From positions 5,870,778 through 5,934,777 of the forward strand of contig NC_134030.1 in the NCBI RefSeq assembly GCF_964204645.1: a DNA stretch of 64,000 nt, read 5' to 3'. Under the pieces are notes generated by a model that saw nothing but the letters and a program-made list of their open reading frames with translations, was not told the DNA's origin and did not search any database. The DNA comes from Tubulanus polymorphus (taxonomy: Eukaryota > Animalia > Nemertea). The number at the start of each line of letters is the position of its first letter. The stretch's first letter is position 1. Positions 1 to 64,000 of this stretch are shown piece after piece. A program made the translations under genes and the position numbers.

Positions 1-108
1 TGAGGTATGTACCCCAAAAATTAAGCAAAATATCCAAGAAAAACAGGTCTCATCCATTAATAAATAGACATTAGGCCCAGGAAAGTATGTCAGGAAATGG
101 GTTTTTAC

Positions 109-650
109 CTCATCGTCAGATTCATTATGCGGAACAGTAAAACAGTTTGTAACTTCCACGGATCCTTTATCATAGGTACCTGCAACAAATTAATTCAGCC
201 ATAGTTAGTTAATCCCAGCCAAAAGTCTATCCTGATTCCTATACACTTACAGCTTTTTTGAAAAGACGTTGTCGTTGGGCGCCATTATTACTCAATTAAG
301 GATTAAGTAGGAAATACCTAGCTGTTAGTGTTAGGTCACTAAATGATTGGCTTAATATGACCCCTGCCCAAACCACAGTGACACTAAATGTGTACAGATT
401 GAGTCATGACATACCATGGCATACGTCAAAATAAAATTGTATTTTAATTGCATTGAAAACCCGTCGTGCCCATCTGGAAGTGAATTAAATGGTATCGCGC
501 GCGACCGATCATAAACTTGAGTTACTAGAACGATTAAATACCTAACAAAGTTCCTATTACGCGTCGGGCATCTTCGTTCCGTCGCTCGAATGAGTCTACA
601 ATACTGAATAAAACCACGGGATGAACCCGGCACACCAGGGAGGACGCCAT
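109..650 (-). CDS. EIF3F: Eukaryotic translation initiation factor 3 subunit F (MPN domain), first two exons; gene continues off the left edge
   Basis: Exon 1 650-542 encodes [36 protein letters not shown]. Exon 2 179-109 encodes [28 protein letters not shown] boundaries, phase 1 join. Closely matches the remembered eIF3F N-terminal MPN motif (HPVILASIVDSYERRNE...RVIGTLLG...VEVTNCFSVPHNES). Not in the ORF track. Confidence 0.93.
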
Positions 651-1215
651 GTTTGTTCCAGAGAATCGAGCGAGACGTAATCTCCGGGGAATTCAATTTC
701 TAGAGCCCAGTTCGTTTGTTTCACAGAAAACCCCCAAAAATATAGATTTAGAGGGAAATATGAAAAGAAAATTTTGAGGCGTTATGATGTGACCCCAACT
801 CCGGACTAAAACGCGAAATTGTAGAGAGTACGGGCTCCCGCCGAATATCTCCGATGATTGCCGAATGTGCTTGGATTGATAATCTCCACTTGGCTATGGT
901 TCTAAGCACAAGGTTAACTCATTCGGTACATTGGGAGACTAAAACACGAAAGTCTCGGAGAGTATGACTTTCCCGAACGTCTCCGACGATTGCCGAACAT
1001 TTGAGTGGACGCGAACCTAATTCGGTGTGAATCACAAAGGGACCGCCGTCTCTCAACCTATTGCCGATAGACTATCGCCTTGATGTTGCGGATTACAGTG
1101 CGAGAACATCGTACAAATCATCAGGAAGCGATTACGCAACGACTGCATGGCGTTAACTAATTAATTTCCGCGAATCGGCGGAAAATAATTGATCGGATTT
1201 TATGCATTATTCAAA
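651..1215. promoter_or_regulatory. Putative bidirectional promoter between eIF3F and the POU2 gene
   Basis: 565 bp between divergent ATGs (650 on -, 1216 on +). CpG-rich relative to flanks. Both starts lie in an AAMATGGCG (YY1-like) context. Confidence 0.6.
804..996 (+). repeat. Imperfect ~60 bp direct repeat (two copies, ~804-865 and ~938-996) inside the divergent promoter
   Basis: Both copies read gactaaaac(g/a)cgaaa ... gagagta ... ccgaa(ta/cg)tctccga(t/c)gattgccgaa. Confidence 0.75.
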
Positions 1216-4200
1216 ATGGCGTCGTCGAATCCGGCTACGTCCTCAAATGAAAAGACAGGTAATATAAATATAAAGGAATTTTTACATATTCATATAAATA
1301 CCTTTGCATAATGTATGTTATAATGTTATAGACTATGTACTATGTCGTGATTTGTTTTGATAAGTGTTAATCTCTGCTGAATCAAGTTTTGCGAGGAAAG
1401 ATTAACAATTTTAGTAGATTGGAAATTGAAGCATGCATATTGCAAATGCAATGGCCAATAATGCACCATCTCTTCCCGCCCATGACAAGGCGACACTAGA
1501 CAGTGGCTGGTGTTAACTATTAGTTTACTCAAGCATGATTTAATTGTAAAAAAGAGCAATTGTTGTGCCGTGGCCCAATTGTGTTGTCTTGTAACTACCT
1601 GGTTGCCCTGAAAGTCATTTTCACTCTGCGGGCTGGCTAGAAATAAAAATGCATTCAGCTGCCTTTATTATGCTGCGCTACTGTCTACTGGACCTGTGGT
1701 TCTACGCTTCCCTATTCTGAAGTGTGAATTATCCTCGATGCATTGAACCTTTATTTCTCTTGTCATATACATTGCTATATTTTAATATTGGTAACTGTTT
1801 TGTTGGGGGTTTATTAAAAAAGTGAAAGTATGTAATTTCGTGCTAGCAATAGCTCTTACCTGTACTCTTTTGATTTTGGATTTCTTCTTTCTTTTTTCTT
1901 AAGTTCTTTCACTATTTAAACTACCACTCGCCCCTTCCACTTTTTTCATTGTTCCAAGTTCAATTGCAGTGAATTCCAATATAGTATCCTAACAACTATT
2001 GAACTTTAGTGATTTTAGTTTAAAAGATTTTCATTTAGTAATAATAGTACTATTAGTTAACATAAAGATTACGGCTAATTGCCAGAATAAGGTAATTAAT
2101 GTTAATGATTCCTTTATAACCAAATAGTTGAAATCAATTGTAGTTTTTTCTAAACTTATTTATCAATAAAAAGGGGAATTGGTTCAATTTTTCTCGAAAT
2201 CCGCTTATTTTTCCAGCGTTATTAGATGTTTCCCGGAACTGCTACTTATTTTATAAATGACGTTATAAAGTTCCAGTCCTGAATCATCAGCCGTGCTACT
2301 GCTGTATTTTATAGTTTTTTTATATTCGATGCAGACGTCGTCTATATATACTGACTGGTCTGTGTAACTGATATTTATTCATGAAGCTCGATTTGCTTGC
2401 AAATGAGCCAGCCTTATATAGACGGGCGTACATGCGCCGTGCATTATTGTTGAATGCAAATCAAGCCGCGCTTCGGCTATGAATAGTGTGCATATCATGA
2501 ATACTGTATAATGGTGTGGTTGTTTAGTAGTGGCTCGAGACGAGATCCATTCGAACGCGAATCGATAATTCCTGGCGACTTGGCAGGTGGTGACACCGTT
2601 GCCGCAGTCTCCGCAGCGTTTCTGACTTTTTTTAAACCAATGAATCAGACAAAAACATCGTTTCGAACTAGCAGGTTTGATCGCCATTTATTATGTCGCG
2701 TATGCACGATTTGGCAGATGTGCAGTATTTAAAACAGGCTGCGCAAAAACGGGATGTCATTTCCAACCGCAAGCTTAATGATAAAAAAAATGAAGAAAGC
2801 CGTCAATTCCCACTGAGAAATAAAGCTTCAATATTGTAGGATTAGTATCAAATAGGAAGGTTGTATAGCCTTTCTATTTCAATCTATCAATTGAAATTCC
2901 ATCTAATCTTTGAACGAAGTTGAAGAAATTACTTTGTGCTGTTTCAAAAATTGTAATGATTAATTTGTAAAAAAAATTTCCATAGTAAGCGATAGTGTTA
3001 ATTAGTGTCACTCTGAGAGTGACACTAATTTACACTATCGTTTTCAGAGTCCGCCTATACTGTTGTTTCTACACAGACTTATGATGAAGCTAATATTAGT
3101 AGTGAAGGCATGTGCGTCTAATAAACACGTTAACCTAATAAAGTACTATCCATCGTCTCAATGTATTCATAGTAAACTAATAAGTTGATCGTATTTCAGG
3201 GATTGGTAATCAGGCTGCTATCGTTTCCAGTAAAAATCAACCACAAGCGCAATTTATTCCTTTAAATCTTGTAAGTAAAAAAATCAATGTCACCTAATGG
3301 TTGTATTTGACTTATATCTCTATAGAGAATGGAGTTAATTGACGATTTTATTTTCTTTTTGAACAGGTGGCCCAAGCACCCGGAGTTGGTACGGCCCAAA
3401 CAACTTTAGCCCAGCCGGCTTTCGCGCAACCGCAGGTTCTGTTCACCGGAATACAACCGGGTCTGATCGTTCAAAATCAGTTCGGTCAACAGGTAAATAT
3501 CACTTCATCATGGCAGACGTTAAAAAAATTACCGCTTTCCAAGCATTAGTAAAGCAGGTCTCCAGGAGTGGTCAAATAGTGGTCTAGGAATATTCTACTA
3601 TTTTCTATCGTTTTCGGTGCCTCAATCTACTATGCAAACAATAACATTTCCGATTCTGGAGTGGTTTACACCCTAACGAATATAACTAACGTCACGTATG
3701 ATTATTATCAAAATCACGATATTTCATGGAAGTTTAGTTTTATGAATTCGTATCTCGTTATCCGAAGAATTTACGCATTTTGGAACTCGATCAAAATGTG
3801 AATTGAAGATTCGAGAATTAAAAGATTTGGTGTCATTGAACGCAAGACTAGTCTTTCATGAACTGCTCTCTTAGTAACATTGATTAGATTTACGAGCACG
3901 TGTACACTGAATAATGGAACAATAGGCTACAATTGAATCCATTGCTTCAATCGCTATCTGAACCTAAATAAGAGGAGTAATCCATGAAAATGTATTTTTT
4001 TTCGAGTTTATTTGTCATGCGAATTGATTTCGTCTTGAATATTGTATAAGCATGAGCATGCTGCCAATTGAGTCTTATGATCATTTTTTTCAATCGAGTA
4101 TTTCGAATGTATCTCGATTCATTTTTAATCGTTTAAAAAAAGAAAGAAGGATATCGCTGCATTGTTAAATGTATTGAAACTTACTAAATGCACGACACTT

Positions 4201-7200
4201 ATTGCACACGTTTGATAATAAAAGGTTGCTGGCTACAGCGTCCCGTACAAGCAACAGTCGCCTGGCATTGATAATAATACCGTGAGTCGTCTCTAAACCT
4301 ATATTCGTTTACGTTAGCTTTACTTTCTTTCATCAACTTTATCGGGTTCATCTCGCGTCCCTCTGAAGGGTTCATATATTTCTAAACCGATGTTTCGTGA
4401 ATTCTGAGACGTCGGTTTAGAACGTTGATGATATTGTTTTAATCAATCTCAGTCACTTCTCTATTATCCTCATTATACTATGCTATGCACTCGGGTAAAA
4501 GCGCACTGGGGACACTGATTGTGTGGAGCCGGTTAAGGATTCAGTTACCTGTCATTTTGTTTGAAATGAATTTTGAAGAAAGCTTTGCCTGTAAGCACCG
4601 AAATGTTGGGTCAGAAAATTAAAATATTTTACGTCATGTTTTTTTTTTCCTTACCGTAATTTAAATTCAATATTGCCATTTATTCTTTTGATAATCCTTC
4701 TTTAAAATTGCATTAAATCAAGGAAAGGTGAAGGGTTTATGTTTTCTCTAGACCGCTTTCATTTATGAATACTATGCTTTTTACGTCACTAATCGCTTAT
4801 ATTTATGCTACACGTGTGCCCTGCTGTGTCTTGGGGAGTTTGAATAACTGGGCATGTCATCATTTTGACTCTATTGGGAAAGGAAATACTGATTCATTCT
4901 TAAGATTAGTATCCATTGAACCACTGAGCTGTTTTGTAAGTTTAAGGTAACAAATTTTTTTGCATCGAATTACAGGTGTCATTGGCAGGTTTGCAACTGA
5001 CGGCACAGGATCTTCAACATATAACGCAACAATTGCAGCAGCAACAACTTCAGTTGCAACTGCAACAGTTCCAGCAACAACAACAGCAGCAGCAACAACC
5101 GATATTGCAGCAGCAGCAGCAACAACAAACAACGGCCGCTCAGTCTCAACAACAGCAACAACAACATGTTATTACAACTGGTCAACAATCTACGACAACA
5201 TCTACTACTGTTCAACAACCTCATCAGCAGTTATTGATGGTATCAGCTCCTACACAGCAACCTATAGCTCCTGCTCCTACACCAGTGAGTACAGTCAACC
5301 ACCGATATACCGCCCACATCGGTGCAGAACAATTTTGGCGGTATAGAGAGTATGACGCCATATTGGGGGTGTTTTATTATGTATTTGTATAGAGATGTAC
5401 ATTGCGAAAACCTGGCGGTAGGCAGGGGTGGCAGTTTATGGGAGGGTGGTATATCGGGGGTTCACTGTATGTCCAAACTGGACGCATCTTCCCTTGACAG
5501 GGATTTAAACCTAATGGCATTATAAAAGCGCTGCTAGCTAATCGCATGATATCTTGCAGAAGTTGGTGTTTCTTTTTCCTGCTCGGACAAATCTTCATGA
5601 TCAAATTGTTTTTTACAGGTCAGTCAGCAGGGAATGACTGTAGCACCAGCTGGCAGTACGTTACAGCAGCAGTCACTAGCATCTAACGTACAAACCGGGG
5701 TACAACAAGGTCTGGTCGGCCAGTCACCTGTAGCAACCATTCAGCCACAGTTCGTATTGGTGAATTCTTCCGGCCAGTTACAAAACGTTGCAAACAGCGT
5801 TCAGCTGCAGCAGCCTCAACTTCTCATCCAAAATCAGGTAAATATTTCCATTTTACCTTGTAGTTTACCGTAAGGCATACCGTAATCAGATTTGTTCAAT
5901 CAACCAAATGTAAGTGTAGGCTGTTCATTTCAATGTGTTTTTGTTTGAATTAGGCTCAGTTGTTGCAGAATTTAGCCCAGCCACAGCAAGCACAGACAAT
6001 AGCAGCTCCTACATTGAACACGCAGCAGTCTATTAGCAGTGTAACACCGGCTATCACTTCACAACAGATAAATACATCGCAGTCACCTCTTCAGTTACCT
6101 CCCGTAAGTCACTCGAATTTTCTCTTGTTTGTCACGTTCATGTACCTTCGTCTCCTGAAGACCTGTACCTAATTTACGATTGCAGGAAGAGAATATCGAC
6201 CTCGAAGAGTTGGAACAATTTGCGAAAACTTTCAAGCGCCGCAGAATTGAATTAGGTGAGTTACGCGCCGAGCATACGGCCCACTGGAACTTAGTTTAAA
6301 CGTCCCTGAAGTGGTTGAGACATGAAATAGCTAAATTGTAGATCATGGGACACTGCTGGTGACAGGTCACATTGTAAGAAAACTGAACTGTTAACAATTG
6401 ATATTATAAGACTGGCCCTTTGTTTCTTGTCATCATGGCAACTGAGCACTGTTTTGCCAAGGCAACAGTTTTTAGCTGTTTCTCACAATGATCCATATTG
6501 TGAAAATGTTAATGGGAAAAATCCAGGTTTAAATGAAAAAAAATGTGAAAAACTATAATGAAAATTTTACTGAAATGATGATAGTAGTCGAATAAGACAA
6601 TCCGTGAAAATTGATTGAAATAAAACCACAACTTTTCGACTATTGACTAACAGCCATCATAAGTTGGAATGACCAGAAACATAAGAAACAAAACATGATA
6701 ACTCACAGGGGGTAAAAAACAGTTCAGCTATGTGTCGCAACTTGACAGTTATGTTGATAATTTCAGGTTTCACTCAAGGTGACGTGGGTCTCGCGATGGG
6801 TCGTCTCTATCACAATGACTTCAGTCAAACGACGATCAGTCGATTCGAGGCGTTGAATCTCAGCTTCAAAAACATGTGCAAACTCAAACCATTACTTCAT
6901 AAATGGCTCGAGGACGCCGACACGATGAGTCAGAATCCAGCTGACACGATGATCGGATCGTCAGCCGCTGGCACCGGACTCGGATCCGACGCAATCGGCC
7001 GGCGGCGGAAAAAACGCACGAGCATCGACGCGACGATACGCGTCGCGCTGGAGAAAGCGTTCCAACAGAACTCGAAACCGACGTCGGAGGAGATCACGAT
7101 GATCGCCGACGGTATTCACATGGAGAAAGAGGTCGTGCGCGTGTGGTTCTGCAACCGGCGTCAGAAACAAAAACGTATCAATCCGCCGGCGTCGTTGGCG

Positions 7201-7701
7201 TCCGATATCACGAACGTGATGCGTTTGATGTCACCGATCAGCGAGCAGCAGTCCGGTAACGACGTCGTTACGACGGCTAACACGACTACTGCCGCACTGC
7301 AGTCATCGTTAGCGACCGTAACGAATGCGTTATCGTTAGGTATGCCGCTGTTAACGACAGCGGCGGCCGTATCGGGCACTGATGCCTTGCGAACGGTCGT
7401 TCAAACTTCGGCGGCCATCTCGCCGGAGAATCTATCGATGGCGGCTGCGACTCCCAGTGCGTCGATGGCGCAGCAGCTGTCGATGGCGGCCGCGGCAGCA
7501 GCAGCCGCTGCGTCGAATCAGCAACAGGCTTCGTTGGATTCGTACCACGCGAACCCGCATTTAGCGTTGAACATGATGGCGGCGTCGACCGGAGACGCGG
7601 TTGAGACGAACTCGTCGCATCCCAGTCAGAGCTCGACTCCTCACAGTATGCCCGGTACGCCGACTTACAATGTACAGGAACTTCAAGATCATGCCGGATA
7701 A
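1216..7701 (+). CDS. POU2F1: Class II POU homeodomain transcription factor (POU2F1/Oct-1/nubbin-pdm-like)
   Basis: Exons 1216-1258, (3048-3107 optional), 3200-3270, 3367-3492, 4976-5284, 5619-5837, 5954-6103, 6186-6255, 6767-7701; all phase-consistent. Q-rich N-terminus. POU-specific domain [31 protein letters not shown]...[26 protein letters not shown]. Homeodomain RRRKKRTSI...RVALEKAF...[15 protein letters not shown]. The first exons are less certain than the POU exons; the symbol denotes class, not one-to-one orthology. Confidence 0.92.
2990..3040. repeat. Near-perfect palindrome/hairpin with 25-nt arms, directly upstream of a candidate splice acceptor
   Basis: cgatagtgttaattagtgtcactct-g-agagtgacactaatttacactatcg; 24 of 25 positions complementary. 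Confidence 0.9.
5027..5164 (+). repeat. CAA/CAG polyglutamine coding repeat in a POU2 exon
   Basis: Interrupted Q runs ([34 protein letters not shown]...QQQQQQ) in exon 4976-5284. Confidence 0.9.
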
Positions 7702-10700
7702 ACCGAGGAGCGTTTATTCGGTAAACCGGGTTGCTTTCATTTTAACGCATATTTCCATGCAGTATATTGTAAGTCGGATTGAAAATGTTTTCCACCGATG
7801 GTAACCACTGAACTAATGAGTGTGCTGTTAGTTACACTGTGCTGGTTGAGGCAGATTTCGATTGAATGTATGCTGGTTTAAGAATGTCAATGCTAGATTT
7901 CAAACTCTATTCCGCTTACTTCTACCTGGCTTATGCTATTCCGGTATAGGTAGAGCATATATTCTAGCCGGAAGTGTAGCCCAAAATTGGTCGACACCAA
8001 TCTAGACCTGCCTTAGATTTAGAACCAATCTTGGCCTGAGCTCTTCTATAGAATGTCTATAGCCCGCCTAACAAGGCGAGAGCAGTCTTGAGACTTCTCG
8101 CGACCGGGTCCTGGAGATAACCAGATCATTGTGAACACTTTTTCTTTCAAGACAAATGAAAACGTAATTCTTTCATTTGTGAAAAAAAGCAAACCATGTA
8201 ATATCCGATTTATAAAAAGGAACAAGAGTAGAAAATCATGCAAAGTAATATGAGATGAATCTGGGCTAGTTTAATAAGAGCATTTTATACCAGGGTTGCA
8301 TTTGATTTGATTGGAATTAAATTGTTTTTATATATCGCGTATTGGTAAAATTGATTCGCAGTCTTGAGTTAATGTTATTCCACGGACGTTCATCAAGTAT
8401 TAAAAAGCCAGCGCTTGTTTATAGTTTTGTAGAGTAATGTAAATGAATTTTGAATTGTATGTGTATATTTCTATCAGGGTATGATTACTGTTGAAATGTG
8501 CTAGCGCAGCCTGCAACCAACCCCCCCTTACCTTAAATTGTCCCTACAACATTGTCCAGATGTCCAGCTATTTGAAAGCTTGGTCATGGAATTGCTTTTA
8601 CGTCTTATTTTTGAATTTTAAATCCACTTCTGAGGGGGTCAGTCCAGGCTGTTGATTGATTTATTCCTGCATGGTCTAATCCAGCCATATATTTTGTTTG
8701 TGCTTTAAGACGCTATATACGTTTTGTTATGCGTGTCAAATTCACTCCTCATCAGAAACTGGTAATCATTCTCTATATGTGTGCATCTTACTCAGTATTT
8801 TCTCATCCCCAATCATGCATTCATTGTATTGTGCAATCGATAGGGGTATACACTGAACTTTTACCTATAATAACATGTCTATTACGATAGTTAGATTTAT
8901 CGTCGTAATCTTTATCCAGTGAATGCATTTACCATTGAAGGCGTAGAGCGAATCTATCCGCCATGACTCGTGTTTGACGCGTAGTGTAACTTTGTTCACA
9001 TTCCTGATGAGTGTCCTGTTCTTATTCATTGATTCAATTTCATTCACCAAAAAATGTGAAACGTGAGTCGCGTGTGAGCGTGCTTTGTTCTCGGCGCGGG
9101 CCAGATTTGACTCGAGACTGGTCCAGACCAGTTTGACCCGGTCAAATCGTCTCAATTGTGTGATTGCGGTTAATTTTTACTCGTCATTAGTTAGTTGGTC
9201 ATTGATTCTGTTTTCTATGTACAATATGCATGATGCAGTTCAAGTCCTCCTGATGCCAATTATAAAAAAAATGAAACATGGTACTGGTATTTCAGATGAA
9301 TATCCTGTCATGTATGTGTTGGCAATTGTGTGCACTGAATGGTGTTATGATATCCAACCGCGCTTAAACCGTATCGAAGATGCTTGTAAATTTTTTGTGT
9401 TGTTCGTCATTAATTTGTAAAGGAAATAAAAGCAAAAATTCTGTGCTGTGCAATGAAATTGCGGACTGATTCATCAAATAATCATTTAAGATACTTTTGT
9501 GCCATATAGCTGTGTGCGTTAAGGCCTGTCTATAGTGTGAATACAAGATTGTACCGTTTAATAAAAAGTGACATGAATTCGAGAAGGTTAAGATGAAGGA
9601 AAAAAGAATGAAAATCAGACCAATCGCACAGCATTGTAACTGTCTCAAAAACATATCAAATTCCACTAAAACAGTTTCCATAACAAGTATTTTGTATGAG
9701 ATTTGTGAAAGTGAGTTATTTTCTTACATGTCGGGGGTTGATTTGAACCAACTGTGATGCAGCGATGATGTAGAGTCATCAAGCCATTTTAAATCATGTT
9801 AATGTCATGATGAATTCAGTTTCTTTTAACCTAGATATAGGCTTTTTCCTCAAGCATAAATAGCAGGGGCGAGTTTGAAGTGAAAAATCTATGTAAAAAA
9901 AAAGAAATGTGAAATTTTATATAATTATGATTGCAGAAAATTTTGATCTTTACCGTGAGAAAAGTATACTCGAATTTAATTGTAGAAGAAATTGGAGCGC
10001 TGAAATCCATTGCCACTAGCGAACCTTGCAGAATCCTCGCTTGCCACAGTAGCAGCGTTGCCAGTATCCCATTCTATTATAAGCTTATGTTATCTAATTG
10101 ATTCATTAATTGTCTGATTGTAATAATGCTTGATTTATGGACTATGCACTATACAATGTGTGATTGAAATTAAAATCAGTCTTCCACAGTCTCATATTAT
10201 TCAGTTGGGACGTCTGCCCCCGAATTAGAGCATCCTGGCTATTTGATTAGTTTGTTACTGCTTCTATGATGATATATCGAACATTCATTGATTATTTTCT
10301 ATGGTATGGTATGAAAAATAAATATTTTTTATTTATAGAAAATCTACTTCTGTCGAGTACATGGTTTTATGTCGCTTTCTTACTTTCTTGGTTATCTCAG
10401 TAGATTCGTATGTGGATTACATGGAGAATTCATTTATCATACTATAACTGACGGAGGTTGCCTAAATGCCGGCATCAAATTTGGCATACATGTCGCACTT
10501 TTTCATTTTTCTGAGAGTTAGTATTTTGTACCTCAGTGACGCCGCTGCATAGTCAGCGATTTTGAATTCTACCCATTTATTTGCATGCGTATTTGCTAAT
10601 AGTCTTAGTAGTTAATCAAAACATGTTATTTGCTTTCATTGTTGTACTATCACGACTCATTATGCTGGAATTGAATTTTGAAGAAATTTAGGCCACTTTC

Positions 10701-11124
10701 AATGTTTTACAAAACATCGGTTAAAGTGAATTCTTAACAATGTTGCATAGCACACTAGAAGTTGAACACAATGGAATAATTTCTACATTCAATACAGCTT
10801 TTAACTGTACTGCATCACACAGTGATTCATTGGCGCTGCCAAATATTCACTCGTGATAACGCCAATATGTGCGCCAAACGTTAAATGAGATTTTCATCTG
10901 TGATTCTATTTTCTATATTGAGATGTTGGTGATCATCATCGATCCAAATTGCATAGTTTTTCGTAGTCCGGCCCGCAGCAATTGTTGTCAGGTTATGATT
11001 GTCTAGTGCTGCCGCTATAAATTACATAAGCGGTGCACATATGAACTAACTTGATGCTACAATATTCTTACTGTGGCGTGCGACTAATATGTTAGTTCGC
11101 GTATTCGCCGTCAACGATATGTAC

Positions 11125-14100
11125 CTGTTCTTGTTCTTGTTCTAGTAGTTCCGGCCTATATGATGTCACCATCAGACCAACCAATGAGTTTGTACGTAAT
11201 AACACTCATTGTAGTAAGGGGTAGTAGTAACTAAGGGGAATCTTAAGAGAGGATACCCGATAACTATAGGGTTCCCATAATAAAATAGAGTTGATTAAAG
11301 TATATAACATTAAGAGGTTTAAAATCTAGCCAGTAGCGTTTTCACTCTCATATCAATCGGCACGGGTATAGAAATACCTCAGCATCATGGTCTTGAAGAC
11401 TTAGTGATCTGGTTTTGTGGAGTTGGTACACCACCTGTCTTGTAATCTTTTCGACCAGGGGACATCTATCAATATCCAGATACGCATGTGGAGTCAGTAT
11501 GAGTCTGGCACTTTCAGATTTCAACCGTTGATCGGGCATTTTGATTCATTTTTAATCCTGTCCAGATAGGGTCGGCGCTTGGATTGAAGGGCCAAGCAAA
11601 CCACCAGGAAGTGATTTAGGGTCTTGGGTTCAGTGTAGCATAAAGGGCATTTTTCTTTGCGATTTTTTCCCGCATATTTCAGACCGGATATAAGGGACCA
11701 GGAGCCGGACCTTGATAGTCGCTCGTTTTCCATCTCACCTTGACACTAGCAGAATCTCCAGTCAGGACTTCCAGAATCGGTGGAAGATCATATTTATCAA
11801 GGATCATGGCTTCCTGATTTGTCCATGTTTTTGCAGCAGACGTTTTGGCTGCATACTGTCTGGTGATAATTTGATACTCTATTGACGCCGGGTTACGGGC
11901 TACAGAGCCAAGGAATGTCAGCATCTTGATGTGAATTTGGGCAGTAATTGGTACCACACCGGCAAGCAGGTAAACAGCAACAGTAGCCGTACTATCAGGC
12001 AGATACTGGATGCTGCGTAGAGCCTTCCTATAGTAAACTTCCAACAATTCATTTTCTCTTTCTGTTATTATCATGGCTTCCAGTCCATATGTTAGCACGG
12101 ACTACATATACTTCCAGTAATTTCAGGGCTACTTCCGGTCCAACTCCATTTAGTCCATGCATACCAGCACCCATCAGTGCATACGAAGTGAGTCGTGCTT
12201 TTTTTATCCTATCCTCTATTGTTGCTTCTGCTTTATTATCACATGTCCTTTCAAGCCCGAGATACTTTTCTTGAGTTGTTTGTGAAACTACGGTATTAAT
12301 TTAATAACATGCACTCCTAACTCAAGGTTACCATTTTTTGGTTCATCACCGTGACTTTTGTCTTCGTTTCACTAACCGCTGTCTATTTGCATCATTCACG
12401 GCAATTCCTATGAGGGTCTTCGATCCGAGTGTTGGTTTCGCCAGTATCGCCGTATCATCCATCTTCACCCGTCAAGGGATTCGAACCCACTACGCTAAAG
12501 CTGTTCGCCGAACCCCTTGACCTCACGAGTCGCTGGAGTCGTTACTAGCCGACCAGAATCCGGTCGTACCAATCACAGCGCTTGTAACAAACGACTTCAC
12601 GCTTCTATTGGTTTTCCCGTTAAATGGACCAATCAACGAACGTTTTACTGAACAAGGAAGTATTTCGCAAATCGAGGCCAGGGGGCTGGTGGAAGCGAGT
12701 TCGGGTGTGATACCGGACCCCTGGCAAGCGAGGATGCGTATCATCCGCTACAGTAGGAGCTCCCGTATCAATGGTGCCAATTCTGTAAGAGTCAGGATGC
12801 GTGCCAATTGAACGTATCATGATGTCTGATTTTGCCTTGAAGCATATCGTGCTAGTAATGCCACCCTGCCGTATTCCTTGTGCCTCAGATATGGATCTTG
12901 AAAGGATGGACCCATATTTTTGACTCTGGTTCTAACATCACTGTACATATCTTGGTACATAAGCCATAGTTTACCCTGTATTCCACTGTTATGGAGGGCA
13001 ACTAACATGCTGTCATGGTCAACCGTGTCGAAGGCCTTTTGTGTATCCATGAAAATGACGTCCAGCGCCTGTTTAATATCATTTGCATCCGCAATAGTCT
13101 CTGTGTTGATGAGGGCTCCATGCGATGGAGACTTATTTGCGGTGAAACCAAACTGCAGATTACATGGTTAGGGACCAATATTTCATCAGAAAGCCTTGCA
13201 ATTTCATTTTCTATAACTTTCCCAATAGTAGAAGAGACAGTTATTCTCCTTTTGTTGTCCGGGTTATCTGGAGTCTTGCCTGGCTTTTGAACAGGTGTTA
13301 TGACGCCTTGCTTGAACTGTTGTGGCAACTCGCCTCGCTCGAACACTCTTTCAGCTATAATCAGGAGTAGATCAGTTGCACATTTGGTGCATTTTTCAGG
13401 TGCTCTGCTGATAGACCATACTCATCTGCTGCCGCATCATTTTTCATAGACTTGATATGCTTCAACATCCAAGCTGGGTCCCATATAGGGGCCTTTTGCG
13501 GCTTTACACATTTTTCAATTAAGAGCTTTTGGATTATCATAGACTTTTTATAGTTCTCATCGAAAAATTCATCAGGCTTTGGTGTGGCCAACTCTTCAAA
13601 GTAGGAGGCCCAACATTCTACCTCAGGGTCGTTATCACTTGAAAATCTTACATTTTGATTACTGAGACCTGGTTTACGCTGCTTTACAATAAGTTTGTAG
13701 AACAATTGCTTATCATTTGTACAAGCTGTCAGGATATCATCATATTGGTTTTGTCTTTTCTCATAGGCAAGTTTCCGCTGAGCTGATCTTAGTTCGGCTC
13801 TTGCACGACGTTTCTCTAGGAACAGAGTATGATTTTCCATATCTTCCTTTCTAGCATGCGTCAATTTACTCCGCTTCATCAGGGGTCGTAGTGTATGGCT
13901 ATTCCAAGGGCGCTTCCTCTTTATTTTGCTCCGCACTCGAGGTTTTCCTCCTGCTTCCATTGCCGAGCTTACCAGGATCTGGCAAATATGACTAACTAGA
14001 ATCTGAGTATGAGTTTCCTCTACGGCTTGCTGGGATAGCATGATATCCACCTTTTCTTTTATTTTTTTCTTATATTTATCAATGTTTACCTTCTTCCAGT

Positions 14101-14690
14101 TACATCTCGGGGTATAGCATATTGTTCCACCACATCCCTCCTCCGTGTATAATCATTATTCTGCATCCTATGTTCAACATAGATTGTCACCGGGTCATGA
14201 GGACCAGTATTTAGGGGGTTCCTTCTATCCAGGGTAGCTTTCACGGCTATATCATTGTCACCACTTCTCATCAGGAACATGTCAATAGTTGAGGTTATAC
14301 TTCCCACAAAGTGATGGTACGTACATTGGTCCGATGCCATCATAAAAGGGGACAATTATGCCCATTTTAACAACAGCTTTCCGTAGCTTTGTGTCATTAC
14401 TAGTTGGTTTCGCTCGTTCCAAACTAAAATTTATATCGCCTCCCCATAATATTCTCGTTTCGGCATATTTTTGAAACAACTCGTGTACCTCATCTAGTAC
14501 CTCATCATATGAAGCCTGGGTGTCCCTAGTACCTTCCGTCGGCATATATGTGTTGATGACAGTGATATCATTTTTACTTCCACTGATCCGTACTCTGCAG
14601 CTACTCTTGTACTGCCATCCACCAGTGGCGTTTCGCAGATCACTCCTCCATATTATGGCTACACCCGCTCGCTGTCTCTGGTTCTGCAGT
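11125..14690 (-). mobile_element. Degenerate 5'-truncated non-LTR retrotransposon (APE endonuclease + RT + C-terminal CCHC), possibly RTE-X-like; clade uncertain
   Basis: Frameshifted fragments in the expected order on -. EN: MPTEG, LWGGDINF, TIDMFL, GPHDPV. RT: FKQGVITPVQK, RRITVSSTIGKV, MDTQKAFDTVDH, GAPTVADD, TYGLE. Zinc knuckle CPLC...NHFLVVC. 3' tail of GAACAA repeats (plus strand 11125-11142). The 5' boundary is approximate. Confidence 0.9.
12460..12736. mobile_element. 277-bp non-autonomous TIR element (MITE) nested in the LINE RT, with 9-bp TSD
   Basis: Direct repeat cgtatcatc at 12451-12459 and 12737-12745. Imperfect TIRs: catcttcacccgtcaaggg vs (rc) catcctcgcttgccagggg. Removing the insert restores PTVADDTAILA on the minus strand. 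Confidence 0.85.
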
Positions 14691-15791
14691 TAGATTAGTT
14701 AGTTACCTAATCGTTGGTGGTAAGCTTTTATAATCGGATGGGCTTATACCAACGTTAGGGATGACAAGGGCCAAAACACGGTTGAAAAAAGTAACACTTC
14801 AAAAATATACTTTCTATCCACTTCAGTCCACAATTAATGGCTTATTTCACAAACTTACACAGGTACCTTTCGAAATAATCCAATTTTATGCATGTTTCGA
14901 GTGATTAATCAACATTATTTTGAGAAATTAATTAATTTCTCCACAAATTTCGCCATTGGCCGCCATTTCTCTGTATTGCACATGTGGCATGATAAGACAA
15001 GGGGACCTACAAGGATTTATATAAAACTTTCAAGACGAAACGACAATTTTTATTTTTGATGGTTTTCCAACCTATATTTCAAATCTTCGTGTTTTCCTTA
15101 ATTAATATTTAAATAATAAATTCTGGTAAAAGAAAAATGTGAATAAGTGTTGATTTCTTAATATTTTTCAATTTCGTCGTTTCGCTTTGTTAGTTTGTGC
15201 TGTTGTCCTTGCCTCAGTCCACAGGTGCCAGCACCTCCAGTAATTTTTAAAATGGCAGCTGTTGACTCTACGGAAATTTACACTCACTTTACGGCCGATT
15301 TGCACATGGATTAAGATCGTCAGGTGAGGTGTTATAGGTATCAGACAAACTACGAATCTGTTGTGCGTCGATTACAACAAAAATTAGACGGATATCTTAA
15401 GAGACAATGAAATGCCAGGCAAATTACTCGTCAGTCAAATTGGCTGACGAAGATTTCATACAAAAATGACCTTCCCATTCCTGACTGTGGTTTGTGAAAA
15501 TATCCGATTGTGAAACTAAACCACAGACAGGTTACTGACTACAGTTAGATGGGATTCGGTCATTATCATCATAACATTTTATCAGTACATCATATCCCGG
15601 GAGTAAGTGCGGTAAATTTCCTGTCTCGTAGCGGTGAAGCCAATGTTCTTGATAAGCATGACATCATTTTGTTTTAGTTGACCTTGGAGTAATCATTGAA
15701 CGATTCAATGATTACTCCAAGAGTTGACCTAGCAGATAGACCAGTACAGTGGCAGCACTGGCGTACACGGTAGGTCATGTGACAAGACAAA

Positions 15792-18066
15792 ATGGCAGCG
15801 CTCGGGGATGAAAACATAACTGTGATTTTGCAGGAAAAATTGAAAATAATTCTGGTATCTATTGATTTTACACTCTCTACAACACACTCTAATGAAAGAA
15901 TAACATATTTCTTTGAGCAGCCACATTCAAGTAGGCTACTAAATCTTTCTTTTTCTGAATGTTTCAGGAAGACAAACCAATCCCAAAACCTGGAAATAAT
16001 GGTAAGCCTTCGCAATAGTGTTAATGAATAATAAATGTGTTCAAATCAATTAGGATGTTGCTTTTATTTTTAATATCTATTTGCAGAAGTTCAAATTGAA
16101 ATGCACAGTGTTGGTATTTGTGGATCGGATGTTCATTACTGGCAAAAAGGTTCAATCGGTGAATTCATATTAAAATCACCTATGCAACTGGGTCACGAGT
16201 CAAGTGGTGTCATCTCTGAAATCGGGGCTAATGTAAAGCACTTGAAAATCGGTAAGGTCAAAAATGGTTTGTAGAACACTGGATGATCTTTACCCCTTTA
16301 ACTGCCCCCATTAATTCAGTTGTTATTTTACTATTCATCGCAATTGATTTATGGATTAATTCCTTTTTGAAAGGAGATAGAGTTGCCCTTGAACCTACTG
16401 TACCGTGTGGAAGTTGTAGTTTCTGTCGAATTGGGAGGTATAACCTGTGTCCCGATGTTGAGTGTCATTCCACTCCTCCCTGTGATGGTAGTTTAGCTCG
16501 ATACATTGTGTATAGGGCTGACTATTGCTACAAGTAAGCTTTATTGAAAACATCACGATTTACAAATAGTTAACTCAGGGTGGCCACTGACCTGGTAATC
16601 TGGAGAAGTCAGTGAATTTTCTTTTCTTTAAAAAAAGTCAGGGAATAGTCAGAGATTTCTGTAGAAAAGCTAAAAGTCGGGAAAATTTGTTGAGATTGCT
16701 ATGTCGTTCATAAAATCAGACAGTTTCCGTCTAATGTCTTACATATTTGACTGTGTTAATTACCGCGTAAATGGAATCTTAACAGATTGAGTCAGGGAAA
16801 ACAATGTACACGTCAGGGAAATGTCAGGGAAATAGTGGCCACCCTTTAACTGTTTATAAAATGTAAAATACACAACTAGCAAAAATTTAGAAGTGACCAT
16901 ATATAGGTATTCTAAACTATGACAATGTGATATATTATTATACCAAATGTTGAGCTATTTTCATTTCAGGATTCCAGACAACATGAGTTTTGAAGAGGGT
17001 GCACTTTGTGAACCATTGTCAGTTGGAATTTATGCTTGTAGACGTGGTAATGTTGCATTAGGTCACAAAGTTCTCGTCACTGGAGCAGGTATATCTAAAA
17101 TTCATATCTCTTCACTTTCCTGTTCAAATTAGATTTGACGATCTGCTGACTGTGTTGACTCGGTGATTTTCAGGTCCAATTGGTTTGGTCTCCATGCTGA
17201 CGGCAAAAGCAATGGGAGCGAGTGAAGTCTGCATAACTGGTATTTGAATGGCCTTTTACAATCATTTTCCCAAAATCGTTTTGCTCAAATTAGCTGATGT
17301 ACGTGATAAATATGTACTCTTTTCTATTTTAGACATATCTGCTGAACGTTTAGAGTTTGCAAAGAAGATTGGGGCTGATCACACACTTCTGATCGATACT
17401 AAAGATGTCGATGTTCTTTCTAAGAAAGTGCAGACAGCTTTTGGTGCCAAACCTGATGTGACGATTGAATGCTCAGGAGCCCAGTCTAGCGTAGAACTTG
17501 GCATATATGTTAGCATTAATTATATTATCATGTACCATGGCTTAATTAGCCCTTGTAGAAATTAGGAGAGTTTGAGTTTTTTTTTTTTTTTCAGTCAACT
17601 GTGAATGGTGGTTGTATTGTTTTGGTCGGTATGGGACCCGATAAAGTGACTATACCTCTGCTTTATGCAGCCTGTCATGAGATCGATATCAAAGGAACTT
17701 TCCGTTATTCAAACACGTAAGTCATCATTGACCATTGAAAAAATGTATTGTGTTAGTTCAAACTATTTTTTATTTCAAGCAATTAAGGTAATTCAATTTG
17801 ATAGTTAAGTATTATATCGATGAGGGGCTTAATTAGCCCTTGCGTCAAATTGAAATGGTGTTGAATAACCAGTACTAATAAAAGGGTTTCTTTGCTTTTT
17901 TCAAAGTTGGCCAACAGCTATCAGAATGATATCATCAGGATCTGTTAATGTCAAACCTCTCGTTACACATCGCTTCCCGATTGAAGATGCACTCGTTGCA
18001 TTTGAGACAGCGAGATCAGGGGCAGGCGGCGCTATTAAAGTCATTATTGACTGTTTTAAGAATTAA
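15792..18066 (+). CDS. SORD: Sorbitol dehydrogenase (MDR zinc-dependent polyol dehydrogenase)
   Basis: Nine exons: 15792-15854, 15968-16001, 16087-16251, 16374-16533, 16970-17088, 17174-17239, 17333-17508, 17595-17716, 17907-18066. Motifs [72 protein letters not shown]. Confidence 0.95.
16576..16845. mobile_element. hAT-like MITE in SORD intron 4
   Basis: TIRs (c)agggtggccact ... agtggccaccct. Repeated subterminal gtcagggaa motifs. Partial target duplication ttaact on both sides. Confidence 0.8.
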
Positions 18067-19599
18067 AACATTATTTCAACATGTACATTCCTCAACGTAT
18101 ACCAAACGTAATTCAAAAAATTGTATCGTGTCTAGCTGTTTGAAGCATAATTAAGTAAGGAACAATAAAAATGATGATGATATTTTAAAAATTCATAGAT
18201 ATGAATCAAAATCATAATATTCCGATCTTTGAGATACAGCAGAAAGCAGGTTTTGAATTAACAGTTTTATGAATTATTGTGAATAGTTTATTTATGTAAA
18301 TATGATTCAAAAAATTGGTTTAACTCTGTATGAAAATTAGATGTGTCTTGCATTCCAGTTTTGCAAAAAAAAGAAATCAAAAGAAATACATTTCTTGCTA
18401 CTACATGTAAAAAATCTAATGTACTTTTGGCGGGTTAAGGACCAAATACTTTTTACATAAAATACACATATCTTATCATCGTTTGCCGCAAGACCTTTGA
18501 TAAAGTGATCAAATTTTATTTCGGGGAATATTTTCTTGACACTCTAAAACAAGATGATATGAATGTAATCATATGGTGCTAGTTTATTTTCCGATGGGGT
18601 TTCTAATGTTGCTCGAATATTTATATTTATTTAGAAATAGATGCATGGTTTAAAACAAATTAAGGTTTCTTATTTGAGAGCCCTTTGTGGGATTAGTTAT
18701 CGGTAAATTTTTTTCGCGTGGATCAGGATCACAATCGACGGCGAAGAGTTTTTACGTGACTTCTTTATTTGAAATCGTCATCTGTGTGTGCACTCAGCAG
18801 GCGACCAGTCGGCTACGGAAAGCTGGGGTCCAAAATAACTACCTATAAAATACTTTTTACTTATAGGTTAAAAAGATATCAAATCGAATCTTTGAGCTCC
18901 GCAGTCGTGACAAGACCCTGTCATCGAAAATAGTAGCCCCATAAAGCCGATATCTAGCAGCGGGAACATCGCTCCCTGAGAACTACACCGATACGTGCTG
19001 CCCCTATGTATAACATTGGCGGTAGATATGCGAACTAATTCATTACTCGCATGCCACAGGAAGATAAACTAGCCGTGGCATGTTTGTTTTTGGGGTCACC
19101 TATTCGGTCGGTAAATAGCACGGTTTTCAATGTAAATGTGGACCCGGAAGTAAACCAGAAGCTCTGTCAAGAAAAAAATATTTTTCATATTTTTGGAGCA
19201 ATTAAACCTAGCTTTACGCCTCCCTCATACTTCTTTTTCTGAAGTCTTCTCAAGATAATGACGGCGATAGAGCAGCAGATTGAATGAAATTACCTGAAAT
19301 AGGCTATCCTAATCGAAATGAATCGATTTTTCCGTCCTTGAAATTAAGAATCCCTATTTGACAAGCGAATTCTCATTTCACGTAGAAGCATCGGCTTATT
19401 CGGCGATTTGATTGATAAGAATTAGTGACCTGTGATCAAACCATTTATCATTCACGATAATGATCTAGAAAAACCAAATGAATAATTATGGTCGTTTTTC
19501 ATCGGACCTCGTTTTGGGAAGCTGTGCCTGTATGTAGTTAATAGTGACATCTTTGTTGACTAGAAATCTCTAATCTTGAACGCTTTTACAAAGTTAAAG

Positions 19600-22500
19600 A
19601 TGGTTTATCACGTTGATATTGTTGTTGGAGTGTCTATGATTTTAATTTCATTAATGCATCGAACGTCTTCATTCCAAATGCAGCCGGCGTCCGCTGACGG
19701 TTTCATATCACCAGGTAGCTTATATTTTCTTTGTTTCACTTAGGCCTATATTCGGTGTCGGGTCAAAACGTCCTCATGTCAAAACGTCCTCGCCTACCCG
19801 GTCAAAATGTCCTCGCTTTTGTCGGTCAAAACGTCCTCACTTTCGTCAGTCAAAACGTCCTCACTCACGCCAGAATAACTTTATCATACAATAAATTCCG
19901 TCAATGCATATAGTTATTAATACTGTTAAATCTGAGTTATAAGCCAAATATATGACCTTTAATGTATATTGGCATATGAGGCAGTCGATCAATATTTACA
20001 AAAACAGAAAATAAAAGTATTTAAAACATAAGACAAACGTTATTTACAACATACTAATTACATACTATTGGAGGAGGGGTCTAAATACATCTAAATAAAG
20101 TTCAGATTTTTTAAAACATCAAGGTTCCTAAAGGTGACTTTCGTGAGGTGCTGCCCTCTCCCCACTGCTGTTGATTGAGCTGCTGAGTGTGGAGAGGATA
20201 TAGGCCCCTAATACAGTCAAGGACGTTTTGACCATGGACGGTTTGACATGAGGACGTTTTGACCGTAATTCCTATATTCAGTTGGTATTTTGTTATTTAA
20301 AAAAACCTTGTCGAAACTTCATAGCCCCCGCCCCTATGTCCTAAACCTACCCCTCCATTAGCTATCTCCATCTTTCCGTATCATAACCTTACTAAATCTT
20401 AGTCTACGAACTCTAAGCCCAATCAGACAGGTTTTGGCTTTAGATAGCATCAGGTTCACATCCATGCCAAGGGAAGATGTGTATATATTTACCCCTTTGT
20501 AAACTAATGATTCTCATTCACGTGATGAAGCTACTATGTAGTAGCAAAAGCTTGTGCATCTAATAATCTAGTTAACCTATAAAATATTATCCATCTGGTA
20601 TTTATTCTACACCAGGTTGCCACGGCCCCTCTACGAATGAACAAATGATTGTAAAGCTTAGCCAAAACTTTCATTTGCTCAATTATGAATTAGTTGTTAT
20701 CTCTAGAATCCGATGAATTAACTTTCTCTTCATTGTATTCATCGTTTAGGTTTTCATAGATCTTCAGCGCCTGAAGGTCTACACCAGAGTCCTGGATCAG
20801 ATCCGTACACCGAGCGGGTTATAATGTGGACCTGTGCGACTGAAGAATGTCTCTCAAACATGACTGTGAAATCATTCCAACATTGGTGGACTGTGCAACC
20901 TACAACACGACGACTATCAATGAGCTCGCAATTGAAATGGGTTCAAAGAGTTGCTCTCAAGGTTATTATCATTGAGGCCTATCTATATGCTCATTAGTAC
21001 AGAATTCGACACTAAAAATAAATTGGAGTCCAATTCGTTTCCTCGAGTGAGTAGCTTATTCAACGTTTTGACTAAATCCAAATGGTCTATAGATAATCAG
21101 TATTCCTCATGATGACTTTATTAGTATATACATGTAGTTGAAACGTTGAATGCTTCCAGTATCTCGAGGTAATGTTTTTATATTATCATTCCAACACGAA
21201 CAGTGTTTGATCGATGGTTATGATTTCATTGTTTCAGCTTGTTCTTTAGACCTTCAGGTTTTGAATATTCGGAATTTACTTGTAGGATCTTCTGAAAAGC
21301 GATGAATATCAGTATACTGTAGCGGATCATAGCTTTACGTTCTATACTTGGTCGAATGCTCGGGTAAGCTGCAGGCTGAAAATCAACCATTTTCAATAGG
21401 CCTACATAGTTCATTATTTTACTCTAACAGTATCTATCTCAAAACTCTTCAAGGTGTTTCTACTGATTTCTTGTAGTCATTAGAGTTTCTGCTGTATGGT
21501 AGTATCGAGGACAGTATGGGTGACCAGTCTCCCGCCCATCGACAGCTCATGTATGAATTATCAATGGGAAAGTATGCAGCCGTAATCAATCTGGGCAGTT
21601 TAACGTGTCAAAAACAGGTTTGTGCATTCGATTTGGACATTATTTCTTACAGGCTTTAGACTCCACCTAACTGGGTATAGGGCTCAGGACTCCTCATAGA
21701 TACATGAATCTGCAATAGGGAGGTTTGAATTGGAAGGAGTCATTAACTTTCTTATGGATCTCCAGCATTGTATTTTACACGTATTATTTCTGACGTTAGT
21801 TTATCAACTTTTCAGTCAATTCATCAGTTTCTCAGCAACTTACAGAGTTTAGCTTCACAAGTTCCGTATCTAACTACCCCGGGTAAAGGAGGTACGTAGT
21901 GATATGGTTTTTCATTGTGAAAACCTTGACAATTTTACCCTGTTTGACGATACGAATTCCTATCCATATTCAGAATGAATTACCTTGTTTTCATTGATCT
22001 CTTTTTTTTTCTGTAAATGTTTAGAGTTGGACGACAAGTTTAATCTTTATACACAGTTATTTTCAATGCCAAATGTTGATTGGCCGATGAGACAATTATG
22101 GTACAGTTTCAATGTTCGATATGCGCATATAATTAGGTACTTATGATATTAATATTATATATTGAAGAGCAGAGCATCATTTTTCGATAGGCAGAAATGA
22201 GGTCGATGAATACATCTTCGTTTCTGTGATATTTATTTCAGTTTTTCGACGGAGGTTTATTTCACTAAGAATCTAACGTTAGTTCAAGAACAACTGCGAT
22301 GGCTCGAAGAAGATCTGATCGAGGCGAATTCGCAGAAGAATCGTCAGTTGCGCAAGTACCCGTGGATTATAGCGTTTTCTCATCGTGCGTTGTACTGTTC
22401 CGGCGATCAAGAATGCATTCATTTCTCAATGAGATTCAAAGAGTACGTTTAACAAAAGAGAATAAAAACAGAAAACTTCATGCCCAATACCTGAAAGAAT

Positions 22501-23886
22501 GGTTAAGCGAGTGAAATATTTTAATTTCTTATCATGCAGAACTTGCAGACTATCAATCTGCTATCTGTTCCCACTGGCTCTGACATTTTGCTAGTCACGT
22601 TGCTCGTATGAACCATCCAATTACTAATCACAATTATCATCCAATTACTGATTAATATGTTAGATAATGGGTGAGGTTTTCATTGAACCCCATTTTTATA
22701 GACATTTTCCTCAATATGCATCGGAAATCAGATCATCCAGACCTCGCCGTCAAAAAATCATTCTGAGGACAGCGGGTATAACACGCAACAGACAACACTG
22801 TCCTGCACTAATTCGTATGAACTAATCGATAAACTGTAACGCGATTTCATCGTTAAATGTCTTTTATTGGGTGTGTTTTTTCAGTTTAGAGAATTTGTTT
22901 CACCGGTACGGCGTTGACCTGGTGATAACGACGCAGGATAACTTCTACGAGCGTACGTTCCCGGTGTTTCTCGGTAACGCTATATACGGCTCATACGTTC
23001 ATCCGACCGCTCCGATATACGTGAACACGGCGGCATTCACGTGTAATACTCATCACATCAGAAATATGCCGTACGTTCACAAACCGAAACAAGGTACGGT
23101 AAATAACCATTGATGAAGTACTCCGTTCGTTTTGTACGTTGGAGATCTTGATGAATCTAATTTCATTTCATAGCTCGACGGGGTAGCCACTGTCATGGAA
23201 AACCCGGAAAAATCAGGGAATCAGAAAAATCTAGAAAAAATCAGGGAAATTCTGCCGAAAACCGGGAAAACTGAGGGAATCAGATAAATCTAGAAATAAT
23301 CAGGGAAACCTCAAATTTTACCAAAAACCTGGAAAACTCAGGGAATTTGGATAATGCCATTGACCATGTGTTTCAGTATGTGATTCAATGAAAATTAATG
23401 TATTGTAACATTTTAAACCTAGAAATTTCTCTGATTCACGCAGGGGGGTTTTGTAAATGGGCAGAAAGTGGCCACCCTGTGAAGGATCAATTCTTGAAAT
23501 GTTCTGATAACCGGATGTATAATGTTTCAGCACCCGAGTGGTGTGCGAAGAAGATCTATACGCACATGAAGTCAACGTACGGTCGATTTCGTATTCACAA
23601 CGCAACTCACTTGCGATGGCAAGAGATGAGCGCCGAGGATCACACGAGCATCGACGCGTTCTGGTTGGTGCAGTATTACCACGGACCGTTCAACATTCCA
23701 CGCGGTAACCACCCGGTCATCGTCGGCGTGTTCGTCACGTTCGCCGTCGTTCTGCTCGTGGTCGGGGTCGGGTTCGTCGGACGTAGACGAATACGAGATT
23801 GTCTCGAGAAGAAACGCGCGTTGAAACACGTGTCGTATATATCACTACAGGAACGATCTACAGCTGAGATGACTACTGTTACATAG
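19600..23886 (+). CDS. ACP7/purple acid phosphatase-like type I membrane protein, predicted catalytically inactive
   Basis: Exons 19600-19714, 20750-20961, 21286-21363, 21477-21617, 21816-21891, 22025-22136, 22242-22442, 22885-23093, 23531-23886 join without stops. Hydrophobic N-terminus. PAP N-domain (PEGLHQSPG...VIMWT). ACP7-like blocks VPYLTTPG, FSMP, LWYSFNV, HIISFSTEVYF, QLRWLEEDL, PWII..HR.LYCS, LENLFHRYGVDL, YER.FP, YGRFRIHNATHL, IDAFWLV. TM VIVGVFVTFAVVLLVVGVGFVG followed by RRR. Exon 1 is the least certain. Confidence 0.88.
19754..20271. mobile_element. Foldback-type MITE with modular TIRs and 7-9 bp TSD, in intron 1 of the ACP7-like gene
   Basis: Five gtcaaaa(c/t)gtcctc units at left and three inverted units at right; 28 of 29 nt TIR identity. 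cctatattc at 19745-19753 and 20271-20279; the exact TSD length depends on the terminus call. Confidence 0.88.
20516..20632 (+). mobile_element. Probable Penelope-like element terminal-repeat remnant with a degenerate minimal hammerhead ribozyme
   Basis: attcac-GTGATGA-a-gctacta-tg-tagtagc-AAAA-gctt-gtgcat: minimal type I hammerhead layout with a perfect stem II and two core changes, followed by an AT-rich tail reminiscent of PLE repeats. Confidence 0.5.
23179..23479. mobile_element. hAT-like MITE related to the SORD-intron element, in intron 8 of the ACP7-like gene
   Basis: cggggtagccact ... agtggccaccctg termini. Multiple tcagggaa subterminal repeats. No clear TSD. Confidence 0.78.
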
Positions 23887-23889
23887 AAA

Positions 23890-24700
23890 TAGAAACATGT
23901 ACGCGTTTGTAGATGAACATGTGCATGTCTACAGGCTGACATGCAGGTTTACGTGTACGTGTCTATAGGTTATCATATGCGTGTCTATGAGTTAACATGT
24001 GCATGTTTGAAGGTGGTCAAAGAAATGTCCATAGGATTACATGTATGTGTCTGCAGGTTTACATGTGCTTGTCTGTAGGTTATTATGTATGGGTAAACAT
24101 GTGCGTGTTTAACCAGGGGCGGAGCCAGGAATTTTGCACGGGGGAGCCAAAAATTTCGAGGCCTAGTTGTATACACTTACTTGGAACATGAACACGAGCG
24201 CTGTACACGCAAAGTCCTTAAGTGGTTTGGGGACTCCCAAGTACCCGGTGAATTTTGAGCTGAGTATCCAGAGTGATTCTAGAACAAAATTACTGGCATG
24301 ATTTGCCACTTTATGTGTAACTTTCTTAGGCCAGGTTGTGAAAATGCTATCTTGGCAAAAAATAGGAGGGCCCGGGCGGCTTTAGGCCCTCTTTGGATAC
24401 GCCCCTGCTTACATGTACATGTCTGCAGGTTAACATGTATGTTAAAACGTTCATGTTTATTACATGTTTACATCACCGGGAATGACTACTGTCCTTTTGA
24501 ATGAAATATATCTATGTCTGTAATTAGTTGTTGCATAGCGAACAAAAATGTTTTAAACATGTTAATGTATTCTCTCATGCTAGAAACATGTACACATGTA
24601 CACTTAGTACATGTTTAAATCAACCTAGATGACTACTATCACTTCGAACAAAAAATATCTCTATGTCTGTATTAGTTTTTGTACATGTCTGTAGGTAAAG
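23890..24700 (+). repeat. Degenerate ~21-22 nt ACATGT-rich minisatellite after the ACP7-like stop codon
   Basis: Recurring acatgtrcrtgtctryaggtt(t/a)-like units on both sides of the 24114 insertion. Confidence 0.7.
24114..24407. mobile_element. hAT-like MITE (CAGGGGCGGA.CCAG type) inserted in the minisatellite
   Basis: TIRs caggggcggagcca ... tggatacgcccctg; TSD not evident. Confidence 0.75.
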
Positions 24701-26914
24701 GTGTGTATGTTCAAAAAGAGCACCGAGACTAACGATGTAGAAACCTTCTCCAAAACTTTTGTAGAACTGAAAACAAAAAGCATTTTTCTAGTGATACGTG
24801 TTGTGTGTGTATATGAGGACCTTAAGTATCGATATCGCCTTTTAACCTTCCAGATATATATGTAAATACCGTATAGGTAAACTAGTAGCAAGGTTGTGTT
24901 CTGAAAATGGTTGTGAAGACAGTATCCGGCGGCAGGCTTTGCACTTTGTGATAATCTAAAAATGTCACACATGTAAATACTATAGCTTACAGTATGATGG
25001 AATATATGCTTTTTTACTTCACTAAGGCAGCACTTTCCTCGATGTACAATTTTATACGCCCCCCTGTAATACGTGTTTGTCTGTTACTTACTGAAACCTC
25101 AACCCCACTAAGAAAAAATGTACTGGTAATATTCAATAATGAACTGTCCACGCTCATGTTATATAGAAATCATCGTGATATCAAACCGAGTTTTACTAAC
25201 GAAGTTCAAGTATTTTATCGAGTCGAATAACGATGTATTTACATGTATAGTAGTACTGCGTTCGAATTGTATTTGTTTCTCGAAAAAGGCAGCAATAATA
25301 GTACATAGAAATCCCGGTTTGACGTTTCTCATCATTCCTGATTGCCGTATTAAAACGATATGCATAATTTTGTGATGTCTTTAGACTTAGCTGTTTTAGC
25401 ATTTTTTTATTTTTTCATACACACCAATAGTCAATTCACACGCGGAGCCCATTAAGTCAAATATTCTATTTCGGTTCCCGTATTTCTACGAAATATTCTG
25501 TATAGATTTACAATTACCGATATTGAAATTATCCGTGTATTCAAAGAACAATATTATGGTGAAAATTGCCCGCCCCGACCAAAAAACTTGATTTTCGTAG
25601 CGATTTTGAAACGATGTCTTGATTAAGTATTATATTTGACGTGTGAATGTGCATTTATGATAATTTATGTAGAATCATCTACGTGTGCTTTCATTTTATG
25701 GAAAATAGTCGTCACTTTTTAACGTATAAAAATTCGCATTTGAATCTATGTATATTACATGACGTATTATGTCGCAATATGCGCGCTTCGTTCTGGGGGG
25801 CCGGTTTTAGAAACCAGTTTCAATTTCAACCTAGGATTGACTTCATTTTAACAAATTGGTGCTGAATCAGACTTAGGATTTGGGTTGAATCTACGAGCAA
25901 TCATCTCAACGTCTCGTAGGTTAAATCGAAACTGGGTCCCTTAACGCTCATTTTCGAACGTGTTTTACTTAGCCGGTGCTGATTTAAAGCTAAAAGCTTC
26001 AGTTTGTTGTCGCGTAATCAAAAAAGCTATTCGTTTTTCCAATGATTTATTTTTGTTTTAAGCACGATTCGTTGCGCTCGTGCCACCGCCGCAAATCACC
26101 AGGTACTACATCCTCCCTCGGGATCACTAGACTGATTCATACCATCAGGTTCGAATCCAGACCCTACTTCTCATTCCGTGTTGATGCTTCCTGGTTACTG
26201 AAAGCCTCGCTTGGTCATCACATTGTTCAGGAATCGAGCGAGTGGTTTTGGATGCGCTCTGTAATTTTCACGGGCCTTATCCGTGTGAACGATCGCGACT
26301 CATCCATTTCAATTATCCACTTGCTTTCTGGCGGCTAATACGCGCACTTGCATTTCTTACGAGTCGAATTTTTATTTGTATATCTGTGATGTCGTTTTAA
26401 TTACGTCTTGTAATGAGTTTATGCATTTTGTAAATGGTTGATCTCCGTGAAAATTGTTCGTCGATGTAATTTTAGTCGGAAATAAAATGTTTATTTCAAA
26501 CAATTATAGTTCGTTCTCACTACAGGATCGCCTCGTACTGAGTGAATCTCCTCTCTGATCATATCGGCGTCAGAAGTCATAACCATCGATGAAACGCTCT
26601 TTGTCCGAGTTGTGACGATACAAGAGAAGTCATCTTCAGGAATTAAGGAAACTATTCTGACTTCACCTTTCGTTATATCTGTTTGGGATTCGTCTGAAGT
26701 CATTTGGTAGACGTGGACATAAGCACCAATCGTGTGAAATCCTCCAACCCCCCACCCCATAATATTGACTGTCTGCATATAAAGTACATTAGAATAGACT
26801 TATGTTTAAGTCATCTCCCTATTTCTGAGCGCATTTGATGATACATGTACATAAGAGTGTGCAATCCTATCAATCTCTTCTTTCACGTCCACATTTGGTT
26901 TTTTTGTATTTTTG

Positions 26915-26968
26915 CATCCTCGCTTGCCAGGGTTCGGTAGCCTCCACCGAAGCTGGTAAGCGAGGATG
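26915..26968. mobile_element. 54-bp TIR-only mini element of the same family as the LINE-nested MITE
   Basis: catcctcgcttgccag ... ctggtaagcgaggatg (15 of 16 inverted match). The left arm is identical to the reverse complement of 12721-12736. Confidence 0.75.
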
Positions 26969-27313
26969 TTGTTTATTGTCAGACGTCTTACGGTCGATGT
27001 CGACTACTTGTTTCGAAACGAATTCAGTTGAAAAGACGACCCAAATTTATGTGAGGCACTTTTAACTCAAAGCAACTCGTCTTTGAAAATGAAAATGGTG
27101 ATATATATACATAATATAGAATAAAATCTGAAACGTTATTTTCTTTTCATTTGGTTGTGAGTTAGCCAATAAAAAGAAAGAATTCTCGTATGCGTATGTC
27201 TCTCTCGTGGATGTAAAAGTTTTCCCAGACAGGATTCTAATCCGATTATGATCGCAAAAGTTCATACGATAAAATTATTGTTTTCACGCCACAGTCCTTA
27301 GCTGAACATCTCC

Positions 27314-30164
27314 TTAAACGGATGAAACGTACTCAGTCGTTACGTAACCTGAAGGGAAAAAGCAAGATCTTTTGCATTTTTGAGTAGAAAGGAATACCTA
27401 GCACAGCTGGGGTATCGGAGGTTAGTCCATAATACCACAACTGTATTAATTGTTTACTTACCGTTACTATCTGTGACTTGAACCAGCAACGAGCGATTCA
27501 TGGGGATCTTGTTTCGATTATAATCGCGACCGTATCGCAGTCGACGTAGCAAGATACCGATCTCATCGAACAAATATTCCAAGAAATGAGCTATAGTCAG
27601 TACACTGGCTCCTACAAACAAACCGAATTGACCACCAATGTCTCCTACAAACGACGAAAAAAATCCATTATCATAAACTTTCTGCCGAAAGAATACCACG
27701 CACGTCCACGGACTATTTAGTCACTAATGACCACTGATAATCCCTGCATCCTAAATATCGCAAAATATTATGATCTCTCTTAGGCTAAATATAATTGATA
27801 CCATTGTTTCACCGTTTGCTGAGCTTAAAAATTCTAAATAACTTTTTTTTAAATCATCATCATCAGGCTAGCCATAACAGACCCGGCAGCTACAGAAATG
27901 AACTGATTACACATTTTATTTTACACGGAGAAACAAGGTATCATTTTTAGCCTAAAATCAATGTATACAAACTTACCGAATAAACTTTCACTCGGATAAA
28001 CCACGAATTGTTCAACAGTTTCGAAATTCAAAGACTCGAAGAATACGTTTAGACCCACAATATTTTTACTACAGAAATAGAAGTTGAAAACAAAGATTTC
28101 AGATATAGTGAACTGTTTTGAATACCTTTGAAAACTTATCTTTATCAATTACCTTAGTACATCGGGTCTCGCTATATTGGGTTTTGATTCCATCATTTTC
28201 TCTATTGTTTCATTTCTAATGCGTAATGAAGATGCCACCATATCAAAATTATCGTACTTACAAGGCGACTTGCATATACAACCGTTTCCCTCCATAATCC
28301 TCTCTGTGAGAAAGAACTAGTGATGCTTCACATTCAGCAGATTCTGAATAAGTATTATTTGAACTGGAGTTTAGACTTGACTTACCTAGCTCAGGCTCTA
28401 CACAAAATTCTATTTTATCCATATCACATATTTTTGCATCACCTTAGAAATGAGACGAAATAACGAAATATATTGAATTTCAAATTAATCCGTGATTTTT
28501 AGCGCTTAACCAGACATTAGGTCACCAAGGAAAAAAGTATATATAGGTTATCAGACGGACAATGATGATATCATAATCCTCATATGATAATAACTAAAAT
28601 GTAAGCATTTGAAATGTAAGTTTTTGCGTTTTTACTATCATTTAAATGTAAGCAGTTGTGTGTAAGTCTGGTTTGATCATATACGGATCATGTATGTACC
28701 TAGTGGTGGTTGATCCATGTGTCGACATTTACATTTGTCTATAATAAGTTGAGTTTGACACTCGATACGGCAGCCAGCGGCGCTGTAGTGTTTGAAATAC
28801 TTCGTATCGGTCATCTCGTCGGTGACACAATCTCCATAGGGCGCGGGAAGACTCGTTATCTGAAAAAATCACTTTTATTAAACGCCTGTCATCTATATAG
28901 TGCAACGTTTTATTTTACATGCTTGATACATATATTCTCATATCGAAAATACGGAAATTTTATCGTTCGACGGCGATATTTGCGCTGTTGAGTCTATAGA
29001 GAATAGTTATTCGTGCAGTGGTCGATGCTCGAGATGTCCAGTAATTACTTACTGCCTCTTATGATGACATGGGAAAAATTCCGAGTGCGGTCGCGTACAT
29101 GGGAGAAGAAAGGGCTTCAGGGTGAAGTACCCAATTTTACAAAGAGGGACATATTTCTAATTTTCTAGCCTTCGTGTTCGAATTCTATTCTTCCTAATTT
29201 CTCACTAATGTCGTCAGCAGATTTCCATGTTTGTCTCTATACGTTACCTCGTTTTTCCGAACGGCGATGAAGTAATTACTCTCAGGTTCGAGCCCGTATC
29301 CCAGTTCTTCCATCAACGGGGGTTCTGTCTGTGAATGCAGCAATATTTTCAGCCCCGCATTCGTCACTCTATCCGTGTGCAGATAATCGTATTCTTCGAT
29401 GTTCAGGTACAATCTAAGTCCGTTTCCGCGTCCAGGTTTCGTCGAGTGAAGAAGCTCCCCGACCGATGGACCTTCGTTAAATGTATAGCAATTTCCGTAA
29501 TCTGTGATAATATGCGAAAAATTCTGTGGACCGCATGTGAATTCCCGCCATTTACATGTGAGTAACATGTCCTCGATTTGATGGCCAGTTCGTTTAGTAA
29601 ACTCGGCAACATCGAACGGCCCATCGGGTTTATAATTTGGCCAGTCTATGGAGGCGACCCTTTTCTGGAAGGATTCAGGGTAATGTTTCGCGTGTTCCAA
29701 TTCCCAGTTTTTGGTGAAGATACCGTAAGCTCGACCGGCATGGTAAAGATCATTGTCTGTCAGTGGGGACAGTCTGACACTATTTACATTGCATATAGTG
29801 ATCGCGGGAAAAGCTGAAATTACAAAGCGTGACATGTATATACACATTGCTTGACCTTTTTTATGATGGAATGTTTCTATAGTCATTGCCATAATGATTA
29901 CGTACCTATTTTGGGAACATACGTTACATCAACTTTTGTGCTGTGTGGATAGGAAGCAAAATACAATATTCGGTTGATGAGGATATTAACGAAGTAACCC
30001 ATACAACACCAGACCATAATGAACCAGATAACTCGTCTGGCTTTGCTGACATCGCGATGAATGAACTCTTTAAAACCATGGAAGGTCGTCTCGTCTGACC
30101 AGTGTTCCAGGCGATCCATGAATGTCGGGTCCTTCTCATCATTGCCCTGTCGATTAGCGTCACT
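27314..30164 (-). CDS. Acid-sensing ion channel-like DEG/ENaC subunit
   Basis: Exons 30164-29906, 29813-29248, 28859-28700, 28442-28386, 28303-28153, 28068-27977, 27644-27462, 27348-27314. Motifs: pre-TM1 TFHG, TM1, YPHSTKVDV, FPAITICNVN, YGNCYTFN, GNGLRLYLNIEEYDY, LPAPYGDC, Cys-rich thumb, TM2 GDIGGQFGLFVGASVLT; ends EYVSSV*. The first coding exon is uncertain: a phase-0 candidate MKIVRDDSIRV|gtaagt at 35332-35300, or an internal ATG at 30119. Confidence 0.92.
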
Positions 30165-30638
30165 CTACGTAAACAAATAAAACATTAAAATATTCCAAAC
30201 TCCTCCGATATGTTTGTGTCCTATACACTTAAGATATATTTTCGTCACTCGTACACCTATAAAACGGCAATATAATCACAGTTTGCAAATGAAAATCGTA
30301 TGCATCGACGAAAAGAGTGTCGGTGACGATACGACCCTCGGGAACAGGGTCTATTTTCCTATTATTATGTATAGATTGTGCGATAGTTGGAAGCGGTTTC
30401 TACTCGTGTTACCGCTACCAGTGGACCTCGTAAAATACACGATTTGACACGTGCGAATATAAAGTTTTGATACGATGTACTTCTGCAATGGATGACGCGT
30501 GCAAGAAATAAAACTTCGATTACTTCGGTTAACAATTTTGGCTAGCGATGAATCATTAGCATTCATTACATTCATATATAAAGATTAGTAGAAGATTATT
30601 GAAAAATTAGTGCTTTGAGAATTTGACTGTTTTGATTT

Positions 30639-31074
30639 CTTGGAGTACGGATACTTTTAAGAAAAAAGTGGGAGGGAGAAGAAAAAAATTAGAAAAAAAA
30701 TTTCCAGTAGGCGTTTCTAAATGGGAAGGAACAGGAAAAAAATAAAGATAATTTCATTTTTTATTATCTTAGTATTTTCAGTATAAAATCTCGGAAGCAC
30801 TGCAGAAAAAAAATAAAATGGAGCGAAAATTGTGATTGATTTGATACAAATGATTGGAGAAATGAAAAATAAACTAACCGTTTTTGCAAATCACGTGACC
30901 GAAAATTAATATGAACAAAACCTTTACAAGTAACTAGATTGAAAATCAAGATGGACTTTAGAACATAACAAATTGTTTTTTATTTAAAAATCCTGATGAA
31001 AACACGAAGGACTAAAACGTATTTTTAATTTGATGGTTTTTGTATAATTTTGGGAGGCGGATCCGTACTCCAAG
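30639..31074. mobile_element. 436-bp TIR element, superfamily unassigned
   Basis: Perfect 14-bp TIR cttggagtacggat / atccgtactccaag. Flanks tgattt and tgatta suggest a ~6-bp TSD. AT-rich non-coding interior. Confidence 0.7.
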
Positions 31075-34000
31075 TGATTAAGGCGTATTAGAATTTCAGA
31101 TTGAGTGTGTAGTTTTGGGAGGCCCGGCGTTAGACAATAGTTTTCAAGCTCAATGTCTAATGCTGGAATAGTTACTATACAAATCGTAATTTATTATTGG
31201 ATGCTCGTATGAATGAATTTAGTATGATTTGAATAATTATATTCCGCTAACACGATGCACAAAACATTTCAATTCGATTTGTAGGGTGGATCGTAAATTT
31301 TTAATCGACATATGCATGATAATCGAAAAATGAAATTGTAAAATTACGTCAAAGTCGTTCAATTCAATGAATTACCAATACGAAATGTTCCCGAACCGAC
31401 ACATCTTTTTACGATACACTCATGCTTGCGCATTTCGAAACTCCAACCAAGACAGAAAAATTTTTTTCCAAGCTAAGAAAATGTCAGTGTCGATTCTAAA
31501 AAAATCACTGATTGGTGAGATTTTCGTTGGTCCTCATTCAATATATGCGCATACTTAAAAACTTACTTCGTTCGAGGCTAAATTGTAGGAAAAATAGCAA
31601 CATTTTCCTCCGTTTTCACCCCCAATGTGCCAGAAGTTTTTAAATTGCTCTTCTTTGCATTTTCCAAAAATCCGATCCCGACGCTCGACTAAAAACTACG
31701 CACCTTTTGCGTATGCACCTTACAAAAAAGTTACTTTGTGAAAATCGACCCCCTCCAGTTATGACTGGCTACGGGCTTGAAAAGGACATGCTTGTTATCA
31801 AGTTGCTGTTATTCTTTTAACTTAAACGATGTAAGCATGTATGTACGTATGTATTTCATATTTGAACGTGTGTAGGCATACTCAATGGAATAGAAATCAA
31901 TTCGTATAATTACATATAAACGAAGATCGTTTAAACTTCAAAATGTAGAACTGAGGCGGAATTTTTTGGGCCAAATTTCCCGTCGTGCAGCTGCCTATTG
32001 TGGAGAAGGGCTCTTAGCCAGCTGCTGAGTGAACAAGAGCCCGCGTATACGTATTACATAGGAAAGTCATATTGTCATCTGGTGACGTTCTATCCGTGTA
32101 AAAAGGCGAACGTTAAGTTGCTCTCGCTCTTGACCGCCGTGTACATGATCGAACGACGAAATGACTTTTTCGTGATGCTTTAGAGGCCCTTGAGTGGGAT
32201 GACCAGTATTAATGCTATCTACCCAGAAAACCGATGGAAGTATAGAAATATATATCGCATTTCAAAGTGCTATTTTATTATTCTACTTCGTAAAGAGGTA
32301 CACACGTAAGAAAAAATAACTCATGGATAATGTATTATGTTTTTCAAACGATGTGTCCGTTTGATAAAGAGATCATTGATGAATCTAACTAAATATTGTG
32401 ACCACGTGTTACCGCGAACAATGTAGTTTACAGTCATATACTGAGCCAAATCATATCCATAGCATTGAAATGAAACTTGAAGCGATTTTATGAACGGTAT
32501 CAACTGTTACTGCAAGCGAACATTTGGATAGTAAATTCCACCGTGTATACATATATGTCATTGTTTATGTGGTATTTAGCTAATAGTTGGTTAAGATCAT
32601 TCAATCATTTTTGTGTTATATTAGCTCGTTTCCTGCGCTTATTGCAATATTTATTTGTTCTACCGCGAATTAATGCATCTATAATGAATTTGAAACCAAT
32701 AGACCCATGCTCGGTAATCAATGATTGTCATTATTCGTCGGCACAGATCTATCTAATGAGCAGTAATTATATGAACAAAAAATGATTAAATTTCCCGGAT
32801 CTTTACTATCGAACAGATGTAAACAGATACTGGAACGCATATGTTGTGACATAGGACGCATCTGTGGAGTAGCTTCGCTATATCATATATAATGTAGCAA
32901 CGAAGAGTGGGAAAAATGGTTGAATTCACAATACGAAATCTTTTTACAATTCAACCATTCATTATCTATGTAGCTGCGCTAATAAATATGTGACTATCGT
33001 AAATAGATATCATTCACAAATGATTTCAACTGGATCTTTTTCTACCGCTTTATCTATTTGAAAGTAACAAGCCAACTTTCGAATATCAAATTCTTTCTAG
33101 TCTTGATTTAAATCCATATATAAGTATAAGTGTAATGAACAAATCCATCTATTATGATTATTGATTAGTCGATAAACCATTAGTTTCACTCTTTACTGAA
33201 TCTACATGATTCTCTGATACAAATCTTATTGTTATCGACAACAGGATCGTAAATGCGAGCGAAATAGAAAAAAAAATTTGAAATACCTGAAAACAATTCC
33301 AAATCGATTGGCGATTCGAAGCCATATTATTTCCACTAGCGGCGTGTTTATGTTTTATGCGATGGGGCTCTCGGTTAGCCTTTAGTGCGAATGTTGCAAG
33401 TGCGCTAAAGTGTGACCAGAATAATCATTCGACATCGCTGCCGCGTGTTACACAACTGTTTCACGGTACGGAGACTCGTCATCTGTACCTCCCAGTGTCC
33501 GTCCGTATACGTAGCACACCGACACTACATACGGGTTTTTCAGCACACATTAACTACACGATCACATACGGTTATCGTATATAACAAATGATGCATTTTT
33601 TCAAAGTTCCGTTCTCAATTTTTTACCTTCTATAGATGACCGGTCACGGAACTAAGCTTTATTCTGCTTTCAGGTGACCCGTTAAACAGCCCGCAGAACG
33701 CCAGACAGTTGCCGGATTATGGCGTCAGGTTTTCGATTCGACAAAACATATTTTTGATACTCTATGATCTTTCGATGACGAATTGAAAACATGCTCCAAT
33801 CTAATTTGAATAATGGAATTAATGTAAATTCAACTGGAAATGATAATCTCCTCTGGAGGTATAAATCTCAGAATTTAGCACAAATCATAAATATGCGATT
33901 TCATTTTTCATATGATGCTGTGATATGGTAAAGCGGCCTGATTTCATATCATAAACCCAACTAGAAATGCAGCAGTCATAAACGTCAATATTCGGTCATT

Positions 34001-36978
34001 GCAGGTATCAGAAAAAAATCTCAGATAACATGAGGTCGTCAAAAAGCCCCTTGATTCATAGAAAACTCATGCAATGACAAACGATAATTAATCATTGATA
34101 TCAGCATGCATATAGTAATAGTCCAACTGTTTCCATTTTTGAATCTCGCCTAAAATCTTTTACGTTTTGAAACGCTTTTATTTGTAAGACAGTGAGTCTT
34201 TATATTTTAGAAAATAGCGCTATTTTATATAGAAATAAAATTCATTATCATTTCTATCGCTATGTACCAGGCATGATATTAGCATTGACGAATTTCTGAA
34301 AATGATTTTCATCTCGCGGAATTGTCTGACATGTTTATATTTCCTCACACGAGATTTAAGGGATATGCTGATTCTGGAATATACCAATCGTTTATATCTT
34401 TAGGGATTCTACTAGACAATCCTTCTGAAATCCTTGATAATCTTATGGTAGTATTATTTGAACTGTTTTTATCATTCACGATTGTGGAATGAACATAACT
34501 AATTATCAAAGAGGGTTCGTCATATATATCCGTGGTCCTATAAATCAAAACTTCACCCCCGTTATATCCGATATGAATTAGATTAGTCGAATTTTGAAAT
34601 AATTCATATGCTTATTTTCTAACGTTTAATATTCACCTGCATAACGTTTGGTTAGCTTATTTCCACACGTATCCGTGAATTGAGAAAAAAATCGCACAGT
34701 TGACACAGGCGTGTTACACCGATTCACCAGCGGGCAAAAGAACACTCTCGCTCATTCGATTATAGTGGTTATATATGTATATGAAATAATTAATTGATCG
34801 AACATCATCGACAGCAAAAGTTTAAACAATGGCGAAAAAAATAATCACGTATTAAAATGTCACCAGGTGTGGCATCAAATTCGATGCATATCATACAGGG
34901 ACATAGGATGACATGATACATCGCCAAGCATGAATATTGTATATAATTTTTTCAACGCGAGGCAGATTTTCCGATTAGCATGGAGGTATCTTCTTTTAGA
35001 ATTAGGTCCCTGCAGTAGCGTGGCCATCAGTAGCCGAATGAAAATGCGGGTAATACAATGGTTGTCAAAAGATTTGCTAGTTTTTAGTGCTGGATTCTCA
35101 TTTCTGATTGTATTCAGGAACATCCATCCAAAAATGCACGGTATACATAGATGTGATTGTAGAAAGGAGAAAATCTTTTAAACCTTATTCAAATATTTAA
35201 CGCAAATACCATAGTAAGTATCATGAGGTTTATATGGCTTGCATAACGGGCGAATAACTAACAGGAAGTTTTTCTTTATCAATACGCTTGAAGACTTACC
35301 ACTCTAATGCTGTCATCCCTCACAATTTTCATTCGTGAAAGGTTGCTTTGGCCGTACATTCAGTCAGTTCAGCGGTCGTTATCTGTTTGCAACTATTTAC
35401 AACGAAGTGTATTTCAGTCGTCTCTTCGCATTCGTGTCGTTACGATACGTACACGGATCCCGGTATGGATGCAATAAAAACTACCTCAGTTCGACATGTT
35501 GATCATTTCAATGATTATACCATTAATGTGGCGTGTATCGGGCAATTTTATATTCCTTGAAACCCGGGAATCAAGCTGTCGTTTTAAATCCAAAAATGTA
35601 TACACGTATATGCCTGTAACGATACGCGTGTAAACCGAAACAACGGCATAACACTATTTGAAATTATCCGTATTTTTTCTCTGATCTTGAATTCTAAAAA
35701 GTAGACGTCATTGACGTAACGGATAAGTGTTCTAAATCAAGACAGTTTAGGCTTGCGGTTATCAAAACTGATGGCTCAAAAAGCGAATTCATTGTTTCTA
35801 AACCGTCCCTTCGCTAAAAATCCTCCACCCGATATTCAGTTGAATAACGTTTCGCTTTTTTCGCAGTCGAATTTGCTTTTACTGATTCATTTTCCAAACA
35901 GTGAAACTATCGGCATATCCTCAACACTAACGAGTTCGAATTCTTAAGATTGACCGCAAAATTGACTTTTTAAGTAATAAGTCGCAAACATTTACATAGA
36001 TATAAGCCGGCAGCCATCGGAAATTATCATTTTCGGATCAAAATCATGACGAGACATTTTTTTCTACTGCGGTGAAATATAAACCAACAACAGCAGCCAT
36101 TCGTTTTTAAAACGAGAAGTCATTTGATTCGAAATAAGGGTGCACAAATTGACGTATTACGGAGCGAAATGGGTCTGACGGGAACGTAGACTGGATGAAC
36201 GACTACGCTGTTTTGCTGGAAGTCACTGTAATAAGTCCATCCATCAAAACATAACCGACCGCACAGTGCTCTCTCAACATGTCAATTCAAACCAATATAA
36301 GCACCGTAAATTGCCCTAACATTAGTCGATCTTTACTCCGGCTAATAGGTATAATAGGTCAAATGGTGTTTGCGACGATCTCGAATATGTCAAAGATGTT
36401 TTCACGTTATTTATACACTGATCAAGTAAGGATCTCTTTATGTATATATAGCAAATAAATTTTACGCGCAGTAGGCCCACTACGTCTTTAAAGGTGACAA
36501 GCACATTCTCACAGGAAGACGCCAAGAATTCAGATACAAGCAACTATAGGGGAACTCTCACGTCGGTTCAACGGGCTAAAAATTCGTCCAATTCGCCGTG
36601 AGAAAGTCATTCATGGGAGAATATTGATATAAAACAAAAAATTGATGATTGTCGAAGTAAGAATTGGAATAATTTGATAATTTTACGATGAATCTACCTA
36701 ATACTCGTGACCATCACCTGGCGGATTCCAGTTGATGTAGTACAAATGTCGGTAGATGTAATTATTGAGGGTCACGTGACACGATGCGAGAAAGTAATAT
36801 TTCGTAATATTTCCTATATTTAAAATATCTTTATTCACATTTAATATATTATATATACATATATAAAATATCGTTATTACGGGTACGAAACACAAATTTA
36901 TTTGACGAAGAATATGGTTATTCTAACGTACGCTAACGACTGTAAAATCGTCGTGCTCAACGATTTGTTTATTTTCAT

Positions 36979-37171
<193 letters not shown>

Positions 37172-37378
37172 TTATTTATTATGATAGAATAAATCGACGA
37201 AATATCGTATTTTGTGTTTAAAAAAAATAATATATATTTTCGTAGCAGGGTGTTTATATTAACACATATCTGATACATTATTTACAACCCTATAAACGGG
37301 TTCTTTAGCAGTACATCTTTTTTGTATATACAAGTAAACTGAAGACAATAGTTTTTCGATGGTCGACCAAAAATCGAA

Positions 37379-40300
37379 CTACGTTGTTGAATCAATGCCT
37401 GCGCTTAAATATCCTAAATTTAGCATCCCTCGGTCGTCCATAGCTGGCGGTTGTTCAACTTGCGTCAAGTCGACAGTGTCTTCCGTTCTGCTATAGAGGG
37501 CGTTGTTGAACCCCACCGCGTCCGGGCCGGCAATTTGTCGGCGCCGTAAGAAGATGACAATACCGACAATAACCGCTACTAGCATTATCATACCAACACA
37601 AATTCCGACGATCATTCCGGTTTCTTTCCTCACGTCTGTAGTAAAGAGAAATAATGTCAAGGGTGTAAACGAGTACATATCATACTAAACAGACCCTTCG
37701 ACAAAGAACAAATTTGATTTTCTATACCTTGTGTTTGGCCACCGGCAACTGGTCCGTTAGTGGGCCCAACAGTGGCTCGTTTGGTGGTAGTTTTGATAGG
37801 TTTTGGCGTTGTAGCTTTCGTAACGGGGGTTGGCAGAGAAGTAACTGAAATGATACGCGTTTAGTACATTTAAAAAAAAAAGAATAGTACAAGCATACGC
37901 ACGATAATGGAACAAAATATAAATGTTTAACCACGCACGTTGGATTGCCGGCTTTTGACATATGTAAAGTCGATAGGTTGTACACGATTCAGGGTACCAT
38001 TGACCACTGCTCTGAGCCATAGATCCACATGCCTTGCTCGAACTCTGTGATTTATTGGGCTCGCCACTAGCCCAGTTTTTATAGTCGATTTTCGTATCAT
38101 CCAGCCATGTCCAAGGCCCTATTAAAAATAATAGTGATGCCGTATAGTAAACGATGTGATAAAGCATTTCAAAACTGATCACTCGTTTCCTTAGTGGTTT
38201 ACTAACTCAAAAGCTGCACCATACATACGTACCGTCTTTCTCTTTGGCCAAGCCGATCCAATAATTGTAGGACCGTTTGACTGATTTGAAAACATTCACG
38301 AAGAAATTCGTCACTTCCTGTGAATGAATGGATGCTAGTTCGGCTCCGTGATTCATTTGACACAGAAAACTAGCATACGCTATCGCCTTAGTACTCGAGT
38401 TGGAAAAATAATAACACATGTTGTTATGGTAAATCCAGGGATATTTACAGCGATCCGGGTGTACAGGTGCAACTGACGGTTTAGTGGCTGAAAATTATGA
38501 AACAGAACTTTGTGATGATGAAAAATCTACATGGTTATGAACGCACAAATCAGACTGAAAGTAAACTCTACCGAATTCATAATGACAATACGTTGATCAA
38601 CGAAGCTTTTCTTACCTTCGGTCGTTTTACAAACGAATGGAAATTTCTGATTACAATCCGTTTTGTTCCATTTGCCGTTGGCCATCATTGACACGCACTT
38701 CCAGTCCGTCCTCGAAGACGGTTCGTTCGTACCCCAGTTCTTGTAGATGAACGGCCATCCGTCTATCCACCCAAGCCTATCGAGACCCTGAACGACCAAT
38801 AAACATCGGTTAGTTGTTAGTCAACATTCGATGTAACGAAGCAGGTGAAATATACATGTAAATATTACCATCCTAGCGTTCAATCCGATCCAGAAGCTCG
38901 TGACGTTCATTATTTCTGATATATAATGAACGTAGGTTTGTTCGAATTGATCAGTGATCGAAACTAACTCCGCCTTCGGGGCTTCTTTATCCGAGCAATG
39001 ACGATTGGCTTGTTCCCAGTTCATCTTTTGGACGATTACCTTGTAGCAACTTTGACGATAGCGGCTGTACCCGTTTTTACACGTCGATGATGTCGGTTTA
39101 GGTGTCGGTAAGCTGGGGTCTGTAATTGGAATTCATGCAATAGATTCTAGGTGAAGAAGGCCCAGATAGAGTCCAGTAATGGTGGACTCAAGTAACACGA
39201 GATCCTTGGCATTTGCCTAAGAAGAAAGGAGATTTCTATGCGTAAAAATACCATACCCTTTAGACCGGAGCATACAAATCCATTTAAATCGGTACAGGTT
39301 TTCAATCGCCAAAGCCCGGCACCCACGGGGGATGAAACCATCTCAGCACATGCATACTGAAATGTTAGTACGAGTGCAATGTATGAACAAGCCCAACGTT
39401 TCCGAAATATGGACACAAGAACTATGATTCTTACGGTATCATATTTGATTCCGCTTCTGGTTGGCTGCGATTTTTGCCAGTACGTGACCCTCGTTCGTTT
39501 ATAGTTGATCCAGCTGTACGTGTACTTTTTTCGATTGTCCGACATTCCGATCCAAGCGTTCGCTGTCAAGTTAACCAGTAAGGTCGTCACCAAAGCTGCG
39601 AAAACCAAAATTAACATTGTATGATACTTTTAGAAATCAAACTAATGTAGAATACTAAAGACAGTGTTGCTCTGATTTCTGAATGAAGTTAAACGCAACT
39701 ACGGCTGTTGGTGTTACGGCTATTTATTAATATCCATTATTCACGAAATGAATTACATTAGAAAACTAAGTGATGATTAACGAGATAATGTAGTTCAAGT
39801 TGATGGACACTTACATTGTTCATAATCGGATTCTATGACCATTAGATCGTATTTTGTGCCGAAGGTCCCGCATTTTTTTCTCGCATTTGCCCAAGTTTTC
39901 AGCTCAGATAAAACCTTGATACATTTATTACCTGCAATCAAAAATACCGTTCTCACATCATTTGATAACAACCCGGCAGGAAGCACCTACTCTTTTTACG
40001 TAACGAAGTTTATTCATTTACCTATGGGTACAAAGTCGGTTGGACAGTTCCCGACAATTGGTGGTTCAGTCGGTGGTAGGATGGTGGCGAAGCTGTCGTT
40101 GGTTTTTTTACAAATGAAATTTCCAGTGTACGTACAAGATGCAGTACTCCAAACACCTGCGAATTTGAAAAAGTAACAAAAATCTTATCAACCAGATGAA
40201 AGATAAGAACTAGAATCCATTTGAGATTAGAGAACGATAATCTATCTCTAGGCCTTTTTGAACACTTAAAGTACGGATCCACCCTCCGCAATTCCTCCGA

Positions 40301-43300
40301 AAGTTCTCAAATAATTCTGTTGTTATTTCCATCTTTGATCTAATGATTTAGATTTCTTAATTTAATGATGCAAAAATATAGTGATCTTTGTTTCTCCATT
40401 CGTTTCAATTCTATTCATCACATTTTCACTCCTTTTTCTATTTTTCCGCAGTCCAGCCAAGATTTCATGTGGAAAATAGTCGGCTTGTGATTGAATCTCA
40501 TAAAGATAAATGGTATGTTCAAGTTTAATCCACGTATATAAAACATATGATATAATACAATATATGTTATCTATTCCTGTGACTCTATTGTAAATTTTGT
40601 TTACGAAATAAATATATATATATATATTACAAGTATAAGAAATTTCCATTTCAAAACTCCTGATATGGGAAAAATCTTTTTTTTCTCTATCTTGTTTATT
40701 TTCTCTTCGCCCTCCCATGTTTCTATAAAAATCCCAGGCCTTATGAGACTCGAGTGTATGGACCAGAATAGGCAAACGGTTACCTAACGTTTTGCTCATG
40801 CGGACGCATTGGCTGCTTGACGTAGAACTGGGTTGTCGTCTGTCCCAATTAGTATAAAGTAACGGCAGTTTATCACTCCATCTGAAACGGAAACAGCTCA
40901 GTTACAGCATATCTAAATTTCATTTTCTCTGACATCTCTGAAATCATATTTGTCCATAAGATAAAACATACCTTCCCGGTCCATCCCTGTACGAGAGTCC
41001 AACCCAATATTTACTGCTTCCGCTGGTTAATTTGCCAATCTACAAAGTAACGGTTGATTTAAGATTAGAAGTTCAAAAAGAAACATAATCCGGAGTAGTT
41101 TCGCCGAATACAGACCATGCCCAAAACAAAGTTCAATTCAGTCTGTGAATCGATGCTGGTTAGATGACCGCCATAACCATTACATAAATCTTCAGCCTTA
41201 GTCCAGGTGGTACGCCGGCTACTTCCATACGACGTCGTCGCATAATAGCACATACCATCGAAATGAATCCATTTTACGGATGCGTCCTTGCTGTGGCAAG
41301 TAGGAGCTATAAATTTACGAAACATATTTGTATATCTGTTTGGAAATTAGCAATTAGTTTTGTCGATACTTTGATCATCATTGATCATAAAAAAGGAAAT
41401 GTATGTGATTGATTCCTCAAAATGATAAAACCTACACGTGTCACCCGTTGGCGGTACTTGTGTAACTGGCGGCTTGGTTCCTATAAAAAAAGACAGATAG
41501 CCGTCGAGATATTAATTGCAATATAGGCCTAATGACTTTGTATTTAACGACTGTGTATGATGTATTTACCAGGAGCGACACCACAGATGTAATAGCGAGA
41601 TGTGTGACAGTTGATATCATTCCATTTCATACTGTTTCCGTACATTTCTAAGCATTCTTCTTGATTGTTAAAACTGTTTGGTTCACCGCTTTGCCAGTTC
41701 GTATAATCCCAACTCGAACCATCGCTCCACTGCCACGCTAAAAATTGATTCTAATATACTGCAGAAACTTGCTGTAAATTGATATATGCTGTATGTAAAG
41801 TATTGGGTCGTCTTGAATATCTGATTGATCAAAGAAGACTGACGACTTTCCCCCGAAATCCTGTTCAGCTGCATAAAAACTTGCTATAACCGAAGCAGAA
41901 GTTATCTTTTACTTACTATTATTGAATTGGGGATCTTTGGAGTTTCCTCCAATCCAATAGTTACTGCCCCTGAAAATAAGTTATTAGTTATTAGAACCCA
42001 TTGTACCATTTGCTCTATGGGTACTGTTTAGTGCATTTAATTGTTAGCGTTATGGTTTGTACTCTCAGCCTAATCTATGGAAAAGCACTACACTTAACGT
42101 ATTCATGAGTCACATTAAATTCCATTAAATTAAATCACATGCGATTAATGATTATGATGATACATAAACACTACATACTACTCTAGCAGGCTTTTATTCT
42201 GTTGGAAATTTGTAATTGTGCCTTAATAATTCAAAATCATTCAATCAAGATACATCAAAATATCAAAAACCGTTATATACAAAGTAGAATTCAAATTCGA
42301 CATTCGACCATCTCAACGTTCAGCCCACCTGCAAATAGCTTAATTTTTTAAAATCAAAGCAGCTTCATAACTTACCAACGTAGGCCCAATGTAGAACGAG
42401 AAGGTATCTTTTTATGAAATGATGCCAGGTCCCCGCCGTATTTATTTTTGCATATTAATCGAGCTTCGTCATATGTGTAAATGGTGTTTCGTCGCCGAAA
42501 TGCCTGTAGGGGGAGTAGCGTTAGTGTATTGAAGAAAAGCGAAAGCAATAGATACAAAGTCAATTCAAAATCCACTGAACTAACACCAGGCTCCGATTCC
42601 ACAGACCAGACTGCTTCCACAATAGGCTTTGAGTAATTTGTAAGATTGTTTCGTTTTATGGTCATACTAGTTTAGTGCGGACTATTCTAAAAGCCTTGAC
42701 TGTGGAATCGCGGATATGATGGATCCTGTACGACATGATCATGAGATTTACTAATGATATATAATCAACAGTTTGGGTTAATCGAAGAAGAATCAACGCG
42801 ATTGGTTAATAAAACTGAGAGACAAATAAGCGCAGATACAGCTAAAGTTCTACCATCACCGCTGAGACTGAAGCTAAACTATAGCGCCACCTACAGTGCG
42901 AACTGATACTCACGAACTATTTGGAACAAGGTCTCGAAAAAATGTCGTAAACTGCGCATTACCGTGGAGACTGATCAGATGTCCCCCGTAGTTTGAGAAG
43001 CAAAAATTCTCTGCGTCATCCCAATTTTGCAGATCGGTAGTGAACGCCTTTGGAAACGATATTCAAACGTTGATTACGAAGGCAATTTTTATGAACGGAT
43101 ATAGAAATTATGTTGGAGCCGACCACATGTTTCGAGACAGCTCATCTCAGATATATTTCTATCCAGAAAAAATCGCGAAAAAATAACTACACACCTTATA
43201 ACACATGCCGTCGAAATATTTCCATGCTCTTGGGCAGTTTTCTCTGGGGTGTGTTGTAGGTGCTGGCGTAGTGTAATCAGAATCCGGCGCTTCGCAAATG

Positions 43301-46300
43301 AACGGCGCCGTTTTGGTACACATCCTGTCAGCCCACAGGTTCTGTTTTATCGGTTCCGACTGAATGACGGCGCACATCGGCTTATTCGACCCTATATCAA
43401 ATACACAGACATTCATCAGTTACGACGTATATATTGTTACCGTATTCCAAGGCTTCCTGCTACATTGATATATATATATACGTACCATCATGAGAGACGT
43501 CCCAATAGGTATGCGTTGCACGACTACCATCAGTCCACTTGTATGTATTCGACGTCCAGGAAGTGTATTTTCGGTCGTTCGTGAAACCGATCCAGTACGA
43601 AATAACATCGTCTCTGATCAATGATCCGACGAACGTATTCTCCATGCTTGCAAATAGAAAATATAGTATACTTCACAACAACTTCGCAGTGGAATTACTA
43701 AGAACAAGGACATCAATACGATTGCATTCCTCATGACGGAAAACCTATTGAATTTTTGATTTCACCGTTTCTTACCGATCTTTGATTTTTACAAGATGAC
43801 CTCCGTTTTTACGACAGTAACCCTCTGCATCGTTGAAAGTGAATTTGTCCGAATTCACACCATAGCACGATTTGCCCCATTTGTGCCTGTATAACTAGAA
43901 CATAAATAAGTATATACGTGTATATGGTATTTATATTTACAAAATGGCAATAAATCTTGGAAATAAAAGGACTTTTTCATTGTTTCTACTTGCATCCAAT
44001 GTTTATGGCTTGATACGAGTATGAACTGATCAACGATATTCTGGCAATTGTCACTTGAAAAAACAATATACGTTTTTCGGTTCAATCAATTACAACTAAA
44101 GTTTCATATGAACTGACCATAGCTGGGCATCCTGTTAATGTCGAAGGTGTTGTTTGAATAGATACCAATTGCAATCCTGTCTGGCAAATGTATCCGACAT
44201 TGGCTGAACTAGAGCTACAATCCCTCACCGAGAAATCACTGTACTAGAATACAAACGGGAAATACGGAAGAATCTCGTCTGATCTAACTATAATTTGAAA
44301 GCATCATTTATAATTTTGCTTACTTTCTTCATTACGACACAATTAGGTTCGTCCAAAATGAATTGCGGCTCGTTTGTCATCCACTCGGTGTAGCTTATAT
44401 CGGAGCCATCCACCCATTGGAAATATTGAGGATCATCCTTAGCGTTAAGTCCGATCCAATATTGAGATCCTTCAGAAATATTTGATATGCTTGTTTCAAA
44501 TACAGAGGTAATAACGGCTTCTAGGTATTCACTAATTCATGGCATAAATTCAATGTACCTGAACTCATGATGAGGTCTTGAATAAACGTTTTTTTGAACC
44601 GATCTTCTATCGTTAGTAGATTACCACCAGATTTCACACATTCAGCCTGTGCCGATTCCCACGTTAATGCTTTGCTGTTGATCTGGATACACTGGTTTTT
44701 CGAGTATCTGCTCCAGGCTTTCGGACAACCGAGCATATTACCTGAATAAACAAAAATAAACCAAAATTGGGATAAAATTGAATACACGAGATTCAGGTGT
44801 ATTGATATTGAAACTAACCCGTCGAGGTGGTGGGAAGTGTGGGTGGTGGAACAGTCGTTTTCGGGACACTTGATGATTTCTTGCATACATATCCTAATTG
44901 ACTTTCACAATCGAAGATTTTCCACTTAGAAGAAGACGGAGATATGGCTCCGCAACTGTAACCACTTGATTTAATCGAAGGCTGTCCTGAAAAATTCGTC
45001 ACAAGGTTATTAGAAATTTTTAGTTGTCTGTCCAGAATTTCGTGACATTGTTTTGTAACAAACTATTTCTCACCGGTTTCATAATTAAAGTAAGCCATCG
45101 GCGACGAGTTTACCCAAGAGAATTTAAGAAATTGCTTTGAGAACGCCATGTTGTACAGCGCTGTCCACAGCCAAAGATTCGGCAGTCCCCGCATGCGCCC
45201 TAAAATTACGAAAACGTAATAATTGCTGGGATAACTTTCTTAACAAATCTACATTCTAAACAATCAGTAAAATCGGCACAAAATGTTACCAGCGATATAG
45301 ATTTGTTCACTGGGATCCAAAATGGTCAGCAAATCACCACCGGCATTTAAACAATTGCGACGAGCATCGTTCCATTTGGCAGACTGTTGTATGTTGAACT
45401 GGTAGCAATATTGCTCGTGGTGTGGGGCTGTCTCCCAGCCACTGCCGCATTCTTTAGACGCTACAAAAGATCATTTTACCTGCTGCATTTTACGATTCCT
45501 CTCGTATATCAGCATACAAACTTAAAAGACATCGTGTCGTCTGTTTGCTCATATATTGCGGATCTAGACTTTTCCGTAATGTTTTAACGATATATACGTT
45601 TTTTATCCGTCAAGGTATACAATTCATGTCATATTGGAAATATAGTGATAGCGAGGTACCTGTAGTCGTAATAACTGGTGTTGGCAATACGGCAATCCTC
45701 ACTGAAACAACAATATGTTATTAACATCGATATTGTTATCAACGGTTGATCAGTTCCAACAACAACCAAAAGAAGTGATCTTTCTAGAATTAGTGCTAAG
45801 AGTTTTCACTTCACTTACCAGCCGGTTTTTCACAGATGAAACCGACTTTCTCAGTACAATTCAAGTGATTCCAACGACCAATTTTACTACCGGGCCCGAA
45901 TACATCAACGCAGTTCTCATCATCGGGCACATTTTGTTCATTGTCGTCCCAGTTTGTATAGACCGCCTGAAAAGTGTTTTCAGTGCAGTGATGATGTAAA
46001 ATTACATGTAAAATTCATTGCCATTTTTATTTTCAGAAAAAATCAGGGAAGAAACAAGGTTTCTCTTGTCCCACTGGATAATTGTGACGCTTATATCATA
46101 TAAGTTAGGGTAGTTTTGAAGGGAATGAATTCATCATTTGAAGATATGATTGTAATTCCTACACCATTTCGGAATCAAAGAATTAGATCTACTGTTAACG
46201 TAAAAGCATAATGGATTACCGCTTGTTCTTCGTAATTCCAAGTCCATATCTGATTTCCTTGATCATCTTCTATCCTATGCAAACCGATCCACATAGGAGA

Positions 46301-49300
46301 TGGAATCTTGGCTGAAAAAAATTACCATGTTAAGTTTAAGAGCTCCATTTCGAAGCCATCAGCGCACGTCAGAAAATACACTACTCCCTTCAAAATTCAA
46401 CGTGCAGGGCGCCTAACAAAAATGTTAGAGAAGATATTATTAACCATTACGTTCGTAAGATATTTTCCACTTTTTTTAGATTCAAAGAGAGTTCGAAAGG
46501 CTTTTCACGGGAACAGGAAAATAAATGCATGTTTAATTGGCACTGTGATGACACGATCGCCGGCAAACTCCACCAGATTTATTTGGATCTATTTCGGTTA
46601 CCTGCAATGAAAGTCATCGTATCTTCGTTTCGAATAGTCGCCAGTCTGGATCCGCGCTTCTGACAAAAACGCTGCGCTTGTGATTGCGTTACTGATGTCG
46701 TGTTGAATAGAAAACAGGCGGCATGGTCCGGGAAAACTTCCCAGCCAGAATCGCACGAATATTCGACTGCAAGAACATTTATGCAAGACAAATATGAAAC
46801 CCTAATGAGCGGCTTGCATGATAAAGTTGTGTTAAAACTTGCTCGTAACGGCTCCGAAAGATAGTCACTTACGTGGTGGTGTGGGTTTATACACAGGAGA
46901 TTTGTAAGATGGAATCTGACAGACGAACGGTTGACTGACGTAACAGTCCGGTCTCAGTGACCAGCCACCATTATCTGCAGAAAAATGTAAAGGGGAAAAG
47001 AGGAATGGCGGATATTCTGAACATGGCTAGAACTAAATCAACGCAAAATCATTGAAAATTCACATCGACATGCTATATGTTACATACCGATATCCATTTG
47101 ACCACAAAGGTCATTAGATACATAAGCCGGTTGTCCATCTAACCAAAACGTTGCTGCAAGGGGACTACCGTCAACCCATTGAGCCTTACCATTTACATTT
47201 GCTAAACAAGGAGGAGGTTTTTTAGCATGCATTAAGATACATACATATATACATTCATACATATATACATCAAAAAGAAGGCTATAACTTGGTATAAGTG
47301 ATTTCAGGTAATGAAATGACAATCAGATAGGGGTGACATGCAGACTTGCACGATATCGGTACACACTTGATCTCAAGTGAGAGATTGATTACATGTATAA
47401 AGCAGTCAAGGATGTGTCGCTGAGATAAGAATGCCGCGATCATTGCAAATCACTTTCAATTCTCCGATGTCATAATGTTGGGTCACAAAGGAAATTGGAT
47501 AACATGCATAGCACATTCACAGTCGGTTTTGCATGCAAATGCAAGATCACATAAAGATTTTATTTACGCTGAATAGACATTTGGCCACAGCCGATTGTAT
47601 TTTTGTTTATGCTCATAAGCCAATTGGTGTAGGTAATGTTCGTTCCCTGAACCCATGTTAGCTCGCTGTCTGGTTCATCCTCTGGTGTATGAGAAAGAGA
47701 TATCATCAACTCGATTTGTAACATTTGTAACACTTATTTTGGTCAAGATTCCTCTCAAAAATGACGTTTGGAACTGGTCAACAGGGCTCTATGTATGGAT
47801 TTGTATGGTTAAGTTACCTCGAGGCCGTTAAAATGGTATACTTACTATGTATGCCCAGCCAGATATCAGTATACCTCACACTGTCCCCAATACGGTTTAG
47901 TATGTTGTTAATTATGAACTTCTGTTGGTCATTGCTGGAAATACAAATAATCATGAGACAATTGCGTCCGCGATCGTTGTTAGAATTAGAAATGATACTT
48001 ACGATTTGATAATCAGATGGTCAGCGTTGCGGTCCTTGCAAAATGTATGCGCGTCCGACCAGGAGGCAAGTTCGCCTGTTGTAGCGTGCAGCATGTAGCA
48101 CTGGTCTTTATAGGTTTGCCAGCCATCATCACAAGCCCCTGAAACAATAAAACATAGAATTGGTTAGTATTTAAGAACCGATTCGCCATATAGTAACAAA
48201 ATATATTTCGATTATTATCTCAATATTATTTTGAAATGTATTAAAACATAGATGAATCTTGGTTGGTTTTAAGATTTGGAAGGCTATTTCTTAAAAGGTT
48301 ATCCACTAGTATTTATCTGATATATGTGAAACAGGTAAATAGATAATGAAAGAAATTCAAATGGCATTTCCCCTACCTAAACTCTTCTGGCAGATGAATC
48401 TATTGAATGCCGAGCACTCTGATGTAACCCACGTCTTGTTTTCATTGCTAGCGTCACTTGTCAGATATACGCAATTCTTCGTTTTATCGGTTCTGAAAAA
48501 TCATATATATATACAACAGTGCTAAATGACAGAATTCATGGGACCTATTCAGTATGATCCTCATTTACGCAGTCAGTGTCTAAACCGTATCTATAATACG
48601 TCCATGATCTATCTAAGCACATACCCTGGCTGACCATCTATCCAGTAGACGTTAGTATTATCCAATGACTCTCCTGACACCCAGACCTGTTGTAACCAAT
48701 ATGCGTATAAAGTAGCACATGATAGCTGCATAATGGAGGGTATCCGAAATATGGCAGAATGTGGAAAAACTTTCGCAATAAGCGTTGTATCATTTAGGGT
48801 GGTTGGTCGTCTTTACCTTTGAAGTACTTGTATAATTCAAACCAATCCAAACGTTGGAATTGCTTCCATAAACAATATCGTGAACGGCCGTTTCGTCATT
48901 GTAGTTTAATATTGACACCAGGTTTGCGTTTTCCGTTTGACATTGAGCCCTGGAAAAATAGGGATTATTTCTAATTCAATTTCTGCGGTTCAAGTTCCAG
49001 TACCAAAATCATGTATGTTATTTACATTTTCAAAACATAAGAAATTGTTTCGTTATTGCTGAAAAACAGATTTTCAATCCGTGCTTAAGTTGTTATCATA
49101 CACGGTGTTTTAGCATTACGTAACTACTTTAATTTCTGTGTTAAGATATGGCCAGTTTCGTTAATTTTTTGGCACTCTGATCTGCCGAGTGATTTGGTTT
49201 TGAGAGTCGAACTCATTCATCACTTACTTTGCCGAATCCCAAGTACCCTTTGATTCCATTGAATATTTGTAGCAGCGATCGTCGTAAATCTGCCAACCGT

Positions 49301-52118
49301 TCGCAAAGTCGCAGTGTTTTGGGGCATCTGCAAACGAACGAAGCGTACACTGAATATACAGTTCAATGTGAAAACAGTGCAATCAATTTCAGAAAAGACG
49401 TACGTACTTTTCTTCCGCTTGCAGATGTAAGAGAAACCATTGTCACAATTGTTATCGTTCAGTTTCCCGTTTTGATCGATTTCTCCGCAATACTCGTTGT
49501 TGTTGTGATTATTGGGTTCATTCACTTGCCACATCCTGCGAAGGCATCATCAATTCAAACAATTAATCAACGATTACAATGCTCAGTTGATAGAACACGT
49601 TTTCAACCTTGGCCTTCAAGTTTTAACTTTTGGAAGGCATTAATCGATTATCATCCGAAGCATATATGCTCTGGAGATAAAAGAAAATAAGATAAGGTCT
49701 GATCATTCAGTATTCATATTATGTTATATGTAGCCATTTAGGGGATTTACCCATTTGGGTCTTTGCCGTTCTGTCCTATAATGCTCATATCAGTGGAGCC
49801 GGTTGACCAGACGAATGTTTGGCTTTTACTAGGATCATGCAGTCCCGTCCACCATCCTGCCACGTTATATTTTGTGTAATAGTTTTGTATCTGCTGCGGC
49901 AACCAATTCTAAAAAATAAGGTGTGCAAGTGATTTGGAAAACGACATTATTTCAAAGTTTATAACCCATCAAACAGCATTGTCGCACTGAACTGAAATAA
50001 TATATACTTATACAACTGACGCGTGAAAATGTTTATAGATGGCGATTGATTGAATAACAGACCTTTTCAGTTGGATCTGTTATATACAAGAGATCAGCGT
50101 CTTGTTTCATACATCGTTGGCGAGCAGATTCCCAAGTGGCTACCTTCCTCCTAAACAAGTAGCAGTTGTCGCTGTTATCCAACCAACCTCGAGGGCAATC
50201 GGACGCACCCGTTATTCCTAAATATAAGAAAATATGTACATTAACTCCTATTTGTGATTTCGAATATTAGATTGAATGTAAGAATGGTCATTGTCCTTCT
50301 AACGACCATAGTTTAAATGACATGATAACGGAATTAAATGTTGCATTCCGTTTCCGCGAAATTCTTTTTAAGTTTAACAGTTGCGAATAGTGTGGCCTCA
50401 TAAGATAATGTTAAGTATATCCGTTCGTCCTCAGTGGATTTTCCGTTCGTACTGTGTATGTACATGGTGATTTTATCAACGTCGTATCAGTCAAGTAGAA
50501 AGGGGCCTGGACGTGTTGAAGCTTCGGTTCATATATGCAAGCTATACGGATTTTTTGCGTAGATAAGTATCGTTACAGTACTGAATGATATGTTACTTTT
50601 TTCTTCTGCCTCAATTCACCAAGCAGGCCAGAATACCTCTATGTTCATGAAGTGAAGGACTAGTGTACAACAAGCGTGTTGGCCTCGCCCGTGACTATGG
50701 AACTGGATTAAAATAGTTTGCTTCAAAGGTTGAGAGCTAGCGAGCTTGGGCTCCAGTGCCTATCCCTCCTAGAGCGCGAGGCTCGTCGCTCATCTGTCGA
50801 TTCTCGCGAGCGACTAGTGGCACGATTTCAATTACGCACACGTCGTCGTCACTCATAAACGAAACCGGGACGCGATGAACAGAAATTTAAAAAAAACACC
50901 ACTGGAATGAACTAGAGAAAGATTACCGGAAATTATCTAAGCCTGTAAGAATTCCTATGCGTCATATATATGTCGCTTATAAACAGACAGAAAATATAAA
51001 CAGGTCACACTGATCATTTTACTGAACACACATCATCTTTCCTAGATCCGGTATAACATATTACTGGAAAGCCAAAATAAATGACTATTCGCGCTTTTCA
51101 CAAAGAAGTAAATGGTCGTAGAGCGTCGTATAGGTCACTGTCAAATTACAAACACTTCCAGGAATTGATGAAGCCTTTCTTATTAATTACTTTTAAATCA
51201 GCGTCTTACGTCCGTTGTAACGCCATCCTATTAATGTCGCTGCTCTCAATTTATACCAAAATGAATTCATTTTACAAAAAAAAAACAAGAAAATTAACAA
51301 AATAAACAAACGACACAAAGCGTCATGTAGACATTACCATTATCATAATTACCACTGCTCTCAATAACGCCAGCATTTTTTTTTTCAAAAAAAAAATTTT
51401 GCCCAATCTAACTCAAATTCGATGAAAATATCATTCTTTGTAATGCAAAAATTCTTCATAACGCTTTATATTTTTCATCATCAGTGAAATTTATAAACGA
51501 CTTGTTTTTCTGTAGTTACGTATGTCGTTTTTACAAATTGTATAGTTGCCTGATTTCGAAATTGTTACGTAAAAACGATCTATTCTAATTTGACGACCAG
51601 AGAATTAATGTACGGATACAGTATTACTCTGTGGTGCCTATTTTCATTTTTATTTGTGCTAGTTCATTTTTCACATCGGTGTTTCATTAACCTTCTACAT
51701 ATATCTATATATCTATATAGTCTGATCTGTTCCCGATATTGCGTAGAATTAGGCGACTTGGTTTTGCGGTGCTGTCGCTGTAGTGTAGCTGTCCCGCGCC
51801 AGAAATAAAATATTTCAACACCACAATAATGTATATGAAAAAGAATTCGAAACATACGTATCTATCTGTATAAGCTATGACAGTGACATTTTCGTAGTGA
51901 ATTGAAGCATCACAAAATAACAAATGGCTATTCTAATTTGAGCCGTGTCCAATTTTAACGAGACCCGCTGCCAATGATAATAATCCATTAAGTCGGCCTG
52001 TATTTTATGCATCTAATTATAATCCAATTCAGGTAATTTTAATGCAATAATTTGTTGACACACACTTACCAATCACGGAGCATATTGTTATCGCGTACAA
52101 AAATAACAAAAACATCAT
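37379..52118 (-). CDS. Macrophage mannose receptor-like type I membrane protein with 12 tandem C-type lectin domains (no ricin/FNII domain seen)
   Basis: Signal exon 52118-52070 (MMFLLFLYAITICSVIG), then ~40 small exons from 50217 down. These give 12 units of C..GW...CY / W..A...C...L..I / WIGL / W..W / C...W....C....FIC with P/T-rich linkers. Thr/Pro stalk exon ~37844-37728. Last exon 37636-37379 has a TM (MIVGICVGMIMLVAVIVGIVIFL-RRR) and FNNALY, like the MRC1 FENTLY endocytosis motif. Confidence 0.92.
42376..42503 (-). CDS. Lectin CTLD8 alternative exon B (128 nt, phase 0-2)
   Basis: actaac branch point, cccctacag|...|gtaagt; encodes AFRRRNTIYTYDEARLICKNKYGGDLASFHKKIPSRSTLGLR(W). Confidence 0.82.
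42914..43047 (-). CDS. Lectin CTLD8 alternative exon A (134 nt, phase 0-2)
   Basis: tttccaaag|...|gtgagt; encodes AFTTDLQNWDDAENFCFSNYGGHLISLHGNAQFTTFFRDLVPNS(S). Confidence 0.82.
47088..47201 (-). CDS. Lectin CTLD3 alternative exon B (114 nt, phase 1-1)
   Basis: ttgtttag|...|gtatgt; encodes TNVNGKAQWVDGSPLAATFWLDGQPAYVSNDLCGQMDI. Confidence 0.82.
47568..47681 (-). CDS. Lectin CTLD3 alternative exon A (114 nt, phase 1-1)
   Basis: caccag|...|gtaaat; encodes KDEPDSELTWVQGTNITYTNWLMSINKNTIGCGQMSIQ. Confidence 0.8.
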
Positions 52119-55100
52119 CGCTGCAAAATAATACTTCACACGACGACCTAACTTTCAGTCAAACCGAAAGACTCCGTCGTTGCTGAAACATGTATCCCGT
52201 TGTCGGAAACCTCCGGAAATTAGTGGTCTTTTCGATAATCAAAACTGCTAAAAACAGTGGGCGTTTTGAGTTGATACTGTCTGACACCCGATAAGTTAAT
52301 AATATCGAAATCAGAAATTGACCCTATTCTGCAATATAACGATAAGGAAGTACAATCACTTATGCTATATATGTCTACATCTTGAAGCGTAATCGGGAGT
52401 GTAGAGCGACACAGAGGCCTAATCATACCAGTTCATTGCGTTATTTACTTTGATCAATACAATTTTGAGGCGATTTTTCGTTTCGTCGTCTGTGCGCAAA
52501 TTCATAACGTAGGCCTACTACTATAAGAACTAGTACACGTAATACTAGATACTAGAAATGCGGCAATGCTTGTTGGTTTGTTTATCTTGCTTTATGTCGT
52601 TCTGATCCCGATTTCCAAAGACAAACCCTCGGATGCTTCCCACACATGTCAGCAGGATCCGAACCAGCTTCAGCTTGTCACTTGGTGTTGAATACAACAG
52701 CATTACGCCTTATCCCACCTACGAGAAATCATCTGAGCTTCTGCGGCCAACGAATACATTCGCTCACTAGACTTATCGCTTATGCAGTAAAAGTGTAAAC
52801 GCTTTTATTGCGAGAATCAAGGGACGTTTTACAAGTCAAGGATGGATAATAAATGCGTGAGATATTTATGTTATATTGTTTCACTTTTTACCGATTGACT
52901 CATGGGGAATTATGTGATGCCGTTCAGGCTGAATGAAGTGAAATGGGTTATGCAAGGGTTATGTGTAGATAGGACTTGTAAGGCGCTGCGAAATAGATTA
53001 TATTTATTGCCTTTTCCGATAGATGGCGAAATGATATATGCTACATTTAAAACGCATGGTGTATGAATACGATTGAAATCGTTAGTTCATTTATATTCCA
53101 ATAGACGGCCAAAGTGTGTTTTATACGAACCGTCGCAACATTTTAGAACGAAGTTTAAAATATTTTGTTCACAGGAATACATACAAACACCGAATCTTTA
53201 TTACAAAACATTCAACATAAATAAATTCACATAAATAATCGAGCGTACAGCCCACGATACAAAATTACAAGATAATTTCTATACGAGGATCTGTTATAAC
53301 TGGTGATTCGTTCTTCCAGCGTGTAATAACATTTGCTTCACCCTGAAGGGTTCAATAATTGTGCAAATCGAATGAGTTAGTTTTCGTCACGAATCCCCCT
53401 CGAAGTCTGCATCTGGGCTACGGCGTATGAATTGCCGTCGATAATACCCTCAAAGTGTTTCTAATTTACCCATTACTTTATTTGGCTAAGTTAATTTAGT
53501 GCGGTGTCTAAGAGACTCGGGGGAACTGCGACCGTGATATGTGCATTAACTTCACCATTTACCGAGGAAGCCGTTGACAAGTATAATGCTCCGTTTACGA
53601 GCCATAATTGGCGTAAATTATACGTCCATTTTTTTCTGCTGGTAACCGTTGGCCCCCGTCTCTCTAGCGACTTCCACGTGCTCTGGAGTGATATATACAT
53701 ATATCAGACGCAGCTTCGAAATAGATCTTAGAAAACGATAGGTCGGAATTGTATAAAGGACCTTAACCTTGATTAAATTGGAATTGGGACGCGTGACTAG
53801 ACTTGGACTTGATAGAATACATAATCAGACGATCCCGTCGTAACGCAACAACAAAAACAACAGAAAAAAACAAGGTTGAACGTCTGTGGAGCAATTATCG
53901 TTCGAGGTTATTGCTTTCCGGTCGTCTAATCATTTGATTCGTTCAACATAAGTAAGTGAATGATTGCAATTTGCGAATATTCGGACCTCACCCACTCCAC
54001 CAGCGTTGACGTGTAACCTATGGTTAAACTGGATGCTACGAGCGGTTCGAGAAGATTATTAGTGTGAAATTATCTGTATCATAGCGCGGACTGACTGTTT
54101 CGTGAATGGTGCTCGAGATATATTTTTGCAAATTAAAGAACCACCACATGCCTCTGTGAGACATCACTGGAATTTAATTCCGGTTTCAAAATACTTATAT
54201 AACCAGAACCAAAGCATGGGGGCCAAAATTCACCAAAACACAAAAACCTGCTCGTTATTGCCACTTGCCAAATTCGCCACGGAACTTTACGAAAACGCTC
54301 GAGGATTCGCTAATAAAGGATTATTATCTACTTATACGTCATTAGAAAATTCACTTTATTAAAAAGAATCTCATCAATAATAGCAAAATTCATGAATCCA
54401 CTACGTTCATTGCTTCAGGCATCTTCAACTTTTTTTCTCGCTATTCGAGCATATCGTTTTCTGTAATCTTCTCTATTATCCGCTGGGCGCTTGATAACAA
54501 GAAATTCTATTAATTCCAGCCGTGGTGTTACCATCTATTTTTTTTTTGTTTTGTATACTTACGACTGAGATTGAATTCTTCGGCGGCAGAAAATGAATTT
54601 TTTTTCGTATCGGCTTTCGTGCGACTTTTGATTGAAAAACGCCGTCGGCCCGACTGCCCCATCAATTCAATTACACCAGCCCGTGACTAGGTTTTTCACG
54701 GAAGTAAATTCCCGGATAATGAAAAGCTAATTAAATAAATTGCCGCAATTAATCGCCGTCTAATTACATTCACCGGCGAAAATATTGCCGAAGAAAGATC
54801 TGGTTTTGATGACGAGCGTAGCTGCAGCACTGGTGCGCTTGCATTACGGTTTTATCAGATGTCTTAGCGCGGATTGCATGTGGCGGTGACTTTGGATGTT
54901 TGCACCCCTCAAATCAGCGCAATTATTCAATATTTCACACCTTTTGAAGATGGCGTTTGAATCACCGTGTTTTGCTGTGAGGTACGGTACTCGCACAACC
55001 GACGACGTGACGGAGTACGGCGGAAAATTACAAAAATAACAGCACCATAATTGTCACAATTATCTTTAATTTATACCGCATCGCATACACGTATCCGCCT

Positions 55101-57427
55101 AGGCATTTTCGCTCTCTGATGTTTAGAAGTAATTATTCCCAAATAGCGTGGAATCACCTCAATTTACCGTCGCCCGAGTGAAAACTAGTTCGGCGCAAAT
55201 TGCGTTACCTGCAAGCTTAAATCATTTACTTTGACTAGCAAGAAGCACGCGAACGTGTGAAAATGAAAGCTAAACGCAGTGGTAATTCCTCCGCGATGCC
55301 TCAATTATTAGTTCTTATGCGAAAAGATCTGTTTATAGGCGACAAGAAAGCGACGCGACACAGTACGAAAATTGCCGAAGATTAAAGGAGACACGCTTTT
55401 GTGATTTGTCGGCAATGTGATGGAATTAGTATCGCTGAGTTGGCGGTAGCCCTCTGACGACTATCACTGCGAAAGGATAGGAACTCCCCTTTCCTCTGAA
55501 TGGTTTGTATAAATTGCCGCGGTCTTGATGTATATCTACTTGTTTGCAGGGTCCAAAGCTGTCTCAATTCATAACAAAACGTTCATTCCGCGTTTACGAG
55601 AATCCCGGAACAGGTCCTTTTCGATAATTTGTAGATATTTCAGTTCACTTTCGTTTTTGCTAACAGCAAACCTTCGTCTGGGCATAGTGATATTCGTACA
55701 CAGGTGAGTTCCTGGTGAAGAAGTGAGGAACCGAGCTTGCAGTGGTCGCCCGCGGTCACGCCGTCTCTTCTTTTTCCTAAATTTCCAGCCAACCTGCCGT
55801 CTCTCAAAGGAAGACAAGGATAATGAGAAAAATCACCGTAATAACGCCGAGAACGAGATACCAGGCTCGCGTCCGTCGACAAGCCATTTTAAGTTATTGA
55901 AATCCGGTAGCGCGGATTATTACAGCAAATTGTCGCAAATTACGCCTATTTTACGAAGGAGCACTCGCGGCGAAAACCCGCCGACGTCGCCTATCGTTTA
56001 TACCACCTTCAAAGATGTAATCTTCGGTAATGGCGCTGAAATTTGTCGAAAATTACCAAATTGCCAGTTTATACAAGGAAAATTAGGGGTGTTCCTGGTT
56101 CGACAGTAAACTGTCATATACATTAGCAGCATAAGATGCAGGGTTGTTATGTGTCATTTGTACTTCCGAGATGGGATGAAAGAAGCCGCCAGGTCTCTAC
56201 GCGCCTCACGAGCATGCCTTTACCTGACAATTACACGTTTTTTACAGGATTTTCTTCTCTGTTGTCGTTTACGCGCTGGTTTAGTTTATACAATGTCGTT
56301 GCATTTACCCTACGTACTAACATAAAGGTAAACGTTAGGGGACATTTCCGAAAACAAAACAGTTCTATGCTAGCTTTTGATGATTGATATTTTGGATGCA
56401 AGTGGTACCTTTAAATGGCTACATATTTCTATTAATCCGATCATTTGAATATGATATCTATCGCACGCAATCCGCCTACTCTCCGCGTTAATTCATGTCA
56501 ACTGACGATAAATGATTTATGCTTCTTGAATAAATATGCTATATCGGGGCTAAATAAGACTTGATTTACTTCACAACACACGTAAGAAGCGATCCCTTTG
56601 TAGATAAAGGACTGGATGGAATCTCATCAATTCGGCTTCGGTTTGAAAAGGACCGTTGAAATTCGTCTGCGACGCCGTATCGCTGATTTTCAAGTTACAC
56701 GTCGCATAATTGCAATAACTAATACTCATAACTCCACATACTTTTCCAATCAAGAGTCCAATCATTGAACATATTGGAATGTCATCGGGCGGCATCGATC
56801 GCACGACATAAACGCTTTCGGTTTATTCCATTCGTTTGGCGAAGATAGTTTACACTTGATGTTCAGATATCGAACTGCGTTCGGGCGTCAATTAGCCGTC
56901 GAATCTGTAGATCACGAACTTCTAATTAAGGACTCAGATGCTCTAATTTATCTAGTTATGTAGTTACACGTCGCCAGATTGCTGATTTATTCCTCCACAA
57001 TTGGACCACGGTAGAATGAATTGTACGTTCATTATTTGGATATTCACAGATCGCGACCTGTCCGGAAAGTTGTGATATTCGAATTATCATGCAATGATCA
57101 TACAAAATCAAGCACCCCAGCACTAGTACATACAATATCAATTCTTATCCATATTGTATAGACAGAGATAATATAGAGTTATTAACTTGAGATATAACGG
57201 TGAAACAACTGGTCTGAAGGTGTCGCCCTCTACAATTTTACAGCATCAATGTTTCAGAACGCTTTGAGAAATTTCATTTCAAAAATATATTGAGGACATT
57301 TCAGATGCTGTTCAGTTTCGGACAGGATTAGATAACGAACACAATACGCAAAAGTAGCTTTTGTTTTGTCGGTTGTTTGTCAGATTTCTACACAGAAAAT
57401 TTAATTCACAATATTACATTCCGTTTC

Positions 57428-57465
57428 CAAGGGCGGATCCAGGGTAGGGCGCAGGGGGTGCGCAT
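57428..57465 (+). mobile_element. Solo terminus of a CAGGGGCGGATCCAG-type hAT-like MITE
   Basis: caagggcggatccagggtagggcgcagggggtgcgca resembles the 24114 left end; no partner TIR found. Confidence 0.45.
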
Positions 57466-60400
57466 CGCGCATGTTATGTTACCGAGATATTTGAAATTAC
57501 ATTAAATTTATACCTAAAAAAGTTTAAAATCAGACACTTTTCTCGGTATTTCTAAAAGAGTTTATTCCTTCTAATTAGCTTTCGGGTGTTATGCCCTGTT
57601 TTAGGGGTAAATCTCTACCTGAATCAAACCCTAGATCCACATCTGGATTTCCATTTTCATCATTTATAAGTAACAAGATGAAAATCTGAGTTTCTGTCTT
57701 AGACTGACTCATGTGCGACTGTTCGGCTTTAAACTTGTTGACCAGCGAGAAGTTGGATCCCTCAATGAATCCAAAAAGTCGAAATATCAAATGTTCTGTT
57801 TAGATGTGAAATAATTCAGCAATTCGCCTATCGAAATAATCAAAATAATGATAGGCGATACGTTTCAGAACATATTCACATCTGACAGAACTTTTCTTCG
57901 TCTTTTTGTCTGGATTTATTGCGGGATTTTCTACTTATTCGTCGTATAGGAAAATATTGTGTGTATGATCGCGACCTTTCTTGGACCTGTGGTGATTGCC
58001 GTTCTGTGTTTATTGCGTTGTTTTGCTGTGATTATGCGGCTGTGTATATCAGGGTGTTAATTCACCACGTATTCGTCGCACAAATCATATTACTCCGCAC
58101 AGCCGCTACTGATGACAACATCTAACGAATCGCCGATCGCCGAGTGCTCTTTCATATTCGCCAATTTCAAAGATTCGCCGGGGATCACTTCCTATTTGCC
58201 TTACTAATCCAATCAATCGACAAAAAATTGGCTTAAATTGCTGTTTTTCGTAAGAAGATAAATTTCATTCCATTATTGTCGGGCGAAGATTTATCCGCGA
58301 GCTCGCGCGCTCGGGTAATTGCACGGATACTTACTTATTCGGTTCACGCCGCGTGGCGGGTACCTTTTGTGAATACTGCCGACGAGTTATGATTTCTGCA
58401 AATTTCATAAACTTCTACTTTGCCGGCAAATTGATCCGCGGGAGTCGCATGCTTTGTGAGATTTGATGATAAAGCGAAGTGCGCGAGATTATTTAGTCAG
58501 CGCCTCGTACCCGGCGTTAATAAGAAAATTAAATAAAATTATCCGTAATTTGTTTCTGGAAGCAATTTGCGTGTTGAACCACGAATAAGACTGTAATTTG
58601 ACGGTGTGAGCAGTTTTGATTATGTCTCCCAGTACGGTGACAATTATGATACACGCATCCTTCTTTTGTGCAAATTAGCAATAGACAAAAGTTTCCAACC
58701 GAACACCGGTTCCGAGACCGTTAGCAGTTTCGTGCATGAAATCCGCATTCAATCTCGTCTGCGCGGCTGCAGTCAAACTATCAAATAATGTTGTCCAGTT
58801 TGCGACAAATGCGATGCGTATCTTGCACGACAACCACTGATTAGGTTAAACGACTCGACGTAAGAATTACTAATCAATCGTTGATAACTTTAATTCGTAA
58901 TTTAGCACGACGCCTAGTTGCGTGCGAAAGTTTTGATACTTGATTATTTTGGGATTCGAACCCAACATTTCATTTGCCGGACGAAGCACCAGGCAGTGGA
59001 ATTCTTTACCCAAAGCCTATTTTGTAGACGATACGATTTGAATAATACGAGAGGAATCTTACAATAATTCCGCCAAAGAGTAAAGTTTTTGAGTAAAAGG
59101 TTTACATATTTGAGCGATGGTTTCAAGCCGAAACGTTGCTAAAAATATACTATTTTACTATAGAACTTTTACATCTTTGCCTGAATTATTGTGGGATTTC
59201 TCTCGAATTCATCTTACACGTATATCATGCATCTCTTCAACTTACGATTTGAATAAACATTTATGGCGTTCTTAATCATCAGATCATACAACTTATGACT
59301 AACAACTCCTGCTCGAAAACAGTATCTCGCAATTGCAAAGAATGTTTTACAGAGAATCGCTCAGTTTTTTACCAAAAGAATTACTCGTTTCGTAAGCGTT
59401 CGCAAAAATATCCATAAAAACTTAAGATGTATACATGAAATGTCTAGACGACGGAATTGTAGATCAATTATGCGTTAAATTGGTCTTATACAATTTTCAC
59501 AGATTGAATCACAATGGACAGCGAAGCACGCGCGCTAACTCATAGGTGAGAGTAACATAGAAATGTGCGAAAATATAATGGCTTCCGCATCTATAGATTG
59601 AGATTTAGAATGAGTCCAGTTAATGATGATCGCAATTAATTATCGGTTGTCAGGTTTCACGATATTTCTAGCATCTCTAAAATATGACGTCTTTTCCACG
59701 AAAGTGTGATTAGATGATGGATACGTTATTATCATTTGCATCATTATCACCATATTTATTTCCCCATAAAGTCAACATCGTGAAGTAAACCCGAGAACAA
59801 CAAACGCTGAAATATGAATATTCGAGCGAATGAAACTATTCTTTCAACTCTCGTGGATGGTAACCTCTATTGTTTCCTCTGTTTGACAAAAACCATATAC
59901 ATAATAAGTCCAACTTAATTGAGAATCATTTCCTCCCAGAAATTTAAAGATGTATGGTTTATCTGATCATTTCATATGTCGTTCATTATCATACGCTCAA
60001 ATATCATTCAATACGATTAAATCTATGATGTACTTTTTGTGATATTGTGAAATAACCACATTCAAACGTGAAAAAAACCCACTATTTAAGGAGTTTTTAA
60101 ATCAATTCATTCAATCAAGAATTTAAATAACACGACGTTTCTAACTCTCACTAGAGATAGATCATCAAGGCAACTTTAATTTTTTATGGAACAGTTTTTT
60201 GATTTTGAAAACTTTAAAATCCATGGGTTTCTATCTTATCATTTTAAATGTTATAGTTTTAGAATGTAAGCTTTTATAACCGCCACGCTATATAACAAAA
60301 TATATTATCATTATTACTTATAATTACTGTACATTATCTTCATCATTCTATATCATGACGTATTAAAAATACATAAGTTGCCGTTGCCCGTGGGTTCGGA

Positions 60401-63400
60401 AGTGTTGAACATCCGCTGCCAGAAGTGCGGGCCTCGGTGGTCACTCTCGACCGATGTGCCTAATTGGCTGTAACTAAGTGAAATTTCATCGACGCAAATT
60501 ATGAATAATTAACGCTTTTTCGCAGTTAATTAGGCTTTCAAAAGGTAGAAAGTAGTTCCGATTGTTTTCGTAATCATAATATCAATCCAGACGTCTGAAG
60601 TGTAAGCGGCCAATATCAATCAATCTACAAGAATATTGATTTACAATCACGTTAAAAATGGTTCCTTTTGTTTCTAATTATGATAATGAATCGTAATGAC
60701 GAAATTTGTAGTAATAATTAAGACAGATCTTAGCTTATAGGGTAATTACAGAAGATATGTAGATTCGATAGATCAACAGTTACTGATGTGAGAATGACTT
60801 AGTATTATTTATCAAAATTTACGAAAGCGACTGATAGAAATATGGATCATTGTTGCAATGTTGGTGCACGTGCATCTGTCGATTCAACAGCTTTCAGAAT
60901 TTCCCGAGTTTGAATTAGTCAATGTAACGACCACATATACGCATGTAATCAGGGTAATTAAAGTCATTAACTTCCATTTTATAGAGAATGTGTTCGAAGA
61001 AAACGTCTTTATGATTCGTGTGTGCGTTTAGCTTGTACTTGTCGCTGTGAAGCATTGAAGGAAAGATGGGAATGAGACATATACTTGTCACTAATGTGTT
61101 TGTGAGTGACGAACCAACAACGCTTTAACAATGATACAAACGAATTGCCCGTGTGCAGTCTGCTGTGTGGACATTTTACACAAAACCTTCGAGTGGTTTT
61201 TATAACCGCGGGAGCCGCGCCCTGTCCTGTCTCTCACGCGTGAAATGAATAGCAATCTAATGTATCTTAACATGGTCAACGTCGTTTAAGTGTGATGATA
61301 GAAACAGTGCCACACGGCAGTGCTACCTCCGATTTCAAAATATAACCCTCCGTTTCGCTGTCGGCCAGAGTGGTGGCCAAATAAGTTCAAATTACACCAA
61401 TCAAATATATCAATGAATACCGAAGGTAAAAATTGATTCCAGACACAAATTGAGCGCACAATTTTAGGTATATTTTAGAAAACGCGATTATAGCATATAC
61501 AGTTCAATTAATTAACGATATGCGGCAGCGGGAGGCAGAGGGGATCAGTCTGTAACATCCACAGGTGATGCGACGCGCTAAACAAAGCTATAGACATAAA
61601 TCAAAATTCTAAATATATCATAAGTTGGGATTTGCGTGTAACGGAAGATTAAAACACAAACGCCGCTTCTATCTCCTCATCACAAAGCGTCCAACTAGCG
61701 AACAAGCGAACTGAGTCATTGTGTGTAAACCACGAGGGGCTGTCGATCGTACGCGTACCCGCGATTATCAACCGCCTGTAACTCGTAATTAAAAGAGCAA
61801 GTGGGATGTAACTGATTTCCGCCGCGACTCTGGATTAGATCCCGGCGAGGATATTTTATTCGCAATTATAACATAATACGATATACCATTGTGATTAATT
61901 AGACGACAACACGCAACTGGTTCCGCGCACACCTCGACCACACGATCAATGTTCTCCGATTTTAATTCGTCCACCGGATTAGAAGCCGTGGTTGTTTTCG
62001 AGTCCACGATTCAACGCACCCGCCTTGTCGTTCATCTTCAATTGCCAACGCCTGCATTTTATATCCACAGTTTTCCCGAATAAGATTTTAACTTTTTATT
62101 CTTAAAACAAGGAATTTTTCCTCCTGTCTATTTGACTAATTTGACTAATTTTGACCTGATTCGCTAACAAATCCGCAACATCTACCGGGAACGAAACAAA
62201 TGTTTTATTTACAACATCTACCCACAGCCCTTTAGATGCGCACATCCATATAGACCTATAATGTATGTGCGTTTAGTGTCAATGAATGAATCATAATTCA
62301 ATATTCATCTTAGGCGCGTAGATAATGATAGACGAATAGATTTAGCTTTTATCACTAAAGAAATAATTTGAAAAACCTTAATTAACACCTTCATTTATAA
62401 ATGACAAATGAATGCCTCGATAAGAGGGTAAGAACTGTCATATCATTTATGAAACTGTTGGTTGTAATTCAGGTTGCTAATATTAAAAACAGCAGGGGTA
62501 AATAACGTACTGCGCAGACGGTACCGCCGTAAGAAGATAATAAAGTCATTCGTAAATTAACTGCGAATTAATAATGTCGACTTATGTAATCACGACGTAG
62601 TCCACGACAATTGTTAATTCATTTGCGAAACAGTTGCACAAGTGCTATAGACACCGATGTGTAATTTTCACCAAACCAACGCCCCGATGGGATACTAATA
62701 CAAAATATGCCAATTAATTTGTCGTTAGCCTTTGCATCCCATGAGACAATACGCGTAAAATCATTTTTGATTGAAAATACAAAATTGATTAAACTTCATT
62801 TCATGATGGTAATTGCATTGTTGTTGTTTTTTTTGTAATTCTATTTATGCATTTGACATTTCACATATTTCCGATCCAGATTTTTTGGGTGTTTGAAAGA
62901 AAGTTATACAACTTCCGATGAGTGAAAGTTCATAAGAAAAATTAATAGCCGATTATTGATAACAGGATATTTTCAATCAGAAAAAAAAATGAAAAGGTAA
63001 AGAAGTAAATTTTTTCGAAACCGATTTCTTCGTGTTCCGCTTTAGATGGAAAACCTGCTCGAACGTGAATTACCACAGCATTTTGTCGAGTGGCAGAAGG
63101 CTTCCGCGAACACGTTTTTCACAAAGGGCTATCGTAGATCATTAAAAGACGCGCGTAAAACGTCCAGGGACAAGTATCCGCAATTTAATTAGCGATTTCG
63201 TTTCTTGAGGGAATTAGTTACTGAAAGAGCAGACGCGAAGCGTAAATGGCACTGAAGGGCTAACGAATGATTTTCATGTAATTACACACCGATCAATTTA
63301 TTTCTTGATAAAACATTAGCTTTGGAGATTTGATAAGGTCTTAATCGCGTTTAACGCGTCTTTTAGCGCCTCGAAATAAACCTACCGCACTTAATCTAGT

Positions 63401-64000
63401 CGCTTTGATCGAATAAAAGAGACGAAATAGTGCGTTTGACGGACACCCGCTTTCGTCGTAGTATATAGCGCGCGCATGAACACCGTCTTACGCACAGGCG
63501 CAATTAGCCCGTACGTTGCGCGATAATAACGACAACATTATCATAACAATTGACAGGCGTATCAATGCGCCGACCAATGGACATATATGACAACCCGTGA
63601 GTGCCAAAATGAGCAAATAACCTCTGATCATTGCATCGAGAGTAAACAACACTTTATGACTCTCCGTTCGCTGATATTTATCTTGTCAAGTTTTGTCCGA
63701 ATCGTCGAATCTTACAACTTCACGGATTTTCCAAGACGATTTTTTCGCAAACATCTCTAACTTCAAGTGGACTACTAGAATACTGTCATCGATTACAGTA
63801 CTGATATAGAATACTTATCGTTGTATACCAGAACGAAAATCGTCAACGTCTTAGAAGTGACATCGGACTGTTCTTCGTTCGACTTCGTTTCGAAAAGGTC
63901 TTCAAATTTCTTATCGAGACGAAAAACTAGACATCTTTATTCAGAATGAGCGCAGCATTTCCCGATCCTCACTCGGCCCACAGGACGACGTCGTTTTTTA

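What the first reader, a model, noticed from the sequence alone, without database searches (positions are those of the whole stretch)
42376..43047. Second mutually exclusive exon pair, in the canonical EPN/WND domain CTLD8, with a frameshift lock
Seen: after the exon ending FDGMCYK (phase 0) come two homologous exons. Both start AF and end in phase 2: AFTTDLQNWDDAENFCFSNYGGHLISLH... (134 nt) and AFRRRNTIYTYDEARLICKNKYGGDLASFH... (128 nt). Either joins correctly to the GSNYWIGG exon at 41969, but including both or neither shifts the frame. A is acidic/neutral and B is strongly basic (RRR, KNK, KK). CTLD8 has a full EPN..E..WND calcium site. Inference: splicing flips the charge of the alpha1/alpha2 face of a main mannose-type domain. 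With the CTLD3 pair this gives up to 2x2 receptor isoforms, a small Dscam-like diversification scheme that I do not recognise from vertebrate mannose receptors.
Basis: partly seen in the sequence, partly recalled or inferred. Interest (0 to 1): 0.8.

Follow-up and report, generated by a model that had tools for sequence, protein, structure and literature searches.

The report
Spare alternative exon in worm lectin receptor
A ribbon-worm gene for a 12-domain lectin receptor carries a second, intact but unannotated version of one exon of its only canonical sugar-binding domain; the available RNA uses only the first version, so the alternative form is well built but not yet shown to be made.

Summary
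The gene is the Tubulanus polymorphus 'macrophage mannose receptor 1-like' gene: minus strand, 42 coding exons, 12 C-type lectin domains (CTLDs). Between exon 25 and exon 27 lie two alternative exons, A (42914-43047, 134 nt) and B (42376-42503, 128 nt). Both run from phase 0 to phase 2 and have AG/GT splice sites. Either one alone keeps the frame; both together, or neither, gives an early stop.

Spliced RNA contigs from two independent studies join exon 25 to A and A to exon 27, skipping B. All 18 joints found match the 18 annotated introns, so none involves B. The RefSeq isoforms also use A only.

B is nevertheless not decayed:
- It scores almost as well as A against a profile of 14 homologues (111.9 against 117.3 bits; 73.7 with neither exon).
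- Third codon positions between A and B are saturated, while first and second positions stay about 50% identical.
- B has a stronger donor site than 36 of 41 real donors.
- B is unique in the genome.

The charge flip is real: net -4 for A, +7 for B.

The Lineus ortholog has a single 134-nt exon here, but has an annotated mutually exclusive pair in another domain.

Verdict: a credible tandem-duplicated alternative exon pair of a well-known kind. A is the default; use of B is unproven. The scan noted a similar twin exon (CTLD3) in this same gene before.

The parts
37379..52118 (-). Coding part of the gene: T. polymorphus 'macrophage mannose receptor 1-like' (XP_074652342.1). 42 coding exons, 1892 aa: signal peptide, 12 CTLDs, one membrane span, short tail.
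   Evidence: Exact mapping of P0001 on the window; name and accession; 12 Lectin_C hits and nothing else; hydrophobic span 1813-1837.
43195..43391 (-). Constitutive exon 25: end of CTLD7, linker and first strand of CTLD8. Ends in phase 0.
   Evidence: RNA joints 43392-43485 and 43048-43194; translation.
42914..43047 (-). Exon A (exon 26 of the public model), 134 nt, phase 0 to 2, net charge -4. This is the form seen in RNA.
   Evidence: Joints 43195>43047 (run X2) and 42914>41969 (X2 and X5); present in P0001; weak acceptor (2.9 bits, rank 7 of 41) and middling donor (5.35 bits, rank 10 of 41).
42504..42913 (-). Intron between A and B, 410 nt. It is long enough to be spliced out, so steric exclusion does not apply.
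   Evidence: Coordinates; compare the 50-nt spacer of the Lineus pair.
42376..42503 (-). Exon B, 128 nt, phase 0 to 2, net charge +7. Unannotated, with an intact frame and a CTLD-type sequence. Not seen in RNA.
   Evidence: (weak Lectin_C hit like A). Donor 10.1 bits (beats 36 of 41 real donors) and acceptor 4.4 bits (beats 13 of 41). Unique in the genome.
41970..42375 (-). Intron between B and exon 27. In the observed transcripts the whole span 41970-42913 (944 nt, second longest of 41 introns) is removed.
   Evidence: Joint that skips 944 nt in X2 and X5; intron lengths.
41917..41969 (-). Constitutive exon 27 (53 nt, phase 2 to 1): the WIGG strand shared by both forms.
   Evidence: Joints; translation.
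41570..41737 (-). Constitutive exon 28: the sugar/calcium loop of CTLD8 with EPN, Glu and WND.
   Evidence: Translation; motif scan; Lectin_C hit at 5.8e-10.
42887..42896 (-). Ten bases 18-27 nt downstream of the donor of A, complementary (9 of 10) to the pyrimidine tract and AG of B's acceptor (42504-42513). A candidate masking stem only.
   Evidence: Inverted repeat I9; present in the minimum-energy and centroid folds; pair probability about 0.9, but 21 of 200 shuffled introns offer an equally good partner.

Best explanation
Exons A and B are a tandem-duplicated pair. Each encodes the same piece of CTLD8: the end of beta1, alpha1, beta2 and alpha2. CTLD8 is the only domain of this 12-CTLD membrane receptor with a complete mannose-type calcium and sugar site. 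Because both exons are 3n+2 long, only transcripts with exactly one of them are productive. Double inclusion or double skipping gives an early stop, presumably cleared by nonsense-mediated decay. A is the default exon in the sampled animals (shown). B has been kept as a coding exon by selection since an old duplication in the Tubulanus lineage (inferred from sequence). B is most likely used instead of A only in a restricted cell type, stage or condition, where it would replace an acidic surface opposite the sugar site with a strongly basic one (inferred, not shown). The sugar site itself, encoded by exon 28, is unchanged. The swap would therefore alter domain packing or a secondary, polyanion-type contact rather than the primary sugar specificity.
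For: Same position, phases and first residues, and either exon restores the frame. No other CTLD of the gene is cut at these points, but the Lineus ortholog is: a 134-nt exon, phase 0 to 2. Among 24 CTLD segments, B's best match and A's joint-best match is Lineus CTLD8, and A and B share a one-residue insertion between the Cys and the GG that Lineus and the other homologues lack. Profile of 14 homologues: 117.3 bits with A, 111.9 with B, 73.7 with neither; none of 277 neutral-decay decoys and none of 192 intron-ORF decoys reached B's score. The first half of B fits the family better than the first half of A. B matches 13 of 19 consensus positions against 11 for A, and is no further from the outgroups than A. 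Codon-position identity between A and B is 50%, 52.5% and 17.5%. B's donor beats 36 of 41 real donors, and a CTAAC branch-point-like motif sits about 18 nt before its AG. B lies in the second-longest intron; the only other intron of the gene that holds a hidden CTLD-like exon is also one of the four longest. The Lineus ortholog has RefSeq isoforms that differ by a true mutually exclusive pair. Known homologous pairs can be this diverged, have 3n+2 lengths, depend on decay, and have a rarely used member (PMC4165533). Three quarters of human events of this kind are tissue-specific (PMC9741552).
Against: No RNA evidence for B. Contigs of two RNA runs from two studies show only A, and the 18 joints found equal the 18 annotated introns in the stretch laid. 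In X2 the B region is covered only by one unspliced contig at depth 22, against about 300 for the spliced contigs. The 90% cluster of the public protein holds only two isoforms, both with A. Word searches found no protein fragment with B. The alpha2 part of B fits the family worse than that of A (about +9 against +18 bits), contains a proline and a glycine, and lacks helical spacing of its hydrophobic residues. The conserved Trp of alpha1 is a Tyr in B. Lineus has no second copy, and no closer species could be examined. A +7 segment lies outside the range of the 14 homologues.
Confidence: 0.55

Rival explanations
1. B is a silenced relic. It was once an alternative (or the original) exon, is no longer spliced in, and simply has not yet accumulated disabling mutations.
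For: Only A appears in RNA contigs of two studies and in RefSeq models. B's alpha2 part is atypical and its charge is outside the family range. There is no copy in Lineus.
Against: There is no sign of decay. The frame is open. The donor beats 36 of 41 real donors, and the acceptor has a good branch-point-like motif. B's profile score is as high as A's in the conserved half, and B is equidistant with A from the outgroups. A dead exon with such strong sites would risk harmful double inclusion, so its splice sites should be selected against.
Confidence: 0.28
2. B acts mainly as a poison exon. It is included together with A to shift the frame and send the message to decay, which tunes receptor level rather than making a second protein.
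For: A+B gives a stop inside B, far upstream of the last junction. B has strong splice sites. Such products would be degraded and so invisible in contigs.
Against: A poison exon needs no coding conservation, yet B keeps the CTLD core residues, the phases and the exact homologous boundaries. No A-B joint (42914>42503) was found.
Confidence: 0.1
3. B is not an exon at all: a chance open frame with chance splice-like signals, or an assembly duplication.
For: The A-B DNA identity of 40% is low. A alone did not find B in a six-frame search of the genome or in tblastn of the introns. Both Pfam hits are weak.
Against: The decoy tests put B more than six standard deviations above the neutral-decay decoys and about nine above chance frames. 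B has exact positional homology and a shared insertion with A. It is unique in the genome and is present without differences in contigs from a second sample.
Confidence: 0.03

Closest known systems
Homologous mutually exclusive exon pairs with lengths not divisible by three (e.g. C. elegans F30F8.9 exons 4a/4b; Kuroyanagi et al. 2014, PMC4165533)
   Same: A tandem pair in one intron interval with the same phases. Lengths are 3n+2, so double inclusion or skipping shifts the frame. Identity is low (the worm example: 41% nt, 17.9% aa, 683-nt spacer; here 40% nt, 30% aa, 410-nt spacer). Some members of verified pairs are expressed at very low levels.
   Different: In the worm cases both single-inclusion forms were shown by RT-PCR and dependence on decay was shown in smg-2 mutants. 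Here only A is seen in RNA and decay is untested.
Annotated mutually exclusive pair in the Lineus longissimus ortholog (XP_064644549.1 / XP_064644550.1; L009:10691-10822 and 10873-11004)
   Same: An orthologous 12-CTLD receptor gene with closely conserved exon structure, in which a duplicated exon inside a CTLD gives two isoforms.
   Different: The Lineus pair sits at the end of CTLD6. Both exons are 132 nt (divisible by three), 64% identical and only 50 nt apart, so exclusion is probably steric rather than by frame. Both forms are in RefSeq. Lineus has one exon at the CTLD8 position.
Human U2AF1 exons 3 / Ab (Kralovicova and Vorechovsky 2016, PMC5224494)
   Same: A duplicated exon pair in which the exon with the better splice signals is the less used one, held down by sequence and structure upstream of its 3' splice site.
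   Different: A different gene and clade, with a mechanism shown by experiment. Here the masking stem is only a prediction at chance level.
Drosophila Dscam1 exon clusters
   Same: Mutually exclusive choice among duplicated exons that alters a surface of an extracellular receptor domain.
   Different: Dscam1 has 12, 48, 33 and 2 variants, with docking and selector RNA pairing. Here there are two candidate pairs (at most four forms), no docking system was detected, and there is no evidence of stochastic choice.
Vertebrate mannose receptor family (MRC1, MRC2/Endo180, PLA2R1, LY75)
   Same: A type I membrane protein with a long row of CTLDs, of which one carries the canonical sugar site. The CTLD8 model superposes on mannose receptor CRD4 (TM about 0.8, 30-33% identity). 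The short tail has a Phe-x-Asn-x-x-Tyr-like motif; the comparison with the mannose receptor's endocytosis motif is from my own knowledge.
   Different: No N-terminal ricin-type domain and no fibronectin type II domain. It has 12 rather than 8-10 CTLDs. I know of no twin exons described in the vertebrate genes, and the searches found none.

Membership tests
Mutually exclusive exon pair derived from tandem exon duplication | Two neighbouring exons between the same constitutive exons that are homologous to each other | tested here: met
   Same boundaries and first residues. Both match Lineus CTLD8 best among 24 CTLD segments (A jointly with its own CTLD9). They share a one-residue insertion. Identity is 28-30% aa.
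Mutually exclusive exon pair derived from tandem exon duplication | Each exon alone preserves the reading frame with both neighbours and has usable splice sites | tested here: met
   Phase 0 to 2 for both. AG/GT at both, with position-weight scores within or above the range of the 41 real introns.
Mutually exclusive exon pair derived from tandem exon duplication | A mechanism that forbids double inclusion and double skipping | tested here: met
   At the sequence level, 134 and 128 nt are both 3n+2, and A+B or neither gives an early stop. Degradation of such products by nonsense-mediated decay could not be tested.
Mutually exclusive exon pair derived from tandem exon duplication | Transcripts with each exon alone are observed | tested here: inconclusive
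   A alone was seen in two RNA runs of two studies. B was not seen; the 18 joints equal the 18 annotated introns. Only contigs could be laid, and these drop rare variants. The tissues of the runs are unknown. RefSeq has A only.
Vertebrate-type mannose receptor family (MRC1-like) | N-terminal cysteine-rich ricin-type domain followed by a fibronectin type II domain | tested here: not met
   A Pfam scan of the 1892-aa protein gives 12 Lectin_C stretches and no other domain. CTLD1 starts at residue 24, directly after the signal peptide.
Vertebrate-type mannose receptor family (MRC1-like) | Row of 8-10 CTLDs, single membrane span, short cytoplasmic tail | tested here: inconclusive
   There are 12 CTLDs, not 8-10. 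The membrane span (1813-1837) and a 55-residue tail are present.
Calcium-dependent mannose-type carbohydrate-recognition domain | CTLD fold with EPN, a Glu eight residues on, and WND at the principal calcium site | tested here: met
   The motifs are in exon 28. The model has mean pLDDT 88.6 and matches solved CRDs, including mannose receptor CRD4, at TM about 0.8. Sugar binding itself was not tested.

The most novel reading that the evidence does not exclude
Ribbon-worm multi-CTLD receptors repeatedly and independently evolve twin exons inside single lectin domains. Lineus has one at the end of CTLD6, with both forms annotated. Tubulanus has candidates in CTLD3 and CTLD8. In Tubulanus the CTLD8 switch would turn the back face of the receptor's only canonical sugar-binding domain from acidic to strongly basic in a specific cell type or on challenge. 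That would be a small, splicing-based diversification of an innate-immune-type receptor in a phylum where nothing of the kind has been described.
Probability: 0.3. Interest if true: 0.6.

Novelty: new member of a known kind. Interest (0 to 1): 0.38.

Why it matters
If B is used, the public annotation of this receptor misses a protein form in which 43 residues of the one canonical sugar-binding domain are exchanged, with an 11-unit charge swing. Most duplicated-exon substitutions are conservative (PMC9741552), so so large a charge swing would be unusual. Together with the annotated pair in Lineus and the CTLD3 twin in this gene, it would show that lectin receptors of ribbon worms diversify by exon duplication and exclusive splicing. 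It would also give a simple system for asking what the non-sugar face of a C-type lectin domain does. If B is never used, it is an ordinary unannotated relic. Even then, it shows that an intact frame and good splice sites do not prove use.

Tried and rejected
- **Protein fragments containing B.** A word search with the 99-aa open frame around B, scored on B alone, found no candidate. A search with CTLD8 of the public protein (131 aa) also found none. The fragment collection therefore says nothing either way.
- **Other copies of B in the genome.** Protein and DNA searches found only B itself, so B is neither a repeat nor a recent copy from a paralogue.
- **DNA-level repeat between A and B.** None was found; the pair is too diverged.
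- **RNA structure.** The 431-nt fold of the A-B intron is no more stable than shuffles (z = -0.41). The stem that masks B's acceptor has pair probability 0.9, but 21 of 200 shuffled introns do as well. I keep it as an idea, not as evidence.
- **Runs X3 and X4.** These turned out to be DNA-like: their contigs run through introns, break at a GATC site and carry chimeric ends. They give no RNA information.
- **A third hidden exon.** I looked in the other long introns (1852 nt and 627 nt). tblastn of all exon peptides against all introns found only B and the CTLD3 twin.
- **B as an internal first exon.** The frame upstream of B is open for 56 codons with a Met. I rejected this reading: the hydrophobic stretch there is just the translated pyrimidine tract, the product would lack beta1, and X2 shows only flat unspliced coverage.
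- **Literature.** Searches for mutually exclusive exons in C-type lectins returned nothing specific.
- **Left out.** The joined isoform-B domain has no reference, so it was not sent to any search, fold or complex tool. It was assembled only inside scripts, from window coordinates, for local scoring. No structure or electrostatics of isoform B could therefore be computed.

Full report
**What is there.** On the minus strand, an exon ends at 43195 in phase 0. Two candidate exons follow. Exon A is 42914-43047 (134 nt) and exon B is 42376-42503 (128 nt). Each starts with Ala-Phe after an AG and ends in phase 2 before a GT. Each joins in frame to the exon that starts at 41969. A followed by B gives a stop inside B, and skipping both gives a stop in the next exon.

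**The gene.** A search with the upstream exon (65 aa) found a 1892-aa protein that contains exon A verbatim. It is XP_074652342.1, 'macrophage mannose receptor 1-like isoform X2' of the ribbon worm Tubulanus polymorphus. Its only other public isoform (X1) differs by three residues at position 597.
- I mapped it exactly onto the window as 42 coding exons, running from 52118 to 37379. Exon A is exon 26.
- The protein has a signal peptide, 12 C-type lectin domains and nothing else in Pfam. It also has a membrane span (1813-1837) and a short tail. It is therefore mannose-receptor-like, but lacks the ricin-type and fibronectin type II domains of the vertebrate family.
- By a motif scan, CTLD8 is the only one of the 12 domains with EPN, Glu and WND.
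- A predicted model of CTLD8 with exon A has mean pLDDT 88.6. It shows that the exon encodes the end of beta1, alpha1, beta2 and alpha2. The model superposes on solved lectin domains, including mannose receptor CRD4, at TM about 0.8.

**RNA.** Six runs hold the region, and I laid four of them on 40350-46300.
- X2 (2024) and X5 (2014, a different study) are spliced RNA. Their contigs skip introns that have GT..AG ends on the minus strand.
- Both runs join 42914 to 41969, which removes 944 nt including B. X2 also joins 43195 to 43047.
- Fifteen joints are listed and three more are not shown. The stretch contains exactly 18 annotated introns, and the 15 listed are the first 15 of them. I infer that no joint involves B.
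- In X2 the B region is covered only by one unspliced contig (41940-42942) at depth 22, against about 300 for the spliced contigs.
- X3 and X4 are DNA-like and carry B without differences.
- Contigs drop rare variants and the tissues are unknown. This shows that A is the main form. It does not show that B is never used.

**Is B a real exon or a leftover?**
- *Homology is positional and specific.* No other CTLD of this gene is cut at these points. The Lineus longissimus ortholog is, with a 134-nt exon in phase 0 to 2 that starts with Ala-Phe.
- *Closest relatives.* Among 24 CTLD segments of the two species, B's best match and A's joint-best match is Lineus CTLD8. A and B share a one-residue insertion that all the other homologues lack. 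The duplication therefore happened in the Tubulanus lineage, and A keeps the ancestral length.
- *Age.* A and B are 30% identical in protein and 40% in DNA. Identity by codon position is 50%, 52.5% and 17.5%. Silent sites are saturated while replacement sites are held, which is the pattern expected if both copies stayed coding. The sample is only 40 codons.
- *Profile score.* Against a profile of 14 homologues that excludes this gene, the domain scores 117.3 bits with A, 111.9 with B and 73.7 with neither. Copies of A mutated to the same divergence kept an open frame in 277 of 2000 trials and never reached B's score (maximum 96.9). The best of 192 stop-free intron frames scored 91.5.
- *Halves of the exon.* The first half of B fits the family better than that of A. 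The alpha2 half fits worse, at about +9 against +18 bits.
- *Distance to outgroups.* B is no further from the outgroups than A and matches 13 of 19 consensus positions, against 11 for A.
- *Splice signals.* B's donor scores 10.1 bits, above 36 of 41 real donors. Its acceptor is average, with a CTAAC motif about 18 nt upstream. A's acceptor is weak, at rank 7 of 41.
- *Copy number.* B is unique in the genome.

None of this looks like decay. But sequence cannot tell a currently used exon from one that was silenced recently.

**Mechanism.**
- The frame lock is shown at sequence level, and it is the commonest arrangement for such pairs. In C. elegans, 14 of 19 clusters with lengths not divisible by three depend on nonsense-mediated decay. 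Verified pairs there can be as diverged as this one, and some members are rarely used (PMC4165533).
- A is dominant although B has the better signals. This resembles human U2AF1 exons 3 and Ab (PMC5224494) and suggests that B is repressed.
- A 10-nt element just downstream of A's donor can pair with B's pyrimidine tract and AG, with pair probability about 0.9. However, 21 of 200 shuffled introns do as well, so this is only a hypothesis.
- The swap leaves the sugar loop (exon 28) untouched. It changes the opposite face from net -4 to +7, which is outside the -7 to +3 range of the homologues. I infer an effect on domain packing or on a secondary polyanion contact. This is untested.

**Context.**
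- The Lineus ortholog has RefSeq isoforms that differ by a genuine mutually exclusive pair in another domain. Its two exons are 132 nt each, 64% identical and 50 nt apart.
- An intron scan of the Tubulanus gene finds exactly two hidden CTLD-like exons: B and the CTLD3 twin already noted by this scan.
- Twin exons therefore arose at different places in the two lineages. This fits the convergent evolution and the tissue specificity reported for such events (PMC9741552).

**Limits.** Only one reads call was allowed, and it returned contigs only. No related palaeonemertean genome was in reach. The joined isoform-B domain has no reference and was not sent to any search or fold tool. It was built only inside scripts from window coordinates for local scoring, so the structure and electrostatics of the B form were left out.

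**Verdict.** This is a new, unannotated candidate member of a well-known class, tandem-duplicated mutually exclusive exons with a frame lock. One form is proven in RNA; the other is supported by sequence conservation only.

Noticed in passing
L009:10691-11004 (Lineus longissimus OU343004.1): The Lineus ortholog has two RefSeq isoforms of equal length (1893 aa) that differ only in residues 866-902. They come from two 132-nt exons that are 64% identical and separated by only 50 nt. This is a textbook mutually exclusive pair, probably enforced by the short spacer, at the end of CTLD6.
   Followed up: partly
window 47572-47682 (intron 10, 47202-47845): A scan of all exon peptides against all introns recovers a CTLD-like open piece in intron 10. 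This is the CTLD3 twin exon already noted by the scan. The public model uses 47088-47201. My reads call did not reach this region.
   Followed up: partly
window 40157-40783 (intron 32) and 40365-40901: The frame of exon 32 stays open for about 140 codons into this 627-nt intron (a 179-aa open frame with no Pfam hit). Run X2 has an unspliced contig over 40350-40811 at depth 26. It also has loose ends at 40582 and 40616 whose 30-letter consensus (of about 240-255 loose letters) lies on nothing in the window. This could be an alternative end, an insertion polymorphism or a repeat.
   Followed up: no
G000 contigs C6 (about 18.6-22.1 Mb), C9 (about 2.2-5.1 Mb), C12, C8, C10; examples L002:1345-2736 and L005:373-1716: At least 150 places in the genome, many in tandem arrays, carry an intron-free open frame, most of about 450-490 aa. 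In the two examples scanned, the stretch near the C-terminus (residues about 376-421) matches the start of a C-type lectin domain, and the first 375 residues have no Pfam match. This looks like a very large lineage-specific gene family.
   Followed up: partly
P0001 and P0013 (window gene and L009): By a motif scan, only CTLD8 of the Tubulanus receptor keeps a full EPN..E..WND site. The Lineus ortholog keeps such a site in 8 of 12 domains, and its CTLD8 has QPD (galactose-type) instead of EPN.
   Followed up: partly
window 45451-45460 region (exon 17 acceptor): The two public isoforms X1 and X2 differ only by three residues (Ala-Ser-Lys) at residue 597, which suggests a 9-nt alternative acceptor at exon 17.
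   Followed up: no
window 42594-42612 and 42692-42710: A 19-nt inverted repeat (84% complementary, 79 nt apart) lies inside the A-B intron and forms a hairpin in both the minimum-energy and centroid folds. No function is assigned.
   Followed up: no

Follow-up and report, generated by a model that had tools for sequence, protein, structure and literature searches.

Homologous twin exons predicted to be used either/or in the third lectin-like domain of a ribbon-worm receptor

In the stretch of 64,000 nucleotides of Tubulanus polymorphus DNA analysed here (the window), the gene named 'macrophage mannose receptor 1-like' carries two adjacent, homologous exons, A and B, that encode the same segment of its third C-type lectin-like domain (CTLD3). 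The anatomy of this pair is that of a mutually exclusive exon pair. We lean, with modest confidence, towards reading A and B as an old tandem duplicate pair that is used either/or, and judging from the sequence, CTLD3 can probably be produced in two versions.

Results

The receptor gene and its product

The gene has 42 coding exons on the minus strand (Table 1). The spliced exons of the window translate back to the RefSeq protein XP_074652342.1 ('macrophage mannose receptor 1-like isoform X2', Tubulanus polymorphus; hereafter P0001), and all introns are of the GT-AG type. The only other member of the 90% cluster of this protein is isoform X1 (XP_074652341.1). The sole difference between X1 and X2 is a 9-nt tandem acceptor at exon 17 (window 45460-45451), which adds the residues ASK to the linker before CTLD5. 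A close orthologue was not found, and the best homologues, about 25-34% identical, come from other phyla.

The product consists of a signal peptide, twelve CTLDs and a transmembrane helix, followed by a cytoplasmic tail in which the motif FNNALY (FxNxxY) occurs. The first CTLD begins at residue 23, directly after the signal peptide; the helix (around residues 1815-1838) and the tail motif were both identified by reading the sequence. Pfam recognized twelve Lectin_C stretches in the RefSeq product, which is the number of domains given in the initial annotation, and no match to a ricin B-type cysteine-rich domain (PF00652) or a fibronectin type II domain (PF00040). The best matches among solved structures belonged to the vertebrate mannose receptor family. 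Its tandem CTLDs, single transmembrane helix and short tail bearing a tyrosine motif recall the mannose receptor family, to which it nevertheless does not belong, since both the ricin-type and the fibronectin II domain are missing. Judged by its predicted domain composition, the protein is therefore a multi-CTLD receptor of the endocytic type.

Table 1 Positions of the receptor gene, the CTLD3 and CTLD8 twin exons and the intronic motifs in the window
Feature	Position	Strand	Description
Coding span of 'macrophage mannose receptor 1-like'	37379..52118	-	P0001 mapping, 100% identity, GT-AG junctions
Constant exon 10	47846..47934	-	89 nt, phase 2 to 1; CTLD3 alpha2 to beta2, C-terminal end WLGIH; donor GTAAGT
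Exon A (unannotated twin)	47568..47681	-	114 nt, phase 1-1; encodes (K)DEPDSELTWVQGTNITYTNWLMSINKNTIGCGQMSIQ
A-B intron	47202..47567	-	366 nt; four sense-strand UGCAUG
UGCAUG motifs in the A-B intron	47537-47532, 47508-47503, 47342-47337, 47231-47226	- (sense)	From motif count
Exon B (RefSeq exon 11)	47088..47201	-	114 nt, phase 1-1; encodes (T)NVNGKAQWVDGSPLAATFWLDGQPAYVSNDLCGQMDI
Constant exon 12	46873..46974	-	102 nt, phase 1-1; NGGWSLRPDCYVSQPFVCQ...; CTLD3 beta4 and beta5, WSLRPDC, FVCQ, linker
CTLD8 exon 8a	43047-42914	-	134 nt; in RefSeq
CTLD8 exon 8b	42503-42376	-	128 nt; unannotated, open

Anatomy of the twin exons in CTLD3

Exon A sits inside the 644-nt intron that RefSeq places between exon 10 and exon 11 (exon B). 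The initial annotation had described two phase 1-1 exons of equal length here; sequence reading and a script located both on the minus strand where it had put them, and its translations proved exact, including the split codons, which give K/T at the 5' end and H/D at the 3' end. The acceptor of exon A, ...ctcatacaccag, ends in cag after a pyrimidine run and is paired with the donor GTAAAT; exon B has the acceptor ...ccttgtttag, which ends in tag, and the donor GTATGT. When scored with position weights and compared with the 41 introns of the gene, exon A reached 6.6 for the donor and 6.0 for the acceptor (gene means 6.9 and 6.5), and exon B reached 8.5 and 4.65, the acceptor of A thus scoring higher than that of B. 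The predicted splice sites of A are mid-range for this gene and should be usable. A and B are adjacent internal exons with the same length and phase, homologous sequences and splice sites of their own, the sequence features looked for in tandem exclusive exons.

The amino acid sequences encoded by A and B are 31% identical, with W, V, G, T, W, L, CGQM and I in common. This shared W/G/W/CGQM.I pattern and a significant match of A to the corresponding CTLD segment (see below) corroborate the proposal that both exons encode the same structural element. Exon A has kept the canonical YTNW motif, whereas B has lost it. The loop encoded by A is shorter by two residues, and it is shorter than every other CTLD loop of the gene.

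In an AlphaFold model of CTLD3 in its B form (pLDDT 89.4), exon 11 covers the last part of beta2, beta2', the complete long loop and beta3, so that the twin segment indeed includes the CTLD long loop, as had been suggested. The same model supports the earlier argument that one domain needs one copy. In a doubled form, a compact, disulfide-locked fold would have to take up a further beta3 strand and a cysteine without a partner, and a form with no copy would, according to the model, lose a core strand and half a disulfide. Because a single CTLD accommodates one copy only, either/or use is the best reading of the pair. In the transcript, exon 10 would then be followed by either A or B, and this in turn by exon 12; the two resulting receptors would differ only in a 38-residue part of CTLD3 that comprises beta2', the entire long loop and beta3.

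The structural cost also bears on the proposal that both exons are normally included in tandem, resulting in a CTLD3 with a 38-residue insertion. Such a transcript would stay in frame, the sum of 114 and 114 nt being a multiple of three, and the splice sites of A match those of constitutive exons in quality. However, RefSeq joins exon 10 directly to B, and with the disturbed fold in addition we give tandem inclusion little credence. The warning in the initial annotation that a gene predictor could wrongly concatenate A and B did not come true in RefSeq. As the RefSeq models show that a form with both exons is not the main one, A, if it is used, must replace B.

Calcium and sugar site of CTLD3

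The residues reported earlier for the loop were all found: exon A contains an NIT sequon and no E/Q-P-x motif, and exon B has QPA at the EPN position. What did not hold was their interpretation as a switch in EPN/QPD specificity. The ligands of calcium site 2 (E/Q-P-N/D, the downstream E, and WND) are not assembled in CTLD3, where constant exon 12 carries WSL(RP)D at the position expected for WND and exon B has, besides QPA, DLC for E.C. Since exon 12 offers WSL to either twin, B brings QPA and DLC, and A brings no motif, a canonical site for calcium and sugar is lacking in both the A form and the B form as far as the motifs tell. The contrast is internal to the gene, because CTLD8 of the same protein has the complete set of EPN, EEC and WND. 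Most likely, the swap would alter a ligand surface that is not canonical, or a contact between domains, together with one N-glycan site (NIT), and not the choice between mannose and galactose.

Exon A as genuine coding sequence

We built a profile from the corresponding segment of the gene's other CTLDs, with A itself excluded. Among the 1897 unannotated open pieces of the window, exon A was the sole significant match (E 1e-3). With CTLD3 left out of the profile as well, exon A was still found with E 2.8e-3, the next-best piece having E >2, and it scored more than 9 bits above every other unannotated piece. This result is hard to reconcile with exon A being an open frame that arose by chance and whose lectin-like residues and bordering AG and GT dinucleotides are accidental. 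Consistent with a chance frame, neither A nor B alone gave a Pfam match, and tblastn with the whole protein found A only with E 0.7; the missing Pfam matches are explained by the exons being too short. Besides the profile match, exon A lies in exactly the required intron and has the required frame, phase and length. A chance frame is already very unlikely, and we give it hardly any weight.

When the annotated exons were masked and the introns of the gene were searched by tblastn with the whole protein, only two lectin-like pieces appeared, exon A and exon 8b of CTLD8 (see below), and no decayed exon copies were detected. Elsewhere in the 268-Mb genome, neither exon A nor exon B has close relatives or paralogues. 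At the nucleotide level, A and B are 46% identical with pS of 0.71, which means saturation, and pN of 0.50, and five of the eight conserved residues that have degenerate codons are encoded by different codons in the two exons. With synonymous sites saturated, no close copy in the genome and differing codons, the A-B split is ancient by these sequence measures. The overall distance between A and B is about that between any two CTLDs of the gene, A being no closer to B than to the others; the CGQM.I beta3 strand, in turn, is common to A and B only.

The open frame and the core residues W/G/YTNW/W/C/M are kept in A. Since saturated synonymous sites and the lack of a close genome copy indicate that A has long been separate, and since it is nevertheless open, in phase, correctly bounded and compatible with the fold, its coding sequence has very probably been under selection. 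A loss of use would be expected to leave traces in it unless it was recent.

Exon A in gene models and protein collections

Both RefSeq isoforms (XP_074652341.1 and XP_074652342.1) proceed from exon 10 to B and from B to exon 12, and A is present in neither. RefSeq variants of the kind seen at the 9-nt acceptor are normally created only with RNA evidence. As the pipeline resolved such a variant in this gene and yet included A in neither isoform, this suggests that the annotators had RNA in which A was scarce or missing. A profile of A and B was run against 1.84 billion representative proteins: exon B was found in P0001 only (a single near-exact match), and exon A gave no match in this set. In the protein collections, none of the transcript-derived fragments of 100-317 amino acids matched CTLD3 of P0001. 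Under either/or use, B would be the default form, and A would be a minor or cell-type-restricted one.

These observations can also be explained if exon A, formerly an alternative exon or a duplicate in temporary use, is an unused relic that is now always skipped, with its function lost too recently for decay, so that only the B form is made. Its absence from both RefSeq isoforms, the lack of an A-containing protein fragment in the collections searched, the missing E/Q-P-x motif and the loop shorter than in the gene's other CTLDs all fit a relic. Yet synonymous saturation and the lack of a close genome copy point to a long separation during which A stayed open; the core residues of the fold are kept, average splice sites stand in the right phase, the gene contains no decayed copies elsewhere, and the UGCAUG cluster between the twins described below would be unexpected for a dead exon. 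We therefore regard the relic as a serious possibility, though not a probable one, and continue with either/or use of A and B as the preferred reading.

Regulation of exon choice

Since both exons are 114 nt long, the reading frame does not enforce exclusivity, and splicing regulators would have to choose between them; a script showed that the frame is kept with A, with B, with both or with neither. A frame lock is ruled out by these lengths, a steric block by the A-B intron, which is too long at 366 nt, and a lock by U12-type splice sites by the donors, both being GT-A and of the U2 type. An inverted-repeat search for competing RNA pairings gave only short repeats at chance level. One perfect 10-nt inverted repeat was observed between the B donor (GAUAUCGGUA; window 47085-47094) and a site in the A-B intron (47352-47361); about 0.6 perfect repeats of this length are expected by chance in the 1.1-kb stretch.

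UGCAUG is the binding site of RBFOX. Of the four sense-strand copies in the A-B intron (Table 1), two are 31-65 nt downstream of the A donor, one is mid-intron, and one is 25-30 nt upstream of the B acceptor, adjoining a likely branch site (cuaaa). The whole 64 kb has 19 sense-strand copies. Four copies within any 366 nt occurred in one of 300 simulated windows, and simulations with the composition of the A-B intron itself gave four copies in 10 of 5000 cases. The cluster is real and rare by chance.

In C. elegans, RBFOX selects either/or exons through UGCAUG (PMC3585155). The ribbon-worm intron between the twins likewise carries (U)GCAUG at positions suited to enhancer and repressor elements. 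In an RBFOX-type switch, the motifs just downstream of A would enhance its inclusion, and the motif beside the likely branch point of B would repress B. Going by motif counts, the layout would fit a switch that turns A on and B off. A search for the Fox-1_C domain was silent in the T. polymorphus genome and equally silent in control genomes.

A second pair of twin exons in CTLD8

Another pair of twins, 8a and 8b, was observed in CTLD8 of the same gene (Table 1), the only domain of the gene with the full set of EPN, EEC and WND. Both exons encode the alpha1 segment (W/Y..A...C...YGG.L.S.H). As both lengths leave a remainder of 2 on division by 3, inclusion of both or of neither shifts the frame. 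The acceptor of 8a is the weakest in the gene (0.7 bits), and the donor of 8b is strong (10.0).

Discussion

If exon A is used, one gene gives rise to two endocytic lectin-type receptors that differ in the surface of one domain, and the public annotation, which does not contain A, would stand corrected. It would then be a compact case of splicing that generates recognition diversity in an animal lacking adaptive immunity. The value of the finding is tempered by CTLD3 not being a canonical sugar site and by the use of A being a prediction, and either/or exon pairs as such are already well known. The most far-reaching version, which we hold only tentatively and think rather doubtful as a whole, is that A is live and RBFOX-switched and provides a nerve or muscle receptor with a different, glycosylated CTLD3 surface, and that the swapping of loop exons in single CTLDs is a recurrent, independently evolved and undescribed way of diversifying recognition from one gene in multi-CTLD receptors of invertebrates (ribbon worm, oyster and sea urchins).

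The published criteria by which mutually exclusive exons are predicted are length, frame, splice sites and homology (PMC3228551), and the ribbon-worm pair agrees with the sequence features they require. In FGFR2 (IIIb/IIIc) and C. elegans unc-32 (7a/7b), the alternatives are likewise adjacent homologous exons of equal length and phase with intact splice sites that encode one structural segment. RBFOX-controlled pairs (PMC3585155) carry UGCAUG in the intron between the twins, as does the ribbon-worm A-B intron. The ribbon-worm twins differ from most described exclusive pairs in being far more diverged (31% identity), and their exclusivity is secured by no frame, steric or U2/U12 lock. Either/or use is here a prediction based on sequence.

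In overall architecture, the receptor is comparable to MRC1, MRC2/Endo180, PLA2R1, LY75/DEC-205 and FcRY, which are likewise type I membrane proteins with many CTLDs in a row, the majority of which do not bind sugar, and a short FxNxxY tail. The tail motif of MRC1 is FENTLY, compared with FNNALY in the ribbon-worm receptor. The ribbon-worm receptor has 12 CTLDs and neither a ricin-type nor a fibronectin II domain, whereas vertebrate mannose receptors have 8-10 CTLDs. We know of no vertebrate mannose receptor gene in which exons within a CTLD are exchanged either/or.

Among the RefSeq isoform clusters of related genes, pairs of equal-length isoforms that differ only in one block within one CTLD were found in Lytechinus pictus, L. 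variegatus, S. purpuratus and Crassostrea virginica; a second batch of ten isoform clusters contained no further equal-length pairs. In L. pictus, tandem 126-nt twins (L004, 7124-7249 and 7474-7599) encode the block from EPN to the end of CTLD1, and the isoforms X1 and X2 take one each. In L. variegatus and S. purpuratus, too, both twins are conserved. In C. virginica, twin exons (L005, 30429-30536 and 31203-31304) encode the beta3-WND-beta5 block of a C-terminal CTLD, and two isoforms of equal length (1923 amino acids) take one twin each. A related pattern was seen in amphioxus, where two isoforms of the multi-CTLD protein of Branchiostoma floridae LOC118411324 (P0262 and P0264, 2541 amino acids) differ only at residues 437-490; the same block pattern is present in the annotation of a B. 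floridae x B. japonicum hybrid. Judging from the Pfam list of the protein and the block sequence, the variable block of amphioxus probably lies within a discoidin (F5/8 C) domain.

The urchin and oyster proteins, also named 'macrophage mannose receptor 1-like', are like the ribbon-worm receptor multi-CTLD membrane receptors in which in-frame twins replace part of the binding region of one CTLD. Since the same design occurs in annotated isoforms of sea urchins and oyster, CTLD exon swapping may be general to the multi-CTLD receptor class. Our literature search turned up no paper that describes this design. In contrast to the ribbon-worm exon A, which is unannotated, the urchin and oyster twins are annotated as isoforms. 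The two members of such a pair are about 50-80% identical and keep EPN and WND, unlike A and B, and they affect other domains and have other exon boundaries (EPN to the end or beta3 to the end) than the ribbon-worm pair. Evidently, the ribbon-worm pair and the urchin and oyster pairs had independent origins.
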